This document shows, in pieces, positions 1 to 46,392 of a DNA stretch of 46,392 nt; positions within the stretch are counted from its first letter, which is position 1; each line of letters starts with the position of its first letter. The position numbers were made by a program, and so were the translations under genes. This DNA comes from Flavobacterium sp. (GTDB lineage: Bacteria > Bacteroidota > Bacteroidia > Flavobacteriales > Flavobacteriaceae), in assembly GCA_044237565.1 (NCBI GenBank), contig JBIIFA010000001.1, positions 1 through 46,392 of the forward strand, read 5' to 3'. The notes beneath the pieces are model-generated. The model did no database searches. It was given only the letters and a program-made list of their open reading frames with translations, and was not told the origin of the DNA.

Positions 1-1298
1 ACACTTTCTCCTTTAATTATATAGGCGTTTTTCAATCGCACTTCTTTACCAATTGATAATCGGAAAAATTTAGCTGGTGCTTCTTCTAAAAAGTCTTCTC
101 TTTCGATGTAAATTTCTCTCGAAAACGGCACTTTTCTAAAACCTGCGCTTTCGTCTTCTTGATTGTTTTCGGCTTCCAAGAATTCTTCTTTTCCTTCAGG
201 ATAATTGGTAATTACAACTTTTATTGGATCTAAAACCGCCATAACTCGAGGCGCAGTTTTGTTTAAATCTTCACGCAAGCAAAATTCTAAAAGTGAAACA
301 TCAATCACATTTTCACGTTTTGCAACTCCAATAGTTTCACAGAATTTACGAATAGAATTGGCTGTAAAACCGCGTCTTCGCAAACCTGAAATTGTTGGCA
401 TTCTTGGGTCATCCCAACCATTTACAATGTTTTCTTGAACCAATTGTAAGAGTTTTCGTTTACTCATTACAGTATAATTCAAGTTCAAACGTGCAAATTC
501 GTATTGATTTGGTCTTACTTTTTTTAAGTCATTAGACCCTGAACTTGATTCAGGGTAAATTTGGTCTAAAAACCAATTGTATAATTCGCGGTGCATTACA
601 AATTCTAAAGTACAAATAGAATGTGAAATTTGCTCGATATAATCACTTTCACCGTGAGCGTAATCATACATTGGATAGATTTTCCAATCGTTTCCCGTTC
701 TGTGATGATGGCGGTGTAAGATCCTGTACATTAAAGGGTCTCGCATCAACATATTTGTAGATTTCATATCAATTTTAGCTCTCAAAACGTGACTTCCTTC
801 AGGAAAATCTCCATTTTTCATAGCTTCAAATAATGATAAATTTTCTTCAACCGAACGATTTCTGTAAGGCCCATCAACTCCTGGTTGCGTTGGTGTCCCT
901 TTTTGTGCCGCCATATCTTCAGAAGATTGACTATCAACATAGGCTTTTCCGTTTTTAATCATCGCTACCGCCCAATCGTATAATTGTTGGAAATAGTCCG
1001 ACGCATACCGCTCTTCAGCCCATTTGAAGCCCAACCATTGCAAATCTTCTTTGATAGCGTCAACATATTCTTGCTCTTCTTTCGCAGGATTGGTATCGTC
1101 AAAACGCAAGTTTACAGGTGCATTGTACCGCAATCCTAAACCAAAATTCAAGCAAATGGATTTGGCGTGACCAATATGCAAATAACCGTTAGGTTCTGGC
1201 GGAAAACGAAAACGTAATTTATCTTGAGGAAAACCACTTGTTAAGCTGTCTTCTATAATTTGTTCAATAAAATGAAGTGATTTTTCTTCGGTTGACAT
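1..1298 (-). CDS. glnS: Glutaminyl-tRNA synthetase (3' end outside window)
   Basis: Not in the ORF track because it runs off the edge. Manual translation from ATG at 1298: [15 protein letters not shown]...[25 protein letters not shown]...[10 protein letters not shown], with the class I HIGH motif and later MSKRK and [16 protein letters not shown]. Confidence 0.97.
536..556. repeat. REP-like palindrome inside glnS (ACCCTGAA-CTTGA-TTCAGGGT)
   Basis: Perfect 8-bp stem. The core CTGAACTTGATTCAG matches 20167-20181 at 14/15 positions. Confidence 0.7.
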
Positions 1299-1317
1299 AA
1301 TTTTTGTTTAATTTTAG

Positions 1318-1325
1318 CAAAGATA
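1318..1325 (-). promoter_or_regulatory. Bacteroidota -7 promoter element (TATCTTTG) for glnS
   Basis: Matches TAnnTTTG about 20 bp upstream of the glnS ATG. Confidence 0.65.
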
Positions 1326-1447
1326 ATTATAATGTCGTTGATTTTGTTAATCGTTGATTTGGTAATTTGATAAATAGTGTAAAAAAAATCAATTATCGCT
1401 CCTTTTTCCGATGTAACAAATGACCAAATAACCAAACAAACAATAAA

Positions 1448-1807
1448 ATGGGTACTATAAAACTTAAAAACATTAGAACTTTCTCGTATCACGGATGCTT
1501 GCTTGAAGAAGGTAAAATTGGTTCGGATTACTCGGTTGATTTAGAAATTAAAACCGATTTAAGGAAATCGTGTTTGTCGGATGATTTGAAAGATACGGTT
1601 GATTATGTGCTTTTAAACCAAATTGTAGAGGAAGAAATGGCGATTCGTTCGCATTTATTAGAGCACGTTGGGCACCGAATTATCACAAAAATATTTGCAA
1701 AAATTCCGTCAGTTTCCCGAATTGTATTGGGTGTTTCAAAGTTGAATCCTCCTATTGGTGGTGATGTTGAAGCAGTTACCATAGAATTAGAAGAATATAG
1801 GAATTAG
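1448..1807 (+). CDS. folB: Dihydroneopterin aldolase
   Basis: 119 aa with YHGCLLEE, SDDLKDTVDY, LLEH and KLNPPIGG motifs typical of FolB. Confidence 0.95.
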   Translation: MGTIKLKNIRTFSYHGCLLEEGKIGSDYSVDLEIKTDLRKSCLSDDLKDTVDYVLLNQIVEEEMAIRSHLLEHVGHRIITKIFAKIPSVSRIVLGVSKLNPPIGGDVEAVTIELEEYRN

Positions 1808-1898
1808 ATCATTTAAAGTGTTTAAAAATAATGAATTGAGAATCGCATTTTTAAAGAAACTTTTTAAACATTAAACTTCTAAACATTAAACTTTTTTA

Positions 1899-1906
1899 TA
1901 TATTTG
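1899..1906 (+). promoter_or_regulatory. -7 promoter element (TATATTTG) for tRNA-Cys
   Basis: TAnnTTTG 16 bp before the tRNA 5' end. Confidence 0.7.
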
Positions 1907-1922
1907 CAATCCATTAATTAAT

Positions 1923-1993
1923 GGCGTCGTGGCCGAGCGGCTAGGCTGGGCTCTGCAAAAGCTCCTACTCCGGTTCGAATCCGGACGATGCCT
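1923..1993 (+). tRNA. tRNA-Cys(GCA), CCA not encoded
   Basis: Acceptor stem GGCGTCG/CGATGCC, anticodon arm GGGCT-CTGCAAA-AGCTC, T-arm TCCGG-TTCGAAT-CCGGA, discriminator U. Confidence 0.96.
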
Positions 1994-2315
1994 CTAAAAG
2001 AGATACAGAAATGTGTCTCTTTTTTTTGTGGAAATTTTTAGAAAAAATTAATTAAAGTGGTGTTCGAATCCGGACAATATGATTCTAAAACCTTCAAGGA
2101 AACTTGAGGTTTTTTTTATGGAAATTTTTGAGAAAAATTAATTAAAGTTATGTTCGAATCATGGTGATAATTCTAAAGCCTTCAAGGAAACTTTTGGGTT
2201 TTTTTGGTGGAAATTTTTAGGGAAAATTAATTAAAGAAGTGTTCGAATCCAGAAGATATGATTCTAAAGCCCTCAAGGAAACTTGGGGGTTTTTTTGGTG
2301 GAAATTTTTAGGAAA
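1973..2315 (+). repeat. Four tandem ~89-bp units, each tRNA T-loop (GTTCGAATC) + GAAA-loop terminator + TGGAAATTTTT...AAAATTAATTAAAG
   Basis: GTTCGAATC starts at 1973, 2062, 2152 and 2241 (periods 89, 90, 89). The last unit is truncated. Confidence 0.9.
1996..2027 (+). terminator. Intrinsic terminator of tRNA-Cys
   Basis: AAAAGAGATACA-GAAA-TGTGTCTCTTTT followed by a T run. Confidence 0.85.
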
Positions 2316-2359
2316 GGTTTCGTTCTAAAAAGCGATGCCAGGTTACTTAATAGTTTTGT

Positions 2360-2492
2360 TTTTAACGTTTGGCCGCTTGGCGATGTGGCGGATTAAGGAA
2401 GCCTAGACTTTTGGTTAAGCGCAAAGTTTGATATGAGTCAAAAGCCTTGATTTCAGGAATATTTCACCTATTTTTTATATATATTGTTAGGC
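2360..2492 (-). repeat. attC-like site downstream of the CPBP gene
   Basis: On the minus strand GCCTAAC (RYYYAAC) ... GTTAAAA, 133 bp, internal imperfect hairpin. Similar size and GTGGCGG/CAAAGTTT motifs to 3423-3554. Confidence 0.65.
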
Positions 2493-2524
2493 TTAGTTTC
2501 TTTTAACATTATATTCTGATTGGA

Positions 2525-3400
2525 TTATTGGAAGTGCCTTTCAAAGAATCCTTTCCGTTTCAAATTAACTATAAATAACAAAAATACCAATTGAATAATC
2601 ACGTTTGAATATTCGACAATCCAGTTAGAAACGCCTGAGATTTCAATATTGTATATAGCGCCTAATTTCCAATTAGTCCCAAAAAATGAAAAACCTACCC
2701 AATTAACTCCACTATGCATTCCAACACTTAACCAGATTGACCCTGAGTAATAATAGAGCAAAGAATAAATATAAGAGGCAACGAAAAGACTTGTGAAATA
2801 TCCTATATTAAAGTCGTTGAGCACTAAGTGACCTAAAGCAAAAATTAATCCCATTAAAGTGAAAATGATATGTGGGTTCATATGATTTTTTAACTTCTCG
2901 ATAGGGTATGCTCTAGTTCCTAATTCTTCAATGAAAGAATTCCAAAAAATAAAGCCAATTAGGAAATAAGCATAATAACCTAAGTAGGTAAGAATGGGTA
3001 TATTTGAACTGACGGTGGGTGAATAGTTAACGGTTTCTGCGTTGAATATTAAAACGAGATATTTTAAGGAAACTAAAATTGCTCCGATAACGAATCCAAT
3101 AAATAAGGTTGTCCATATTTTTGACTTAAAACCAAGTTCACTAAACTTCTTTTGATGGATATATTTTTGAGCTAACCAAATGATCCCAATTGAACATATT
3201 CCGAATAGAAAAAAGAAAAAGACATTCCCGAAACTAACATCAAAGTTAAGGCCAGTATTCTCTCGGATATTTATTCCAAATTGCTCAGCAATTTTAATCA
3301 ACGGCAACATTATTGCAACTGATAAAAAAACAATCACTATTACCGTAATCATTTTTACAGATAGGTGTCTTTGATATATTTTTTTTAGTTTTTCTGTCAT
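2525..3400 (-). CDS. CPBP (CAAX/Abi) family intramembrane metalloprotease
   Basis: Multi-TM protein with EExxxR (IEELGTR), FxxxH (FALGH) and HxxxN (HSGVN) motifs. Confidence 0.88.
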   Translation of the reverse strand: MTEKLKKIYQRHLSVKMITVIVIVFLSVAIMLPLIKIAEQFGINIRENTGLNFDVSFGNVFFFFLFGICSIGIIWLAQKYIHQKKFSELGFKSKIWTTLFIGFVIGAILVSLKYLVLIFNAETVNYSPTVSSNIPILTYLGYYAYFLIGFIFWNSFIEELGTRAYPIEKLKNHMNPHIIFTLMGLIFALGHLVLNDFNIGYFTSLFVASYIYSLLYYYSGSIWLSVGMHSGVNWVGFSFFGTNWKLGAIYNIEISGVSNWIVEYSNVIIQLVFLLFIVNLKRKGFFERHFQ

Positions 3401-3422
3401 TTTGAGTTTAGTATGTTATTAA

Positions 3423-3554
3423 GCCTAACGTCTTGCATATTTATGAAGTGGCGGCTTTTGAAAACGGATGTTTCATTTTAGCACTTAACTTTCTTTGATG
3501 CACAAAGTTTACTTTTAGCACCAAACCCGCTTTTTTGCCAAACGCCTGTTAGCA
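3423..3554 (-). repeat. attC-like site between the two cassette genes
   Basis: On the minus strand TGCTAAC begins 10 bp after the stop of the propeller gene and ends in GTTAGGC (GTTRRRY), 22 bp before the next ATG. Length 132 bp. Confidence 0.72.
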
Positions 3555-3564
3555 ACAGTTATTT

Positions 3565-4677
3565 TTAGTTTGTCCAAGGCTCTTTGTGTTTAGCGTCCAT
3601 AAACTTTTCTCCATCAAAAATGCATAGTCCTTGCCAACTTCCAAACCAAACTTGTCCTTTTTTGTCCTCGAGAATACTTTGCGTGACATTAGATGTTAAG
3701 CCAACTTCGGTTGTGAATTGTTTGAAATTATTGCCATCATATCGGTAAACACCATAACCTTCTGCCGTAAACCAAATATTCCCTTGACGATCTTCATAAA
3801 AATTGTAAGTTTCTTCACCTGTAATAATTCCATCCTTTGTGAAATTGGTGTACGTTGTACCATCAAATTTGCTCACACCGCCATTAAAAGTTCCAATCCA
3901 AACATTTCCTTTTTTGTCTTCTAAGATATCTGCAACGTTATTATCGGTAAGTTCATTTTTAGCTGTTAAATGAATAAATTCTCCGTTTTTATATTTAAAA
4001 ATCCCATTCCCATCAGTAGCAAACCACATATTTCCATTCTGGTCTTCTATGATTTTAAAAACCAATTTGTCAGATAGCATAGGTTTTGCATTTTCGACTT
4101 TTGAAACTGGCAGCGAAAAAGGTATAAACTTTTTTCCATCAAAATGACTAACTCCTCCAATAGATCCAACCCAAACGAGTCCACTTTTGTCAATTGTCAA
4201 GCCCCATATTTCCGCATCTTCACCTTGCAATCCTTCTTTCTTTGAAAATGTTGTAAACTTTTTACCATCGTATTTTATGAGTCCTTCGGATGTCCCAAAC
4301 CATAAATTACCTGCTTTGTCTTCTACAATCTCTAAAACCCTAAAATAAGGACTGACATCTGCAATTATCATTTTTTCAAGTGTTTGACCATTATAGTGAA
4401 TAATCCCATCTCCATTTGTTCCAAACCAAAAGTTCCCTTTTTTGTCCTGATGCATTGTTCTTACAAACTCTCTTACCATTCCATTTAAGTTGGTATGAAT
4501 TTGAGGAAATGTCGTGTTTTGTTTTAAAAAGAGTGGTTGGGTGTTTACTTGATTTTCAGTTGTATCAGTAACAGATTTTTCTTTCACTTGTCCTGTGCAA
4601 GATGTGATTTGAATTGTTAGAAGAACTAAAATTAAGTTCTTTGCGTTTAATATCATCTTATCACTAATTTTTATCAT
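3565..4677 (-). CDS. Beta-propeller lipoprotein (two-component regulator propeller repeats, stand-alone)
   Basis: Repeated EDKxGNxWFGT blades and lipobox ITSC. The start is probably ATG 4677 or 4656 rather than 4743, which lies beyond the cassette boundary. Confidence 0.85.
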   Translation of the reverse strand: MIKISDKMILNAKNLILVLLTIQITSCTGQVKEKSVTDTTENQVNTQPLFLKQNTTFPQIHTNLNGMVREFVRTMHQDKKGNFWFGTNGDGIIHYNGQTLEKMIIADVSPYFRVLEIVEDKAGNLWFGTSEGLIKYDGKKFTTFSKKEGLQGEDAEIWGLTIDKSGLVWVGSIGGVSHFDGKKFIPFSLPVSKVENAKPMLSDKLVFKIIEDQNGNMWFATDGNGIFKYKNGEFIHLTAKNELTDNNVADILEDKKGNVWIGTFNGGVSKFDGTTYTNFTKDGIITGEETYNFYEDRQGNIWFTAEGYGVYRYDGNNFKQFTTEVGLTSNVTQSILEDKKGQVWFGSWQGLCIFDGEKFMDAKHKEPWTN

Positions 4678-4694
4678 AATGTCGGTTTTATAAT

Positions 4695-4764
4695 TGTTGC
4701 TAACTAGTATATACCAGCTATAAAATGGCTCCAATCCACCCAAAAAAGGTTGGCTTTATCTAAC
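4695..4764 (-). other. attI-like site at the head of the cassette array
   Basis: On the minus strand GTTAGAT (4764-4758) ... TATATACTA-GTTAGCA (4704-4698). No attC-type arm on the outer side. Confidence 0.4.
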
Positions 4765-4786
4765 AAACGTCAAATTGTATTTTATT

Positions 4787-4794
4787 CAAATATA
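4787..4794 (-). promoter_or_regulatory. -7 promoter element (TATATTTG) pointing into the cassette array (Pc-like)
   Basis: CAAATATA on the plus strand, 83 bp upstream of the first cassette boundary. Confidence 0.55.
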
Positions 4795-4844
4795 ACCAAT
4801 TAAACGCATCAATAATTAAAAAGTGTTTTTAAATACGAGCTTAT

Positions 4845-5522
4845 TTACTCCATTTTCTCCAATGCCTTTTTTACCATTTTTTGGTCGCTTGGAAACCAAC
4901 CTTGAAGCATAATCGTCATTCCAAAAAGTATCAATAAAATGCTTATTAGTTTTTTGATATTCAAAATGTTTTTTGGTGTCATTTTGTGTTTTAATTGTTT
5001 GGCTAATAGCATTTTACCCATATCAACAAACAAATAGGTCAAAATTACAGAAGTGAAAAAAGTAAGCATTCTTGAGGTTTCTAATTCTAGTTTTGGTCCA
5101 ACCGTAATTAGTATTAAAAACCAAAAAAGAAGCACGCCAACATTAATAAAATTCAATAAAAATCCTTTGATAAAAAGCGCACGATAATTCTTCTTTTGGA
5201 ACACTATTTCAACATCGTCTTCGTTGGATTTTGAGGAAATTTTTCTAAGTTTTATAAATGAAATCAAACCATAAGTAAGCATTAAAATTCCTCCAAAAAT
5301 AAAAATTGCAGGATCATTTTTCAAGCTTTGAATCAATCTATAACTACTGAAATAAGCGATTAAAATAAAGAAAACATCTGCTAAAACAACGCCTAAATCA
5401 AACACAAAAGCAGCTCTAAATCCTTTAACTGCACTTGTTTCAAGCAACACAAAGAAAACAGGGCCAATAAGAAAACTTAAAAAAATTCCGAGAGGAATTG
5501 CTGTTAAAATGTCTTGAATCAT
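4845..5522 (-). CDS. LysE family translocator
   Basis: About 6 TM segments, N-terminal IGPVFFVLLETSAVKGFRAA and GFLLNFIN motif. Confidence 0.88.
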   Translation of the reverse strand: MIQDILTAIPLGIFLSFLIGPVFFVLLETSAVKGFRAAFVFDLGVVLADVFFILIAYFSSYRLIQSLKNDPAIFIFGGILMLTYGLISFIKLRKISSKSNEDDVEIVFQKKNYRALFIKGFLLNFINVGVLLFWFLILITVGPKLELETSRMLTFFTSVILTYLFVDMGKMLLAKQLKHKMTPKNILNIKKLISILLILFGMTIMLQGWFPSDQKMVKKALEKME

Positions 5523-5562
5523 TAATGAAATTTAGAGTCGGATTATTATAAATATAAAAATA

Positions 5563-6240
5563 TTATCTATTACTTTGATTGATTGAGCCGCCTAAAACCG
5601 TTTTTTGATTAATTTGTATCGGTTTGCCAAAAATTGTGATTGTTCCACCAGCTCTTACCTTCGCATCTACCAATTCCGAAGCGCGAACATCAGCAGTTCC
5701 ACCAGCGTTAATACTCACATTTGTTTGCTCGGTTTGAAGGTCTTTTGCGTTTAAAACTCCACCTGATGAAATAATAATATCCTGGTTTTTAGCCGTTCCT
5801 TCTAAGTTAATTATTCCTCCAGAAGTAGCACGAATACTTAATTTTTGTACCTCTAATTTTAATTTAATTTCAGCTCCTTCTTTTGAATTTAATGAAAATG
5901 AAATTTGCTTTATTGCTTTTTCACTTGAAACATAGGAACCTTCGCAAGCATCTAAACTTTGAATGTTTTTATAATACAATAACGCTGTAACATCCTCGCC
6001 TGATAAGAATTTACCAATTGGCATTCTTACTTTTAATTCGCCGTTATTGTTAACAATTTCAACTTCTGAACTGTTTTTTCCTGACAATTCAATTTTACTT
6101 TCTTCTGATGGAATCAACTGAAGTGAAATTTTATCAAAGACTTTTACAGCATCAAAATCGCCTAAATTTTTAGTGGTAGTTTCTTGCGAAAAACTAATTT
6201 GAGTAATTAATAATAGTATAAATAGTTTATAATATTTCAT
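5563..6240 (-). CDS. Head GIN domain (DUF2807) secreted protein
   Basis: Signal peptide, LGDFDAVKV start and repeated beta-helix segments (SSGGxxNA, AGGTI). Overlaps the rnr stop by 14 bp. Confidence 0.8.
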   Translation of the reverse strand: MKYYKLFILLLITQISFSQETTTKNLGDFDAVKVFDKISLQLIPSEESKIELSGKNSSEVEIVNNNGELKVRMPIGKFLSGEDVTALLYYKNIQSLDACEGSYVSSEKAIKQISFSLNSKEGAEIKLKLEVQKLSIRATSGGIINLEGTAKNQDIIISSGGVLNAKDLQTEQTNVSINAGGTADVRASELVDAKVRAGGTITIFGKPIQINQKTVLGGSINQSNR

Positions 6241-8419
6241 TGTTATTCTTTCTTATAAAATTAAAATCCAATTGTTTTTTAACTAAATCTGCGTTTTTAA
6301 CTTTTACATAAATCTCATCACCCAATTGCAAAATATTTTGAGTGGTGGCGCCAACTAAAGCATATTGTTTGTCATCAAAAGTATAATAATCGTCCTTGAT
6401 TTCACGAATTCTTACCATTCCTTCGCATTTATTTTCGATAATTTCAACAAAAATTCCCCATTCAGTAACCCCTGAAATTACTCCCAAAAATTCTTGATCT
6501 CGGTGGTCTTGCATATACCGAACTTGCATATATTTTATACTGTCGCGTTCAGCGTGGGTAGCGAGATTTTCCATTGTGGAAGAATGTAAACATTTAGTTT
6601 CATACGTTTCTTCATCAGCAGATTTTCCTCCATCTAAATAAAATTGCAATAATCGGTGCACCATTACATCAGGATACCGACGAATTGGCGATGTAAAATG
6701 AGAATAATAATCAAAAGCCAAACCGTAATGTCCAATATTATCTGTCGAATATTTGGCTTTACTCATACTTCTAATCGCTAAAGTATCTATTAAATTTTGT
6801 TCTTTTTTACCTTGTACATCATTTAATAAAGTATTTAAAGACATTGAAATATCACCCTTAGATTTGAAATTTATACTGTAACCAAATTTAGAAATTACGT
6901 TTTGAAGCGCAATTAATTTATCTTCATTTGGCTCATCGTGAATTCTGTAAATAAACGTTTTCTTTTGTTTCCCTATGAATTCCGCCACTTTTTTATTGGC
7001 TAAAAGCATAAATTCTTCAATCAAATGATTCGCATCTTTCGACATTTTGAAGAACACACCAATTGGTTCGTGATTGATATTTAAATTAAATTTTACTTCT
7101 ACTTTATCAAATGAAATAGCGCCTTCGGCCATTCTGTTTCTTCTAAAAATTTTAGCTAATTCATCTAATTTTAAAGTCGCACTTACAATTTCATCGGAAA
7201 CTACATAGGATTCTCCGGTAATTGAAGTTTCAATTGGAATTGTATTGTCTTTGGTTTCAATGATATATTGTGCTTCTTCATAGGCAAATCGCTGATCAGA
7301 ATAAATCACGGTTCTACCAAACCAATTGTTCACAACTTCAGCTTTTTCTGTAATTTCAAAAATCGCTGAGAAAGTATATTTTTCTTCATTTGGTCGCAAA
7401 GAGCACGCAAAATTCGATAAAACTTCAGGTAACATTGGTACTACTCTATCTACTAAATAAACAGAAGTTGCCCTTTGGTAGGCTTCGTCATCTAAGATTG
7501 TTCCTTCTTCTAAATAGTAGGAAACATCCGCAATATGGATTCCAATTTCATAGTTTCCGTTTTCTAATTTTTTAAATGATAACGCATCATCAAAATCTTT
7601 GGCATCTTTTGGATCGATTGTAAAAGTCAAGGTATCGCGCATGTCTCGGCGCTTTGCAATTTCACTTTCTTGAATTGAAGTATCTATTTTTTGCGCATAA
7701 ACTTCTACTTCTAATGGAAATTCTGCAGGTAAACCATATTCTGCTAAAATAGCATGAATTTCAGTATTGTGTTCGCCGGGTTTCCCTAAAACTTTTATTA
7801 CAGCACCAAATGGACTGTCGGCTCTTGTTGGCCAATCTTCAATATGAACTAAAACTACATCTCCGTTTTCAGCATCACCTAATTTATCTTTTGAAATAAA
7901 AATATCGGTGTACATTTTTGGATTTGCAGTCGATACAAAGGCAAAATTCTTTTGAATATCTATTACACCTACAAAATCAGTTTTCTTTCTTTCTATAACT
8001 TCTATAACTTCTCCTTCGGCACGTTTTCCTTTTCGTCTGTTATACACATACACTTTTACAGTATCACCATCTAAAGCGTGGTTTAAATTATTAGTCGGAA
8101 TAAATACATCTTCTTCAAAATCTGTACAAACAAAATAAGCGGTTTTTCTACCCGTCATATCAATTTTACCTTCGTAATAATCTTTACTTGCTTCTACAAC
8201 TAAATATTTTCCTGGTTCTATTTCGTCTATTTTTTTTTGAGCTACGAGAATCTTTAAATCTTTAATAATTTGATTTCTACTTTGTGTATCATCTAATTCT
8301 AATTTAATTCCTATTTGCTTATAATTAAATGCTTTATTGGCATTTTGTGCTAATATTTTTACTATTTTATCTGTTAAATCAGCTTGTTTTTTGACTGGTT
8401 TTCTTAGTCTTTTACTCAT
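6227..8419 (-). CDS. rnr: Ribonuclease R
   Basis: RNB motifs TIDPKDAKDFDDA, HIADVS and HFTSPIRRYPD, with C-terminal S1 domain. Confidence 0.97.
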   Translation of the reverse strand: MSKRLRKPVKKQADLTDKIVKILAQNANKAFNYKQIGIKLELDDTQSRNQIIKDLKILVAQKKIDEIEPGKYLVVEASKDYYEGKIDMTGRKTAYFVCTDFEEDVFIPTNNLNHALDGDTVKVYVYNRRKGKRAEGEVIEVIERKKTDFVGVIDIQKNFAFVSTANPKMYTDIFISKDKLGDAENGDVVLVHIEDWPTRADSPFGAVIKVLGKPGEHNTEIHAILAEYGLPAEFPLEVEVYAQKIDTSIQESEIAKRRDMRDTLTFTIDPKDAKDFDDALSFKKLENGNYEIGIHIADVSYYLEEGTILDDEAYQRATSVYLVDRVVPMLPEVLSNFACSLRPNEEKYTFSAIFEITEKAEVVNNWFGRTVIYSDQRFAYEEAQYIIETKDNTIPIETSITGESYVVSDEIVSATLKLDELAKIFRRNRMAEGAISFDKVEVKFNLNINHEPIGVFFKMSKDANHLIEEFMLLANKKVAEFIGKQKKTFIYRIHDEPNEDKLIALQNVISKFGYSINFKSKGDISMSLNTLLNDVQGKKEQNLIDTLAIRSMSKAKYSTDNIGHYGLAFDYYSHFTSPIRRYPDVMVHRLLQFYLDGGKSADEETYETKCLHSSTMENLATHAERDSIKYMQVRYMQDHRDQEFLGVISGVTEWGIFVEIIENKCEGMVRIREIKDDYYTFDDKQYALVGATTQNILQLGDEIYVKVKNADLVKKQLDFNFIRKNNNEIL

Positions 8420-8466
8420 AATTCTTTTCTTAAAAGTTGAAATTTACAAAATAGTTAGCAGTTGTT

Positions 8467-9356
8467 TGTTGATAAGTCCGAGTTTTAAAGAAAATATAAC
8501 TTTTAAAAACTAAATTCACTTACCAATTCTATTCGTAGTACCTTTATAAAAATAAAAAAAAATGGAAGAATTTGTAACTATTGCAACTTTTAATTTTCCT
8601 TACGAAATTATTATATTAAAATCTATTTTACAGAATGAAGGAATTGCTTTTTTATTTCTCAATGAAACGTTGGTTTCTGTTAATCCATTAGCAAGTTACG
8701 CTTACGGTGGGATTGAGTTAAAAATTCATCCAAATGATTTTGAAGTAGTACAAAAAATATTAGATGAATTAAATAATCATTTAAATATCGTTTAAATTAT
8801 TTTTAAAGTTTTAATTTCTTAAATGTTATCAACAGATATATAATACAACAAAAAGAAAATTAAATTTAAAATTATTTTTTAATGGTTATTATAGCGTGTT
8901 AATAGCTACAATAAATTTATTTTTTTAGGTGTTGTTTTCAAGTTATATTTATTTACAAGAAGTTATAAACATACTTATTTTTATCTAATAAGTTCTAAAA
9001 TAAGACTTTCTAAATTTTAATTAACAATGGTTAATAATCTTTATAGTCTACCTTTTGTAAATAAGTTTAAAGTTAAAAATTGTTAATAAAACTCAATTTT
9101 ATAGTTATAACTTTTATAAAAATTCATCAAACTAAATTAGTTTTATTCAATCCAATTTTTGATTACGAATTAATACAATACAACCTAAAAATAGTTATAA
9201 AATTCTATATAAAGTTATGAACAGTAATTGTTAAATTAAGGTTAACTGATTATCATATAGTTAGGAAGCGTTGTTAACATTACGTTATTTTAACAATTTT
9301 ATTACATTAAAAACAACGGAAAAAAGGGAATTAATTGATTTTCAACCTGTTTATAA
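8467..9356. other. Candidate replication origin (oriC)
   Basis: Very AT-rich, eight TTATnnACA boxes on both strands, IHF-like TATCATatagTTA at 9251, and gene orientation diverges here. Confidence 0.55.
8562..8795 (+). CDS. DUF2007 / putative signal-transducing small protein
   Basis: 77 aa; pattern 'KSILQNEGI..F..NE...YAYGGIELKIHPNDFE' resembles DUF2007. Confidence 0.75.
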   Translation: MEEFVTIATFNFPYEIIILKSILQNEGIAFLFLNETLVSVNPLASYAYGGIELKIHPNDFEVVQKILDELNNHLNIV

Positions 9357-9405
9357 TTTATGTAATTAAAAAATATTAGGAATGTAATTATCATTATTCT
9401 TTTGA

Positions 9406-9413
9406 TAAATTTG
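9406..9413 (+). promoter_or_regulatory. -7 promoter element (TAAATTTG) for rpiB-tex
   Basis: TAnnTTTG 26 bp upstream of the rpiB ATG. Confidence 0.6.
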
Positions 9414-9439
9414 TATCGAAAACACAACACCTTATAACT

Positions 9440-9868
9440 ATGAAAATTTCTATCGGAAACGACCACGCGGGACCAGAATATAAAAAGGCAATTGTTGAAA
9501 TGCTCAAGGCAAATGGTTATAAAGTTACCAATTACGGAACCGATTCGGCAGATAGTGTAGATTATCCTGATTTTGGACATCCTGTTGCGTTAGATGTTGC
9601 ATCTAAAAAAGCAGATTTTGGAATTATTATTTGCGGAAGTGGAAATGGAATTGCAATGTCGGCCAATAAGCATCAAGGAATTCGAGCTGCTTTGTGTTGG
9701 ATGAAAGAAATTGCAGTTTTAGCACGACAACATAATGACGCTAATATTATTAGTATTCCAGCTCGTTATACTTCTATTCCGCAAGCTGTAGAAATGGTTC
9801 AAACTTTCCTGAAAACTGATTTTGAAGGCGGAAGACATCAAAATAGAGTGGACAAAATAAGCTGTTAA
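9440..9868 (+). CDS. rpiB: Ribose-5-phosphate isomerase B
   Basis: GNDHAG, SVDYPD, CGSGNG, ARQHNDAN and FEGGRH motifs. Confidence 0.96.
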   Translation: MKISIGNDHAGPEYKKAIVEMLKANGYKVTNYGTDSADSVDYPDFGHPVALDVASKKADFGIIICGSGNGIAMSANKHQGIRAALCWMKEIAVLARQHNDANIISIPARYTSIPQAVEMVQTFLKTDFEGGRHQNRVDKISC

Positions 9869-9936
9869 TTAATTACATTTTATCAAATCCTTTTTAATTC
9901 AGTTATTATACTGATGGAATACTATTTTATATAATT

Positions 9937-12102
9937 ATGACCAATATAGAATTCATTTCAAAATTTGTTGCTACTTCGGCAATAAACATTCAAAAAACCA
10001 TTCAATTGTTGCAGGAAGATTGCACGATTCCCTTTATTTCTAGGTATCGAAAAGATCAAACTGGAAATTTAGACGAGGTTTTTATAGAAAATATAGCCAA
10101 GTTTCAGAAGGAATTTGAGATGATTGTAAAGCGAAAAGATGCAATTTTAAAGTCGATTGAAGAGCAAAAAATGCTTTCGACAGAATTAAAGCAAAAAATC
10201 CAACAGAGTTTTGATTTGCAAGAGTTGGAAGATTTTTATTTACCTTATAAAAAGAAGAAAAAAACTAAAGCGGATGTGGCGCGAGAAAATGGATTGGAGC
10301 CTTTGGCAAAAATAATAATGACGCAAAACAATGACGATGTTGATTTTATCGCTACACAATATTTAAATAAAAATGTCATCAATGAAGACGACGCTTTACA
10401 AGGAGCAAGAGACATTATTGCTGAATGGATTAACGAAAATATTTATGTTCGGAAACAATTGCGAAGATTATACCAAAGAAAAGCAACGATTACGACCAAG
10501 GTTTCTAAATCTAAAAAAGACGACGAAGCTGCCCAAAAATTTAATCAGTATTTTGATTGGTCAGAAAAATTAACCAAAGCGCCATCACACCGATTATTAG
10601 CCATGCTTCGAGCTGAAAATGAAGGATTTGTAAAGTTAAAAGTAGAAGTTGATTCAGAAAATTCGGGGGGAGAAGCTTTAGAAATTATCGATGAATTAAT
10701 CATAAAAAGGAACAACGATACAACGCCACATTTGCAATTAGCGATTGAAGATAGTTTTAAAAGATTGTTGAATCCAGCGATTTCAAACGAGACTTTACAA
10801 GAAGCAAAAGCGAAGGCTGATGCCAATTCTATTCAGGTTTTTGCCAATAATTTAAGTCAATTATTATTGGCGCCGCCTTTGGGAGAAAAGCGAATTTTAG
10901 CTATTGATCCTGGATTTCGAAGTGGTTGCAAAATTGTTTGCTTGGACGAAAAAGGCGATTTATTGTACAACGAAACCATTTATCCTCATGCACCTCAAAA
11001 AGAAGAGGTAATGGCAATGAAAAAAATCCGTTCAATAGTAAATTCCTATAAAATCGACGCTATTTCTATTGGAAATGGAACTGCTTCAAGAGAAACAGAA
11101 TTTTTTATAAAGAAAATTGCGTTTGACACTCGAGCCGCAGGCGAACAGGGCGAAGCCAAACCTGTTCAAGTTTTCATAGTTTCTGAAGCTGGCGCATCGG
11201 TTTATTCGGCTTCAAAAATTGCGAGAGAAGAATTTCCAAATTATGATGTTACGGTGCGAGGTTCTGTTTCTATTGGAAGGCGTCTTTCGGATCCGTTAGC
11301 AGAATTGGTAAAAATTGATCCAAAAGCCATTGGTGTAGGTCAATACCAACACGATGTTGACCAGTCAAAATTAAAAGAAGAACTGGATACAACTGTGATT
11401 CGTTGTGTGAATTCGGTGGGGGTAAATATTAACACAGCTTCGAAACATCTGTTGAGTTATGTGAGTGGAATTGGGGAGAAATTGGCTGAAAACATCGTGC
11501 AGTATCGATCAGAAAATGGTCCGTTTCAAGACCGAAAACAATTGAAAAAAGTACCGAGATTAGGAGAAAAAGCATACCAACAAGGTGCTGCATTTATTAG
11601 GATTTCGAATGCTAAAAACCCTTTGGATAATTCGGCTGTGCATCCTGAAGCCTACGGAATTGTCGAAAAAATGGCTAAAGATTTGAAATTGACGGTGCAC
11701 GATTTGATTGCCAATAAAGAAAAAACAGCTTTAATAAAACCTGAAAATTATATTACTTCCGAAATTGGATTATTGGGATTAAAAGACATTATAAAAGAGC
11801 TTGAAAAACCAGGTTTAGACCCCCGAAAATCGGCAAAAGTTTTTGAATTTGATGCGAATGTAAAATCTATAAAAGACTTAAGAACAGGAATGATTTTGCC
11901 TGGAATTGTGAATAACATTACCAACTTTGGTTGCTTTGTGGACGTTGGAATTAAGGAAAGTGGCTTGGTACACATTTCGCAACTCAAAGCAGGTTTTGTA
12001 AGTGACGTGAACGAAGTAGTAAAATTACACCAACACGTTCAAGTGAAAGTTACGGAAGTTGATGAAGACAGAAAACGGATTCAATTGACGATGGTTATAT
12101 AA
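9937..12102 (+). CDS. tex: Tex family RNA-binding transcriptional accessory protein
   Basis: TIPFISRYRKD, AIDPGFRSGCK, EAGASVYSAS and IGVGQYQHDV motifs, C-terminal S1 domain. Confidence 0.95.
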   Translation: MTNIEFISKFVATSAINIQKTIQLLQEDCTIPFISRYRKDQTGNLDEVFIENIAKFQKEFEMIVKRKDAILKSIEEQKMLSTELKQKIQQSFDLQELEDFYLPYKKKKKTKADVARENGLEPLAKIIMTQNNDDVDFIATQYLNKNVINEDDALQGARDIIAEWINENIYVRKQLRRLYQRKATITTKVSKSKKDDEAAQKFNQYFDWSEKLTKAPSHRLLAMLRAENEGFVKLKVEVDSENSGGEALEIIDELIIKRNNDTTPHLQLAIEDSFKRLLNPAISNETLQEAKAKADANSIQVFANNLSQLLLAPPLGEKRILAIDPGFRSGCKIVCLDEKGDLLYNETIYPHAPQKEEVMAMKKIRSIVNSYKIDAISIGNGTASRETEFFIKKIAFDTRAAGEQGEAKPVQVFIVSEAGASVYSASKIAREEFPNYDVTVRGSVSIGRRLSDPLAELVKIDPKAIGVGQYQHDVDQSKLKEELDTTVIRCVNSVGVNINTASKHLLSYVSGIGEKLAENIVQYRSENGPFQDRKQLKKVPRLGEKAYQQGAAFIRISNAKNPLDNSAVHPEAYGIVEKMAKDLKLTVHDLIANKEKTALIKPENYITSEIGLLGLKDIIKELEKPGLDPRKSAKVFEFDANVKSIKDLRTGMILPGIVNNITNFGCFVDVGIKESGLVHISQLKAGFVSDVNEVVKLHQHVQVKVTEVDEDRKRIQLTMVI

Positions 12103-12139
12103 AAAAAAAGGCTTTTCATATTTGAAAAGCCTTTTTTTT
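12101..12139. terminator. Bidirectional intrinsic terminator between tex and tatA
   Basis: A9-GGCTTTTCA-TATT-TGAAAAGCC-T8. Confidence 0.9.
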
Positions 12140-12311
12140 ATTTCGTTTCGTCTTCTTTTTTGTCAGCCGGTTGATTTTCTTTAGCTGCATTTTTGAATTC
12201 TTTAATTCCAGTTCCTAACCCTTTCATTAATTCTGGAATTTTTCTACCTCCAAACATTAACAAAATTACAGCAACGATTAAAATTATCTCTGTTGGTCCT
12301 AATCTTCCCAT
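12138..12311 (-). CDS. tatA: Twin-arginine translocase TatA/E subunit (57 aa)
   Basis: Below the ORF-track cutoff. Manual translation: [57 protein letters not shown]. Confidence 0.95.
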
Positions 12312-12356
12312 GATACACTATTTTTTGCTTTCGCAAATTAATATTAAATTCTCTCA

Positions 12357-12364
12357 CAAAGATA
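12357..12364 (-). promoter_or_regulatory. -7 promoter element (TATCTTTG) for tatA
   Basis: TAnnTTTG 45 bp upstream of the ATG. Confidence 0.55.
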
Positions 12365-12496
12365 ATTAGAAAAGTTGGTATTTCATTTCACTCATTAATA
12401 AATATTTATGATTTGGTGCGCAACTTATAAATTCCTAAATAATTAAAATTTAACATTATCATAAATACACAAAGCCTGAGATGCAACTTTTATCAT

Positions 12497-12504
12497 TATA
12501 TTTG
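12497..12504 (+). promoter_or_regulatory. -7 promoter element (TATATTTG)
   Basis: 19 bp upstream of the 12524 ATG. Confidence 0.6.
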
Positions 12505-12523
12505 TGATAATAATTAATAAAAA

Positions 12524-13024
12524 ATGCCTGAAAAATCTCAAAAAAGACAAATTCTAAAGAAAAAATTATTTACAAAAAACCGATTGGTTATTTTAAATGA
12601 AGATACTTTTGAAGAAATTTTTTCCCTACGATTAACATTAATGAATGTTTTTGTCGTGGCATCAATCGGTACAATTTTAATCATCACTTTCACTACTTAT
12701 GTTATTGCTTTTACACCCTTACGGGAATATATTCCGGGCTATGCATCAACAAAATTAAGACAAGAAGCAACAGAATTGGCTTTAAAATCAGATTCTTTGG
12801 CACTGGCATTAAAGAAAAATGATGCGTATTTGAAATCGGTTGTGAAGGTCCTAAATGGCGATTTGGAATATGAAAAAATCAATAAAGATTCTATTATGTC
12901 TTCTGATAATGTGGCGAACTCCATTGAAGATGATGCGCCTTCAAAAGCAGAATTACAATTGAGAGAACAGGTTTTGCAAGAAGAAAAAATGCTTTCAAAA
13001 GATAAGAAAAAGTCAAAAAAATAG
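12524..13024 (+). CDS. Membrane-anchored protein resembling the N-terminal half of Bacteroidota M23 peptidases, without the catalytic domain
   Basis: RLVILNEDTFEE..TM..TPLREYIPGY followed by a coiled region. The protein contains no histidine, so no HxxxD/HxH motif. Confidence 0.65.
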   Translation: MPEKSQKRQILKKKLFTKNRLVILNEDTFEEIFSLRLTLMNVFVVASIGTILIITFTTYVIAFTPLREYIPGYASTKLRQEATELALKSDSLALALKKNDAYLKSVVKVLNGDLEYEKINKDSIMSSDNVANSIEDDAPSKAELQLREQVLQEEKMLSKDKKKSKK

Positions 13025-13028
13025 AAAA

Positions 13029-14516
13029 ATGTCTTTAAAATCTTACTTGGCTAAAAATTTTGCGAAAAGCATTTATAGAAAAACTCAAATTTGGTCAAAT
13101 AATCCTATACAAACCCAGCAAAACGTTTTTAAAGAGTTGATTCGTCAAGCGAAAAACACGCAATTTGGAACCGATCACCAATTTGATTCCATAAAAACAT
13201 TCGAAGATTTCTCTAAAAATGTTCCCATTCGCGATTACGAAGCTTTAAAAATATATATTGATAAAGTCGTTCAAGGCGAGGAAAATGTCCTTTGGAAAGG
13301 CAAACCGTTGTATTTTGCAAAAACATCAGGAACAACATCGGGTGCAAAATACATTCCGTTAACAAAGGAATCAATGCCGTTTCACATTGAAGCCGCTCGA
13401 AACGCAATTCTACATTATATTCACGAAACAGGCAACGCTGATTTTGCAAACGGAAAAATGATATTTCTGCAAGGAAGCCCCATTTTAGAAGAAAAAAACG
13501 GAATTCAGTTGGGAAGATTATCAGGAATTGTAGCGCATTTTGTTCCAAAATATTTACAAAAAAACCGAATGCCCACTTTTGAAACCAATTGCATAGAAGA
13601 TTGGGAAACCAAAGTTGACGCCATTGTTGAAGAAACGTTCAATGAAGACATGACGGTAATTTCGGGGATTCCGTCTTGGGTGCAAATGTATTTTGAAAAA
13701 CTACAACAAAAAGCAGAACAACCAGTTGGCGAACTCTTTAAAAACTTTAATTTATTCATTTACGGCGGTGTTAATTTTGAGCCCTATCGCGCAAAATTTG
13801 AAAATTTAATAGGTAGAAAAGTAGATTCAATAGAATTATTTCCAGCTTCGGAAGGTTTTTTCGCGTATCAAGATTCGCAGAAAGAAAAAGGAATGTTGTT
13901 GCTTTTGAATGCAGGAATTTTCTACGAATTTATAAAATCGGAAGAGTTTTATACCGAAAATCCCAAACGATATACGATTGGCGAAGTCGAATTGAATGTA
14001 AATTATGTTTTGATAATTTCAACAAATGCGGGACTTTGGGGCTATAATATTGGTGATACCGTACAATTTACTTCATTAAAACCATATCGTGTGATTGTTT
14101 CCGGACGCATCAAGCATTATATTTCTGCTTTTGGGGAACACGTGATTGGAAAAGAAGTGGAATGTGCGATGAAAGAAGCAATGGAAAATACATTGATTCA
14201 AATAAACGAATTTACTGTAGCGCCTCAAATTACGCCGCTTGATGGTTTGCCGTACCACGAATGGTTCATAGAATTTGAAAACGAACCGGAAAACGTAGTA
14301 GCATTTGCGGAAGCGATAGATAGTGCAATGAGAACCCAAAACGCGTATTATGACGATTTGATTGTGGGGAAAGTTTTACAGAAATTAGTCATCACAAAAG
14401 TGCCCAAAAACGGCTTCCAGGAGTATATGAAATCGATTGGTAAATTAGGTGGACAAAACAAAATTCCAAGGCTGAGTAATGATAGAACGATTGCGGATTT
14501 ATTAAAAAGAGAATAG
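13029..14516 (+). CDS. GH3 family acyl-adenylate/amido synthetase
   Basis: KTSGTTSGAKYIP, PASEGFF, YNIGDTV and GGQNKIPRL motifs. Confidence 0.92.
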   Translation: MSLKSYLAKNFAKSIYRKTQIWSNNPIQTQQNVFKELIRQAKNTQFGTDHQFDSIKTFEDFSKNVPIRDYEALKIYIDKVVQGEENVLWKGKPLYFAKTSGTTSGAKYIPLTKESMPFHIEAARNAILHYIHETGNADFANGKMIFLQGSPILEEKNGIQLGRLSGIVAHFVPKYLQKNRMPTFETNCIEDWETKVDAIVEETFNEDMTVISGIPSWVQMYFEKLQQKAEQPVGELFKNFNLFIYGGVNFEPYRAKFENLIGRKVDSIELFPASEGFFAYQDSQKEKGMLLLLNAGIFYEFIKSEEFYTENPKRYTIGEVELNVNYVLIISTNAGLWGYNIGDTVQFTSLKPYRVIVSGRIKHYISAFGEHVIGKEVECAMKEAMENTLIQINEFTVAPQITPLDGLPYHEWFIEFENEPENVVAFAEAIDSAMRTQNAYYDDLIVGKVLQKLVITKVPKNGFQEYMKSIGKLGGQNKIPRLSNDRTIADLLKRE

Positions 14517-14523
14517 AGAAAAG

Positions 14524-15399
14524 ATGCAAGAAAATAGACTTTGGTTGTTGTTGTTTTTAATGAGTTTTTATGTTTCCGCACAAACCAAAGGCGTTGTTGT
14601 TGATGAATCTGGAAAGCCCATTCCGTATGTGAATATTTGGGTTGAAAACGAGAATATTGGAACGACTTCGGAGGAAAATGGGGAGTTTTTAATTACTGCT
14701 TCCGCAAATAAAAACCTAATATTTTCTATTTTAGGATTTGAAAAAAGAATCATAAAAGCGACCGATGTTTCCAATGTAAAATTAAAAGCAATTTCATTTC
14801 AATTAGACGAAGTGGTAATTGCAAGACGATTTGAAACTAGAAAAATAGAAATTGGACAAATAAACAATTCGCCTTTTGAAGCATTTGATAATGGACCAAG
14901 AATAGACGCGAAATTTTTTCCTTATAATGCTTCTTATAACAGAACCAGATTCATCAAGAAAGTCAGCATTTTAACTGACAGTAGAATTGACAACGCAACG
15001 GTTAAAATCCATTTTTATAAAGCGGATTCCAACGGTTTTCCTGGCGATGAACTTCTTACAAAGGATTTTATTGTAACCCTTCAAAAAGGGGTTGTTAGAA
15101 ATGGTTTTGATTTGACAGATTTGAATTTAAAAATGCCAAAAACAGGAATTTTTATAGGATTCGAAAAATTGATAATAGCCAAAAACAAACTTGAAAAAAC
15201 CATCGTAAATTCAAATACAGGGAAAACGACAATTCAAATACTATATTATCCATTTGTGTTGTACAATTATGTAGAAAGGGATTTTTTATACACTTTTTCA
15301 GTTGGAAAATGGAGTCGTCAAACGAATGAAAAAACTATAGGTTCTTCAGATAAAATTAAAATGTATGAACCAGCGATAAATTTGGTTTTAACCAATTAA
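14524..15399 (+). CDS. CarboxypepD_reg-like domain secreted protein
   Basis: Signal peptide, then GVVVDESGKPIPYVNI...GTTSEENGEF...LDEVVI. Confidence 0.85.
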   Translation: MQENRLWLLLFLMSFYVSAQTKGVVVDESGKPIPYVNIWVENENIGTTSEENGEFLITASANKNLIFSILGFEKRIIKATDVSNVKLKAISFQLDEVVIARRFETRKIEIGQINNSPFEAFDNGPRIDAKFFPYNASYNRTRFIKKVSILTDSRIDNATVKIHFYKADSNGFPGDELLTKDFIVTLQKGVVRNGFDLTDLNLKMPKTGIFIGFEKLIIAKNKLEKTIVNSNTGKTTIQILYYPFVLYNYVERDFLYTFSVGKWSRQTNEKTIGSSDKIKMYEPAINLVLTN

Positions 15400-15412
15400 A
15401 ATATAAAAACAG

Positions 15413-15420
15413 TATATTTG
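15413..15420 (+). promoter_or_regulatory. -7 promoter element (TATATTTG)
   Basis: 22 bp upstream of the 15443 ATG; may drive transcription into the wzz-rml genes. Confidence 0.6.
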
Positions 15421-15442
15421 TGGGTTATAAAATAAAAACCAA

Positions 15443-17122
15443 ATGAAAGAAATCAAAAACATAGTGCGATCAAGAGCACAAGAATCCTCAAGTGCCGTAG
15501 AAAAATTATACATCACAATGCGCCATTTGTTTAATAGGGGATTCTATAAACCTATGGGGGTTTCTGGTGATACTTTGCGTGAAGCATTATTGTTATTACG
15601 CCCAGAAATCTACGGTACAATTGCTGAAGATAAAGTAGAATTAAACGGACTTTTATATGTAATAGAAAGGCTTCCTATTGGAATTGAAGAATGCAGATTC
15701 ATCAATTTAACTTCTGACGAAGGCTATTCAAAATCCCATTTTCAAGCGATTATTCCACCTAAAAGAAGAAGAAATTGTTATCGAATTGATGACGAACAAA
15801 TGAATGTTGAAATTACCCGTGGTCGATCTGACATATATGATATTTTGACTCATTTGACTTTTATTTTCGTTGAATCACATAAAATAAAAAACCGTGTTTT
15901 AATTGACGAAAGCGGAGAAGTTTCTCGCGATTGGCAAAAATTAGAACAAGCTGTTTTATCCAATAAAAAATTGATTTTAGTTGATAAAGAAAAAGCTATT
16001 TCTCATGCGGCTAATATTCTAGGAAGAACATTTGCTGAGGTTTTAGATATTTATGATGCTTTTGGAACCAAAGAAAAGCCAGACCGGTTTTTACATATTA
16101 TTTACTGGCTAGGAAAATTAGCCATCGAAGAAGTGGTTGACAATAACAAAAGAACCATTACTTTTAGTCCAATTTTGAGAGAAAGATTAGGGCATCATAT
16201 TCATGGAGAAATTTGGGCAACCAACATCAAAGAAGTGCTTAAAGCAAATGATTTGTTAGACAGACCAATTCACATTATTAGCGCGAATATGCATTCTGTG
16301 ATGAATTCTATATTTGCAACCCACGTTTTGAAAACGAAATTCAAGGACAAATCTGATTTCTTTATTTTTGAAGAATTGAGCAAATCTGGTGCTGATGAGG
16401 TTCGAAATAAAGTAGAAGATTTTGCAAAACTACACGGAATGATTTCGCTTCCCGATACTTCAGGAACCAACATTGATGTTCAAATATTTGATACCTCGAA
16501 AATTGATTGGAATAAAACAGGATTTCAAAAAGCTAAATTAGGCAATAAAAAACCTGTTATTATCGTTATGGACTATGCTTTTGGCGAACAAGCATATGAA
16601 ACCATCGATGAATTGCTAAAACCCTACAAAAAAGACATCCTTTTGAATGTAGAATCGGTTTCAATAATGGGAAAAGCGGGAATTCTTCAAGGGGGAAAAG
16701 GCGACATTATGATTCCTTCAGCACATATAAATGAAGGAACTGGGGATAATTATTTCTTTCATAATGAATTAACAGCCGAAATGCTTGAAGGAAATGACAT
16801 TGCTGTTTTTGCCGGACCAATGATTACGGTTTTGGGAACATCGTTGCAAAACAAAGATTTGCTGAAGTTTTTCCACGAATCTACTTGGGGCGTAATTGGA
16901 TTGGAAATGGAAGGCGCTTATTATCAAAAAGCAATTCAATCGGCATCAAAAATTAGAAAAAGCATCAATACAGATGTGAAAGTTAGATATGCTTATTATG
17001 CCTCAGATAATCCATTAGAAACGGGGAGTACATTGGCTTCAGGCGGATTAGGAACAACTGGCGTAAAACCAACGTATTTAATTACAATTAAAATATTAGA
17101 ACAAATTTTTAACATAAAATAG
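15443..17122 (+). CDS. Conserved Bacteroidota protein (DUF6909-like) with nucleoside-phosphorylase-like C-terminus
   Basis: IMGKAG..GGKGDIMIP and GLEMEG resemble PNP/UDP phosphorylase motifs. Family name is from recall. Confidence 0.65.
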   Translation: MKEIKNIVRSRAQESSSAVEKLYITMRHLFNRGFYKPMGVSGDTLREALLLLRPEIYGTIAEDKVELNGLLYVIERLPIGIEECRFINLTSDEGYSKSHFQAIIPPKRRRNCYRIDDEQMNVEITRGRSDIYDILTHLTFIFVESHKIKNRVLIDESGEVSRDWQKLEQAVLSNKKLILVDKEKAISHAANILGRTFAEVLDIYDAFGTKEKPDRFLHIIYWLGKLAIEEVVDNNKRTITFSPILRERLGHHIHGEIWATNIKEVLKANDLLDRPIHIISANMHSVMNSIFATHVLKTKFKDKSDFFIFEELSKSGADEVRNKVEDFAKLHGMISLPDTSGTNIDVQIFDTSKIDWNKTGFQKAKLGNKKPVIIVMDYAFGEQAYETIDELLKPYKKDILLNVESVSIMGKAGILQGGKGDIMIPSAHINEGTGDNYFFHNELTAEMLEGNDIAVFAGPMITVLGTSLQNKDLLKFFHESTWGVIGLEMEGAYYQKAIQSASKIRKSINTDVKVRYAYYASDNPLETGSTLASGGLGTTGVKPTYLITIKILEQIFNIK

Positions 17123-17131
17123 ATTTAGATT

Positions 17132-18139
17132 ATGAGTCAAAACATAAATAATTCAGACAATCAAGAGATTGACTTGTCAATGATATCAAATAAGATTAAA
17201 GATTTTTTTGATGGAGTAGCATCCTCAATTTTTAGAAACATTTTGTTTTTTAAAGCCAATTTGGTGCGAATAAGTATTTTAGCGGCCATTGGAATAGGGG
17301 CCGGGGTTTATCTTGATGAGACCAATAAGTCATACAACTCGGAAATTATTGTCACGCCAAATATCGGTGGAACGGACTACCTTTATTTAAAAATAGATTT
17401 TCTTTCTGCTAAACTAATAGAAAAAGATACAATTTTTTTTAAGAACCTCGGGATAAAAAACCTTTCCTATATAAAAACCATTAAAATTGAACCCATTATA
17501 GATATTTATAGTTTTGTAAACAATTCTACTTCTGCCGCTAACGCAGAAAACACTCAAAACTTTGAATTGGTTAAGTTACTTGCAGAAGATGGCAGTTTAA
17601 AGGATGTTATTAAAGACAAGCTTACCAGTAAAAATTATCCAAATCATAAAATTCAAATAGCAACGTCTGAAATAATCAGCAAAGAAGGATTAATAAATCC
17701 GATAATGAAATTTTTAAACACAGATGAATATTACAATAAGATTCTTAAAATATCAATTGAAAGCGTTAAAATAAAAATGAAAAAAGACGAGCAAGAAATT
17801 GTTCAAATCGATTCGATATTAAGATTTATGACTTATAATTTGGGGAAAAACAAAAACCAGAATTTGATTTATAATAATGAAAACAATCAAATTAATCCTC
17901 TATTTGATTTGAAAAACAGTTTGATAAACGATATTGCGGGCCATAAAATCAATCTTGAAAATTTGAAACTTTTCATTAGAGACACAAGCACAATTACTAA
18001 TGTTTTAAACACAAAATTACTCAATAATAAATTAAAATTTTTTCTACCGCTTTTTTTAATTTTTGGATTTATTTTCATCAATTTATTCCTAAAATTCTAT
18101 AAAAAACAATCCCTAAAAGCGTTACAAAACAAGGCATAA
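17132..18139 (+). CDS. Wzz-like polysaccharide co-polymerase
   Basis: N-terminal EIDL motif, two TM helices flanking a periplasmic coiled region, directly upstream of rmlA. Confidence 0.65.
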   Translation: MSQNINNSDNQEIDLSMISNKIKDFFDGVASSIFRNILFFKANLVRISILAAIGIGAGVYLDETNKSYNSEIIVTPNIGGTDYLYLKIDFLSAKLIEKDTIFFKNLGIKNLSYIKTIKIEPIIDIYSFVNNSTSAANAENTQNFELVKLLAEDGSLKDVIKDKLTSKNYPNHKIQIATSEIISKEGLINPIMKFLNTDEYYNKILKISIESVKIKMKKDEQEIVQIDSILRFMTYNLGKNKNQNLIYNNENNQINPLFDLKNSLINDIAGHKINLENLKLFIRDTSTITNVLNTKLLNNKLKFFLPLFLIFGFIFINLFLKFYKKQSLKALQNKA

Positions 18140-18154
18140 TTAAAGTATTAAATA

Positions 18155-19012
18155 ATGAAAGGAATAATATTAGCCGGAGGCTCAGGTACAAGATTACACC
18201 CATTGACACTTGCCGTGAGTAAACAATTGATGCCTATTTATGACAAACCAATGATTTATTATCCACTTTCATCATTGCTTTGGTCAGGAATTAGAGAAAT
18301 TTTAATCATTTCTACGCCGCATGATTTGCCTTTGTTCAGACAATTATTAGGAGACGGAAAACGTTTGGGTTGTCGATTTGAATATGCTGTTCAAGAACAT
18401 CCAAATGGTTTGGCAGAGGCTTTTATTATCGGAAAAGAATTCATCGGAAAAGATAAAGTCGCCTTAGTTTTAGGAGACAATATTTTTTACGGAACGGGAT
18501 TATCGGATTTGCTTCAAGCCAATAATAATCCTGATGGAGGAATTATTTATGCTTATCACGTGAATGATCCAGAACGATATGGAGTTGTGGATTTTGATTC
18601 TGAAGGAAATGTACTTTCAATTGAAGAAAAACCAGAACATCCAAAGTCAAACTTTGCGGTTCCCGGGATTTATTTTTATGACAACGACGTCGTTGAAATC
18701 GCAGCAAATATTAAACCAAGTCATCGCGGTGAAATTGAAATTACAGATGTAAATAAAGAATACCTTAGAAGAGGAAAATTAAAAGTTAGCATTCTTGACA
18801 GAGGAACCGCTTGGTTTGATACAGGAACGTTTAATTCCCTAATGCAAGCATCTCAATTTGTTCAAGTTATTGAAGAACGTCAAGGATTAAAAATCGGTTC
18901 TATTGAAGAAGCGGCCTATAAAATGGGCTTTATTAATGCTGAACAATTAAAAGCATTGGCGCAACCCTTATTAAAAAGTGGTTACGGTACACACTTGTTA
19001 GATATTTTATAA
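18155..19012 (+). CDS. rfbA: Glucose-1-phosphate thymidylyltransferase
   Basis: [35 protein letters not shown] and LGDNIFYG motifs. Confidence 0.97.
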
Positions 19013-19014
19013 AA

Positions 19015-19566
19015 ATGAATTTTACACCTACAAAATTAGAAGGCTGTTTTATAATTGAACCAAAAATAATCAAAGACGAAAGGGGTTATTTTATGGAAAG
19101 TTTTAATGAAAACACTTTTCAAAAAGGAATAGGGAAACCCGTTCATTTTGTTCAGGACAACCAATCTTTTTCTACAAAAGGAGTTTTGCGTGGATTACAT
19201 TACCAAACTAGAGAACACGCTCAAGCCAAATTAGTTCGGGTTTTGCAAGGCGAAGTTTTAGACGTTGTGGTTGACATTAGACCAAATTCTGAGACGTTTG
19301 GAGAATATGTTTCTGTTTTTCTTACAGGAGAAAATCAAATTCAATTTTTCGTCCCAAGAGGTTTTGCACACGGATTTTTAGTGTTGAGCGATACCGCAAC
19401 TTTTTTCTATAAATGTGATAATTTTTATAACAAAGAAAGCGAAGGCGGAATTATTTATAATGATCCATCCATTAATATTAATTGGCAATTCCCAACTGAT
19501 AATCTAATAATTTCAGAGAAAGATTTGATTTTGCCAACAATAGAAAATGCCAAAAAAGTATGGTAG
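19015..19566 (+). CDS. rfbC: dTDP-4-dehydrorhamnose 3,5-epimerase
   Basis: DERGYFMESF, GVLRGLHYQ and PRGFAHGF motifs. Confidence 0.97.
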   Translation: MNFTPTKLEGCFIIEPKIIKDERGYFMESFNENTFQKGIGKPVHFVQDNQSFSTKGVLRGLHYQTREHAQAKLVRVLQGEVLDVVVDIRPNSETFGEYVSVFLTGENQIQFFVPRGFAHGFLVLSDTATFFYKCDNFYNKESEGGIIYNDPSININWQFPTDNLIISEKDLILPTIENAKKVW

Positions 19567-20417
19567 TTTTAGTAACTGGAGCCAACGGACAATTGGGTCA
19601 AGCCATTCAGTTTGTTGCTGGAAATTATCCTAACATCAACTTTGTTTTTTGTTCTTCTTCGGATTTAGATATTACCAATAAAGAAAATTGCGATTCTATT
19701 TTTAATAAAGAAAAGCCCGATTTTTGTATAAATGCCGCTGCTTATACTGCCGTTGATAAAGCGGAATCAGAGCCAGAACAAGCACATTTAATAAATTGTA
19801 TTGGAGCAAAAAATTTAGCGGAAACCTGTAAAGAATTTAATGCAAAACTAATTCATATTTCTACAGATTTTGTTTTTGATGGTTCAAAAAATTCGCCTTA
19901 CAATGAAACTGATTTACCCAATCCGAAAGGAGTTTACGGACAAACAAAATTAGAGGGTGAAATAGCAATTCAAGAAGTGTTTGACGCTTATTTTATCATC
20001 AGAACGTCTTGGGTTTATTCGCAATTTGGAAATAACTTTATGAAAACAATGTTGCGATTGGCTTCCGAAAGAACGTCGCTGAGTGTTGTAAATGACCAAA
20101 TCGGAACGCCTACAAATGCGGTTGATTTAGCAAACGCTATTTTGAAAATAGCAATATCTTGTCATACTGAACTTGTTTCAGCATCTAGCTACGGCATTTA
20201 CAATTATAGTAACGAGGGGCAATGCAGTTGGTTTGATTTTGCAAAGAAAATACTTGAAATTAATCAAGTCAAAATTGATGTAATACCAATTCCAACAACA
20301 CAATTTCCAACACCTGCAGAAAGACCAAAATATAGCGTTTTAGACAAAGCCAAAATCAAATCTGCTTTTGGAATTGAAATAAAACCTTGGGAACAATCCA
20401 TAGAAATATATAAATAA
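19560..20417 (+). CDS. rfbD: dTDP-4-dehydrorhamnose reductase
   Basis: TGANGQLG, AAYTAVDKAE, STDFVFDG, YGQTK and DQIGTPT motifs. Confidence 0.96.
   Translation: MVVLVTGANGQLGQAIQFVAGNYPNINFVFCSSSDLDITNKENCDSIFNKEKPDFCINAAAYTAVDKAESEPEQAHLINCIGAKNLAETCKEFNAKLIHISTDFVFDGSKNSPYNETDLPNPKGVYGQTKLEGEIAIQEVFDAYFIIRTSWVYSQFGNNFMKTMLRLASERTSLSVVNDQIGTPTNAVDLANAILKIAISCHTELVSASSYGIYNYSNEGQCSWFDFAKKILEINQVKIDVIPIPTTQFPTPAERPKYSVLDKAKIKSAFGIEIKPWEQSIEIYK
20160..20186. repeat. REP-like palindrome inside rfbD (TGTCATACTGAACTTGTTTCAGCATCT)
   Basis: Stem ATACTGAA/TTCAGCAT with one mismatch; same core as 539-553; encodes CHTELVSAS. Confidence 0.7.
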
Positions 20418-20450
20418 AAACGGAGGAAACAATTACGAATCCCCCGTTTT
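20416..20450. terminator. Probable bidirectional terminator between rfbD and CotH copy 1
   Basis: AAAACGGAGGA...TCCCCCGTTTT imperfect inverted repeat between convergent stops. Confidence 0.6.
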
Positions 20451-20468
20451 AATCAATCTAGATGGCGT

Positions 20469-23400
20469 TTATTGTTTAATTATTCTGTGCGTTTCTTTTT
20501 TGCCATTGGACAATAATTGAAGAAAATAAACCCCTTTTGAGAATTCCCCTAAATCAATTTGAGCATTTTGCAAACGTTGATTTTTGATTAACTTTCCTTC
20601 CATTGTATAAATAGAATATGTGGCTGCATCTTTAATTCCTGTGATATTAATTACATCTGAAAAAGGATTTGGGAAGATTTTATACTTGGATATATTATCT
20701 TCGGTTACTTGCAACGGCAACTGAAGTCCATCAACAGCAACATTGTTAAAAGTTACTCTATTTCCAGTATCTAAAGTCATATCTGGCCCTGTAAATCGCA
20801 ACCGCACCTTGAAATTAGCATTGTCATTTGCAGATAAAATTTGCGTGAAATCTATTTGAAATAATTGATATGTACTTGAAAGCGACAAAGAAGTTGCAGA
20901 TAATCCCAACGTTTGCCAAACAGGCGTTCCTGAATTTGTTGCATAATCAACCGATAATCCGGTTACACCCGCAAGTTCATTCATCGCAGCAAAAGACAAA
21001 ATAATGTTTTTGAAACCCGAAGTTGAGATATTAAAAATCATCAAATTTTCAAGTGAACCGCTTTGAAACATTTGTTTGATTTGCAAACCTTTCATTAACG
21101 CTGCATCATACGGTAGATTACTGTTTGTTGATGGGCGATAATTGATATTTGTTGGGCTATTTCTTCTTTCCATCGAAGCTTTATTTCTGTTTGCGTTTCC
21201 AATAGGAAAAGGATAACCCACAAGACACGACTGGTATTGAATAGATGCTCCTGAACCAATTTGATAGGTCGAATTCAGGGTTTCTAATGGAACATTATTG
21301 GCTATAGCCCCATTCATATACCAAAAATAAATTGGTACACTTGCTTCGAAAGCGCTATCAGGAATAAAATGCGCAACAACAGAAAAATCAGCATTTGGAG
21401 TAATCGTAATTTCCGAATTGGTACTTGTTGAAGCGCCACTCCAATAACTGAAAACGAATCCAGGTTTTGCAATAGCCGTTAATCTCACTGGAATTCCATT
21501 GAAATATATACCTGTCCAAGGATATGGATTTCCAATAATCCCAGGTGTTCCATCAATAATTTCAATAGTATTCATCTTTATATAACCATGATTTGTATTG
21601 GAAACATTTAAATTGGCATTTATATTTGCAGTAATCCCAAATTTCAAACGAATATGATCTCTTTGAAACGCTGGCCTTGCAGCAGCAAAATCTTTTTCTC
21701 GATTGAGGTATATTTCCCAATCCGTTAAATTTGATGGTACGCTCCATCGAGAAATTTCTTCAGGCATTTCAGGTGCAATCACGGTTTTTAATTCGTCAAT
21801 TTTAGAAATAATTCTAGAAGATAGAAACGAGGTATTCATCAAATCGGCAAATCGGTTGATAAAGTCAATTTTAAAAGTATCGTTTTCTAATAATTTTCTT
21901 AGAATCAATGTAGACCAATCTGGATTTACATCGGTGGTATTAATTGATGTTGCAATTGCCAATGAATCTCCATTAAAATCATTCGTTCCAAACGAAAATG
22001 AAGCGTCCATATCGTGCAATAGCCATCGCCATCTACCGTCCAATCCGTAAGCAGCATTTGGTTCATACGAACTCGTTCTATTTCTCCAATATTGCACATT
22101 GTTATTAGGAAAATCAGCATTTTGAAAAAAGATATTAGCGATGAAAAAATCACTAAAACTTTCAGGATCAAGCAGTGTTTTTATATAATTATAATTGGAC
22201 TCCGAAGCCACAGAATTTGACTCTAAATAATTTGTCATTGCAGTATAATGAACATCATCTCCTTCTTTTATATCCGCACTATTTTCTAATAAATCAACCG
22301 AATTAGTGTTGTAAACCCGTTGGAAATAATTGTTATCATAGCGTTCTCTTATATTTAATATTCCGAAATATTCTCCATTTACAAAAGAAATTGTTGGCTG
22401 ATATGCTTCCGATTCTACGTTCAATGATTTACATAATGAATGCGCCATTGCGTCTCTAAATTTAGTGTGACGGAAATCCCATCCAGAGTTGGAAAGCGTT
22501 AATCTGTCGTAACTTGTATAAGGCAAATCTGGAAAAAAATTATAATCCATTGTTCCATCGCCATATTCAGATCGTGCATAAACAGTTAATGACTTTTTTT
22601 CGTACCTTCTGGTAGAACCGCCACGGATTTTTAAACCAATATCTTGATTAATTACTTCGGAACCATTAACAAAATAGCACATATTTCCGATTCTTTCATC
22701 ATTTTCCTCCCAATAATAATTACCAGCCTTACTTGATCTTGACACTCCGTTTGGGTTTGCAATTCGCCAATCATCAAAGACTTTCCCAGCCACATATATT
22801 CCGTTTTCATAGCCATAAAAACGGTCTTCATTGATGCTTAATGAAATGACGGGCAATGAAAATCTAGCGCTTCCTTGAGGTGTAATAAAATAATTTTTAG
22901 TGCTAATTTTACTGCTGATAAAACCAGGTTTCACAACTTTTGCCCTTACAATTGTTCCTTTAAAAACTGGGTTATCAGGAATATAAAAGGAAGGGTCATA
23001 ATCATACGTTGAAGAAATTGCCGAGACTTTATTGGGCTGGGAACTTCTATCGGTGATGTTAATTGGATTGGTATATTGATACGTTTGAAAACTATTATTT
23101 AAAAGCTCCCCGAAGTGCTGCTCTGGCAATTCAGGATATTGATTTTTATAGGTATAAGTTGTTCCGTTCAAATTATTTTCGGTTGGTTCCGAGCCGTCAA
23201 ACGTATAAAATATAGTCGAATCGGCATCTGTTGATGAAACTATTAAATCAAAATCAGAAGTATAAAAACCTCCGTTTTGTGAAAATTCAGGTGGATTTAA
23301 TACCCCAGAAAATCCTTGAGAGGAGTTTTCGGCTGCGGGTGTAATTGTTTGAAAAAAAACGAAATTTCCAGTTCCATTCGGACTTCTACCATAGGAAATG

Positions 23401-23813
23401 TCTGTTGGAATTATTGTTGCAGGAACCACGTCTAAAACGTTTCCCAAGGAATTACTCAAAGTGATGCTTTCTCCAGAAGAACTAATTTTATAATTAGTAT
23501 GCAAAGGGTTTCCAGGCGTTGTTCTATTTTTGTCGGATGCCCAAATTAAAAGATATTGACCAGCTCCAATTGTAACATTTGGAAAGACCCATTTATTCAA
23601 AATAGCCGTATCGTCTGATAATCCAAAACCAGATAAATTTATGGCAACACTTCCTTTATTAAATAATTCTATCCAATCTTGTGGCGTTCCATCTTCATCG
23701 GTGTTGGAAGCGATATTGGAAGTTAAAATCTCATTAATAACTAAATTTTGTGCTAATACAGGCTGTGTGTATAGAAATATTGAAAAGAAAATTAGCGTGA
23801 ATGTATTTTTCAT
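20469..23813 (-). CDS. T9SS-secreted CotH kinase family protein (LTD + FN3/CHB_HEX-like + CotH + Ig-like repeat + T9SS type A CTD), copy 1
   Basis: LVINEI...DWIELFN (lamin tail domain), YTFDGSEP, LKIRGGSTR, FVNGEYFG, HDMD, and C-terminal IFPNPFSD...SKGVYFLQ...RIIK. Confidence 0.88.
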   Translation of the reverse strand: MKNTFTLIFFSIFLYTQPVLAQNLVINEILTSNIASNTDEDGTPQDWIELFNKGSVAINLSGFGLSDDTAILNKWVFPNVTIGAGQYLLIWASDKNRTTPGNPLHTNYKISSSGESITLSNSLGNVLDVVPATIIPTDISYGRSPNGTGNFVFFQTITPAAENSSQGFSGVLNPPEFSQNGGFYTSDFDLIVSSTDADSTIFYTFDGSEPTENNLNGTTYTYKNQYPELPEQHFGELLNNSFQTYQYTNPINITDRSSQPNKVSAISSTYDYDPSFYIPDNPVFKGTIVRAKVVKPGFISSKISTKNYFITPQGSARFSLPVISLSINEDRFYGYENGIYVAGKVFDDWRIANPNGVSRSSKAGNYYWEENDERIGNMCYFVNGSEVINQDIGLKIRGGSTRRYEKKSLTVYARSEYGDGTMDYNFFPDLPYTSYDRLTLSNSGWDFRHTKFRDAMAHSLCKSLNVESEAYQPTISFVNGEYFGILNIRERYDNNYFQRVYNTNSVDLLENSADIKEGDDVHYTAMTNYLESNSVASESNYNYIKTLLDPESFSDFFIANIFFQNADFPNNNVQYWRNRTSSYEPNAAYGLDGRWRWLLHDMDASFSFGTNDFNGDSLAIATSINTTDVNPDWSTLILRKLLENDTFKIDFINRFADLMNTSFLSSRIISKIDELKTVIAPEMPEEISRWSVPSNLTDWEIYLNREKDFAAARPAFQRDHIRLKFGITANINANLNVSNTNHGYIKMNTIEIIDGTPGIIGNPYPWTGIYFNGIPVRLTAIAKPGFVFSYWSGASTSTNSEITITPNADFSVVAHFIPDSAFEASVPIYFWYMNGAIANNVPLETLNSTYQIGSGASIQYQSCLVGYPFPIGNANRNKASMERRNSPTNINYRPSTNSNLPYDAALMKGLQIKQMFQSGSLENLMIFNISTSGFKNIILSFAAMNELAGVTGLSVDYATNSGTPVWQTLGLSATSLSLSSTYQLFQIDFTQILSANDNANFKVRLRFTGPDMTLDTGNRVTFNNVAVDGLQLPLQVTEDNISKYKIFPNPFSDVINITGIKDAATYSIYTMEGKLIKNQRLQNAQIDLGEFSKGVYFLQLLSNGKKETHRIIKQ

Positions 23814-23909
23814 TTGTAGTTGACTTTTAGATTAGTAGTTTATTTATTGATAAGAGATAGATTTTATTTCGCTTCAAAAAAAAACAATTATTTCTAAAGT
23901 TTTAAAAAC

Positions 23910-23947
23910 AAAAAACGAAGGAAACGATTGTTGAACCTCCGTTTTTT
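23910..23947 (-). terminator. Probable terminator of CotH copy 2
   Basis: AAAAAACGAAGG...CCTCCGTTTTTT, homologous to 20416-20450. Confidence 0.55.
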
Positions 23948-23964
23948 GATATTTTTAATGGCTT

Positions 23965-26900
23965 TTAATTCTTAATGATTTTCTGCGTTTCTTTTTTTCC
24001 TTCGGATGCTATTTGAAGTAAATACATTCCTTTTGATAAATCACTTAAATGGATTTGAGCATTTTGGATTATACCTTTTTTTAATAATTTACCATCAATT
24101 GTATAAATTGTATATTCTGAATAATTGTTTATCCCGACGATATTGATAACATCTGAAAATGGATTTGGATAGCTTTTGAATCTCGCAGCATAATTATCAT
24201 CCACTATCAAAGGAAGTTGAACTCCATCTACAGAAATATTGTTGAAAGTGACTCTATTTCCTGCATCCAAAGTTAAATCGGTACCTGTAAATCGCAAACG
24301 AATTTTAAAATCGGCATTGTTATTTGCGGAAGCAATTGCGGAACAATCTATTTGAAGCAATTGATAGGCACTAAAAAGCGGTAACGATGTTGCTGATAAT
24401 CCAGCTGTTAGCCAGATGGGAGTTCCAGAATTTACAGAATAATCTACGGAAATTCCGTTTATTCCCGCCAATTCATTGATAGCTGCAAATGATAGTTTTA
24501 TGTTTTTGAAACCCGTTGTTGACAAATTGAAAATCATTAAGTTTTCGAGTCCGCCGTTTTGAAAAAACTGTTTTATTTGCAAGCCTTTCATCAACGCTAC
24601 ATTATAGGGAAGATTATTGTTTGCCACAGGATTATAATTGATGTTCGTTGGACTGTTTCTTCTTTCCATTGAAGCCTTATTTCTGTTGATATTTCCAACA
24701 GGAAAAGGGTATCCCGCAAGGCAAGATTGAAATTGGATGGAAGCATTTGTTCCCAAACTATAGGTTGAATTTAGTGTTTCTAATGGAACATTATTTGCAA
24801 TAAGTCCGTCCATATACCAGTAATATATCGGTATACTGATTTCATAAGTAGCATCCGGAATAAAGTTGGCAGTAATTGAATAATCAGCCGTTGGTGTAAC
24901 TGTAATTTCTGGATTTGTGCTTATTGAAGCGCCACTCCAACCACTAAAAACAAATCCAGGCTTAGCAATAGCTTTTAATTTTACTGGAATCCCATTAAAA
25001 TATACTCCAGTCCAAGGATATGGATTACTCACAATTCCTGGCGTTCCTTCTGAAATTACTACCGAGTTCATTTTGATAAATCCGTGATTTGTATTGGAAA
25101 CATTCAAAGTTGCATTTATATTTGATGTAATTCCAAATTGCAAACGAATATGATCTCTTTGAATTGCAGGTCTTGCATTCGCAAAATTAGTTTGAGTAGT
25201 TATAAAATAATTCCAATCTTCAATATCAATTGGCTCAGCCCATCTTGCAGATTGTTCAGGAACTTCTGGTTCAAGAACTGCTTTCATTTCGTTCATTTTA
25301 GTAATAATTCTTGAAGATAAAAAGGAAGTATTCAACAAGTCGGCAAAACGATTTACAAAATCAATTTTAAAATCGTTATTTTCCAGCATTTTACGTAACA
25401 ATAATGTTGACCAATCAGGATTTGGATAATTTATCCCGTTTGGAGCCGTTGCCATAGCAAGAGTATTAGTGTCAAAATTTGGATTAGAAATAGAAAAAGT
25501 ATCGTCCATATCGTGAGCCAACCATCTCCATCTTCCGTCATTTCCGTAAGGCGCATTAGGTTCATAATTTGCTGTTTTTTTTCTCCAATATAGAATATTG
25601 TTCATCGGCCAATCTCCATTTCCAAAGAAAATATTAGAAATAAAATAGTCACTAAAATTTTCTGGATCAAGCCGTGTTTTTATATAATCATAATTGGAAG
25701 GTATTGCTAAAGAGTTATTGGTAACGTAATTTATCATATCTAAATAATTAGAATTATCACCACCTTCAATAATAATATATTTTTCTTCAAGCAGTTCAAT
25801 TTCTGATGTTGGAATATTGAAAACCCTTTTGAAATACTGACTGTCAATTTTATCTCTAGCACTTAAAATTCCCCAATATTCACCATTTATAAAAGTAATA
25901 ACGGGCTGATATCCTTTTGTAACTACATTTAACGACTTCATTAATTCTTGGCAAAGCGCATCTCGAAACATCGTTTGATCAAAATCATTTCCTGAATTAT
26001 GAAGCACCAAATCGGAATAACTATCAAATGGTTTGTCGTTAAAAAAAGGATAACTCAAAGAATTATCGCCATAAATCGTTTTGGCACTAATGTTGAATGA
26101 TTTATTTTGAGCAACTCTTGACGAACCTCCATGAATGCGAATACCGATATTTTGATTGAGAACATTTGTTCCATTTACAAAATAATTCATGTTGGCTATT
26201 CTTTCATTAGCAATACCTTTTCGGAAAAAATTTGCGGTAGCACCACTTGTTGGAGGCTCTAAAGTTGGATTTGCAGTTCTCCAAGTATCAAAGTCAACTC
26301 CTGCAACTAGAATTCCATCATTATAATCAAATAATTTATTTTCTGGGATACTTAAAGACATTACGGGTAGCGTAAAGCGGTTGTTTCCTTGTGGGGAAAT
26401 AAAATAGTTTTTAGTTTCAATTGCACTTGACAAAGCCCCTGGTTTTATCAATTTGGCTCTTACAACAGTTCCTTTAAAAATTGGATTTGATGGAATATAC
26501 GTTGGATCAAAACTATATGTAGTTGAAATAGTTGCTATTTTATTGGCAACAGCCGACCGATCAATAATTGGAATTGGTGCCGAATATTGCAAGGTTTGAT
26601 AACTTTTTTGTAATAATGGACCCGATAAATTACCTGGAAATTCGGGATACTGATTTTTATAATTATAAGTTGTTCCGCTTAGATTATTTTCATCAGGATC
26701 TGAGCCGTCAAGCGTATATAAAACCGTAGTTCCAGGAATGGTTGAGCTTAAAGTCAAATCGAAACCAGCTGTAAAAAAGCCACTGTTTTGAGAGAATGTT
26801 GGTGGCGTTAACAATTCAGAATAACCAACAGTGGAATTCACAGTATTTGGTGTTATGGCTTGAAAAAACACAAACGCACCAGAGCCATTAGGCAATCTTC

Positions 26901-27321
26901 CATAAGAAATATCAGATTGCATTGGAATAGAAGGAACCGTATCTACTGTGGTTCCAGCTGGATTTGTCAATAATACAGTATTTCCAGCCATTGACAATTT
27001 AAAATTAGTGTGTAGCGGACTTCCAGCAACAGTTCGGTTTTTATCGGAAGCCCAAACTAATAAATACTCGCCAGGTGCAATAGAAATGCTAGGAAAAGTC
27101 CATTTATACAGAATTGTTGCATCATCGGAAAGTCCATAACCCGATAAATTTTCGATAGTTGCCCCGTTATTGTACAACTCTATCCAATCTTGATAGGAAC
27201 CGTCTTCATCCATATTGGAAAAAGAATTTGAAGATAATATTTCATTGATTACAATGTTTTGACTTAAAACGGAATTTGTAACTGCAAGAAAAAGCAAAAG
27301 GTTAAATAAATTTCTCATCAT
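23965..27321 (-). CDS. T9SS-secreted CotH kinase family protein, copy 2 (paralog of 20469..23813)
   Basis: Same architecture, collinear along the full length; IRIHGGSSR, FINGEYWG, HDMD and YPNPFSD...KIIKN. Confidence 0.88.
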   Translation of the reverse strand: MMRNLFNLLLFLAVTNSVLSQNIVINEILSSNSFSNMDEDGSYQDWIELYNNGATIENLSGYGLSDDATILYKWTFPSISIAPGEYLLVWASDKNRTVAGSPLHTNFKLSMAGNTVLLTNPAGTTVDTVPSIPMQSDISYGRLPNGSGAFVFFQAITPNTVNSTVGYSELLTPPTFSQNSGFFTAGFDLTLSSTIPGTTVLYTLDGSDPDENNLSGTTYNYKNQYPEFPGNLSGPLLQKSYQTLQYSAPIPIIDRSAVANKIATISTTYSFDPTYIPSNPIFKGTVVRAKLIKPGALSSAIETKNYFISPQGNNRFTLPVMSLSIPENKLFDYNDGILVAGVDFDTWRTANPTLEPPTSGATANFFRKGIANERIANMNYFVNGTNVLNQNIGIRIHGGSSRVAQNKSFNISAKTIYGDNSLSYPFFNDKPFDSYSDLVLHNSGNDFDQTMFRDALCQELMKSLNVVTKGYQPVITFINGEYWGILSARDKIDSQYFKRVFNIPTSEIELLEEKYIIIEGGDNSNYLDMINYVTNNSLAIPSNYDYIKTRLDPENFSDYFISNIFFGNGDWPMNNILYWRKKTANYEPNAPYGNDGRWRWLAHDMDDTFSISNPNFDTNTLAMATAPNGINYPNPDWSTLLLRKMLENNDFKIDFVNRFADLLNTSFLSSRIITKMNEMKAVLEPEVPEQSARWAEPIDIEDWNYFITTQTNFANARPAIQRDHIRLQFGITSNINATLNVSNTNHGFIKMNSVVISEGTPGIVSNPYPWTGVYFNGIPVKLKAIAKPGFVFSGWSGASISTNPEITVTPTADYSITANFIPDATYEISIPIYYWYMDGLIANNVPLETLNSTYSLGTNASIQFQSCLAGYPFPVGNINRNKASMERRNSPTNINYNPVANNNLPYNVALMKGLQIKQFFQNGGLENLMIFNLSTTGFKNIKLSFAAINELAGINGISVDYSVNSGTPIWLTAGLSATSLPLFSAYQLLQIDCSAIASANNNADFKIRLRFTGTDLTLDAGNRVTFNNISVDGVQLPLIVDDNYAARFKSYPNPFSDVINIVGINNYSEYTIYTIDGKLLKKGIIQNAQIHLSDLSKGMYLLQIASEGKKETQKIIKN

Positions 27322-27602
27322 TATATAATGTGTTGATTAATAATTAGATGAAAATTATGACAATAAAATAAAAAGATTTTTTTTAGTCGGCATTCAGCAT
27401 TTATTTTCTTTAAAATGCAGAAAAAATTAATAATTAGAATAGAAATAGTACGAACTTTTTTCGGACTTAAAAAGCGGAATAAAAAATAAGTACACTTATC
27501 CAATATTTTGAGTATTTCATCGTTTATTAAATTAATTTTATTAGATTTACAGAATAAATACTCGATTTTTCTAGTTAATAATAATAACTGAATAACAAAT
27601 AA

Positions 27603-28667
27603 ATGTCAAGAATAGTAGTAACGGGTGGCGCAGGATTTGTGGGTTCAACCCTTTGTATGAAATTAAAACAGAAGTATCCAAATTATTCAGTTATTGCATT
27701 TGACAATTTAAAAAGACGTGGTTCCGAATTAAATTTATTAGACTTCCAAAAATCAGGAATCCCATTTATTCACGGAGATATTCGTAATTCAGAGGACATA
27801 ATTGCCCTTGGAGAATTTGATATTTTAATTGAAGCCTCCGCAGAACCATCAGTCACTGCTGGGCTTGATTCGGATCCTACTTATGTAATTAACAACAATC
27901 TTTACGGATCTATAAACTGTTTTAATGCTTGTTTAAAAAATAAAGCGAAATTAATTTTCCTATCAACAAGTAGGGTTTATCCAATAGAAATTATTGAAAA
28001 AGCGAATTTTATAGAGGAACCAACTCGCTTTTCTTTTGATGAAAATCAAACGGATTTAGGCATTTCAAAAAGCGGAATTTCTGAAAAACTAAGCCTTAAC
28101 GGAGCACGTTCATTTTATGGAACTACAAAACTGTCTTCAGAGATGTTCATTCAAGAATATTCTACTTTCTATGGTTTGAAAGCTGCAATTACAAGATTTG
28201 GCGTTATTGCGGGACCAAGACAAATGGGGAAAACCGATCAAGGTGTTGTTACGCTTTGGATGGCAAAACATTTCTGGAAACAATCCCTAAAATATATTGG
28301 CTATGGAGGTACTGGAAAACAGGTTCGCGATATACTTCATGTCGATGATTTAGTAGATTTAATAGATTTGCAAATTCACCAAATAGAAAAATTTGAAGGC
28401 AAAATTTATAACGTGGGTGGCGGATTAGAAAATAGCGCCTCCTTATTAGAAATGACGGCTATTTGTGAAAAAATCACAGGAAATAAAATCACGATTGGTT
28501 CTGAAACCGAAACTAGATCAGCCGATTTACGGATGTATGTAACAGATAATGCTTTGATAGAAAAAGAAATAGGATGGAAACCAACTAGAAATGTAGAACA
28601 AGTTTTTACAGATATTTTTCATTGGATTAAAAATAATGAGAAACAATTAGAATCAATATTAAAATAA
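27603..28667 (+). CDS. NAD-dependent epimerase/dehydratase (CDP-paratose 2-epimerase/RfbE-like)
   Basis: GGAGFVG, YGTTK (YxxxK), DQG and GTGKQVRDILHVDD motifs. Confidence 0.85.
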   Translation: MSRIVVTGGAGFVGSTLCMKLKQKYPNYSVIAFDNLKRRGSELNLLDFQKSGIPFIHGDIRNSEDIIALGEFDILIEASAEPSVTAGLDSDPTYVINNNLYGSINCFNACLKNKAKLIFLSTSRVYPIEIIEKANFIEEPTRFSFDENQTDLGISKSGISEKLSLNGARSFYGTTKLSSEMFIQEYSTFYGLKAAITRFGVIAGPRQMGKTDQGVVTLWMAKHFWKQSLKYIGYGGTGKQVRDILHVDDLVDLIDLQIHQIEKFEGKIYNVGGGLENSASLLEMTAICEKITGNKITIGSETETRSADLRMYVTDNALIEKEIGWKPTRNVEQVFTDIFHWIKNNEKQLESILK

Positions 28668-28669
28668 AT

Positions 28670-30571
28670 ATGGACATTATTAAAAACATTTTTAAGGATA
28701 AAATCAATGTTTTGAGTTTTTTCATTGCTTTTTTGGGAGCATTTATGCTGATTCCAAATTATTTTGAAGCAGACATAATGCCCCTACCATTAGCCAATGA
28801 CTTATGGATGTCATTAGACCCATCATGGGGAATTGCGCTAAATTATGTTAAATTAAAAAATTTAACGTGGGGAACAGATGTCGCCTTTACTTATGGACCA
28901 TTAGCACTTTTTTGTACTCGAGCGGGTTGGGGAGAAAACAAGTTTACTTTTTTACTTTTTGACCTTTTTATGTTTCTAAACTTTTTCCCACTTTTTTTTA
29001 TTTCACTAAAAAAGAGCTCTAATAAAGTTATAACCGCTTTAATCCTTATTGCATTTTGTCTGTTAGCACCATTGTGGCTCGGTTCATCTAATTCATTGAT
29101 ACTAATGGCTTTTTTAATTTTTTGGATAAGAATAAGTTTAGACGAACCCAAACCCATTTATTATTTTTTTCAAATTGCAATCATCACACTTGTTTTCTTT
29201 ATTAAATTTAACACAAGCCTAATTGCCCTACCTTTATTTGTAGCGGGGATTATTTATAATTTATTTTCAAAAAAAGAGAAAGCCCAATATCTTTTTCTAT
29301 ATGCCTTACTACCATTTGTACTAATTATTATTTTAAGTAACATATTAAATGTTGCATTAGTTCCCTATTTTAAGTCTGGATTAGAAATGGTAAAAGGATA
29401 TAACGATGTTATGTTTTTTGATGGAAATATTAAAAACAGTGCTAAATATTCTTATATATTATTGGCTTTAACGACGGTAGTTTTTCTATTCAATATTTCA
29501 GTTTTTGACAAAAGCAAATTGTTCAAAAACGGAATTATACTATTTTTAATTGGCTCATCGGTATTTGTTTTATACAAACAATCATTTGTCAGAGCCGATG
29601 GAGGACACGTTTATGATTTTTTCATTTATTTGCCTTTGTTATTATTGTGTAATTTAGATTTTCACATCTACAACAACAAATGGTTTTTAAAAGTAATAAC
29701 GCTCATAATTCTTTTAATACCCTTTAAATTTTTAGCATTAGAACAAGATAAAACGGTCGAAATTAAAGGTAAATTCCCCAAATCGAATTACATTTTTGAG
29801 TTTAATAAATTTACAACAACATCAGGAATGCATTTAATGCCCAATGATTATAAATTACCAAACTCTGTTTTGCAAAAAATTGGCAACAATACGGTTGATG
29901 TTTTACCTTGGAACATTCTATTATTACTACAAAATAATTTAAATTACCATCCAAGACCTGTTTTGCAATCCTATTCGGCTTATACTCAATATTTAGAAAA
30001 CATGAATTTTGAGCATTATAATTCAAAAAACGCACCCGAATTTGTAATATATGAAGTTGCTGGGATTGATAATCGGTATGCATTCTTTGATGAATCAAAG
30101 GTTAATGTTGCCTTAATAAAAAATTATTTGTTGATTGAAACATTTGATTTTGATGGAAGGAAAGTACAATTGTTACAGAAAAAGCAAGATTTTAAACCCA
30201 TTAAACTAGAAAAAATAAAGGAATATGCCATGCTTTTAAATTCACCTTTAGTTCCACAAAAAGATGTTTTTTATGAAATAGGAATTTATAATTCATTGTC
30301 AGGAAAAATAACTTCTCTATTTAGCCATGCCCCAGAAATAAGATTAGAAATGAAAACTTCTGATGGCTATATAAAAGAATATAGAACTTCAAAAATGTTA
30401 CTCGAAACAGGAATTTTTTGTAATCAATACATTTCTGAAACGAAAAGTTTAAATTCGCTTTTTGATTCAAAAATTGACGAATTAAAAATTAAATATTACA
30501 TTATTAAACCCGTTGACGAATCATTTTTTAATGACAAAATCAGAATCACAGAATATAAAATAACACAATAA
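28670..30571 (+). CDS. Polytopic membrane protein, probable GT-C fold glycosyltransferase
   Basis: TM1 followed by an acidic loop (SLDPSW...FTYGPL), about 10 further TM segments and a soluble C-terminal domain. Sits between two epimerases, near a GT2. Confidence 0.55.
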
Positions 30572-30572
30572 C

Positions 30573-31634
30573 ATGAACATTTGCATCATCACAGGGTCGT
30601 CAGGGTTAATAGGAAGTGAGTCTGTCGCTTTTTTTGCTCCGAAATTTGATAAAATTATTGGAATTGATAACAATATGCGCCAGGTTTTCTTTGGTGCGGA
30701 CGCTTCAACAGAGTGGAATACAAAAAAATTAACAGAAACAATTCCGAATTTTGAGCACCATCATGCAGATATTCGAAATATCGATGAGTTAGAAAAAATA
30801 TTCTCTACTTATGGTTCAGACATAAAATTGGTAATTCATACAGCGGCACAACCAAGCCATGATTGGGCGGCTAATGAACCAATTACAGATTTTACTGTAA
30901 ATGCTAACGGAACCTTGAATATGCTTGAAGCAACAAGATTGCATTGTCCAAAAGCCACATTTATTTTTACATCTACTAATAAAGTATATGGTGATACACC
31001 AAATTATTTACCATTGGTGGAGCTCGAAAAAAGATGGGAAATCGACGAAAGTCATCCCTATTTTATAAACGGCATAGATGAAAAAATGAGTATCGACCAA
31101 ACGAAACACTCTTTATTTGGGGCTTCAAAAGTCGCTGCTGATGTACTAGTTCAAGAATATGGAAAATATTTCGGAATGAATACGGGAGTTTTTAGAGGAG
31201 GTTGCTTGACAGGACCAAATCATTCGGGGACCAAACTCCACGGATTTTTGTCCTACCTTATGAAATGTGCTATTACAGGCGATAAATACACTGTTTTTGG
31301 TTACCAAGGAAAACAAGTTCGAGACAACATTCACAGTTGGGATTTAGTGAACATGTTTTGGCATTTTTATCAAAATCCACGTCAAGGCGAAGTGTATAAC
31401 GCAGGTGGCGGAAGACATTCGAATTGCTCGATGTCAGAAGCAATCGAAATGTGTGAAGCCATCACAGGAAAACCTATGAATCATGAATATTCAGAAGACA
31501 ACCGTATTGGCGATCATATTTGGTGGATTAGTGATGTTTCTAAATTTAAAGCACATTACCCAGATTGGACTTGGAAGTACAACATCAATGATATTTTGAC
31601 GCAGATATACGAAAACACGTCTAAAAGACAATAA
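30573..31634 (+). CDS. NAD-dependent epimerase/dehydratase (RfbE-like)
   Basis: [24 protein letters not shown] and GKQVRDNIH motifs. FGASK stands in place of YxxxK. Confidence 0.85.
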
Positions 31635-31637
31635 TAA

Positions 31638-32372
31638 ATGAAATTAAGTATTGTAATTCCGGCCTATAACGAAGAAGAATCTATAGCCGAAACGATAGAT
31701 CAAATTGAAGAAGCTTTTTCAAAAGTAGCTATTGAGCACGAAATATTTATTGTCAATGACAATTCAAAAGACAACACGATTAAAGTTTTGGAAGAATTGG
31801 CTATTAAATACCCAGCAGTAAAATACGAAACAAATATAGGTCCTAATGGATTTGGATACGCAGTTCGTTATGGTTTAGAAAGATATTCTGGTGATTGTGT
31901 TGCCGTAATGATGGCTGATTTATCCGATTCTCCTTACGATTTGATTCGGTATTATACGACCATGTTAGAAGGTAATTATGATTGTGTTTTTGGGAGTAGG
32001 TTTATAAAAGGTGGAAAAGTAATAGATTATCCTTGGATAAAAAAAATCATTAATAGAGTTGCTAATTTTATTATAAGAATGGTAATGAGAATCAAATACA
32101 ACGATACAACAAATGCTTTTAAACTATATAAAAGGGAGGCAATTGATGGTGTAAAACCAATATTGTCCCCACACTTTAATTTAACTATCGAGTTGCCTTT
32201 AAAAGCAATAATTAGAGGTTATTCCTATGCGATTGTTCCCAATTCCTGGACGAATAGAAAATATGGGGTTTCAAAATTGAAAATTAAAGAAATGGGAAGC
32301 CGCTATTTTTTTATTTTAGTGTATTGTTTTGTAGAAAAATATTTTTCTAGAGGCGATTTTTCAAAGAAATAA
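31638..32372 (+). CDS. GT2 polyprenyl-phosphate glycosyltransferase (DPM1-like, soluble)
   Basis: SIVIPAYNEE, VNDNSKD, MMADLSD and GSRF motifs. Confidence 0.88.
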   Translation: MKLSIVIPAYNEEESIAETIDQIEEAFSKVAIEHEIFIVNDNSKDNTIKVLEELAIKYPAVKYETNIGPNGFGYAVRYGLERYSGDCVAVMMADLSDSPYDLIRYYTTMLEGNYDCVFGSRFIKGGKVIDYPWIKKIINRVANFIIRMVMRIKYNDTTNAFKLYKREAIDGVKPILSPHFNLTIELPLKAIIRGYSYAIVPNSWTNRKYGVSKLKIKEMGSRYFFILVYCFVEKYFSRGDFSKK

Positions 32373-32408
32373 AAAGGAATTAATTTTAACACTTAACAAA
32401 AAAATATT

Positions 32409-32416
32409 TATTTTTG
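32409..32416 (+). promoter_or_regulatory. -7 promoter element (TATTTTTG)
   Basis: 14 bp upstream of the lipoprotein ATG. Confidence 0.5.
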
Positions 32417-32430
32417 TAAAAAAAAAAGAA

Positions 32431-32973
32431 ATGAGAACAAAATTTTTTATTGCAGCAATACTATTGGCAGGAATCTTCACAAGTTGTAAAAACGAAAAAT
32501 CAGTTGATTCTTTAGATGTTGTAAAATCGGAAGTGGTAGACAATAATTTTCAAGTAACACTTGATGTAATTGTTAAAAAGAATGATGATTTTGCTCTTTT
32601 TTACTCAGAAGATGGTACTTCAAACTTCACGCTAGCACCAGTATGGATGGGAGTTAAAGGATCCGAAAATGTTCAAAAAGTTGTATTCGCACTTCCAGAA
32701 AATACTATTCCTACGCATTTAAGAATTGATTTTGGAATTAATAAGGACCAAGAGCCGATGACTATAATCAATTATAAAATGACCTACGCAGGAAAAACTT
32801 TCGAAACCCCAGGAGCAAGTTTTTTTAGGTATTTTAGACCAAATGAAGAATGCACACAAATTGACAAAGAGAAAGGCTTAATTATACCTGTTAAAAAAGG
32901 AGAAAAGTATTTTGGACCATCATTCTATCCAGAACAGTTGATATGTGATGAAATAGTTAAATGGGTAAAATAA
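32431..32973 (+). CDS. Hypothetical lipoprotein
   Basis: Lipobox FTSC followed by KNEK; beta-rich domain with LRIDFG. Confidence 0.8.
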   Translation: MRTKFFIAAILLAGIFTSCKNEKSVDSLDVVKSEVVDNNFQVTLDVIVKKNDDFALFYSEDGTSNFTLAPVWMGVKGSENVQKVVFALPENTIPTHLRIDFGINKDQEPMTIINYKMTYAGKTFETPGASFFRYFRPNEECTQIDKEKGLIIPVKKGEKYFGPSFYPEQLICDEIVKWVK

Positions 32974-32990
32974 TCGTAATAAATTCAATT

Positions 32991-33033
32991 AAAAATGCTA
33001 TTCAATATTTTGGTGTTGAACAGCATTTTTTTT
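32991..33033 (+). terminator. Intrinsic terminator after the lipoprotein gene
   Basis: AAAAATGCTATTCAATAT...GTGTTGAACAGCATTTTTTT. Confidence 0.7.
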
Positions 33034-33133
33034 AAATCGTTTAGCCAATTTTTATTAAAAAAATTATTTTATATTTACCACATTGAGTTATTGAAGCGCT
33101 AAATAATATTAAACAAAATAAATACTATTAAAA

Positions 33134-34078
33134 TTGAATTTAATTGATATATCCATAATTGTTCCATTATATAACGAAGAGGATGTTTTTGAAACACTAA
33201 TTCAAAGATTGACACAAGTTATAGATACAGCAAAATTTCAATGTGAAGTGGTGCTTATTAATGATGGAAGTACCGACAAAACGGCGGAGTTAATAAACCT
33301 AACATGTAGGAAAGACAACCGATTTTCAGGTGTACTTTTATCAAGAAATCATGGACATCAATTAGCGGTAAGCGCTGGATTAACCTATTCAAGAGGAAAA
33401 AAAGGAGCTATGATAATTGACGGAGATTTACAAGATCCACCTGAGTTAATAAATGAGTTTTATAATTTATTAATTGATGGATATGACGTAATTTATGCCA
33501 TTAGAAAAAACAGAAAAGAAATTTTTTTTAAAAAATTAGCCTATTCAGTATATTACAGACTACAAAAGAAAATTTCTAGTTTTAATATTCCAATAGATAG
33601 TGGCGATTTCTCGATGTTAAGCCGACGAGTTGTTGATACAATAGTAAGCATGCCAGAGCAAAGCAGGTATTTGAGAGGAATGAGAGCTTGGGTTGGATAT
33701 AAACAAATTGGTTTTGAATATGATAGAGACGAAAGATACGCTGGTGAAACCAAGTACAGTTGGTCAAAATTATTTGAATTGGCCTTCAACGGGATTTTTA
33801 ATTTCAGTGATTTCCCAGTAAAAATAATAACTCGATTGGGTTTTTTTACCGTCCTATTTTCATTAATCTATTTTTTGTACAATATATACAGAAAGATATA
33901 TTATAATGATGTTCCGCAAGGTTTTACAGCAACAATATTGGCAATAATTTTATTCAGTGGCGTTCAAATGATTTCATTAGGATTAATAGGCGAATATGTA
34001 TTAAGAATATATAATCAAGTTAGAAATAGACCGTTATTTGTAGTCGATAAAATAATTCAAGACGGAATAGATAAATAA
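33134..34078 (+). CDS. GT2 GtrB/YkoT-like bactoprenol glycosyltransferase
   Basis: VPLYNEE, NDGSTD, SRNHGHQ, DGDLQDPP, SGDF, two C-terminal TM helices and GEY..RIY...R.RP. TTG start. Confidence 0.92.
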   Translation: MNLIDISIIVPLYNEEDVFETLIQRLTQVIDTAKFQCEVVLINDGSTDKTAELINLTCRKDNRFSGVLLSRNHGHQLAVSAGLTYSRGKKGAMIIDGDLQDPPELINEFYNLLIDGYDVIYAIRKNRKEIFFKKLAYSVYYRLQKKISSFNIPIDSGDFSMLSRRVVDTIVSMPEQSRYLRGMRAWVGYKQIGFEYDRDERYAGETKYSWSKLFELAFNGIFNFSDFPVKIITRLGFFTVLFSLIYFLYNIYRKIYYNDVPQGFTATILAIILFSGVQMISLGLIGEYVLRIYNQVRNRPLFVVDKIIQDGIDK

Positions 34079-34083
34079 AAACG

Positions 34084-34848
34084 ATGGATCATTTATACTA
34101 CAAAGAATACTATAATTTAGAAAGAAATCATTGGTGGTTTGTAGCCCGAGAAAGAATAATTACTAGTTTTATTGTCAAGCTATTAAATCAAAATAAGCTA
34201 AGTACAACCAATTTAAATATATTAAATATTGGATGTAGCACAGGAAGAAGTTCAGAATATTTATCAAATTTTGGGACAGTAACCTCCATCGAGTACGATC
34301 AATTTTGTTGTGAGTTTGCAAGAGAAAAAACAGGGTTAGAGATTATTCACGGATCAATAGCCGAGTTGCCATTTGAAAAGGAATCGTTCGATTTAGTATG
34401 TGCTTTTGATGTAATTGAGCATGTAGAAAATGATGAATTAGCAGTTTTTGAGATGAAACGCGTAGCAAAAAGCAAAGGATTATTGTTAATAACAGTTCCT
34501 GCTTACATGGATTTATGGAGTCACCATGATGTTATAAATCACCATTTCAGAAGGTATAAATCAGAACAAATTAAAAACTTATTTAATTTGGAAATTAACG
34601 GAAAAGAAGTTTTTTCGTCTTATTTCAATTTTTTCTTATTCATCCCAATTTACCTCATTAGAAAAGTCAGTAATTTATTAAACTCTGGAAAGAACAGGCC
34701 GGGCTCGGGAAGTGACTTCGAGGCATTTAAACCAGGAATTTTAAATCAGGCACTTAATTATTTGATGGGTTCCGAAAAGTTATTTATAAATAATAATATT
34801 AGGTTGCCATTTGGGGTTTCATTTATTTTTTCGTGGAAAAAAGATTAA
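34084..34848 (+). CDS. Class I SAM-dependent methyltransferase
   Basis: E.NHWWF, LNIGCSTG, FDVIEH, TVPA and HFRRY motifs. Confidence 0.9.
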   Translation: MDHLYYKEYYNLERNHWWFVARERIITSFIVKLLNQNKLSTTNLNILNIGCSTGRSSEYLSNFGTVTSIEYDQFCCEFAREKTGLEIIHGSIAELPFEKESFDLVCAFDVIEHVENDELAVFEMKRVAKSKGLLLITVPAYMDLWSHHDVINHHFRRYKSEQIKNLFNLEINGKEVFSSYFNFFLFIPIYLIRKVSNLLNSGKNRPGSGSDFEAFKPGILNQALNYLMGSEKLFINNNIRLPFGVSFIFSWKKD

Positions 34849-34861
34849 AAAGATATAAAAT

Positions 34862-36715
34862 ATGAAAGCAATTAATTTAATTAAAAGCAATTACATCCTT
34901 TTGGCAATTATGTTTATTGCTGCTATAGCAAGGTTTTATCATATTGATTTTCAAAGCGTATGGCTGGATGAAATACATACACTTAACGAGGCAAATCCAA
35001 CAAAATCATTTTCGGAAGTGTACGATGCATTACTGGTTTCTGAACCCCATCCGCCATTATATTTTTTTATAACACACATCGCTTTTAAGTTATTTGGATA
35101 TACAACGTTCGTTGCAAGAATAGTTTCTGCCATTATAGGAATTGTAGGAGTTTTTAGCATATTCTTGTTAGGAAAGGAAATCTTTAACAAGAAAGTAGGA
35201 ATTTATGCGGCTGTATTATTAGCCTTTAATTATTTTCATATTTACTATTCACAGGATGCAAGAATGTATCCTTTATTGTTTTTAATGACGGTATTGTCTT
35301 TTTATTACCTCATTAAATTTATTAAAAAGCCTACTTATAAGTCCGTTTCAATGTATGTTCTTTTTTCTACATTGATGATTTATTGTCATTTTTTCGCACT
35401 ATTTACATTGGTATCTCAATATCTAATTTTGTCTTATTTTATAATAAAACCATATGAAACAGCAAGAAAAAAGTTCTTCACTTATACATTGATTTCAGGA
35501 ATAGTAACCATTATTTTATTTTTACCGGCCTACCGTTTATTTATCAAAACAACTGAAATAACTTCTATTTGGATTCAAATGCCAACACTAGATGTTTATA
35601 CTCAGTTTTTTAAAGACTTTTTTGGGCAATCAGAAATTGTTTTGTTTTTTGTTGTTTCATTAATCATATTGTTTTTCATTCAACTATTTTCTATCGAAAA
35701 CACTAAAAAATTCACGATAAACCCTAAGGAAGATAAATTATTATTTAGTTTTTTTATACTTTTTATTTGGTTGCTCGTAACACTTTTTTTACCATTAGTA
35801 AGAACCTATACAAGCTTACCGATGTTAATAAATAGGTACTTTATTAATATTCTTCCAGTAATAATAATAGTGGTTTCTACAGGGCTTTATTTTATAAAAA
35901 ATGAAGTCGTTAGGTATTCAATTCTGAGTATTGTTTTGTTGTTTTCTGTTACAGATATTGTCATAGTTAAAAAATATTACAAGCAACCAAACAAAACCCA
36001 ATTTAGGGAAGTAACTCAATTTATAATCGATAATAATTCAAATAATGATCCTGTTGTAACTAGTTTAAGTTGGTATTTCCCTTATTTTTTAAACAATGAA
36101 AAAGTGAAAAACACCATAATTGACGGAACTCTTGACAACTATGTAAACGAGATGATTCAGGATTCTATAAAAAGAAAATCCTTTTGGTATGTTGATGCTC
36201 ATAATAGGCCTTATAAGATTACAGATGAAACACAAAAATATTTAGAGAGTAACTTTTCTATTGAAAACAATGTTGATTTATATGACACTTGGACTAAACA
36301 TTACGTAAAAAGTTCTAGCGAACTTTCTAAAAAAGACATTTCAGAATTTAATCCAATTAAAGATAAAAATGGAGATGGAATTAATTTTACAATTGAAAAA
36401 TTTGAAAGTAATGAAGAGACAATTAATATTGTTGGATGGGCTTACTTAGAAAATATAGAATCTCAAAATTCGAATTTAGAATTAATATTAATTTCGAATG
36501 GCAAGGCCTACTTGCTTACAAAGCAAAAAATGAAACGCGACGATGTCACAACCTATTTTAAAAGTCAAAAAGATTTAAGTAACTCTGGTTTTGAATCGAA
36601 AACATATCTTAAAAAAGTGCCGTCAGGAAAATACCAGTTAGGAATTATTATTAATAATCCTAATGAAAATAAAAAAGGCCTGGTCATAACAGATAAAATT
36701 TTTGAAAAGAATTAA
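34862..36715 (+). CDS. GT39/PMT_2 (GT-C) membrane glycosyltransferase
   Basis: QSVWLDE, HPPLYF, YYSQDARMY motifs, many TM segments and a C-terminal Ig-like domain. Confidence 0.88.
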   Translation: MKAINLIKSNYILLAIMFIAAIARFYHIDFQSVWLDEIHTLNEANPTKSFSEVYDALLVSEPHPPLYFFITHIAFKLFGYTTFVARIVSAIIGIVGVFSIFLLGKEIFNKKVGIYAAVLLAFNYFHIYYSQDARMYPLLFLMTVLSFYYLIKFIKKPTYKSVSMYVLFSTLMIYCHFFALFTLVSQYLILSYFIIKPYETARKKFFTYTLISGIVTIILFLPAYRLFIKTTEITSIWIQMPTLDVYTQFFKDFFGQSEIVLFFVVSLIILFFIQLFSIENTKKFTINPKEDKLLFSFFILFIWLLVTLFLPLVRTYTSLPMLINRYFINILPVIIIVVSTGLYFIKNEVVRYSILSIVLLFSVTDIVIVKKYYKQPNKTQFREVTQFIIDNNSNNDPVVTSLSWYFPYFLNNEKVKNTIIDGTLDNYVNEMIQDSIKRKSFWYVDAHNRPYKITDETQKYLESNFSIENNVDLYDTWTKHYVKSSSELSKKDISEFNPIKDKNGDGINFTIEKFESNEETINIVGWAYLENIESQNSNLELILISNGKAYLLTKQKMKRDDVTTYFKSQKDLSNSGFESKTYLKKVPSGKYQLGIIINNPNENKKGLVITDKIFEKN

Positions 36716-36762
36716 TGGAATAATATCGCTTTAGTTTTCACTTCATTCTATTAATAAAATTA

Positions 36763-38037
36763 ATGTTAAAAGAAAAATTAATTCAAAAGTTAGGCGCTAA
36801 ACAAACCAAAGATTTTATAATTTATGGTTTCGGGCAAGCTATTAATCTAATCAGTCCTTTATTAGTAATTCCCTACATTGTATCAATTTGTGGAGAAGAA
36901 GGTATAGGAAAAGCGGGTGTTGGTTTTTCTTTTGCATTAATCGCGATTGTATTAGTTGATTATGGATCTTATATAAATGGAACCAAAGAAGTCTCCATTA
37001 ACAACAATAACAAAGAAATATTAGAAGAACGATTTACAACAATATTTTTAGCCAAATTTATTTTGTTGTTAGCGGTAATTTCGCTTTGTAGTATTATAAT
37101 TTTTACCATTCCTTTTTTTCAAAAAGACAAAATACAATTACTATTGAGCCTTTTAATTGTTGTGGGTCAGTTTATTAATCCAATATGGTTTTTTCAAGGA
37201 CTTCAAAACTTCAAATGGATAACTATTATCAATGTGCTCTCTAAGGCCATTTATGTTTCGGCTGTATTTATATTTATAAAAAAACCAGAAGATTATATAT
37301 ACATCAACTTTTTATTAGGCGTAGGATTAGTTATAGCCAGTTTATTAGGCTTTTTCTGGATTTATAAAACGTTTTCATTTTCATTAAAAAAATGTTCTTT
37401 AACAGCTGCATTAACTTTGATAAAGACTGAATTTTCATTGACGGTTTCTCAACTATTTTTTTCATTTTATCAATATGCCCCAATTATGATAATCAGTTAT
37501 GTATGCGGAAGCTTCATTGCAGGGCAATACAGAATCATAGACCAAGTTATCATGATTTTTAGAACGTATTTTCAAATTTTTTTTAATTTTATTTATGCAG
37601 ACATTTGTCTAAAAATATCCAACGATGTAACAATAGGAGTTTCTAGCTGGAAATTTTTTAACGGATTCAATTATTTGTTTGTCATGCTAATTCTAATTTG
37701 TTTTTATTTTAATGCAAGTGAAATTTTAGTTTTCTTTAAAATAAACCCAAACGACAATATCAAATTAGTACAATATTTAAAAATTGGACTATTAATTCCG
37801 CTATTAATGGGGATTTCCTTCGCATTAAAACAATTGATGTTCTCGTTCAATAAAAACGAACAATATATAAAAATCACAATTTTTTCAACGATTTTAAGTA
37901 TGATTGTGTTGTTTACATTATTACAATTAATAGGATTAAAAGGCGCTTTTATTTCTACCATTATTATCGAATTTATTATCATAATGTCGTATAGTTTGGT
38001 ATTAAGAAGTAGTTTTGTAAAAAATACCATAAAATAA
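36763..38037 (+). CDS. wzx: Oligosaccharide flippase (Wzx)
   Basis: About 12 TM segments; PLLVIPYI..VDYG and WFFQG motifs. Confidence 0.85.
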   Translation: MLKEKLIQKLGAKQTKDFIIYGFGQAINLISPLLVIPYIVSICGEEGIGKAGVGFSFALIAIVLVDYGSYINGTKEVSINNNNKEILEERFTTIFLAKFILLLAVISLCSIIIFTIPFFQKDKIQLLLSLLIVVGQFINPIWFFQGLQNFKWITIINVLSKAIYVSAVFIFIKKPEDYIYINFLLGVGLVIASLLGFFWIYKTFSFSLKKCSLTAALTLIKTEFSLTVSQLFFSFYQYAPIMIISYVCGSFIAGQYRIIDQVIMIFRTYFQIFFNFIYADICLKISNDVTIGVSSWKFFNGFNYLFVMLILICFYFNASEILVFFKINPNDNIKLVQYLKIGLLIPLLMGISFALKQLMFSFNKNEQYIKITIFSTILSMIVLFTLLQLIGLKGAFISTIIIEFIIIMSYSLVLRSSFVKNTIK

Positions 38038-38041
38038 CCTA

Positions 38042-39307
38042 ATGATTCAAGAAAAGTCAAATAATGTTCTTTATCAATTGCTTTTTGCACTTTGTGTCTT
38101 GATACCGTATATAAATATTTACGAATTAACTTTTTTGGTTTGGTTCTTGACTTTTGCAATAACAATTTCTAATAGATATTCTATAAGAATAGTTAAATAC
38201 ATAACCTGTTTTTCAGTTATTTTAGCGACAGCATTTGTAGTTAGTTTCTTTACAAATGAAAGCACGTATAATTTTTTTAGAGATATTGCCTACTTGCTTA
38301 AACCAATAATTGGTCTGTTAGTTGGTTATCAATTGTATAAAAAATGTCAAAATAAATTTTTCACAACAGTAATTTATACAGGTTTATTAATATCTTGTTT
38401 TCACCTAGTTATTGTTTTCGTTACATTTATTAGATTCCATGCCATTACTGTAAATTTATTGCGAGAATATTGTGGCTACCATAGCGACTATGAAGTTTAT
38501 GTCTTAGTAATACTAATGTTTTATAATAAATTTGAAATAAATTGGTCTAAGAAAAAGGCACATGTTTTTATAGCAATCGTTGCCCTTTCAAGTTTTTTAT
38601 ATTTATCAAGAACCAATTTCATTCAACTAATAATTCTTTTTATTGCGATGAAAGGATATTTTGTACTCAACAAAAAGTCAGTAACAATAGTAGCATCCAT
38701 TATCTTTTTTGTAGTTTTTGGATATACTGCCGTTTATCAATCTAATCCTCATAGATCGGGTAAAGGAATTGAGGCCTTTTTATACAAAATTAAAAACGCA
38801 CCCATCGAACCGTTTAAAACAAAAATAGATAAAGACAATTGGAAAGATTTTAATGATAATTACAGATCATATGAAAATATTCTTACGGTAAAACAAGTTT
38901 CTATTCAAGGAACATCAGCAGTACTTTTTGGAAAAGGATTAGGCGCTACAATAAACCTAGGTAGAGAAATTTGGACAAATGATGGCGAATTTATTCAGTA
39001 CATCCCAATTCTTCATAATGGTTTTGCTACAGTTTTTCTAAAATCAGGTATTTTCGGACTGTTTTTTTTATTGATTTTCATATATTTATTAGGCAAACCA
39101 GTAAAGTCAAATCTTGTTTCTGTTCAAAACCTAAATTTTATTTTAATTGGAACAGCGGTTTTTCTAATCGTTTCAAATTGGGTTTTTATGGGCTTATATT
39201 TAAAACTTGATAATAAATCCATACTTCTAGGATTCATCATTTGCTACCGTGAATTTTTATTAAAAAACAATAATCAACAAAAAAACAAACAAGTTACTTT
39301 AGAATGA
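38042..39307 (+). CDS. Probable polysaccharide polymerase (Wzy-like)
   Basis: About 10 TM segments, SRT motif, periplasmic loop with FGKGLG...HNGF. Confidence 0.7.
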   Translation: MIQEKSNNVLYQLLFALCVLIPYINIYELTFLVWFLTFAITISNRYSIRIVKYITCFSVILATAFVVSFFTNESTYNFFRDIAYLLKPIIGLLVGYQLYKKCQNKFFTTVIYTGLLISCFHLVIVFVTFIRFHAITVNLLREYCGYHSDYEVYVLVILMFYNKFEINWSKKKAHVFIAIVALSSFLYLSRTNFIQLIILFIAMKGYFVLNKKSVTIVASIIFFVVFGYTAVYQSNPHRSGKGIEAFLYKIKNAPIEPFKTKIDKDNWKDFNDNYRSYENILTVKQVSIQGTSAVLFGKGLGATINLGREIWTNDGEFIQYIPILHNGFATVFLKSGIFGLFFLLIFIYLLGKPVKSNLVSVQNLNFILIGTAVFLIVSNWVFMGLYLKLDNKSILLGFIICYREFLLKNNNQQKNKQVTLE

Positions 39308-40389
39308 AAACAGTAAATTTTTTTGTTGATTGTCATGTGTTTGATGGAAACCTTCAAGGCACTACGACCTATTTGAAAGGATTATATCAAGAGTTGATTA
39401 ATGATAAAACTAAAAATTTTTTCTTAGCAGCTCACAATATTGAAAAGCTACAATCTGTTTTTGGAATCCATGAGAATGTTATTTATTTACAATATGCTTC
39501 CAAAAATAAGTTCGTCAGATTATTGTTTGATATTCCCAAGCTAATCACTCAAAATAAAATTGACTACGCCCATTTTCAGTATGTAATTCCGCCCGTAAAA
39601 AGATGCAAATACATTATTACTATTCACGACGTACTATTTTTAGATTTCCCACAATATTTCCCACTTTTTTATCGAATAAAAAACCACTTTTTATTTAAAT
39701 ATAGCGCTAAAAAATCAGATGTTGTTCTCACAGTTTCCCAATATTCTAAAGAAAAAATCGAAAAACATTTTCATCTTTCCGATGTAAAAATAACTCCCAA
39801 CGCTATTGATTTGGCGTATTTTGAAAAATACAATAAAGAAAATGAAGTTCAAATTGTAAAAGATAAATTCAATTTTGAAAATTATTTTTTATTTGTTAGC
39901 CGATGGGAACCAAGAAAAAATCATCTTACCTTGCTTAAAACATTTGTTGAAAACGGATATTACAATAAATACAAATTAGTTTTTATTGGCGATGATGCAA
40001 TTGAAAATAAAAAGTATAATAACTATTATAATTTACTGGGAAACGAAGTAAAAGAACAAATAGTCAACTTAAAGAAAATAGGATTTCATGATTTAGTGCA
40101 CCTAGTAAGAGCAGCAACATTATCGGTATATCCCTCCTTCGCAGAAGGATTTGGCATTCCTCCATTAGAGTCCATAGCGTCAAGTATTCCAACAGTTTGT
40201 TCTAATACAACCGCAATGTCAGATTTTAAATTTATTGGTAATTGCCTTTTTGATCCATCTAGTTCAGACGATTTGAACTTGAAAATTATGATAGCTTTAC
40301 AAGACAATTTAATTGAAGAAAAACGAAATCAAGTCCATTTGAAATACAAATGGGATTTGTCTGCCCAAATTTTTAAAAAATTGTTTTAA
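39304..40389 (+). CDS. GT4 glycosyltransferase
   Basis: TIHDV, EPRKN and PSFAEGFGIPPLES motifs. Confidence 0.92.
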   Translation: MKTVNFFVDCHVFDGNLQGTTTYLKGLYQELINDKTKNFFLAAHNIEKLQSVFGIHENVIYLQYASKNKFVRLLFDIPKLITQNKIDYAHFQYVIPPVKRCKYIITIHDVLFLDFPQYFPLFYRIKNHFLFKYSAKKSDVVLTVSQYSKEKIEKHFHLSDVKITPNAIDLAYFEKYNKENEVQIVKDKFNFENYFLFVSRWEPRKNHLTLLKTFVENGYYNKYKLVFIGDDAIENKKYNNYYNLLGNEVKEQIVNLKKIGFHDLVHLVRAATLSVYPSFAEGFGIPPLESIASSIPTVCSNTTAMSDFKFIGNCLFDPSSSDDLNLKIMIALQDNLIEEKRNQVHLKYKWDLSAQIFKKLF

Positions 40390-40457
40390 TTTAATATTTC
40401 AAAACATAAAATTTTTCATAAAAAGACTATTTTAGCCATCTGAAAATCAAATATTTC

Positions 40458-41567
40458 ATGAAAATAGCCATTTTAGGAACTCGAGGAGTACCAAACTATT
40501 ACGGAGGTTTTGAACAGTTTGCAGAATTTTTCTCTGTTTACCTTGTCGAAAAAGGGCATGAAGTATTTGTATATAACTCCCACAATCACCCTTTTCAAGA
40601 AAAAACCTTTCACGGGGTTAATATTATTCATCAAAATGACCCCGAACATAAATTAGGCACTTTCGGACAATTCATTTATGATTTTAATTGCATTGTGGAT
40701 TCTCGTAAAAGAGATTTTGATATAATCTTGCAGTTGGGATATACAAGCAATTCAATTTGGTTTTTTCTACTTCCCAAAAAACCAATTATTATAACCAATA
40801 TGGACGGGTTGGAATGGAAACGCACAAAATATTCTAAGCCAGTTCAACAATTTCTAAAATTTGCCGAAAGGCTAGCGGCAGTCAGTAGCGATTATCTTGT
40901 CTCGGATTCTTTAGGGATAAAAACATTTTTAAGAAAGCAATATGATAAAGAATCTACATATATTGCCTATGGTGCGCATCCTTTTACAAATCCTGATGAA
41001 ACAATAATTTCAGATTATAATGTGACCAAAAACAACTATAATATGATTATGGCACGTTTTGAGCCTGAAAATAATCTGGAAATGGTGTTGGACGGAGTTG
41101 CATTAAATATTGATAAAACGCCAATTCTTGTTATAGGAAATCATGAAACAAAATACGGGAATTTTTTAAAAACCAAATATAAAGAAAACGAGAATATTCG
41201 ATTTTTAGGTGGTATCTATAACATAGACCATTTAAACAACTTACGTTATTTCTCGAATATATATTTCCATGGACATTCTGTTGGGGGCACCAATCCTTCA
41301 CTTTTAGAAGCAATGGCTTCGAAAGCATTTGTAATCGCTCATAACAACCATTTTAATAAGGCAATTCTTAAAGAAAACGGCTATTATTTTTCTAATCCAC
41401 AGGAGGTGAAAAATATTTTAGAAACAATCAAAAAAAATGATAACTTGCAATTGGTTCTAAACAACTTTGACGCGATTGAAAATGAATTTAATTGGGATAA
41501 AATAAATGGCGAATATCTTCAACTTTTCGAAGAATGTATATCAAAATCTGAAACAAGAAAACAGTAG
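40458..41567 (+). CDS. GT4 glycosyltransferase with DUF1972 N-terminus
   Basis: GTRGVPNYYGGFE, DGLEWKR and HGHSVGGTNPSLLEAM motifs. Confidence 0.92.
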   Translation: MKIAILGTRGVPNYYGGFEQFAEFFSVYLVEKGHEVFVYNSHNHPFQEKTFHGVNIIHQNDPEHKLGTFGQFIYDFNCIVDSRKRDFDIILQLGYTSNSIWFFLLPKKPIIITNMDGLEWKRTKYSKPVQQFLKFAERLAAVSSDYLVSDSLGIKTFLRKQYDKESTYIAYGAHPFTNPDETIISDYNVTKNNYNMIMARFEPENNLEMVLDGVALNIDKTPILVIGNHETKYGNFLKTKYKENENIRFLGGIYNIDHLNNLRYFSNIYFHGHSVGGTNPSLLEAMASKAFVIAHNNHFNKAILKENGYYFSNPQEVKNILETIKKNDNLQLVLNNFDAIENEFNWDKINGEYLQLFEECISKSETRKQ

Positions 41568-42837
41568 CCATTCTGCTTTACTTTTAGTTTTATTGGCATT
41601 ATTATGCATTCCTTTAAGTTATGCGTTTAATAGTATAGCTCTAGTTTTTCTGTTAATTGTCACTTTATTATCATTCAAAAAACAAAATTTAAAATTGGAT
41701 TTAAGTCTGATTTTGCCAATTGTTTTGTATGTTTTGATGTTGCTTTCCATTACTTGGACAATAGATTTAGAGAGAACTTTAAATGGCTTGTCAAAAGAAT
41801 TGCCGCTGTTATTAATTCCAGTTTATTTTTTGTTATTCCGTTCTTTTTCTGCTTTAGAAAAAGAGAAAATAATCAAGTGGTACAGTTATGGAATTATAGC
41901 GTATAGCTTATTTTACTTAGCAAAAGCGCTTTTGCGCTTTATAATCTCAAAGGACACATCGGTTTTCTTTTATCATGAATTGGTTACAAAAGATGTAAAT
42001 GCAATTCATGTTTCTGTTTATGTTGCCGTTTCCTTCTTTTACTTTCTTGAAAAACAACAGAAAAGGCTATTTGATAAATTAGCATTAGTGCTATTATTCA
42101 CAATGGTTTTTTTATTGTCATCCAAAAATATTATTATCGTTTTTATGGGGCTTTTGGTTTGTTACCAACTTTTTTATTCGAAAACATCAAAAAAATTACG
42201 TCTTAAAAATCTAATTTTATTGATTGTATTGCTTTTATTCCTTCCTTTTGTAGGGAAAATAAAAGAGCGGTTCAAAGAAGAATATGAAACCATAATGACA
42301 GATAGCAGCGTCAATGATGTTATTAGCAAAGGCTCTGAAAAAGTTTATAATGTGAGCATTAAACAAGCCTGGACAAACACCACTTTCAAACCAAACGATT
42401 ATTTTCCTGGCACCGCTTTTAGAGTGTATCAATTTAGAATTTTTATCGAATTTCTTCAGGAAGAATCTATTTTTTGGACTGGATTTGGGCTTGACGCATC
42501 CTATTCTAAAATTGCCGAAAAAGGAATTCATTACAATCTTTTCCTAGGGAATGAAGTCCAGGAAGGCTACCAAACTAAAAATTTTCACAACCAATACGTT
42601 CAAATATTTGCAGAACTTGGAATATTTGGATTGCTATTATTGCTTTCAATGTTATTGCTTTCAATAAGAAATGCAATTAAGTCAAAGAACTTTATTCACA
42701 TTGCCTTTTCGGTCTTAATAATTTCACTTTTTTTTACAGAATCTTTTCTTTGGAGACAAAGGGGGATTACATTTTTTATTCTAATGTACTGTATTTTCAA
42801 CGCCAATTTTCAACCCAAAAAAACAATTTCACTTTAG
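41506..42837 (+). CDS. O-antigen ligase family (Wzy_C) protein
   Basis: Multi-TM; LSSK, R...FWTGFG and NFHNQYVQIFAELGIFG motifs. Overlaps the upstream GT by 62 bp. Confidence 0.85.
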   Translation: MANIFNFSKNVYQNLKQENSSHSALLLVLLALLCIPLSYAFNSIALVFLLIVTLLSFKKQNLKLDLSLILPIVLYVLMLLSITWTIDLERTLNGLSKELPLLLIPVYFLLFRSFSALEKEKIIKWYSYGIIAYSLFYLAKALLRFIISKDTSVFFYHELVTKDVNAIHVSVYVAVSFFYFLEKQQKRLFDKLALVLLFTMVFLLSSKNIIIVFMGLLVCYQLFYSKTSKKLRLKNLILLIVLLLFLPFVGKIKERFKEEYETIMTDSSVNDVISKGSEKVYNVSIKQAWTNTTFKPNDYFPGTAFRVYQFRIFIEFLQEESIFWTGFGLDASYSKIAEKGIHYNLFLGNEVQEGYQTKNFHNQYVQIFAELGIFGLLLLLSMLLLSIRNAIKSKNFIHIAFSVLIISLFFTESFLWRQRGITFFILMYCIFNANFQPKKTISL

Positions 42838-42904
42838 TATAATATTATAATTATTTTAACGTTTATTATACAATAACAGGTCAGAAACGTAACATAAGCA
42901 AAAT

Positions 42905-43888
42905 ATGAAAAGAATTTTAATTACAGGAGCCGCAGGATTTTTAGGCTCCCATTTGTGTGATCGTTTTATAAAAGAAGGATATCAAGTTATTGGCATGGAT
43001 AACCTAATAACAGGAGATTTAAGAAATATTGAGCATTTGTTCAAACTCGAACATTTTGAGTTTTACCACCACGACATTACAAAATTTGTACATATTCCAG
43101 GTAAGCTAGATTATATTTTGCATTTTGCGTCGCCTGCGAGTCCAATAGATTATCTAAAAATCCCTATTCAAACATTAAAAGTAGGTTCTCTTGGAACTCA
43201 TAATCTTTTGGGATTAGCTCGTGTTAAAAACGCGAGAATCCTTATCGCATCTACTTCTGAAGTTTATGGAGATCCATTGGTTCATCCACAAACGGAAGAA
43301 TATTATGGAAACGTAAATACAATAGGACCACGTGGCGTATATGATGAAGCCAAGCGTTTTCAAGAATCCATTACAATGGCATACCACACTTTCCATGGTG
43401 TGGAAACTAGAATTGTTAGAATATTTAATACTTATGGACCAAGAATGCGATTGAACGACGGAAGGGTAATCCCTGCGTTTATCGGACAAGCGCTTCGAGG
43501 AGAAGATTTAACTATTTTTGGCGATGGAATGCAAACGCGATCATTTTGTTATGTTGATGATCAAGTTGAAGGAATTTTCAGATTGCTTCATTCTGACTAT
43601 GTATATCCCGTGAATATTGGAAATCCAGACGAAATCACGATTAAAGATTTTGCAGACGAAATTATAAAATTAACTGGAACCAATCAAAAAGTTGTTTACC
43701 ACCCTTTACCAGTCAACGATCCCCTACAACGCCAACCAGACATAACTAAAGCAAGAACATTACTAGGCTGGGAAGCAAAAATATCTAGAGAAGTTGGCAT
43801 GAAAATAACCTATGATTATTTCAAATCGCTTTCAAAAGAGGAGTTATTAAAAGAAGAGCACAAGGATTTTTCTGGATATATTCGATAA
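42905..43888 (+). CDS. UDP-glucuronate decarboxylase (UDP-xylose synthase)
   Basis: [31 protein letters not shown] and [10 protein letters not shown] motifs. Confidence 0.93.
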
Positions 43889-43889
43889 T

Positions 43890-45257
43890 ATGACTTCAGC
43901 TCAATCAGGAAGATACTCTAAATATATAAGACCAATAAGCATTATCTCTGACTTGTTGGTGATTTCTTTGTTGGCAATATTTCTTTTTAAAGGGCTCAAT
44001 TTAAATTACAGCATCTATATAGGGTATTTATTAATTTCATGGGGAACTATTGCTTTTTTTATAAAGTTTTATGACATTTTTAGATTCACATCTCCTGTTG
44101 AAATACTAACTAAAATTATAAAACAAGGAATCCTGTTTTCTCTTCTAATAATAGCTTTCTTCCCGTTTTCAAAAGAAGTTATTTTTAGCGAAAATGCTTT
44201 ATTACGATATATAATATTTAGTTTTATATTGATAACGATCTCCAAATCCATATTGTTTTATTACTTAAAGAAATACCGAATAATAACAGGGAGTAATTAT
44301 AGAAACATTGTAATTATTGGATTTACTACAGAATCAATTCGCTTGAAAGAACTTTTTGAGGAGAGAAATGATTACGGCTATCGGTTTTTAGGATATTTTT
44401 CAAATAAAAAGAAAAAGGCAGAGATTTTAGGAGATTTAGACTATTTAAAAACGTTTGTAATTGAGAATAGAGTAGATGAAATTTACTGCGCTTTAGACGA
44501 AATGACAAATGAACAATTAGCAGATATTGTTGAATTTTCTGATGCAAATGAAATAGAAATTAAATTCATTCCAGGATTAAAGGAGATTTTTTCCAAAAAG
44601 TTGAAAATTAATTATTACGAAGTGTTCCCTGTCCTTTCTCTGCAAAAAACAGTATTGCACGATCCTGTTATAAAACTAGTTAAAAGAATTTTTGACATTG
44701 TTTTTTCATTAATAATTTTAGTCTTTATACTATCATGGTTTGTTCCTCTATTAACTCTATTGATAAAATTAGAATCTAAAGGACCTGTTTTTTTTAAACA
44801 AGGCAGACCGGGTTTAGATGAAAAAGAATTTTTTTGTTATAAATTTCGTTCAATGAAATTAAATGAAACAACAGAGACAGAAGCTTCTAAAAACGACCCC
44901 AGGGTTACTAAAATTGGCAGAATTATTAGAAAAACTAGTATTGACGAATTACCACAATTTATTAATGTTTTTTTAGGAGACATGTCAGTTGTAGGGCCAA
45001 GACCGCATCTATGGTCTCAAAATAAATCGTATGGCAAAAAAATTAATAAATATATGGTTCGACATTATATAAAACCTGGAATCACTGGATTAGCTCAAGT
45101 AAAAGGATTTAGAGGCGAGATAGAATCCGATGAAGATATGAGATGCAGAATAAAACTCGATGTTTTTTATATTGATAATTGGTCATTAATTTTAGATATT
45201 AAAATTATAGTTCAAACCGTTTTGAATATTTTAAAAGGCGAAAAAAAGGCGTATTAA
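43890..45257 (+). CDS. Undecaprenyl-phosphate glycosylphosphotransferase (WcaJ-like initiating transferase)
   Basis: 4 N-terminal TM segments, CoA-binding-like domain, KRIFD, KFRSM, DELPQF.NV..GDMS.VGPRP and KPGITGLAQ motifs. Confidence 0.93.
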   Translation: MTSAQSGRYSKYIRPISIISDLLVISLLAIFLFKGLNLNYSIYIGYLLISWGTIAFFIKFYDIFRFTSPVEILTKIIKQGILFSLLIIAFFPFSKEVIFSENALLRYIIFSFILITISKSILFYYLKKYRIITGSNYRNIVIIGFTTESIRLKELFEERNDYGYRFLGYFSNKKKKAEILGDLDYLKTFVIENRVDEIYCALDEMTNEQLADIVEFSDANEIEIKFIPGLKEIFSKKLKINYYEVFPVLSLQKTVLHDPVIKLVKRIFDIVFSLIILVFILSWFVPLLTLLIKLESKGPVFFKQGRPGLDEKEFFCYKFRSMKLNETTETEASKNDPRVTKIGRIIRKTSIDELPQFINVFLGDMSVVGPRPHLWSQNKSYGKKINKYMVRHYIKPGITGLAQVKGFRGEIESDEDMRCRIKLDVFYIDNWSLILDIKIIVQTVLNILKGEKKAY

Positions 45258-45353
45258 TTTAGAATGACTTTTTGAAAATATATTTCGCAATCTGTTAATA
45301 TAAATTCATCTAAAATTTTTCTCTTTTATTGACTTTTTAAACGCAAAAGAAAT

Positions 45354-45361
45354 TATTTTTG
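45354..45361 (+). promoter_or_regulatory. -7 promoter element (TATTTTTG) for purD
   Basis: 24 bp upstream of the ATG. Confidence 0.55.
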
Positions 45362-45385
45362 CACTTCACAACAATCAACTAAATC

Positions 45386-46392
45386 ATGACAATTTTACTA
45401 TTAGGTTCAGGGGGAAGAGAGCACGCTTTTGCATGGAAAATGCTTCAAAGCCCAATTTGCACCCAACTTTTTGTTGCCCCAGGAAATGCTGGGACAGAAA
45501 GTATTGCAACAAATGTGAATCTAAAAATCACTGATTTTGAAGCCATAAAAACATTCGCCTTGAGCGAAAAAGTAGAAATGGTAGTTGTGGGTCCAGAAGA
45601 TCCTTTGGTAAAAGGGATTTTTGATTTTTTCCAAAATGATACCGATTTAAAACATATTCCTGTTATTGGCCCTTCAAAAAGAGGTGCGCAATTAGAAGGA
45701 AGTAAAGAATTTGCCAAAGAGTTTTTGGTAAGACATAATATTCCAACGGCTGGGTATGATAGTTTTACAAAAGAAACTGTTGAAGCCGGATGTGCTTTTT
45801 TAGAAACATTGCAACCCCCATATGTGCTTAAGGCTGACGGATTAGCGGCTGGAAAAGGCGTTTTAATCATTCAAGAATTGGCGGAAGCCAAACAAGAATT
45901 AAGAAACATGTTGGTTCATTCAAAATTTGGTGAAGCAAGTTCTAAAGTCGTAATTGAGGAATTTTTAGACGGAATAGAATTAAGTTGTTTCGTTTTAACC
46001 GATGGAAAAAATTATAAGATTTTACCTACAGCCAAAGATTACAAACGAATTGGCGAAGGGGACACAGGATTGAATACAGGCGGAATGGGAGCAGTTTCCC
46101 CAGTTCCTTTCGCAGATGCTATTTTATTAGAAAAAATCGAAAATAGAATCGTTAAACCCACAATTGATGGATTGCAAAAAGACGGAATTCAATACAAAGG
46201 ATTTGTTTTTATTGGCTTAATCAATGTGAAGGGCGAACCAATTGTTATAGAATACAACGTGAGAATGGGTGATCCTGAAACCGAAGTGGTAATTCCAAGA
46301 TTAAAATCGGATTTAGTGGAATTGTTTTTGGCTGTAGCCAATGAAAAACTGGACGAAAAAACGCTTGAAATAGATAGCCAAAGCGCTGCAAC
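45386..46392 (+). CDS. purD: Phosphoribosylamine-glycine ligase (3' end outside window)
   Basis: Manual translation: [65 protein letters not shown]. Confidence 0.97.

Follow-up and report, generated by a model that had tools for sequence, protein, structure and literature searches.

A worn cassette array in Flavobacterium, likely derived from a second, hitherto overlooked type of integron

Layout of the array

The window, a stretch of 46,392 nucleotides from Flavobacterium sp., carries on its minus strand an attI-like leader followed by two genes, each with a perfect 10-bp GTT/AAC inverted pair around it (Table 1). The source is a freshwater genome of the Flavobacterium type, and the RNA runs gave small shares only (0.05-0.24).

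Table 1. Features of the array, with positions as numbered in the window
Feature	Position	Strand	Description
Putative recombinase remnant	4809..4831	-	last codons; 15/23 nt match the recombinase 3' end
attI-like leader	4702..4806	-	ends at the G|TT crossover (4704|4703)
TATATTTG	4787..4794	-	promoter-like -7 element, candidate Pc
Near-palindromic box	4731-4715		within the leader
GTTAGCAACA	4704-4695	-	R' of cassette 1
Cassette 1	3429..4703	-	from R' GTTAGCAACA to site 1
Gene 1	3565..4677	-	beta-propeller (Reg_prop), 370 aa, predicted lipoprotein; PF07494, E 3e-35
TGTTGCTAAC	3557-3548	-	inverted-pair motif downstream of gene 1
attC-like site 1	3427..3550	-	124 nt, hybrid; join in GCGGG block ~3530-3524
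GTTAGGCTTA	3429-3420	-	R' of cassette 2
Cassette 2	2366..3428	-	from R' GTTAGGCTTA to site 2
Gene 2	2525..3400	-	CPBP/Rce1-like intramembrane protease, 291 aa; PF02517, E 4e-14
TAAGCCTAAC	2495-2486	-	inverted-pair motif downstream of gene 2
attC-like site 2	2364..2488	-	125 nt, probable hybrid
GTTAAAA	2366-2360	-	motif at the far end of the array

A first-pass annotation, made from the letters alone, had described this stretch as an integron-like array, and its motifs are all found on the minus strand where it placed them. The cargo is ordinary, and the propeller and CPBP identities that it proposed are borne out by Pfam. The lipobox of gene 1 was recognized by eye in the sequence, and the start is most likely the ATG at 4677, a position kept in the homologues. 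The spacers given as ~130 bp are present, with AAC-to-GTT lengths of 124 and 125 nt, and the R'' motifs placed after each stop are there, although the second lies 29 nt beyond the stop of gene 2. Among the 1190 ORFs of at least 150 aa in this genome, five are flanked by a perfect 10-nt inverted pair starting with GTT, three of them being cassettes (the two of the window and one on contig C109) and the other two T-run matches. No recombinase lies in the window, as had been claimed, since full-length Phage_integrase matches are confined, across the whole assembly, to XerD- and XerC-like proteins.

Mobility of the two cassettes

A copy of cassette 1 in locus L131, 97.5% identical, spans exactly 4704-3546 and is bounded exactly at GTT/AAC, with different flanks and other neighbors. 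Moreover, six copies of this cassette occur in 300 genomes of the genus, five of them with both ends. For cassette 2, an 81% identical copy covers 3428-2478 in L125 between other flanks and a 95% copy is found in L123; a search of the 300 genus genomes, with two candidates scored per genome, returned no matches. Judged by these copies, both genes are true, precisely bounded cassettes. In the tRNA-Cys-LysE interval, empty alleles are the rule (14 of 20 relatives). The annotation had let its reading depend on whether the genes are fixed across the genus, whether the spacers lack homologues at unrelated genes and whether empty alleles exist; the genes are not fixed, the spacers adjoin unrelated genes and empty alleles are common, which supports the view of the window genes as mobile integron-style cassettes. 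The idea that tRNA-Cys had served for integration, its 3' end being duplicated in the process, was rejected, the ~90-nt tRNA-end repeats being present in empty alleles genus-wide. Site 1 gave no match to annotated phages.

The downstream site is not always a co-traveler of its gene, to judge from the alignments. For example, only 4 of 17 pairs of cassette 1 copies with at least 88% identity share their downstream site, and in the 97.5% pair the site switches exactly after AAC, which is unlike what a strict bottom-strand model predicts.

A family of covarying hairpins

The spacers of the window belong to a family of hairpins in which R''/R' boxes, a conserved hairpin and complementarity between the ends of a cassette are all present, as in attC sites. 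The annotation held that the R'' of a cassette matches the R' at its own 5' end, as in integrons, and across arrays 75 of 93 consecutive-site pairs do match at 6-7 of 7 bases, against 7/192 within single sites and 662/20000 random pairs. Neighboring sites are co-oriented in 195/195 cases, and 81 of the 93 cassettes hold a co-oriented ORF. All 14 pairs examined for covariation vary on both sides; paired cells reach 89%, compared with 56% after shuffling and 36-47% after sliding, and an end-anchored pairing test gives z up to 6.9 with a null maximum of 4.2. Length (~124 nt, mostly 121-127) and pairing are conserved, sequence is not, and the bottom strand is the better folder in 80/120. Also, a 1x5 loop adjoins the GTT box of the sites, and 49 of 87 show a conserved A.C mispair (G.T on the bottom strand). 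Group II introns lie antisense at TAA|C of such sites. In 30 of the 87 representative sites at most 7 of the 19 consensus pairs form, so that decay or alternative registers would be common. The Rfam families suggested as a check, Flavo-1 included, did not match the window sites at E up to 1, nor did Rfam match two arrays of 16 and 12 sites.

The two window sites keep their boxes and have lost their pairing. Site 1 forms 9/19 consensus pairs (fold z +0.2 and -0.3) and site 2 forms 5/19 (+0.7 and +0.5), and a search for a folding signal in the single spacers gave values no better than shuffles, which their hybrid origin explains. Genome G077 holds a site with 19/19 pairs whose left arm differs from that of site 1 and whose remainder, from position 3530, is 95% identical to it; by this alignment it is the intact parent of site 1, which is itself a hybrid. 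Site 2 is probably another, its left arm resembling L123 (36/40) and L263 (34/40) and its right arm L243 (36/40). The L123/L263 class also scores low in the same register (7-8/19), so the left arm of site 2 may use another one. Four sites in other arrays of the source genome are well paired (16-17/19).

The leader and its linked recombinase

The leader of the window corresponds to the DNA that in relatives adjoins a 347-aa tyrosine recombinase gene on its 3' side. The annotation had called the array integrase-free and mobilized in trans, and that does not stand as worded: in relatives the recombinase lies in cis, the source genome (G000, 80.6% complete) retains only remnants of it, and both window sites are non-folding hybrids (site 2 a probable one), so being without an integrase is not a matter of design. 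The search that it recommended, for a tyrosine recombinase linked to similar sites, succeeded in relatives, where the gene heads co-oriented arrays, 13 of 17 close loci having sites downstream. Close loci have 85 sites downstream (119 kb) and none upstream (73 kb), and distant recombinases have downstream sites in 4/22, with nine sites on either side, the site model having been trained on these loci and the close/distant split drawn after seeing the data. An attI-like GTT site stands 69-126 nt beyond the stop in 19 of 23 close recombinases.

TATATTTG, a candidate promoter element of the Bacteroidota -7 type (TAnnTTTG), stands 10-11 nt downstream of the recombinase stop at five of the six loci checked and is seen at others too. 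A scan for sigma-70 promoters and terminators stayed at chance level, the promoter scanner being limited to sigma-70 types. Four leader copies occur in the source genome, each at the head of an array; the leader directly follows a recombinase gene in 6 of 40 leader loci, and agreement between the leader GTT and the end of the first cassette holds in 10/13. Palindromic boxes lie at fixed offsets in many leaders, the proximal one in the window having a mismatch; they were considered as SOS boxes and by eye are unlike GGA-N5-TCC or CTAA-N5-TTAG. The segment 4809..4831 is probably a decayed remnant of the last recombinase codons: its match, AT-rich and weak alone, lies at an unchanged distance from TATATTTG in four of the five genes that could be measured, and an HMM of recombinase end plus leader matches from 4829 with E 2.8e-6. 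Remnants of the same gene also precede other enzyme-less leaders, including those on contigs C41 and C109 of the source genome. On C41, the G|TT of a site has been joined to a GTT that lies within the recombinase gene, of which 31 codons remain at 94-100% identity; this junction would be a trace of recombinase activity in the source genome.

The recombinase has invariant or nearly invariant catalytic residues, a Phage_int_SAM_4 domain and an IntI-like C-terminus, and is patchily distributed. According to the alignments it is without the IntI-specific ~35-residue insertion (I2 helix): residues 249-270 of P0001, an intact 347-aa member, align to 180-243 of IntI4, and the R-to-H spacing is 89-94 in 135/136 measurable relatives. 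It scores 202-214 bits on TIGR02249 (cut-off 265) and 183-195 bits on the XerC/XerD models TIGR02224/TIGR02225 (cut-offs 330-335), and clears the XerA-like NF040815 cut-off. TIGR02249 gave no matches over 201 genus genomes, and likewise none in control genomes.

An extra N-terminal domain is present in one to three copies and may be weakly HARP-like. SMARCAL1 HARP and XPB fill Foldseek ranks 1-4 (E 0.26-0.87, rank 1 being SMARCAL1 HARP at 0.26), and Pfam finds HARP in 1/34 members (E 5.7e-5) and DUF5710 weakly in 13/34. With VIA-align the best Z values, 4.5 and 5.1, belong to eIF1-like folds with no standout, XPB, UvsW and MotA (Z 3.6-4.0) not rising above unrelated folds. The ESM Atlas offered unnamed Bacteroidota clusters only (scores <0.9), and a profile search of PDB sequences gave nothing significant.

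The tet(X2) gene is a cassette that fits this recombinase-linked system perfectly. Moreover, the 'xerD'/tnpF gene beside tet(X3) on Acinetobacter plasmids is a truncated family member (72% over 238 aa to P0230), behind which come TATATTTG, the GTT that starts a cassette, tet(X3) itself and one half of a site. No site was detected in the tet(X5) region of one plasmid. In the available text of PMC11615727 this xerD is called just a site-specific recombinase and the spread is credited to ISCR2; the cassette reading is absent from that text.

Origin and present state of the array

We consider it quite likely that the window holds a two-cassette array behind the leader of a missing Bacteroidota tyrosine recombinase, the cassettes likely having been inserted singly at the leader G|TT as the enzyme worked on hairpins folded from single strands. 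The array would now probably be immobile, because both hairpins are hybrid and no intact enzyme was found. Precise ends, movement of both cassettes between contexts, covarying hairpins, the recombinase-leader-array layout, the absent IntI insertion and the hybrid site 1 come from sequence comparison. As to mechanism, the folded bottom strand would be cleaved at the GTT box and resolved by replication, as in integrons; strand choice would be set by the conserved A.C/G.T mispair together with a 4-nt bulge adjoining the GTT box, and the HARP-like domain may stand in for the IntI insertion in handling the folded site. For this allele, cassette 1 would have entered ahead of an older first cassette, which a deletion between neighboring sites would then have removed, fusing the sites. 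Contigs of runs X2 and X11 match cassette 2 and site 1 up to 3530 and then carry ~740 other bases, and in an X5 contig 3530 is joined to 4702; the runs were compared on contigs at a 90% cut-off, the letters of the other allele lying outside the comparison. These lake contigs suggest a second allele with a different first cassette, and may come from another organism.

It is rather unlikely that an intact recombinase, missing from the assembly or borne on a plasmid, still serves the array in trans; this is the annotation's view of mobilization in trans, which shares the mechanism and departs from the favored reading solely in what the array does at present. An assembly 80.6% complete could lack an intact enzyme, the gene is found on two Chryseobacterium plasmids (71% identity) with the leader behind it, and other arrays of the source genome hold well-paired sites. 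Such service is plausible in genomes such as G077 and G071, since these hold an intact enzyme and an enzyme-less array on separate contigs. However, neither G000 nor G024 (88% complete), G035 (85%) or G018 (99%) yielded an intact or close copy, the window sites fold no better than shuffles, the leader's proximal palindrome has a mismatch, and the apparent first-cassette polymorphism of the lake contigs, which would also fit continued service, can be old.

The missing IntI insertion, a pass at NF040815 and not at TIGR02249, site cores swapped at AAC between close copies and the group II introns at TAA|C would suit a conventional double-strand Xer-type enzyme exchanging short GTT/AAC cores, the hairpins then serving RNA structure, intron targeting or cassette genesis. 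Yet partner sites have only GTT in common at the crossover, which is too short for Xer-type double-strand exchange; complementarity ties the two ends of a cassette, as a hairpin on an excised circle needs, and the ~124-nt length and pairing persist while sequence varies, all of which make this explanation improbable. Still less credible, to the point of being very improbable, is that a canonical IntI of another lineage or host XerCD made and moved the cassettes, with the adjacent recombinase a bystander. Off-target insertion by a distant IntI can yield integrase-less attC clusters (available text of PMC8618304), but the recombinase-leader-GTT geometry is fixed in 19/23 close recombinases, sites lie exclusively downstream of these, and remnants of the same gene precede the enzyme-less leaders.

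The locus is thus likely a decayed fragment belonging to a second kind of integron that has been overlooked and whose cargo includes tet(X) as well, and, though worn, it would record integrase loss, site fusion and a probable first-cassette replacement. Possible, though short of probable, is the wider proposal that this kind evolved independently in Bacteroidota, with a fork-binding HARP-type domain replacing the IntI insertion, exchange at both ends letting a gene gain a new site (a route to cassette birth), off-target self-insertion seeding promoter-bearing orphan arrays, and tet(X) packaged before ISCR2 carried it into Acinetobacter and Enterobacterales. Integron surveys depend on the IntI insertion and proteobacterial attC models; a widespread cassette system built on another enzyme would imply that they have passed over a large reservoir of genes in a phylum that is dominant in water, soil and the gut. 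Such a system could show directly if hairpin recombination requires the I2 helix, would give access to the unsettled matter of how cassettes arise, and would explain mechanistically how tigecycline resistance through tet(X) originated.

Comparison with known systems

In the literature searched, mainly openly accessible main texts, no prior description of a recombinase-linked cassette system of this kind was found, and the available text on IntegronFinder 2 names a single complete integron in Bacteroidetes proper (10.1101/2022.02.28.482270).

Like XerA, XerC and XerD, the recombinase has an insertion-free catalytic domain length and passes NF040815, its best PDB sequence matches being to archaeal XerA; it falls below the XerC/XerD cut-offs and is distinct from host XerC and XerD (27-31% identity), patchy, tied to arrays and equipped with the extra N-terminal domain. 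The window itself, with two attC-type sites by our own model and no recombinase, resembles a CALIN in having cassettes and sites without a neighboring integrase, but it still has a leader with promoter-like and attI-like features and, probably, the remnant of a gene. Integrase loss is one proposed origin of such clusters (available text of PMC8618304).

With integrons (VchIntIA/IntI4, PDB 2a3v, which tied for the best TM-score by query at 0.65; 'inverted integrase' layout) the system has in common gene-precise cassettes, matched R'/R'' ends, the G|TT crossover, hairpin sites conserved in structure and not in sequence, co-oriented arrays and a promoter-like, attI-like leader. The recombinase shares the Phage_int_SAM_4 domain and IntI-like C-terminus. 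A catalytically complete tyrosine recombinase linked to the array is found in relatives, with a probable decayed remnant at the window locus, and an apparent attI with its GTT crossover lies by the integrase with a matched first cassette. Integrases co-oriented with their arrays are known in integrons (available text of PMC4889954). The differences are a recombinase that is ~42 residues shorter at the place of the insertion by which IntI is defined, the additional N-terminal domain, a leader at the 3' end of the gene, and sites of mostly 121-127 nt whose 1x5 loop and single A.C/G.T mispair appear to depart from the extrahelical-base and spacer pattern of canonical attC. By sequence, the system would be integron-like in its working, yet fails the IntI test.

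Layout of the array and its locus

The array in the window is a real feature, and all the motif positions claimed in the first-pass annotation are borne out by the window sequence. It is likely a two-cassette array behind the leader (attI-like DNA, with a G|TT crossover at 4704|4703) of a tyrosine recombinase that is now missing. In the whole genome (assembly 80.6% complete), a perfect 10-nt inverted pair started by GTT surrounds 5 of 1190 long ORFs, three being cassettes and two T-run matches.

Features of the array and its flanks, in minus-strand order
Feature	Coordinates	Strand	Placement
lysE	5522-4845	-	first, upstream of the leader
Gene 1, Reg_prop propeller	ATG 4677-3565	-	after the leader
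Site 1	3550-3427	-	after gene 1
Gene 2, CPBP/Rce1-like	3400-2525	-	after site 1
Site 2	2488-2364	-	after gene 2, followed by tRNA-end repeats
tRNA-Cys and tRNA-end repeats		+	beyond site 2, opposite strand to the array

A comparison of the tRNA-Cys to LysE interval among strains, proposed in the first-pass annotation, was carried out on the DNA downstream of lysE in 20 of the 36 genus genomes, all 36 of which have lysE. The locus is variable: the interval is empty of any ORF of 70 aa in 14 of the 20 (49-628 nt); it holds other genes in 5 and is rearranged in 1, and the first site and leader models gave no match at this locus in the 20 genomes. In the nearest relative (G024, 97% in lysE), the place of the array is taken by a toxin-antitoxin pair of RelE/ParE type together with a Fic gene and a short hairpin site (L033:962-2360), with a weak trace of the first part of the leader. 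A similar RelE/ParE-type pair is also found upstream of the gene-2 homologue in locus L127. The tRNA is followed by a terminator-like hairpin and by three degenerate repeats, each of ~90 nt, derived from the 3' end of tRNA-Cys (window 1973-2330, plus strand); such repeats, in variable number, occupy the same locus in many genus genomes with or without the array.

Mobility of the two cassettes

Both genes are mobile cassettes, as the earlier annotation had read them, since copies bounded at the cassette ends lie elsewhere with other flanks (loci L131 and L125). For gene 1, 183 metagenome loci were found and 80 kept, and in 43 of these the match reaches at least 72% over at least 900 nt; the 5' end is kept in 22 of the 43, the 3' end in 23, and both with readable flanks in 16. 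Locus L131 is 97.5% identical to cassette 1 over exactly 4704 to 3546 and unrelated outside. Cassette 1 is also present in 6 of 300 genus genomes, bounded by GTT and AAC in 5 of them. Homologues of gene 2 occur at 8 loci: L125 matches its cassette from 3428 to 2478 with different flanks, L123 is at 95%, and the first model shows no site where protein identity is 62-68% (three loci) or at one additional locus at 68%.

A family of hairpin sites

The sites form a hairpin family, to judge from their pairing. Searched with an iterated site HMM, 171 loci totalling 1.78 Mb contain 287 matches, against 0 for the reversed control; 192 matches were cut to AAC...GTT of 116-132 nt, and the remaining 95 were excluded because they were truncated or differed in length. 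In 75 of 93 cassettes, the 7-nt stretch that follows GTT is complementary to the one ahead of the next AAC at 6-7 of 7 positions; inside a single site this holds for 7 of 192, and for pairs drawn at random in 3.3%. Neighbouring sites are co-oriented (195/195), and the ORF in the 93 cassettes is co-oriented in 81, opposite in 4 and absent in 8.

An end-anchored test on 87 dereplicated sites leads to a single register, where the right arm pairs with left positions 5-17 and 19-24 and the AAC/GTT box is adjoined by a 1x5 loop. A mispair stands at position 18, and in 49 of the 87 it is A.C, which reads G.T on the bottom strand. The bottom strand is the better fold in 80 of 120 sites. RNAalifold on 70 sites gives 14 pairs with two-sided changes in all 14, and 89% of the alignment cells are paired versus 56% shuffled and 36-47% slid, the structure deriving from the same alignment. 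Pairing of at most 7/19 in 30 of the 87 sites counts against the hairpin reading. Short variants of ~50-96 nt, which share this outer stem and escape the long-site model, are seen at L121:8116, L257:6107, L173:2022, in L125 after gene 2, and in L141-L144.

Site 1 is a hybrid, and site 2 is probably one too. Site 1 pairs at 9/19 and site 2 at 5/19, mismatched arms having a mean of 7.0, and both fold no better than shuffles. A site in the related genome G077 shares 95% identity with site 1 beginning at 3530, differs in its left arm and pairs at 19/19, with a fold energy of about -23 to -24 kcal/mol versus -10 to -12.5 for site 1. Because this intact site matches site 1 only from 3530 on, site 1 is a fusion at a GCGGG block common to both.

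Lake and freshwater metagenomes are the read sets closest to this genome, and the contigs of four independent runs of this kind were aligned to the window with a 90% cut-off. In runs X2 and X11, one contig tracks cassette 2 and site 1 up to 3530 and continues into ~740 other bases, and further contigs agree with the window allele; a contig from run X5 passes directly from 3530 to the leader crossover at 4702. From this we infer a second allele with a different first cassette, which could come from a related organism. In the simplest history, cassette 1 would first have entered at the leader, and a deletion between two adjacent sites would have followed.

Site exchange

As expected, the upstream site never accompanies a cassette that moves to a new context. 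The downstream site travels in some close pairs, but in only 4 of 17 at 88% identity or more, and in the 97.5% cassette-1 pair the site switches exactly after AAC, a behaviour that departs from the classical integron model. Group II introns could explain the switching: in 8 of 12 pattern matches an intron-like end sits antisense at TAA|C, and for 2 of the 6 loci scanned Rfam confirmed group II introns. Group IIC introns that target attC insert in this way. A top-strand crossover at the R'' box could also explain it, an event described for IntI1 as rare (PMC4792948). Antisense introns at TAA|C of sites are located at L287:15720, L154:2041 and six more loci.

The leader and its recombinase

The leader belongs to a tyrosine recombinase. 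Three further copies of the 110 nt that precede 4704 occur in the genome, at the heads of arrays on contigs C41 and C109. With an E cut-off of 0.01, 85 of 300 genus genomes contain leader matches, many of them weak; among 40 such loci examined, the leader is present in 39 and sites (first model) in 26, and at 6 a tyrosine recombinase gene, one frameshifted, ends at the leader start. A protein-based search matched the recombinase in 42 of 301 order genomes at E of 1e-70 or better. The 39 recombinase loci analysed were split post hoc: of the 17 closest, 13 are followed by sites (85 in 119 kb of downstream DNA) and none has a site upstream (73 kb), and the 22 more distant show little site link (4 loci; 9 sites downstream, 9 upstream). 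The earlier reading of an integrase-free system mobilised in trans is not supported as stated: no intact recombinase copy was found in this genome, 80.6% complete, but the leader flanks a recombinase 3' end in relatives.

On C41, the last 31 recombinase codons remain, joined exactly at the site G|TT to a GTT within the recombinase gene, which would be the footprint expected of off-target recombination by the recombinase itself. Such a fusion was seen in one case only; secondary-site integration is known for IntI. C109 keeps a decayed recombinase end, and window 4831-4809 weakly resembles the last codons of the gene.

In the C41 region (G000:C41:2610-8060, plus strand), two arrays lie in tandem, each headed by a leader; the region has six sites, a first cassette that appears empty and the recombinase 3' remnant. 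In the C109 region (G000:C109:4300-7310, minus strand), the leader is followed by a second propeller-type cassette with matched ends and then by an amidohydrolase-like cassette whose terminal hairpin is shorter and of a different type. Palindromic boxes, candidate accessory binding sites, are found at window 4731-4715 and in the leaders of 19 recombinase loci, fixed ~13 and 56 nt before the crossover; their sequence varies between leaders and is often alike within one. On a Parabacteroides plasmid (L291), a 48%-identical recombinase precedes co-oriented Tdi1 and SMI1/KNR4 immunity genes, with no sites by the site model.

Link to tet(X) genes

On a Myroides plasmid (L292:7799-9326), tet(X2) is flanked by sites on either side, has ends that form a perfect 10-nt pair, and is a complete cassette of the recombinase-linked system; aadS on the same plasmid is preceded by a 17/19 site. 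Acinetobacter plasmids (L289:4139-6254) carry a truncated family recombinase, then TATATTTG, a GTT start, tet(X3), whose ends match at 4/7, and half a site. For tet(X4) on an E. coli plasmid (L293:4151-4260), the R'' (cassette 3') end is kept, followed by an intron-like end; no site was seen in the tet(X5) region examined.

Comparison with integron integrases

The linked recombinase keeps the catalytic residues, carries a Phage_int_SAM_4 domain and has an IntI-like C-terminus, but compared with IntI4 it is ~42 residues shorter at the defining insertion; of 136 relatives that could be measured, 135 have an R-to-H spacing of 89-94 residues. Its scores lie below the cut-offs of TIGR02249 (202-214; cut-off 265) and of the XerC/XerD models (183-195; 330-335), and above that of NF040815 (222-225; 220). 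An N-terminal module is present in 136 of 151 proteins (one copy in 118, two in 12, three in 6), with a predicted fold of a small beta-beta-alpha-beta-beta-alpha domain. Foldseek ranked the SMARCAL1 HARP and XPB N-terminal domains first, not significantly, VIA-align did not single them out, and Pfam HARP matches 1 of 34 members. HARP binds forked DNA. A HARP-type domain in place of the IntI insertion may be taken as a lead.

No description of the system was found in the literature searched, comprising parts of main texts and including PMC4889954, 10.1101/2022.02.28.482270, PMC8618304, PMC8138268, PMC4792948, PMC11615727, PMC8565304, 10.1101/2024.07.02.601686, PMC13616975 and PMC13063519. In these portions, one complete integron is named for Bacteroidetes (10.1101/2022.02.28.482270) and the origins of CALIN are discussed (PMC8618304). 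The insertion is called 'not fully conserved' in an integron-like subgroup, but essential to integron function (PMC8138268), and it defines IntI, recombinases near attC without it being said to be 'not IntI' (PMC4889954). On its sequence features, the system described here would be integron-like in its working, yet this membership test places its recombinase outside IntI.
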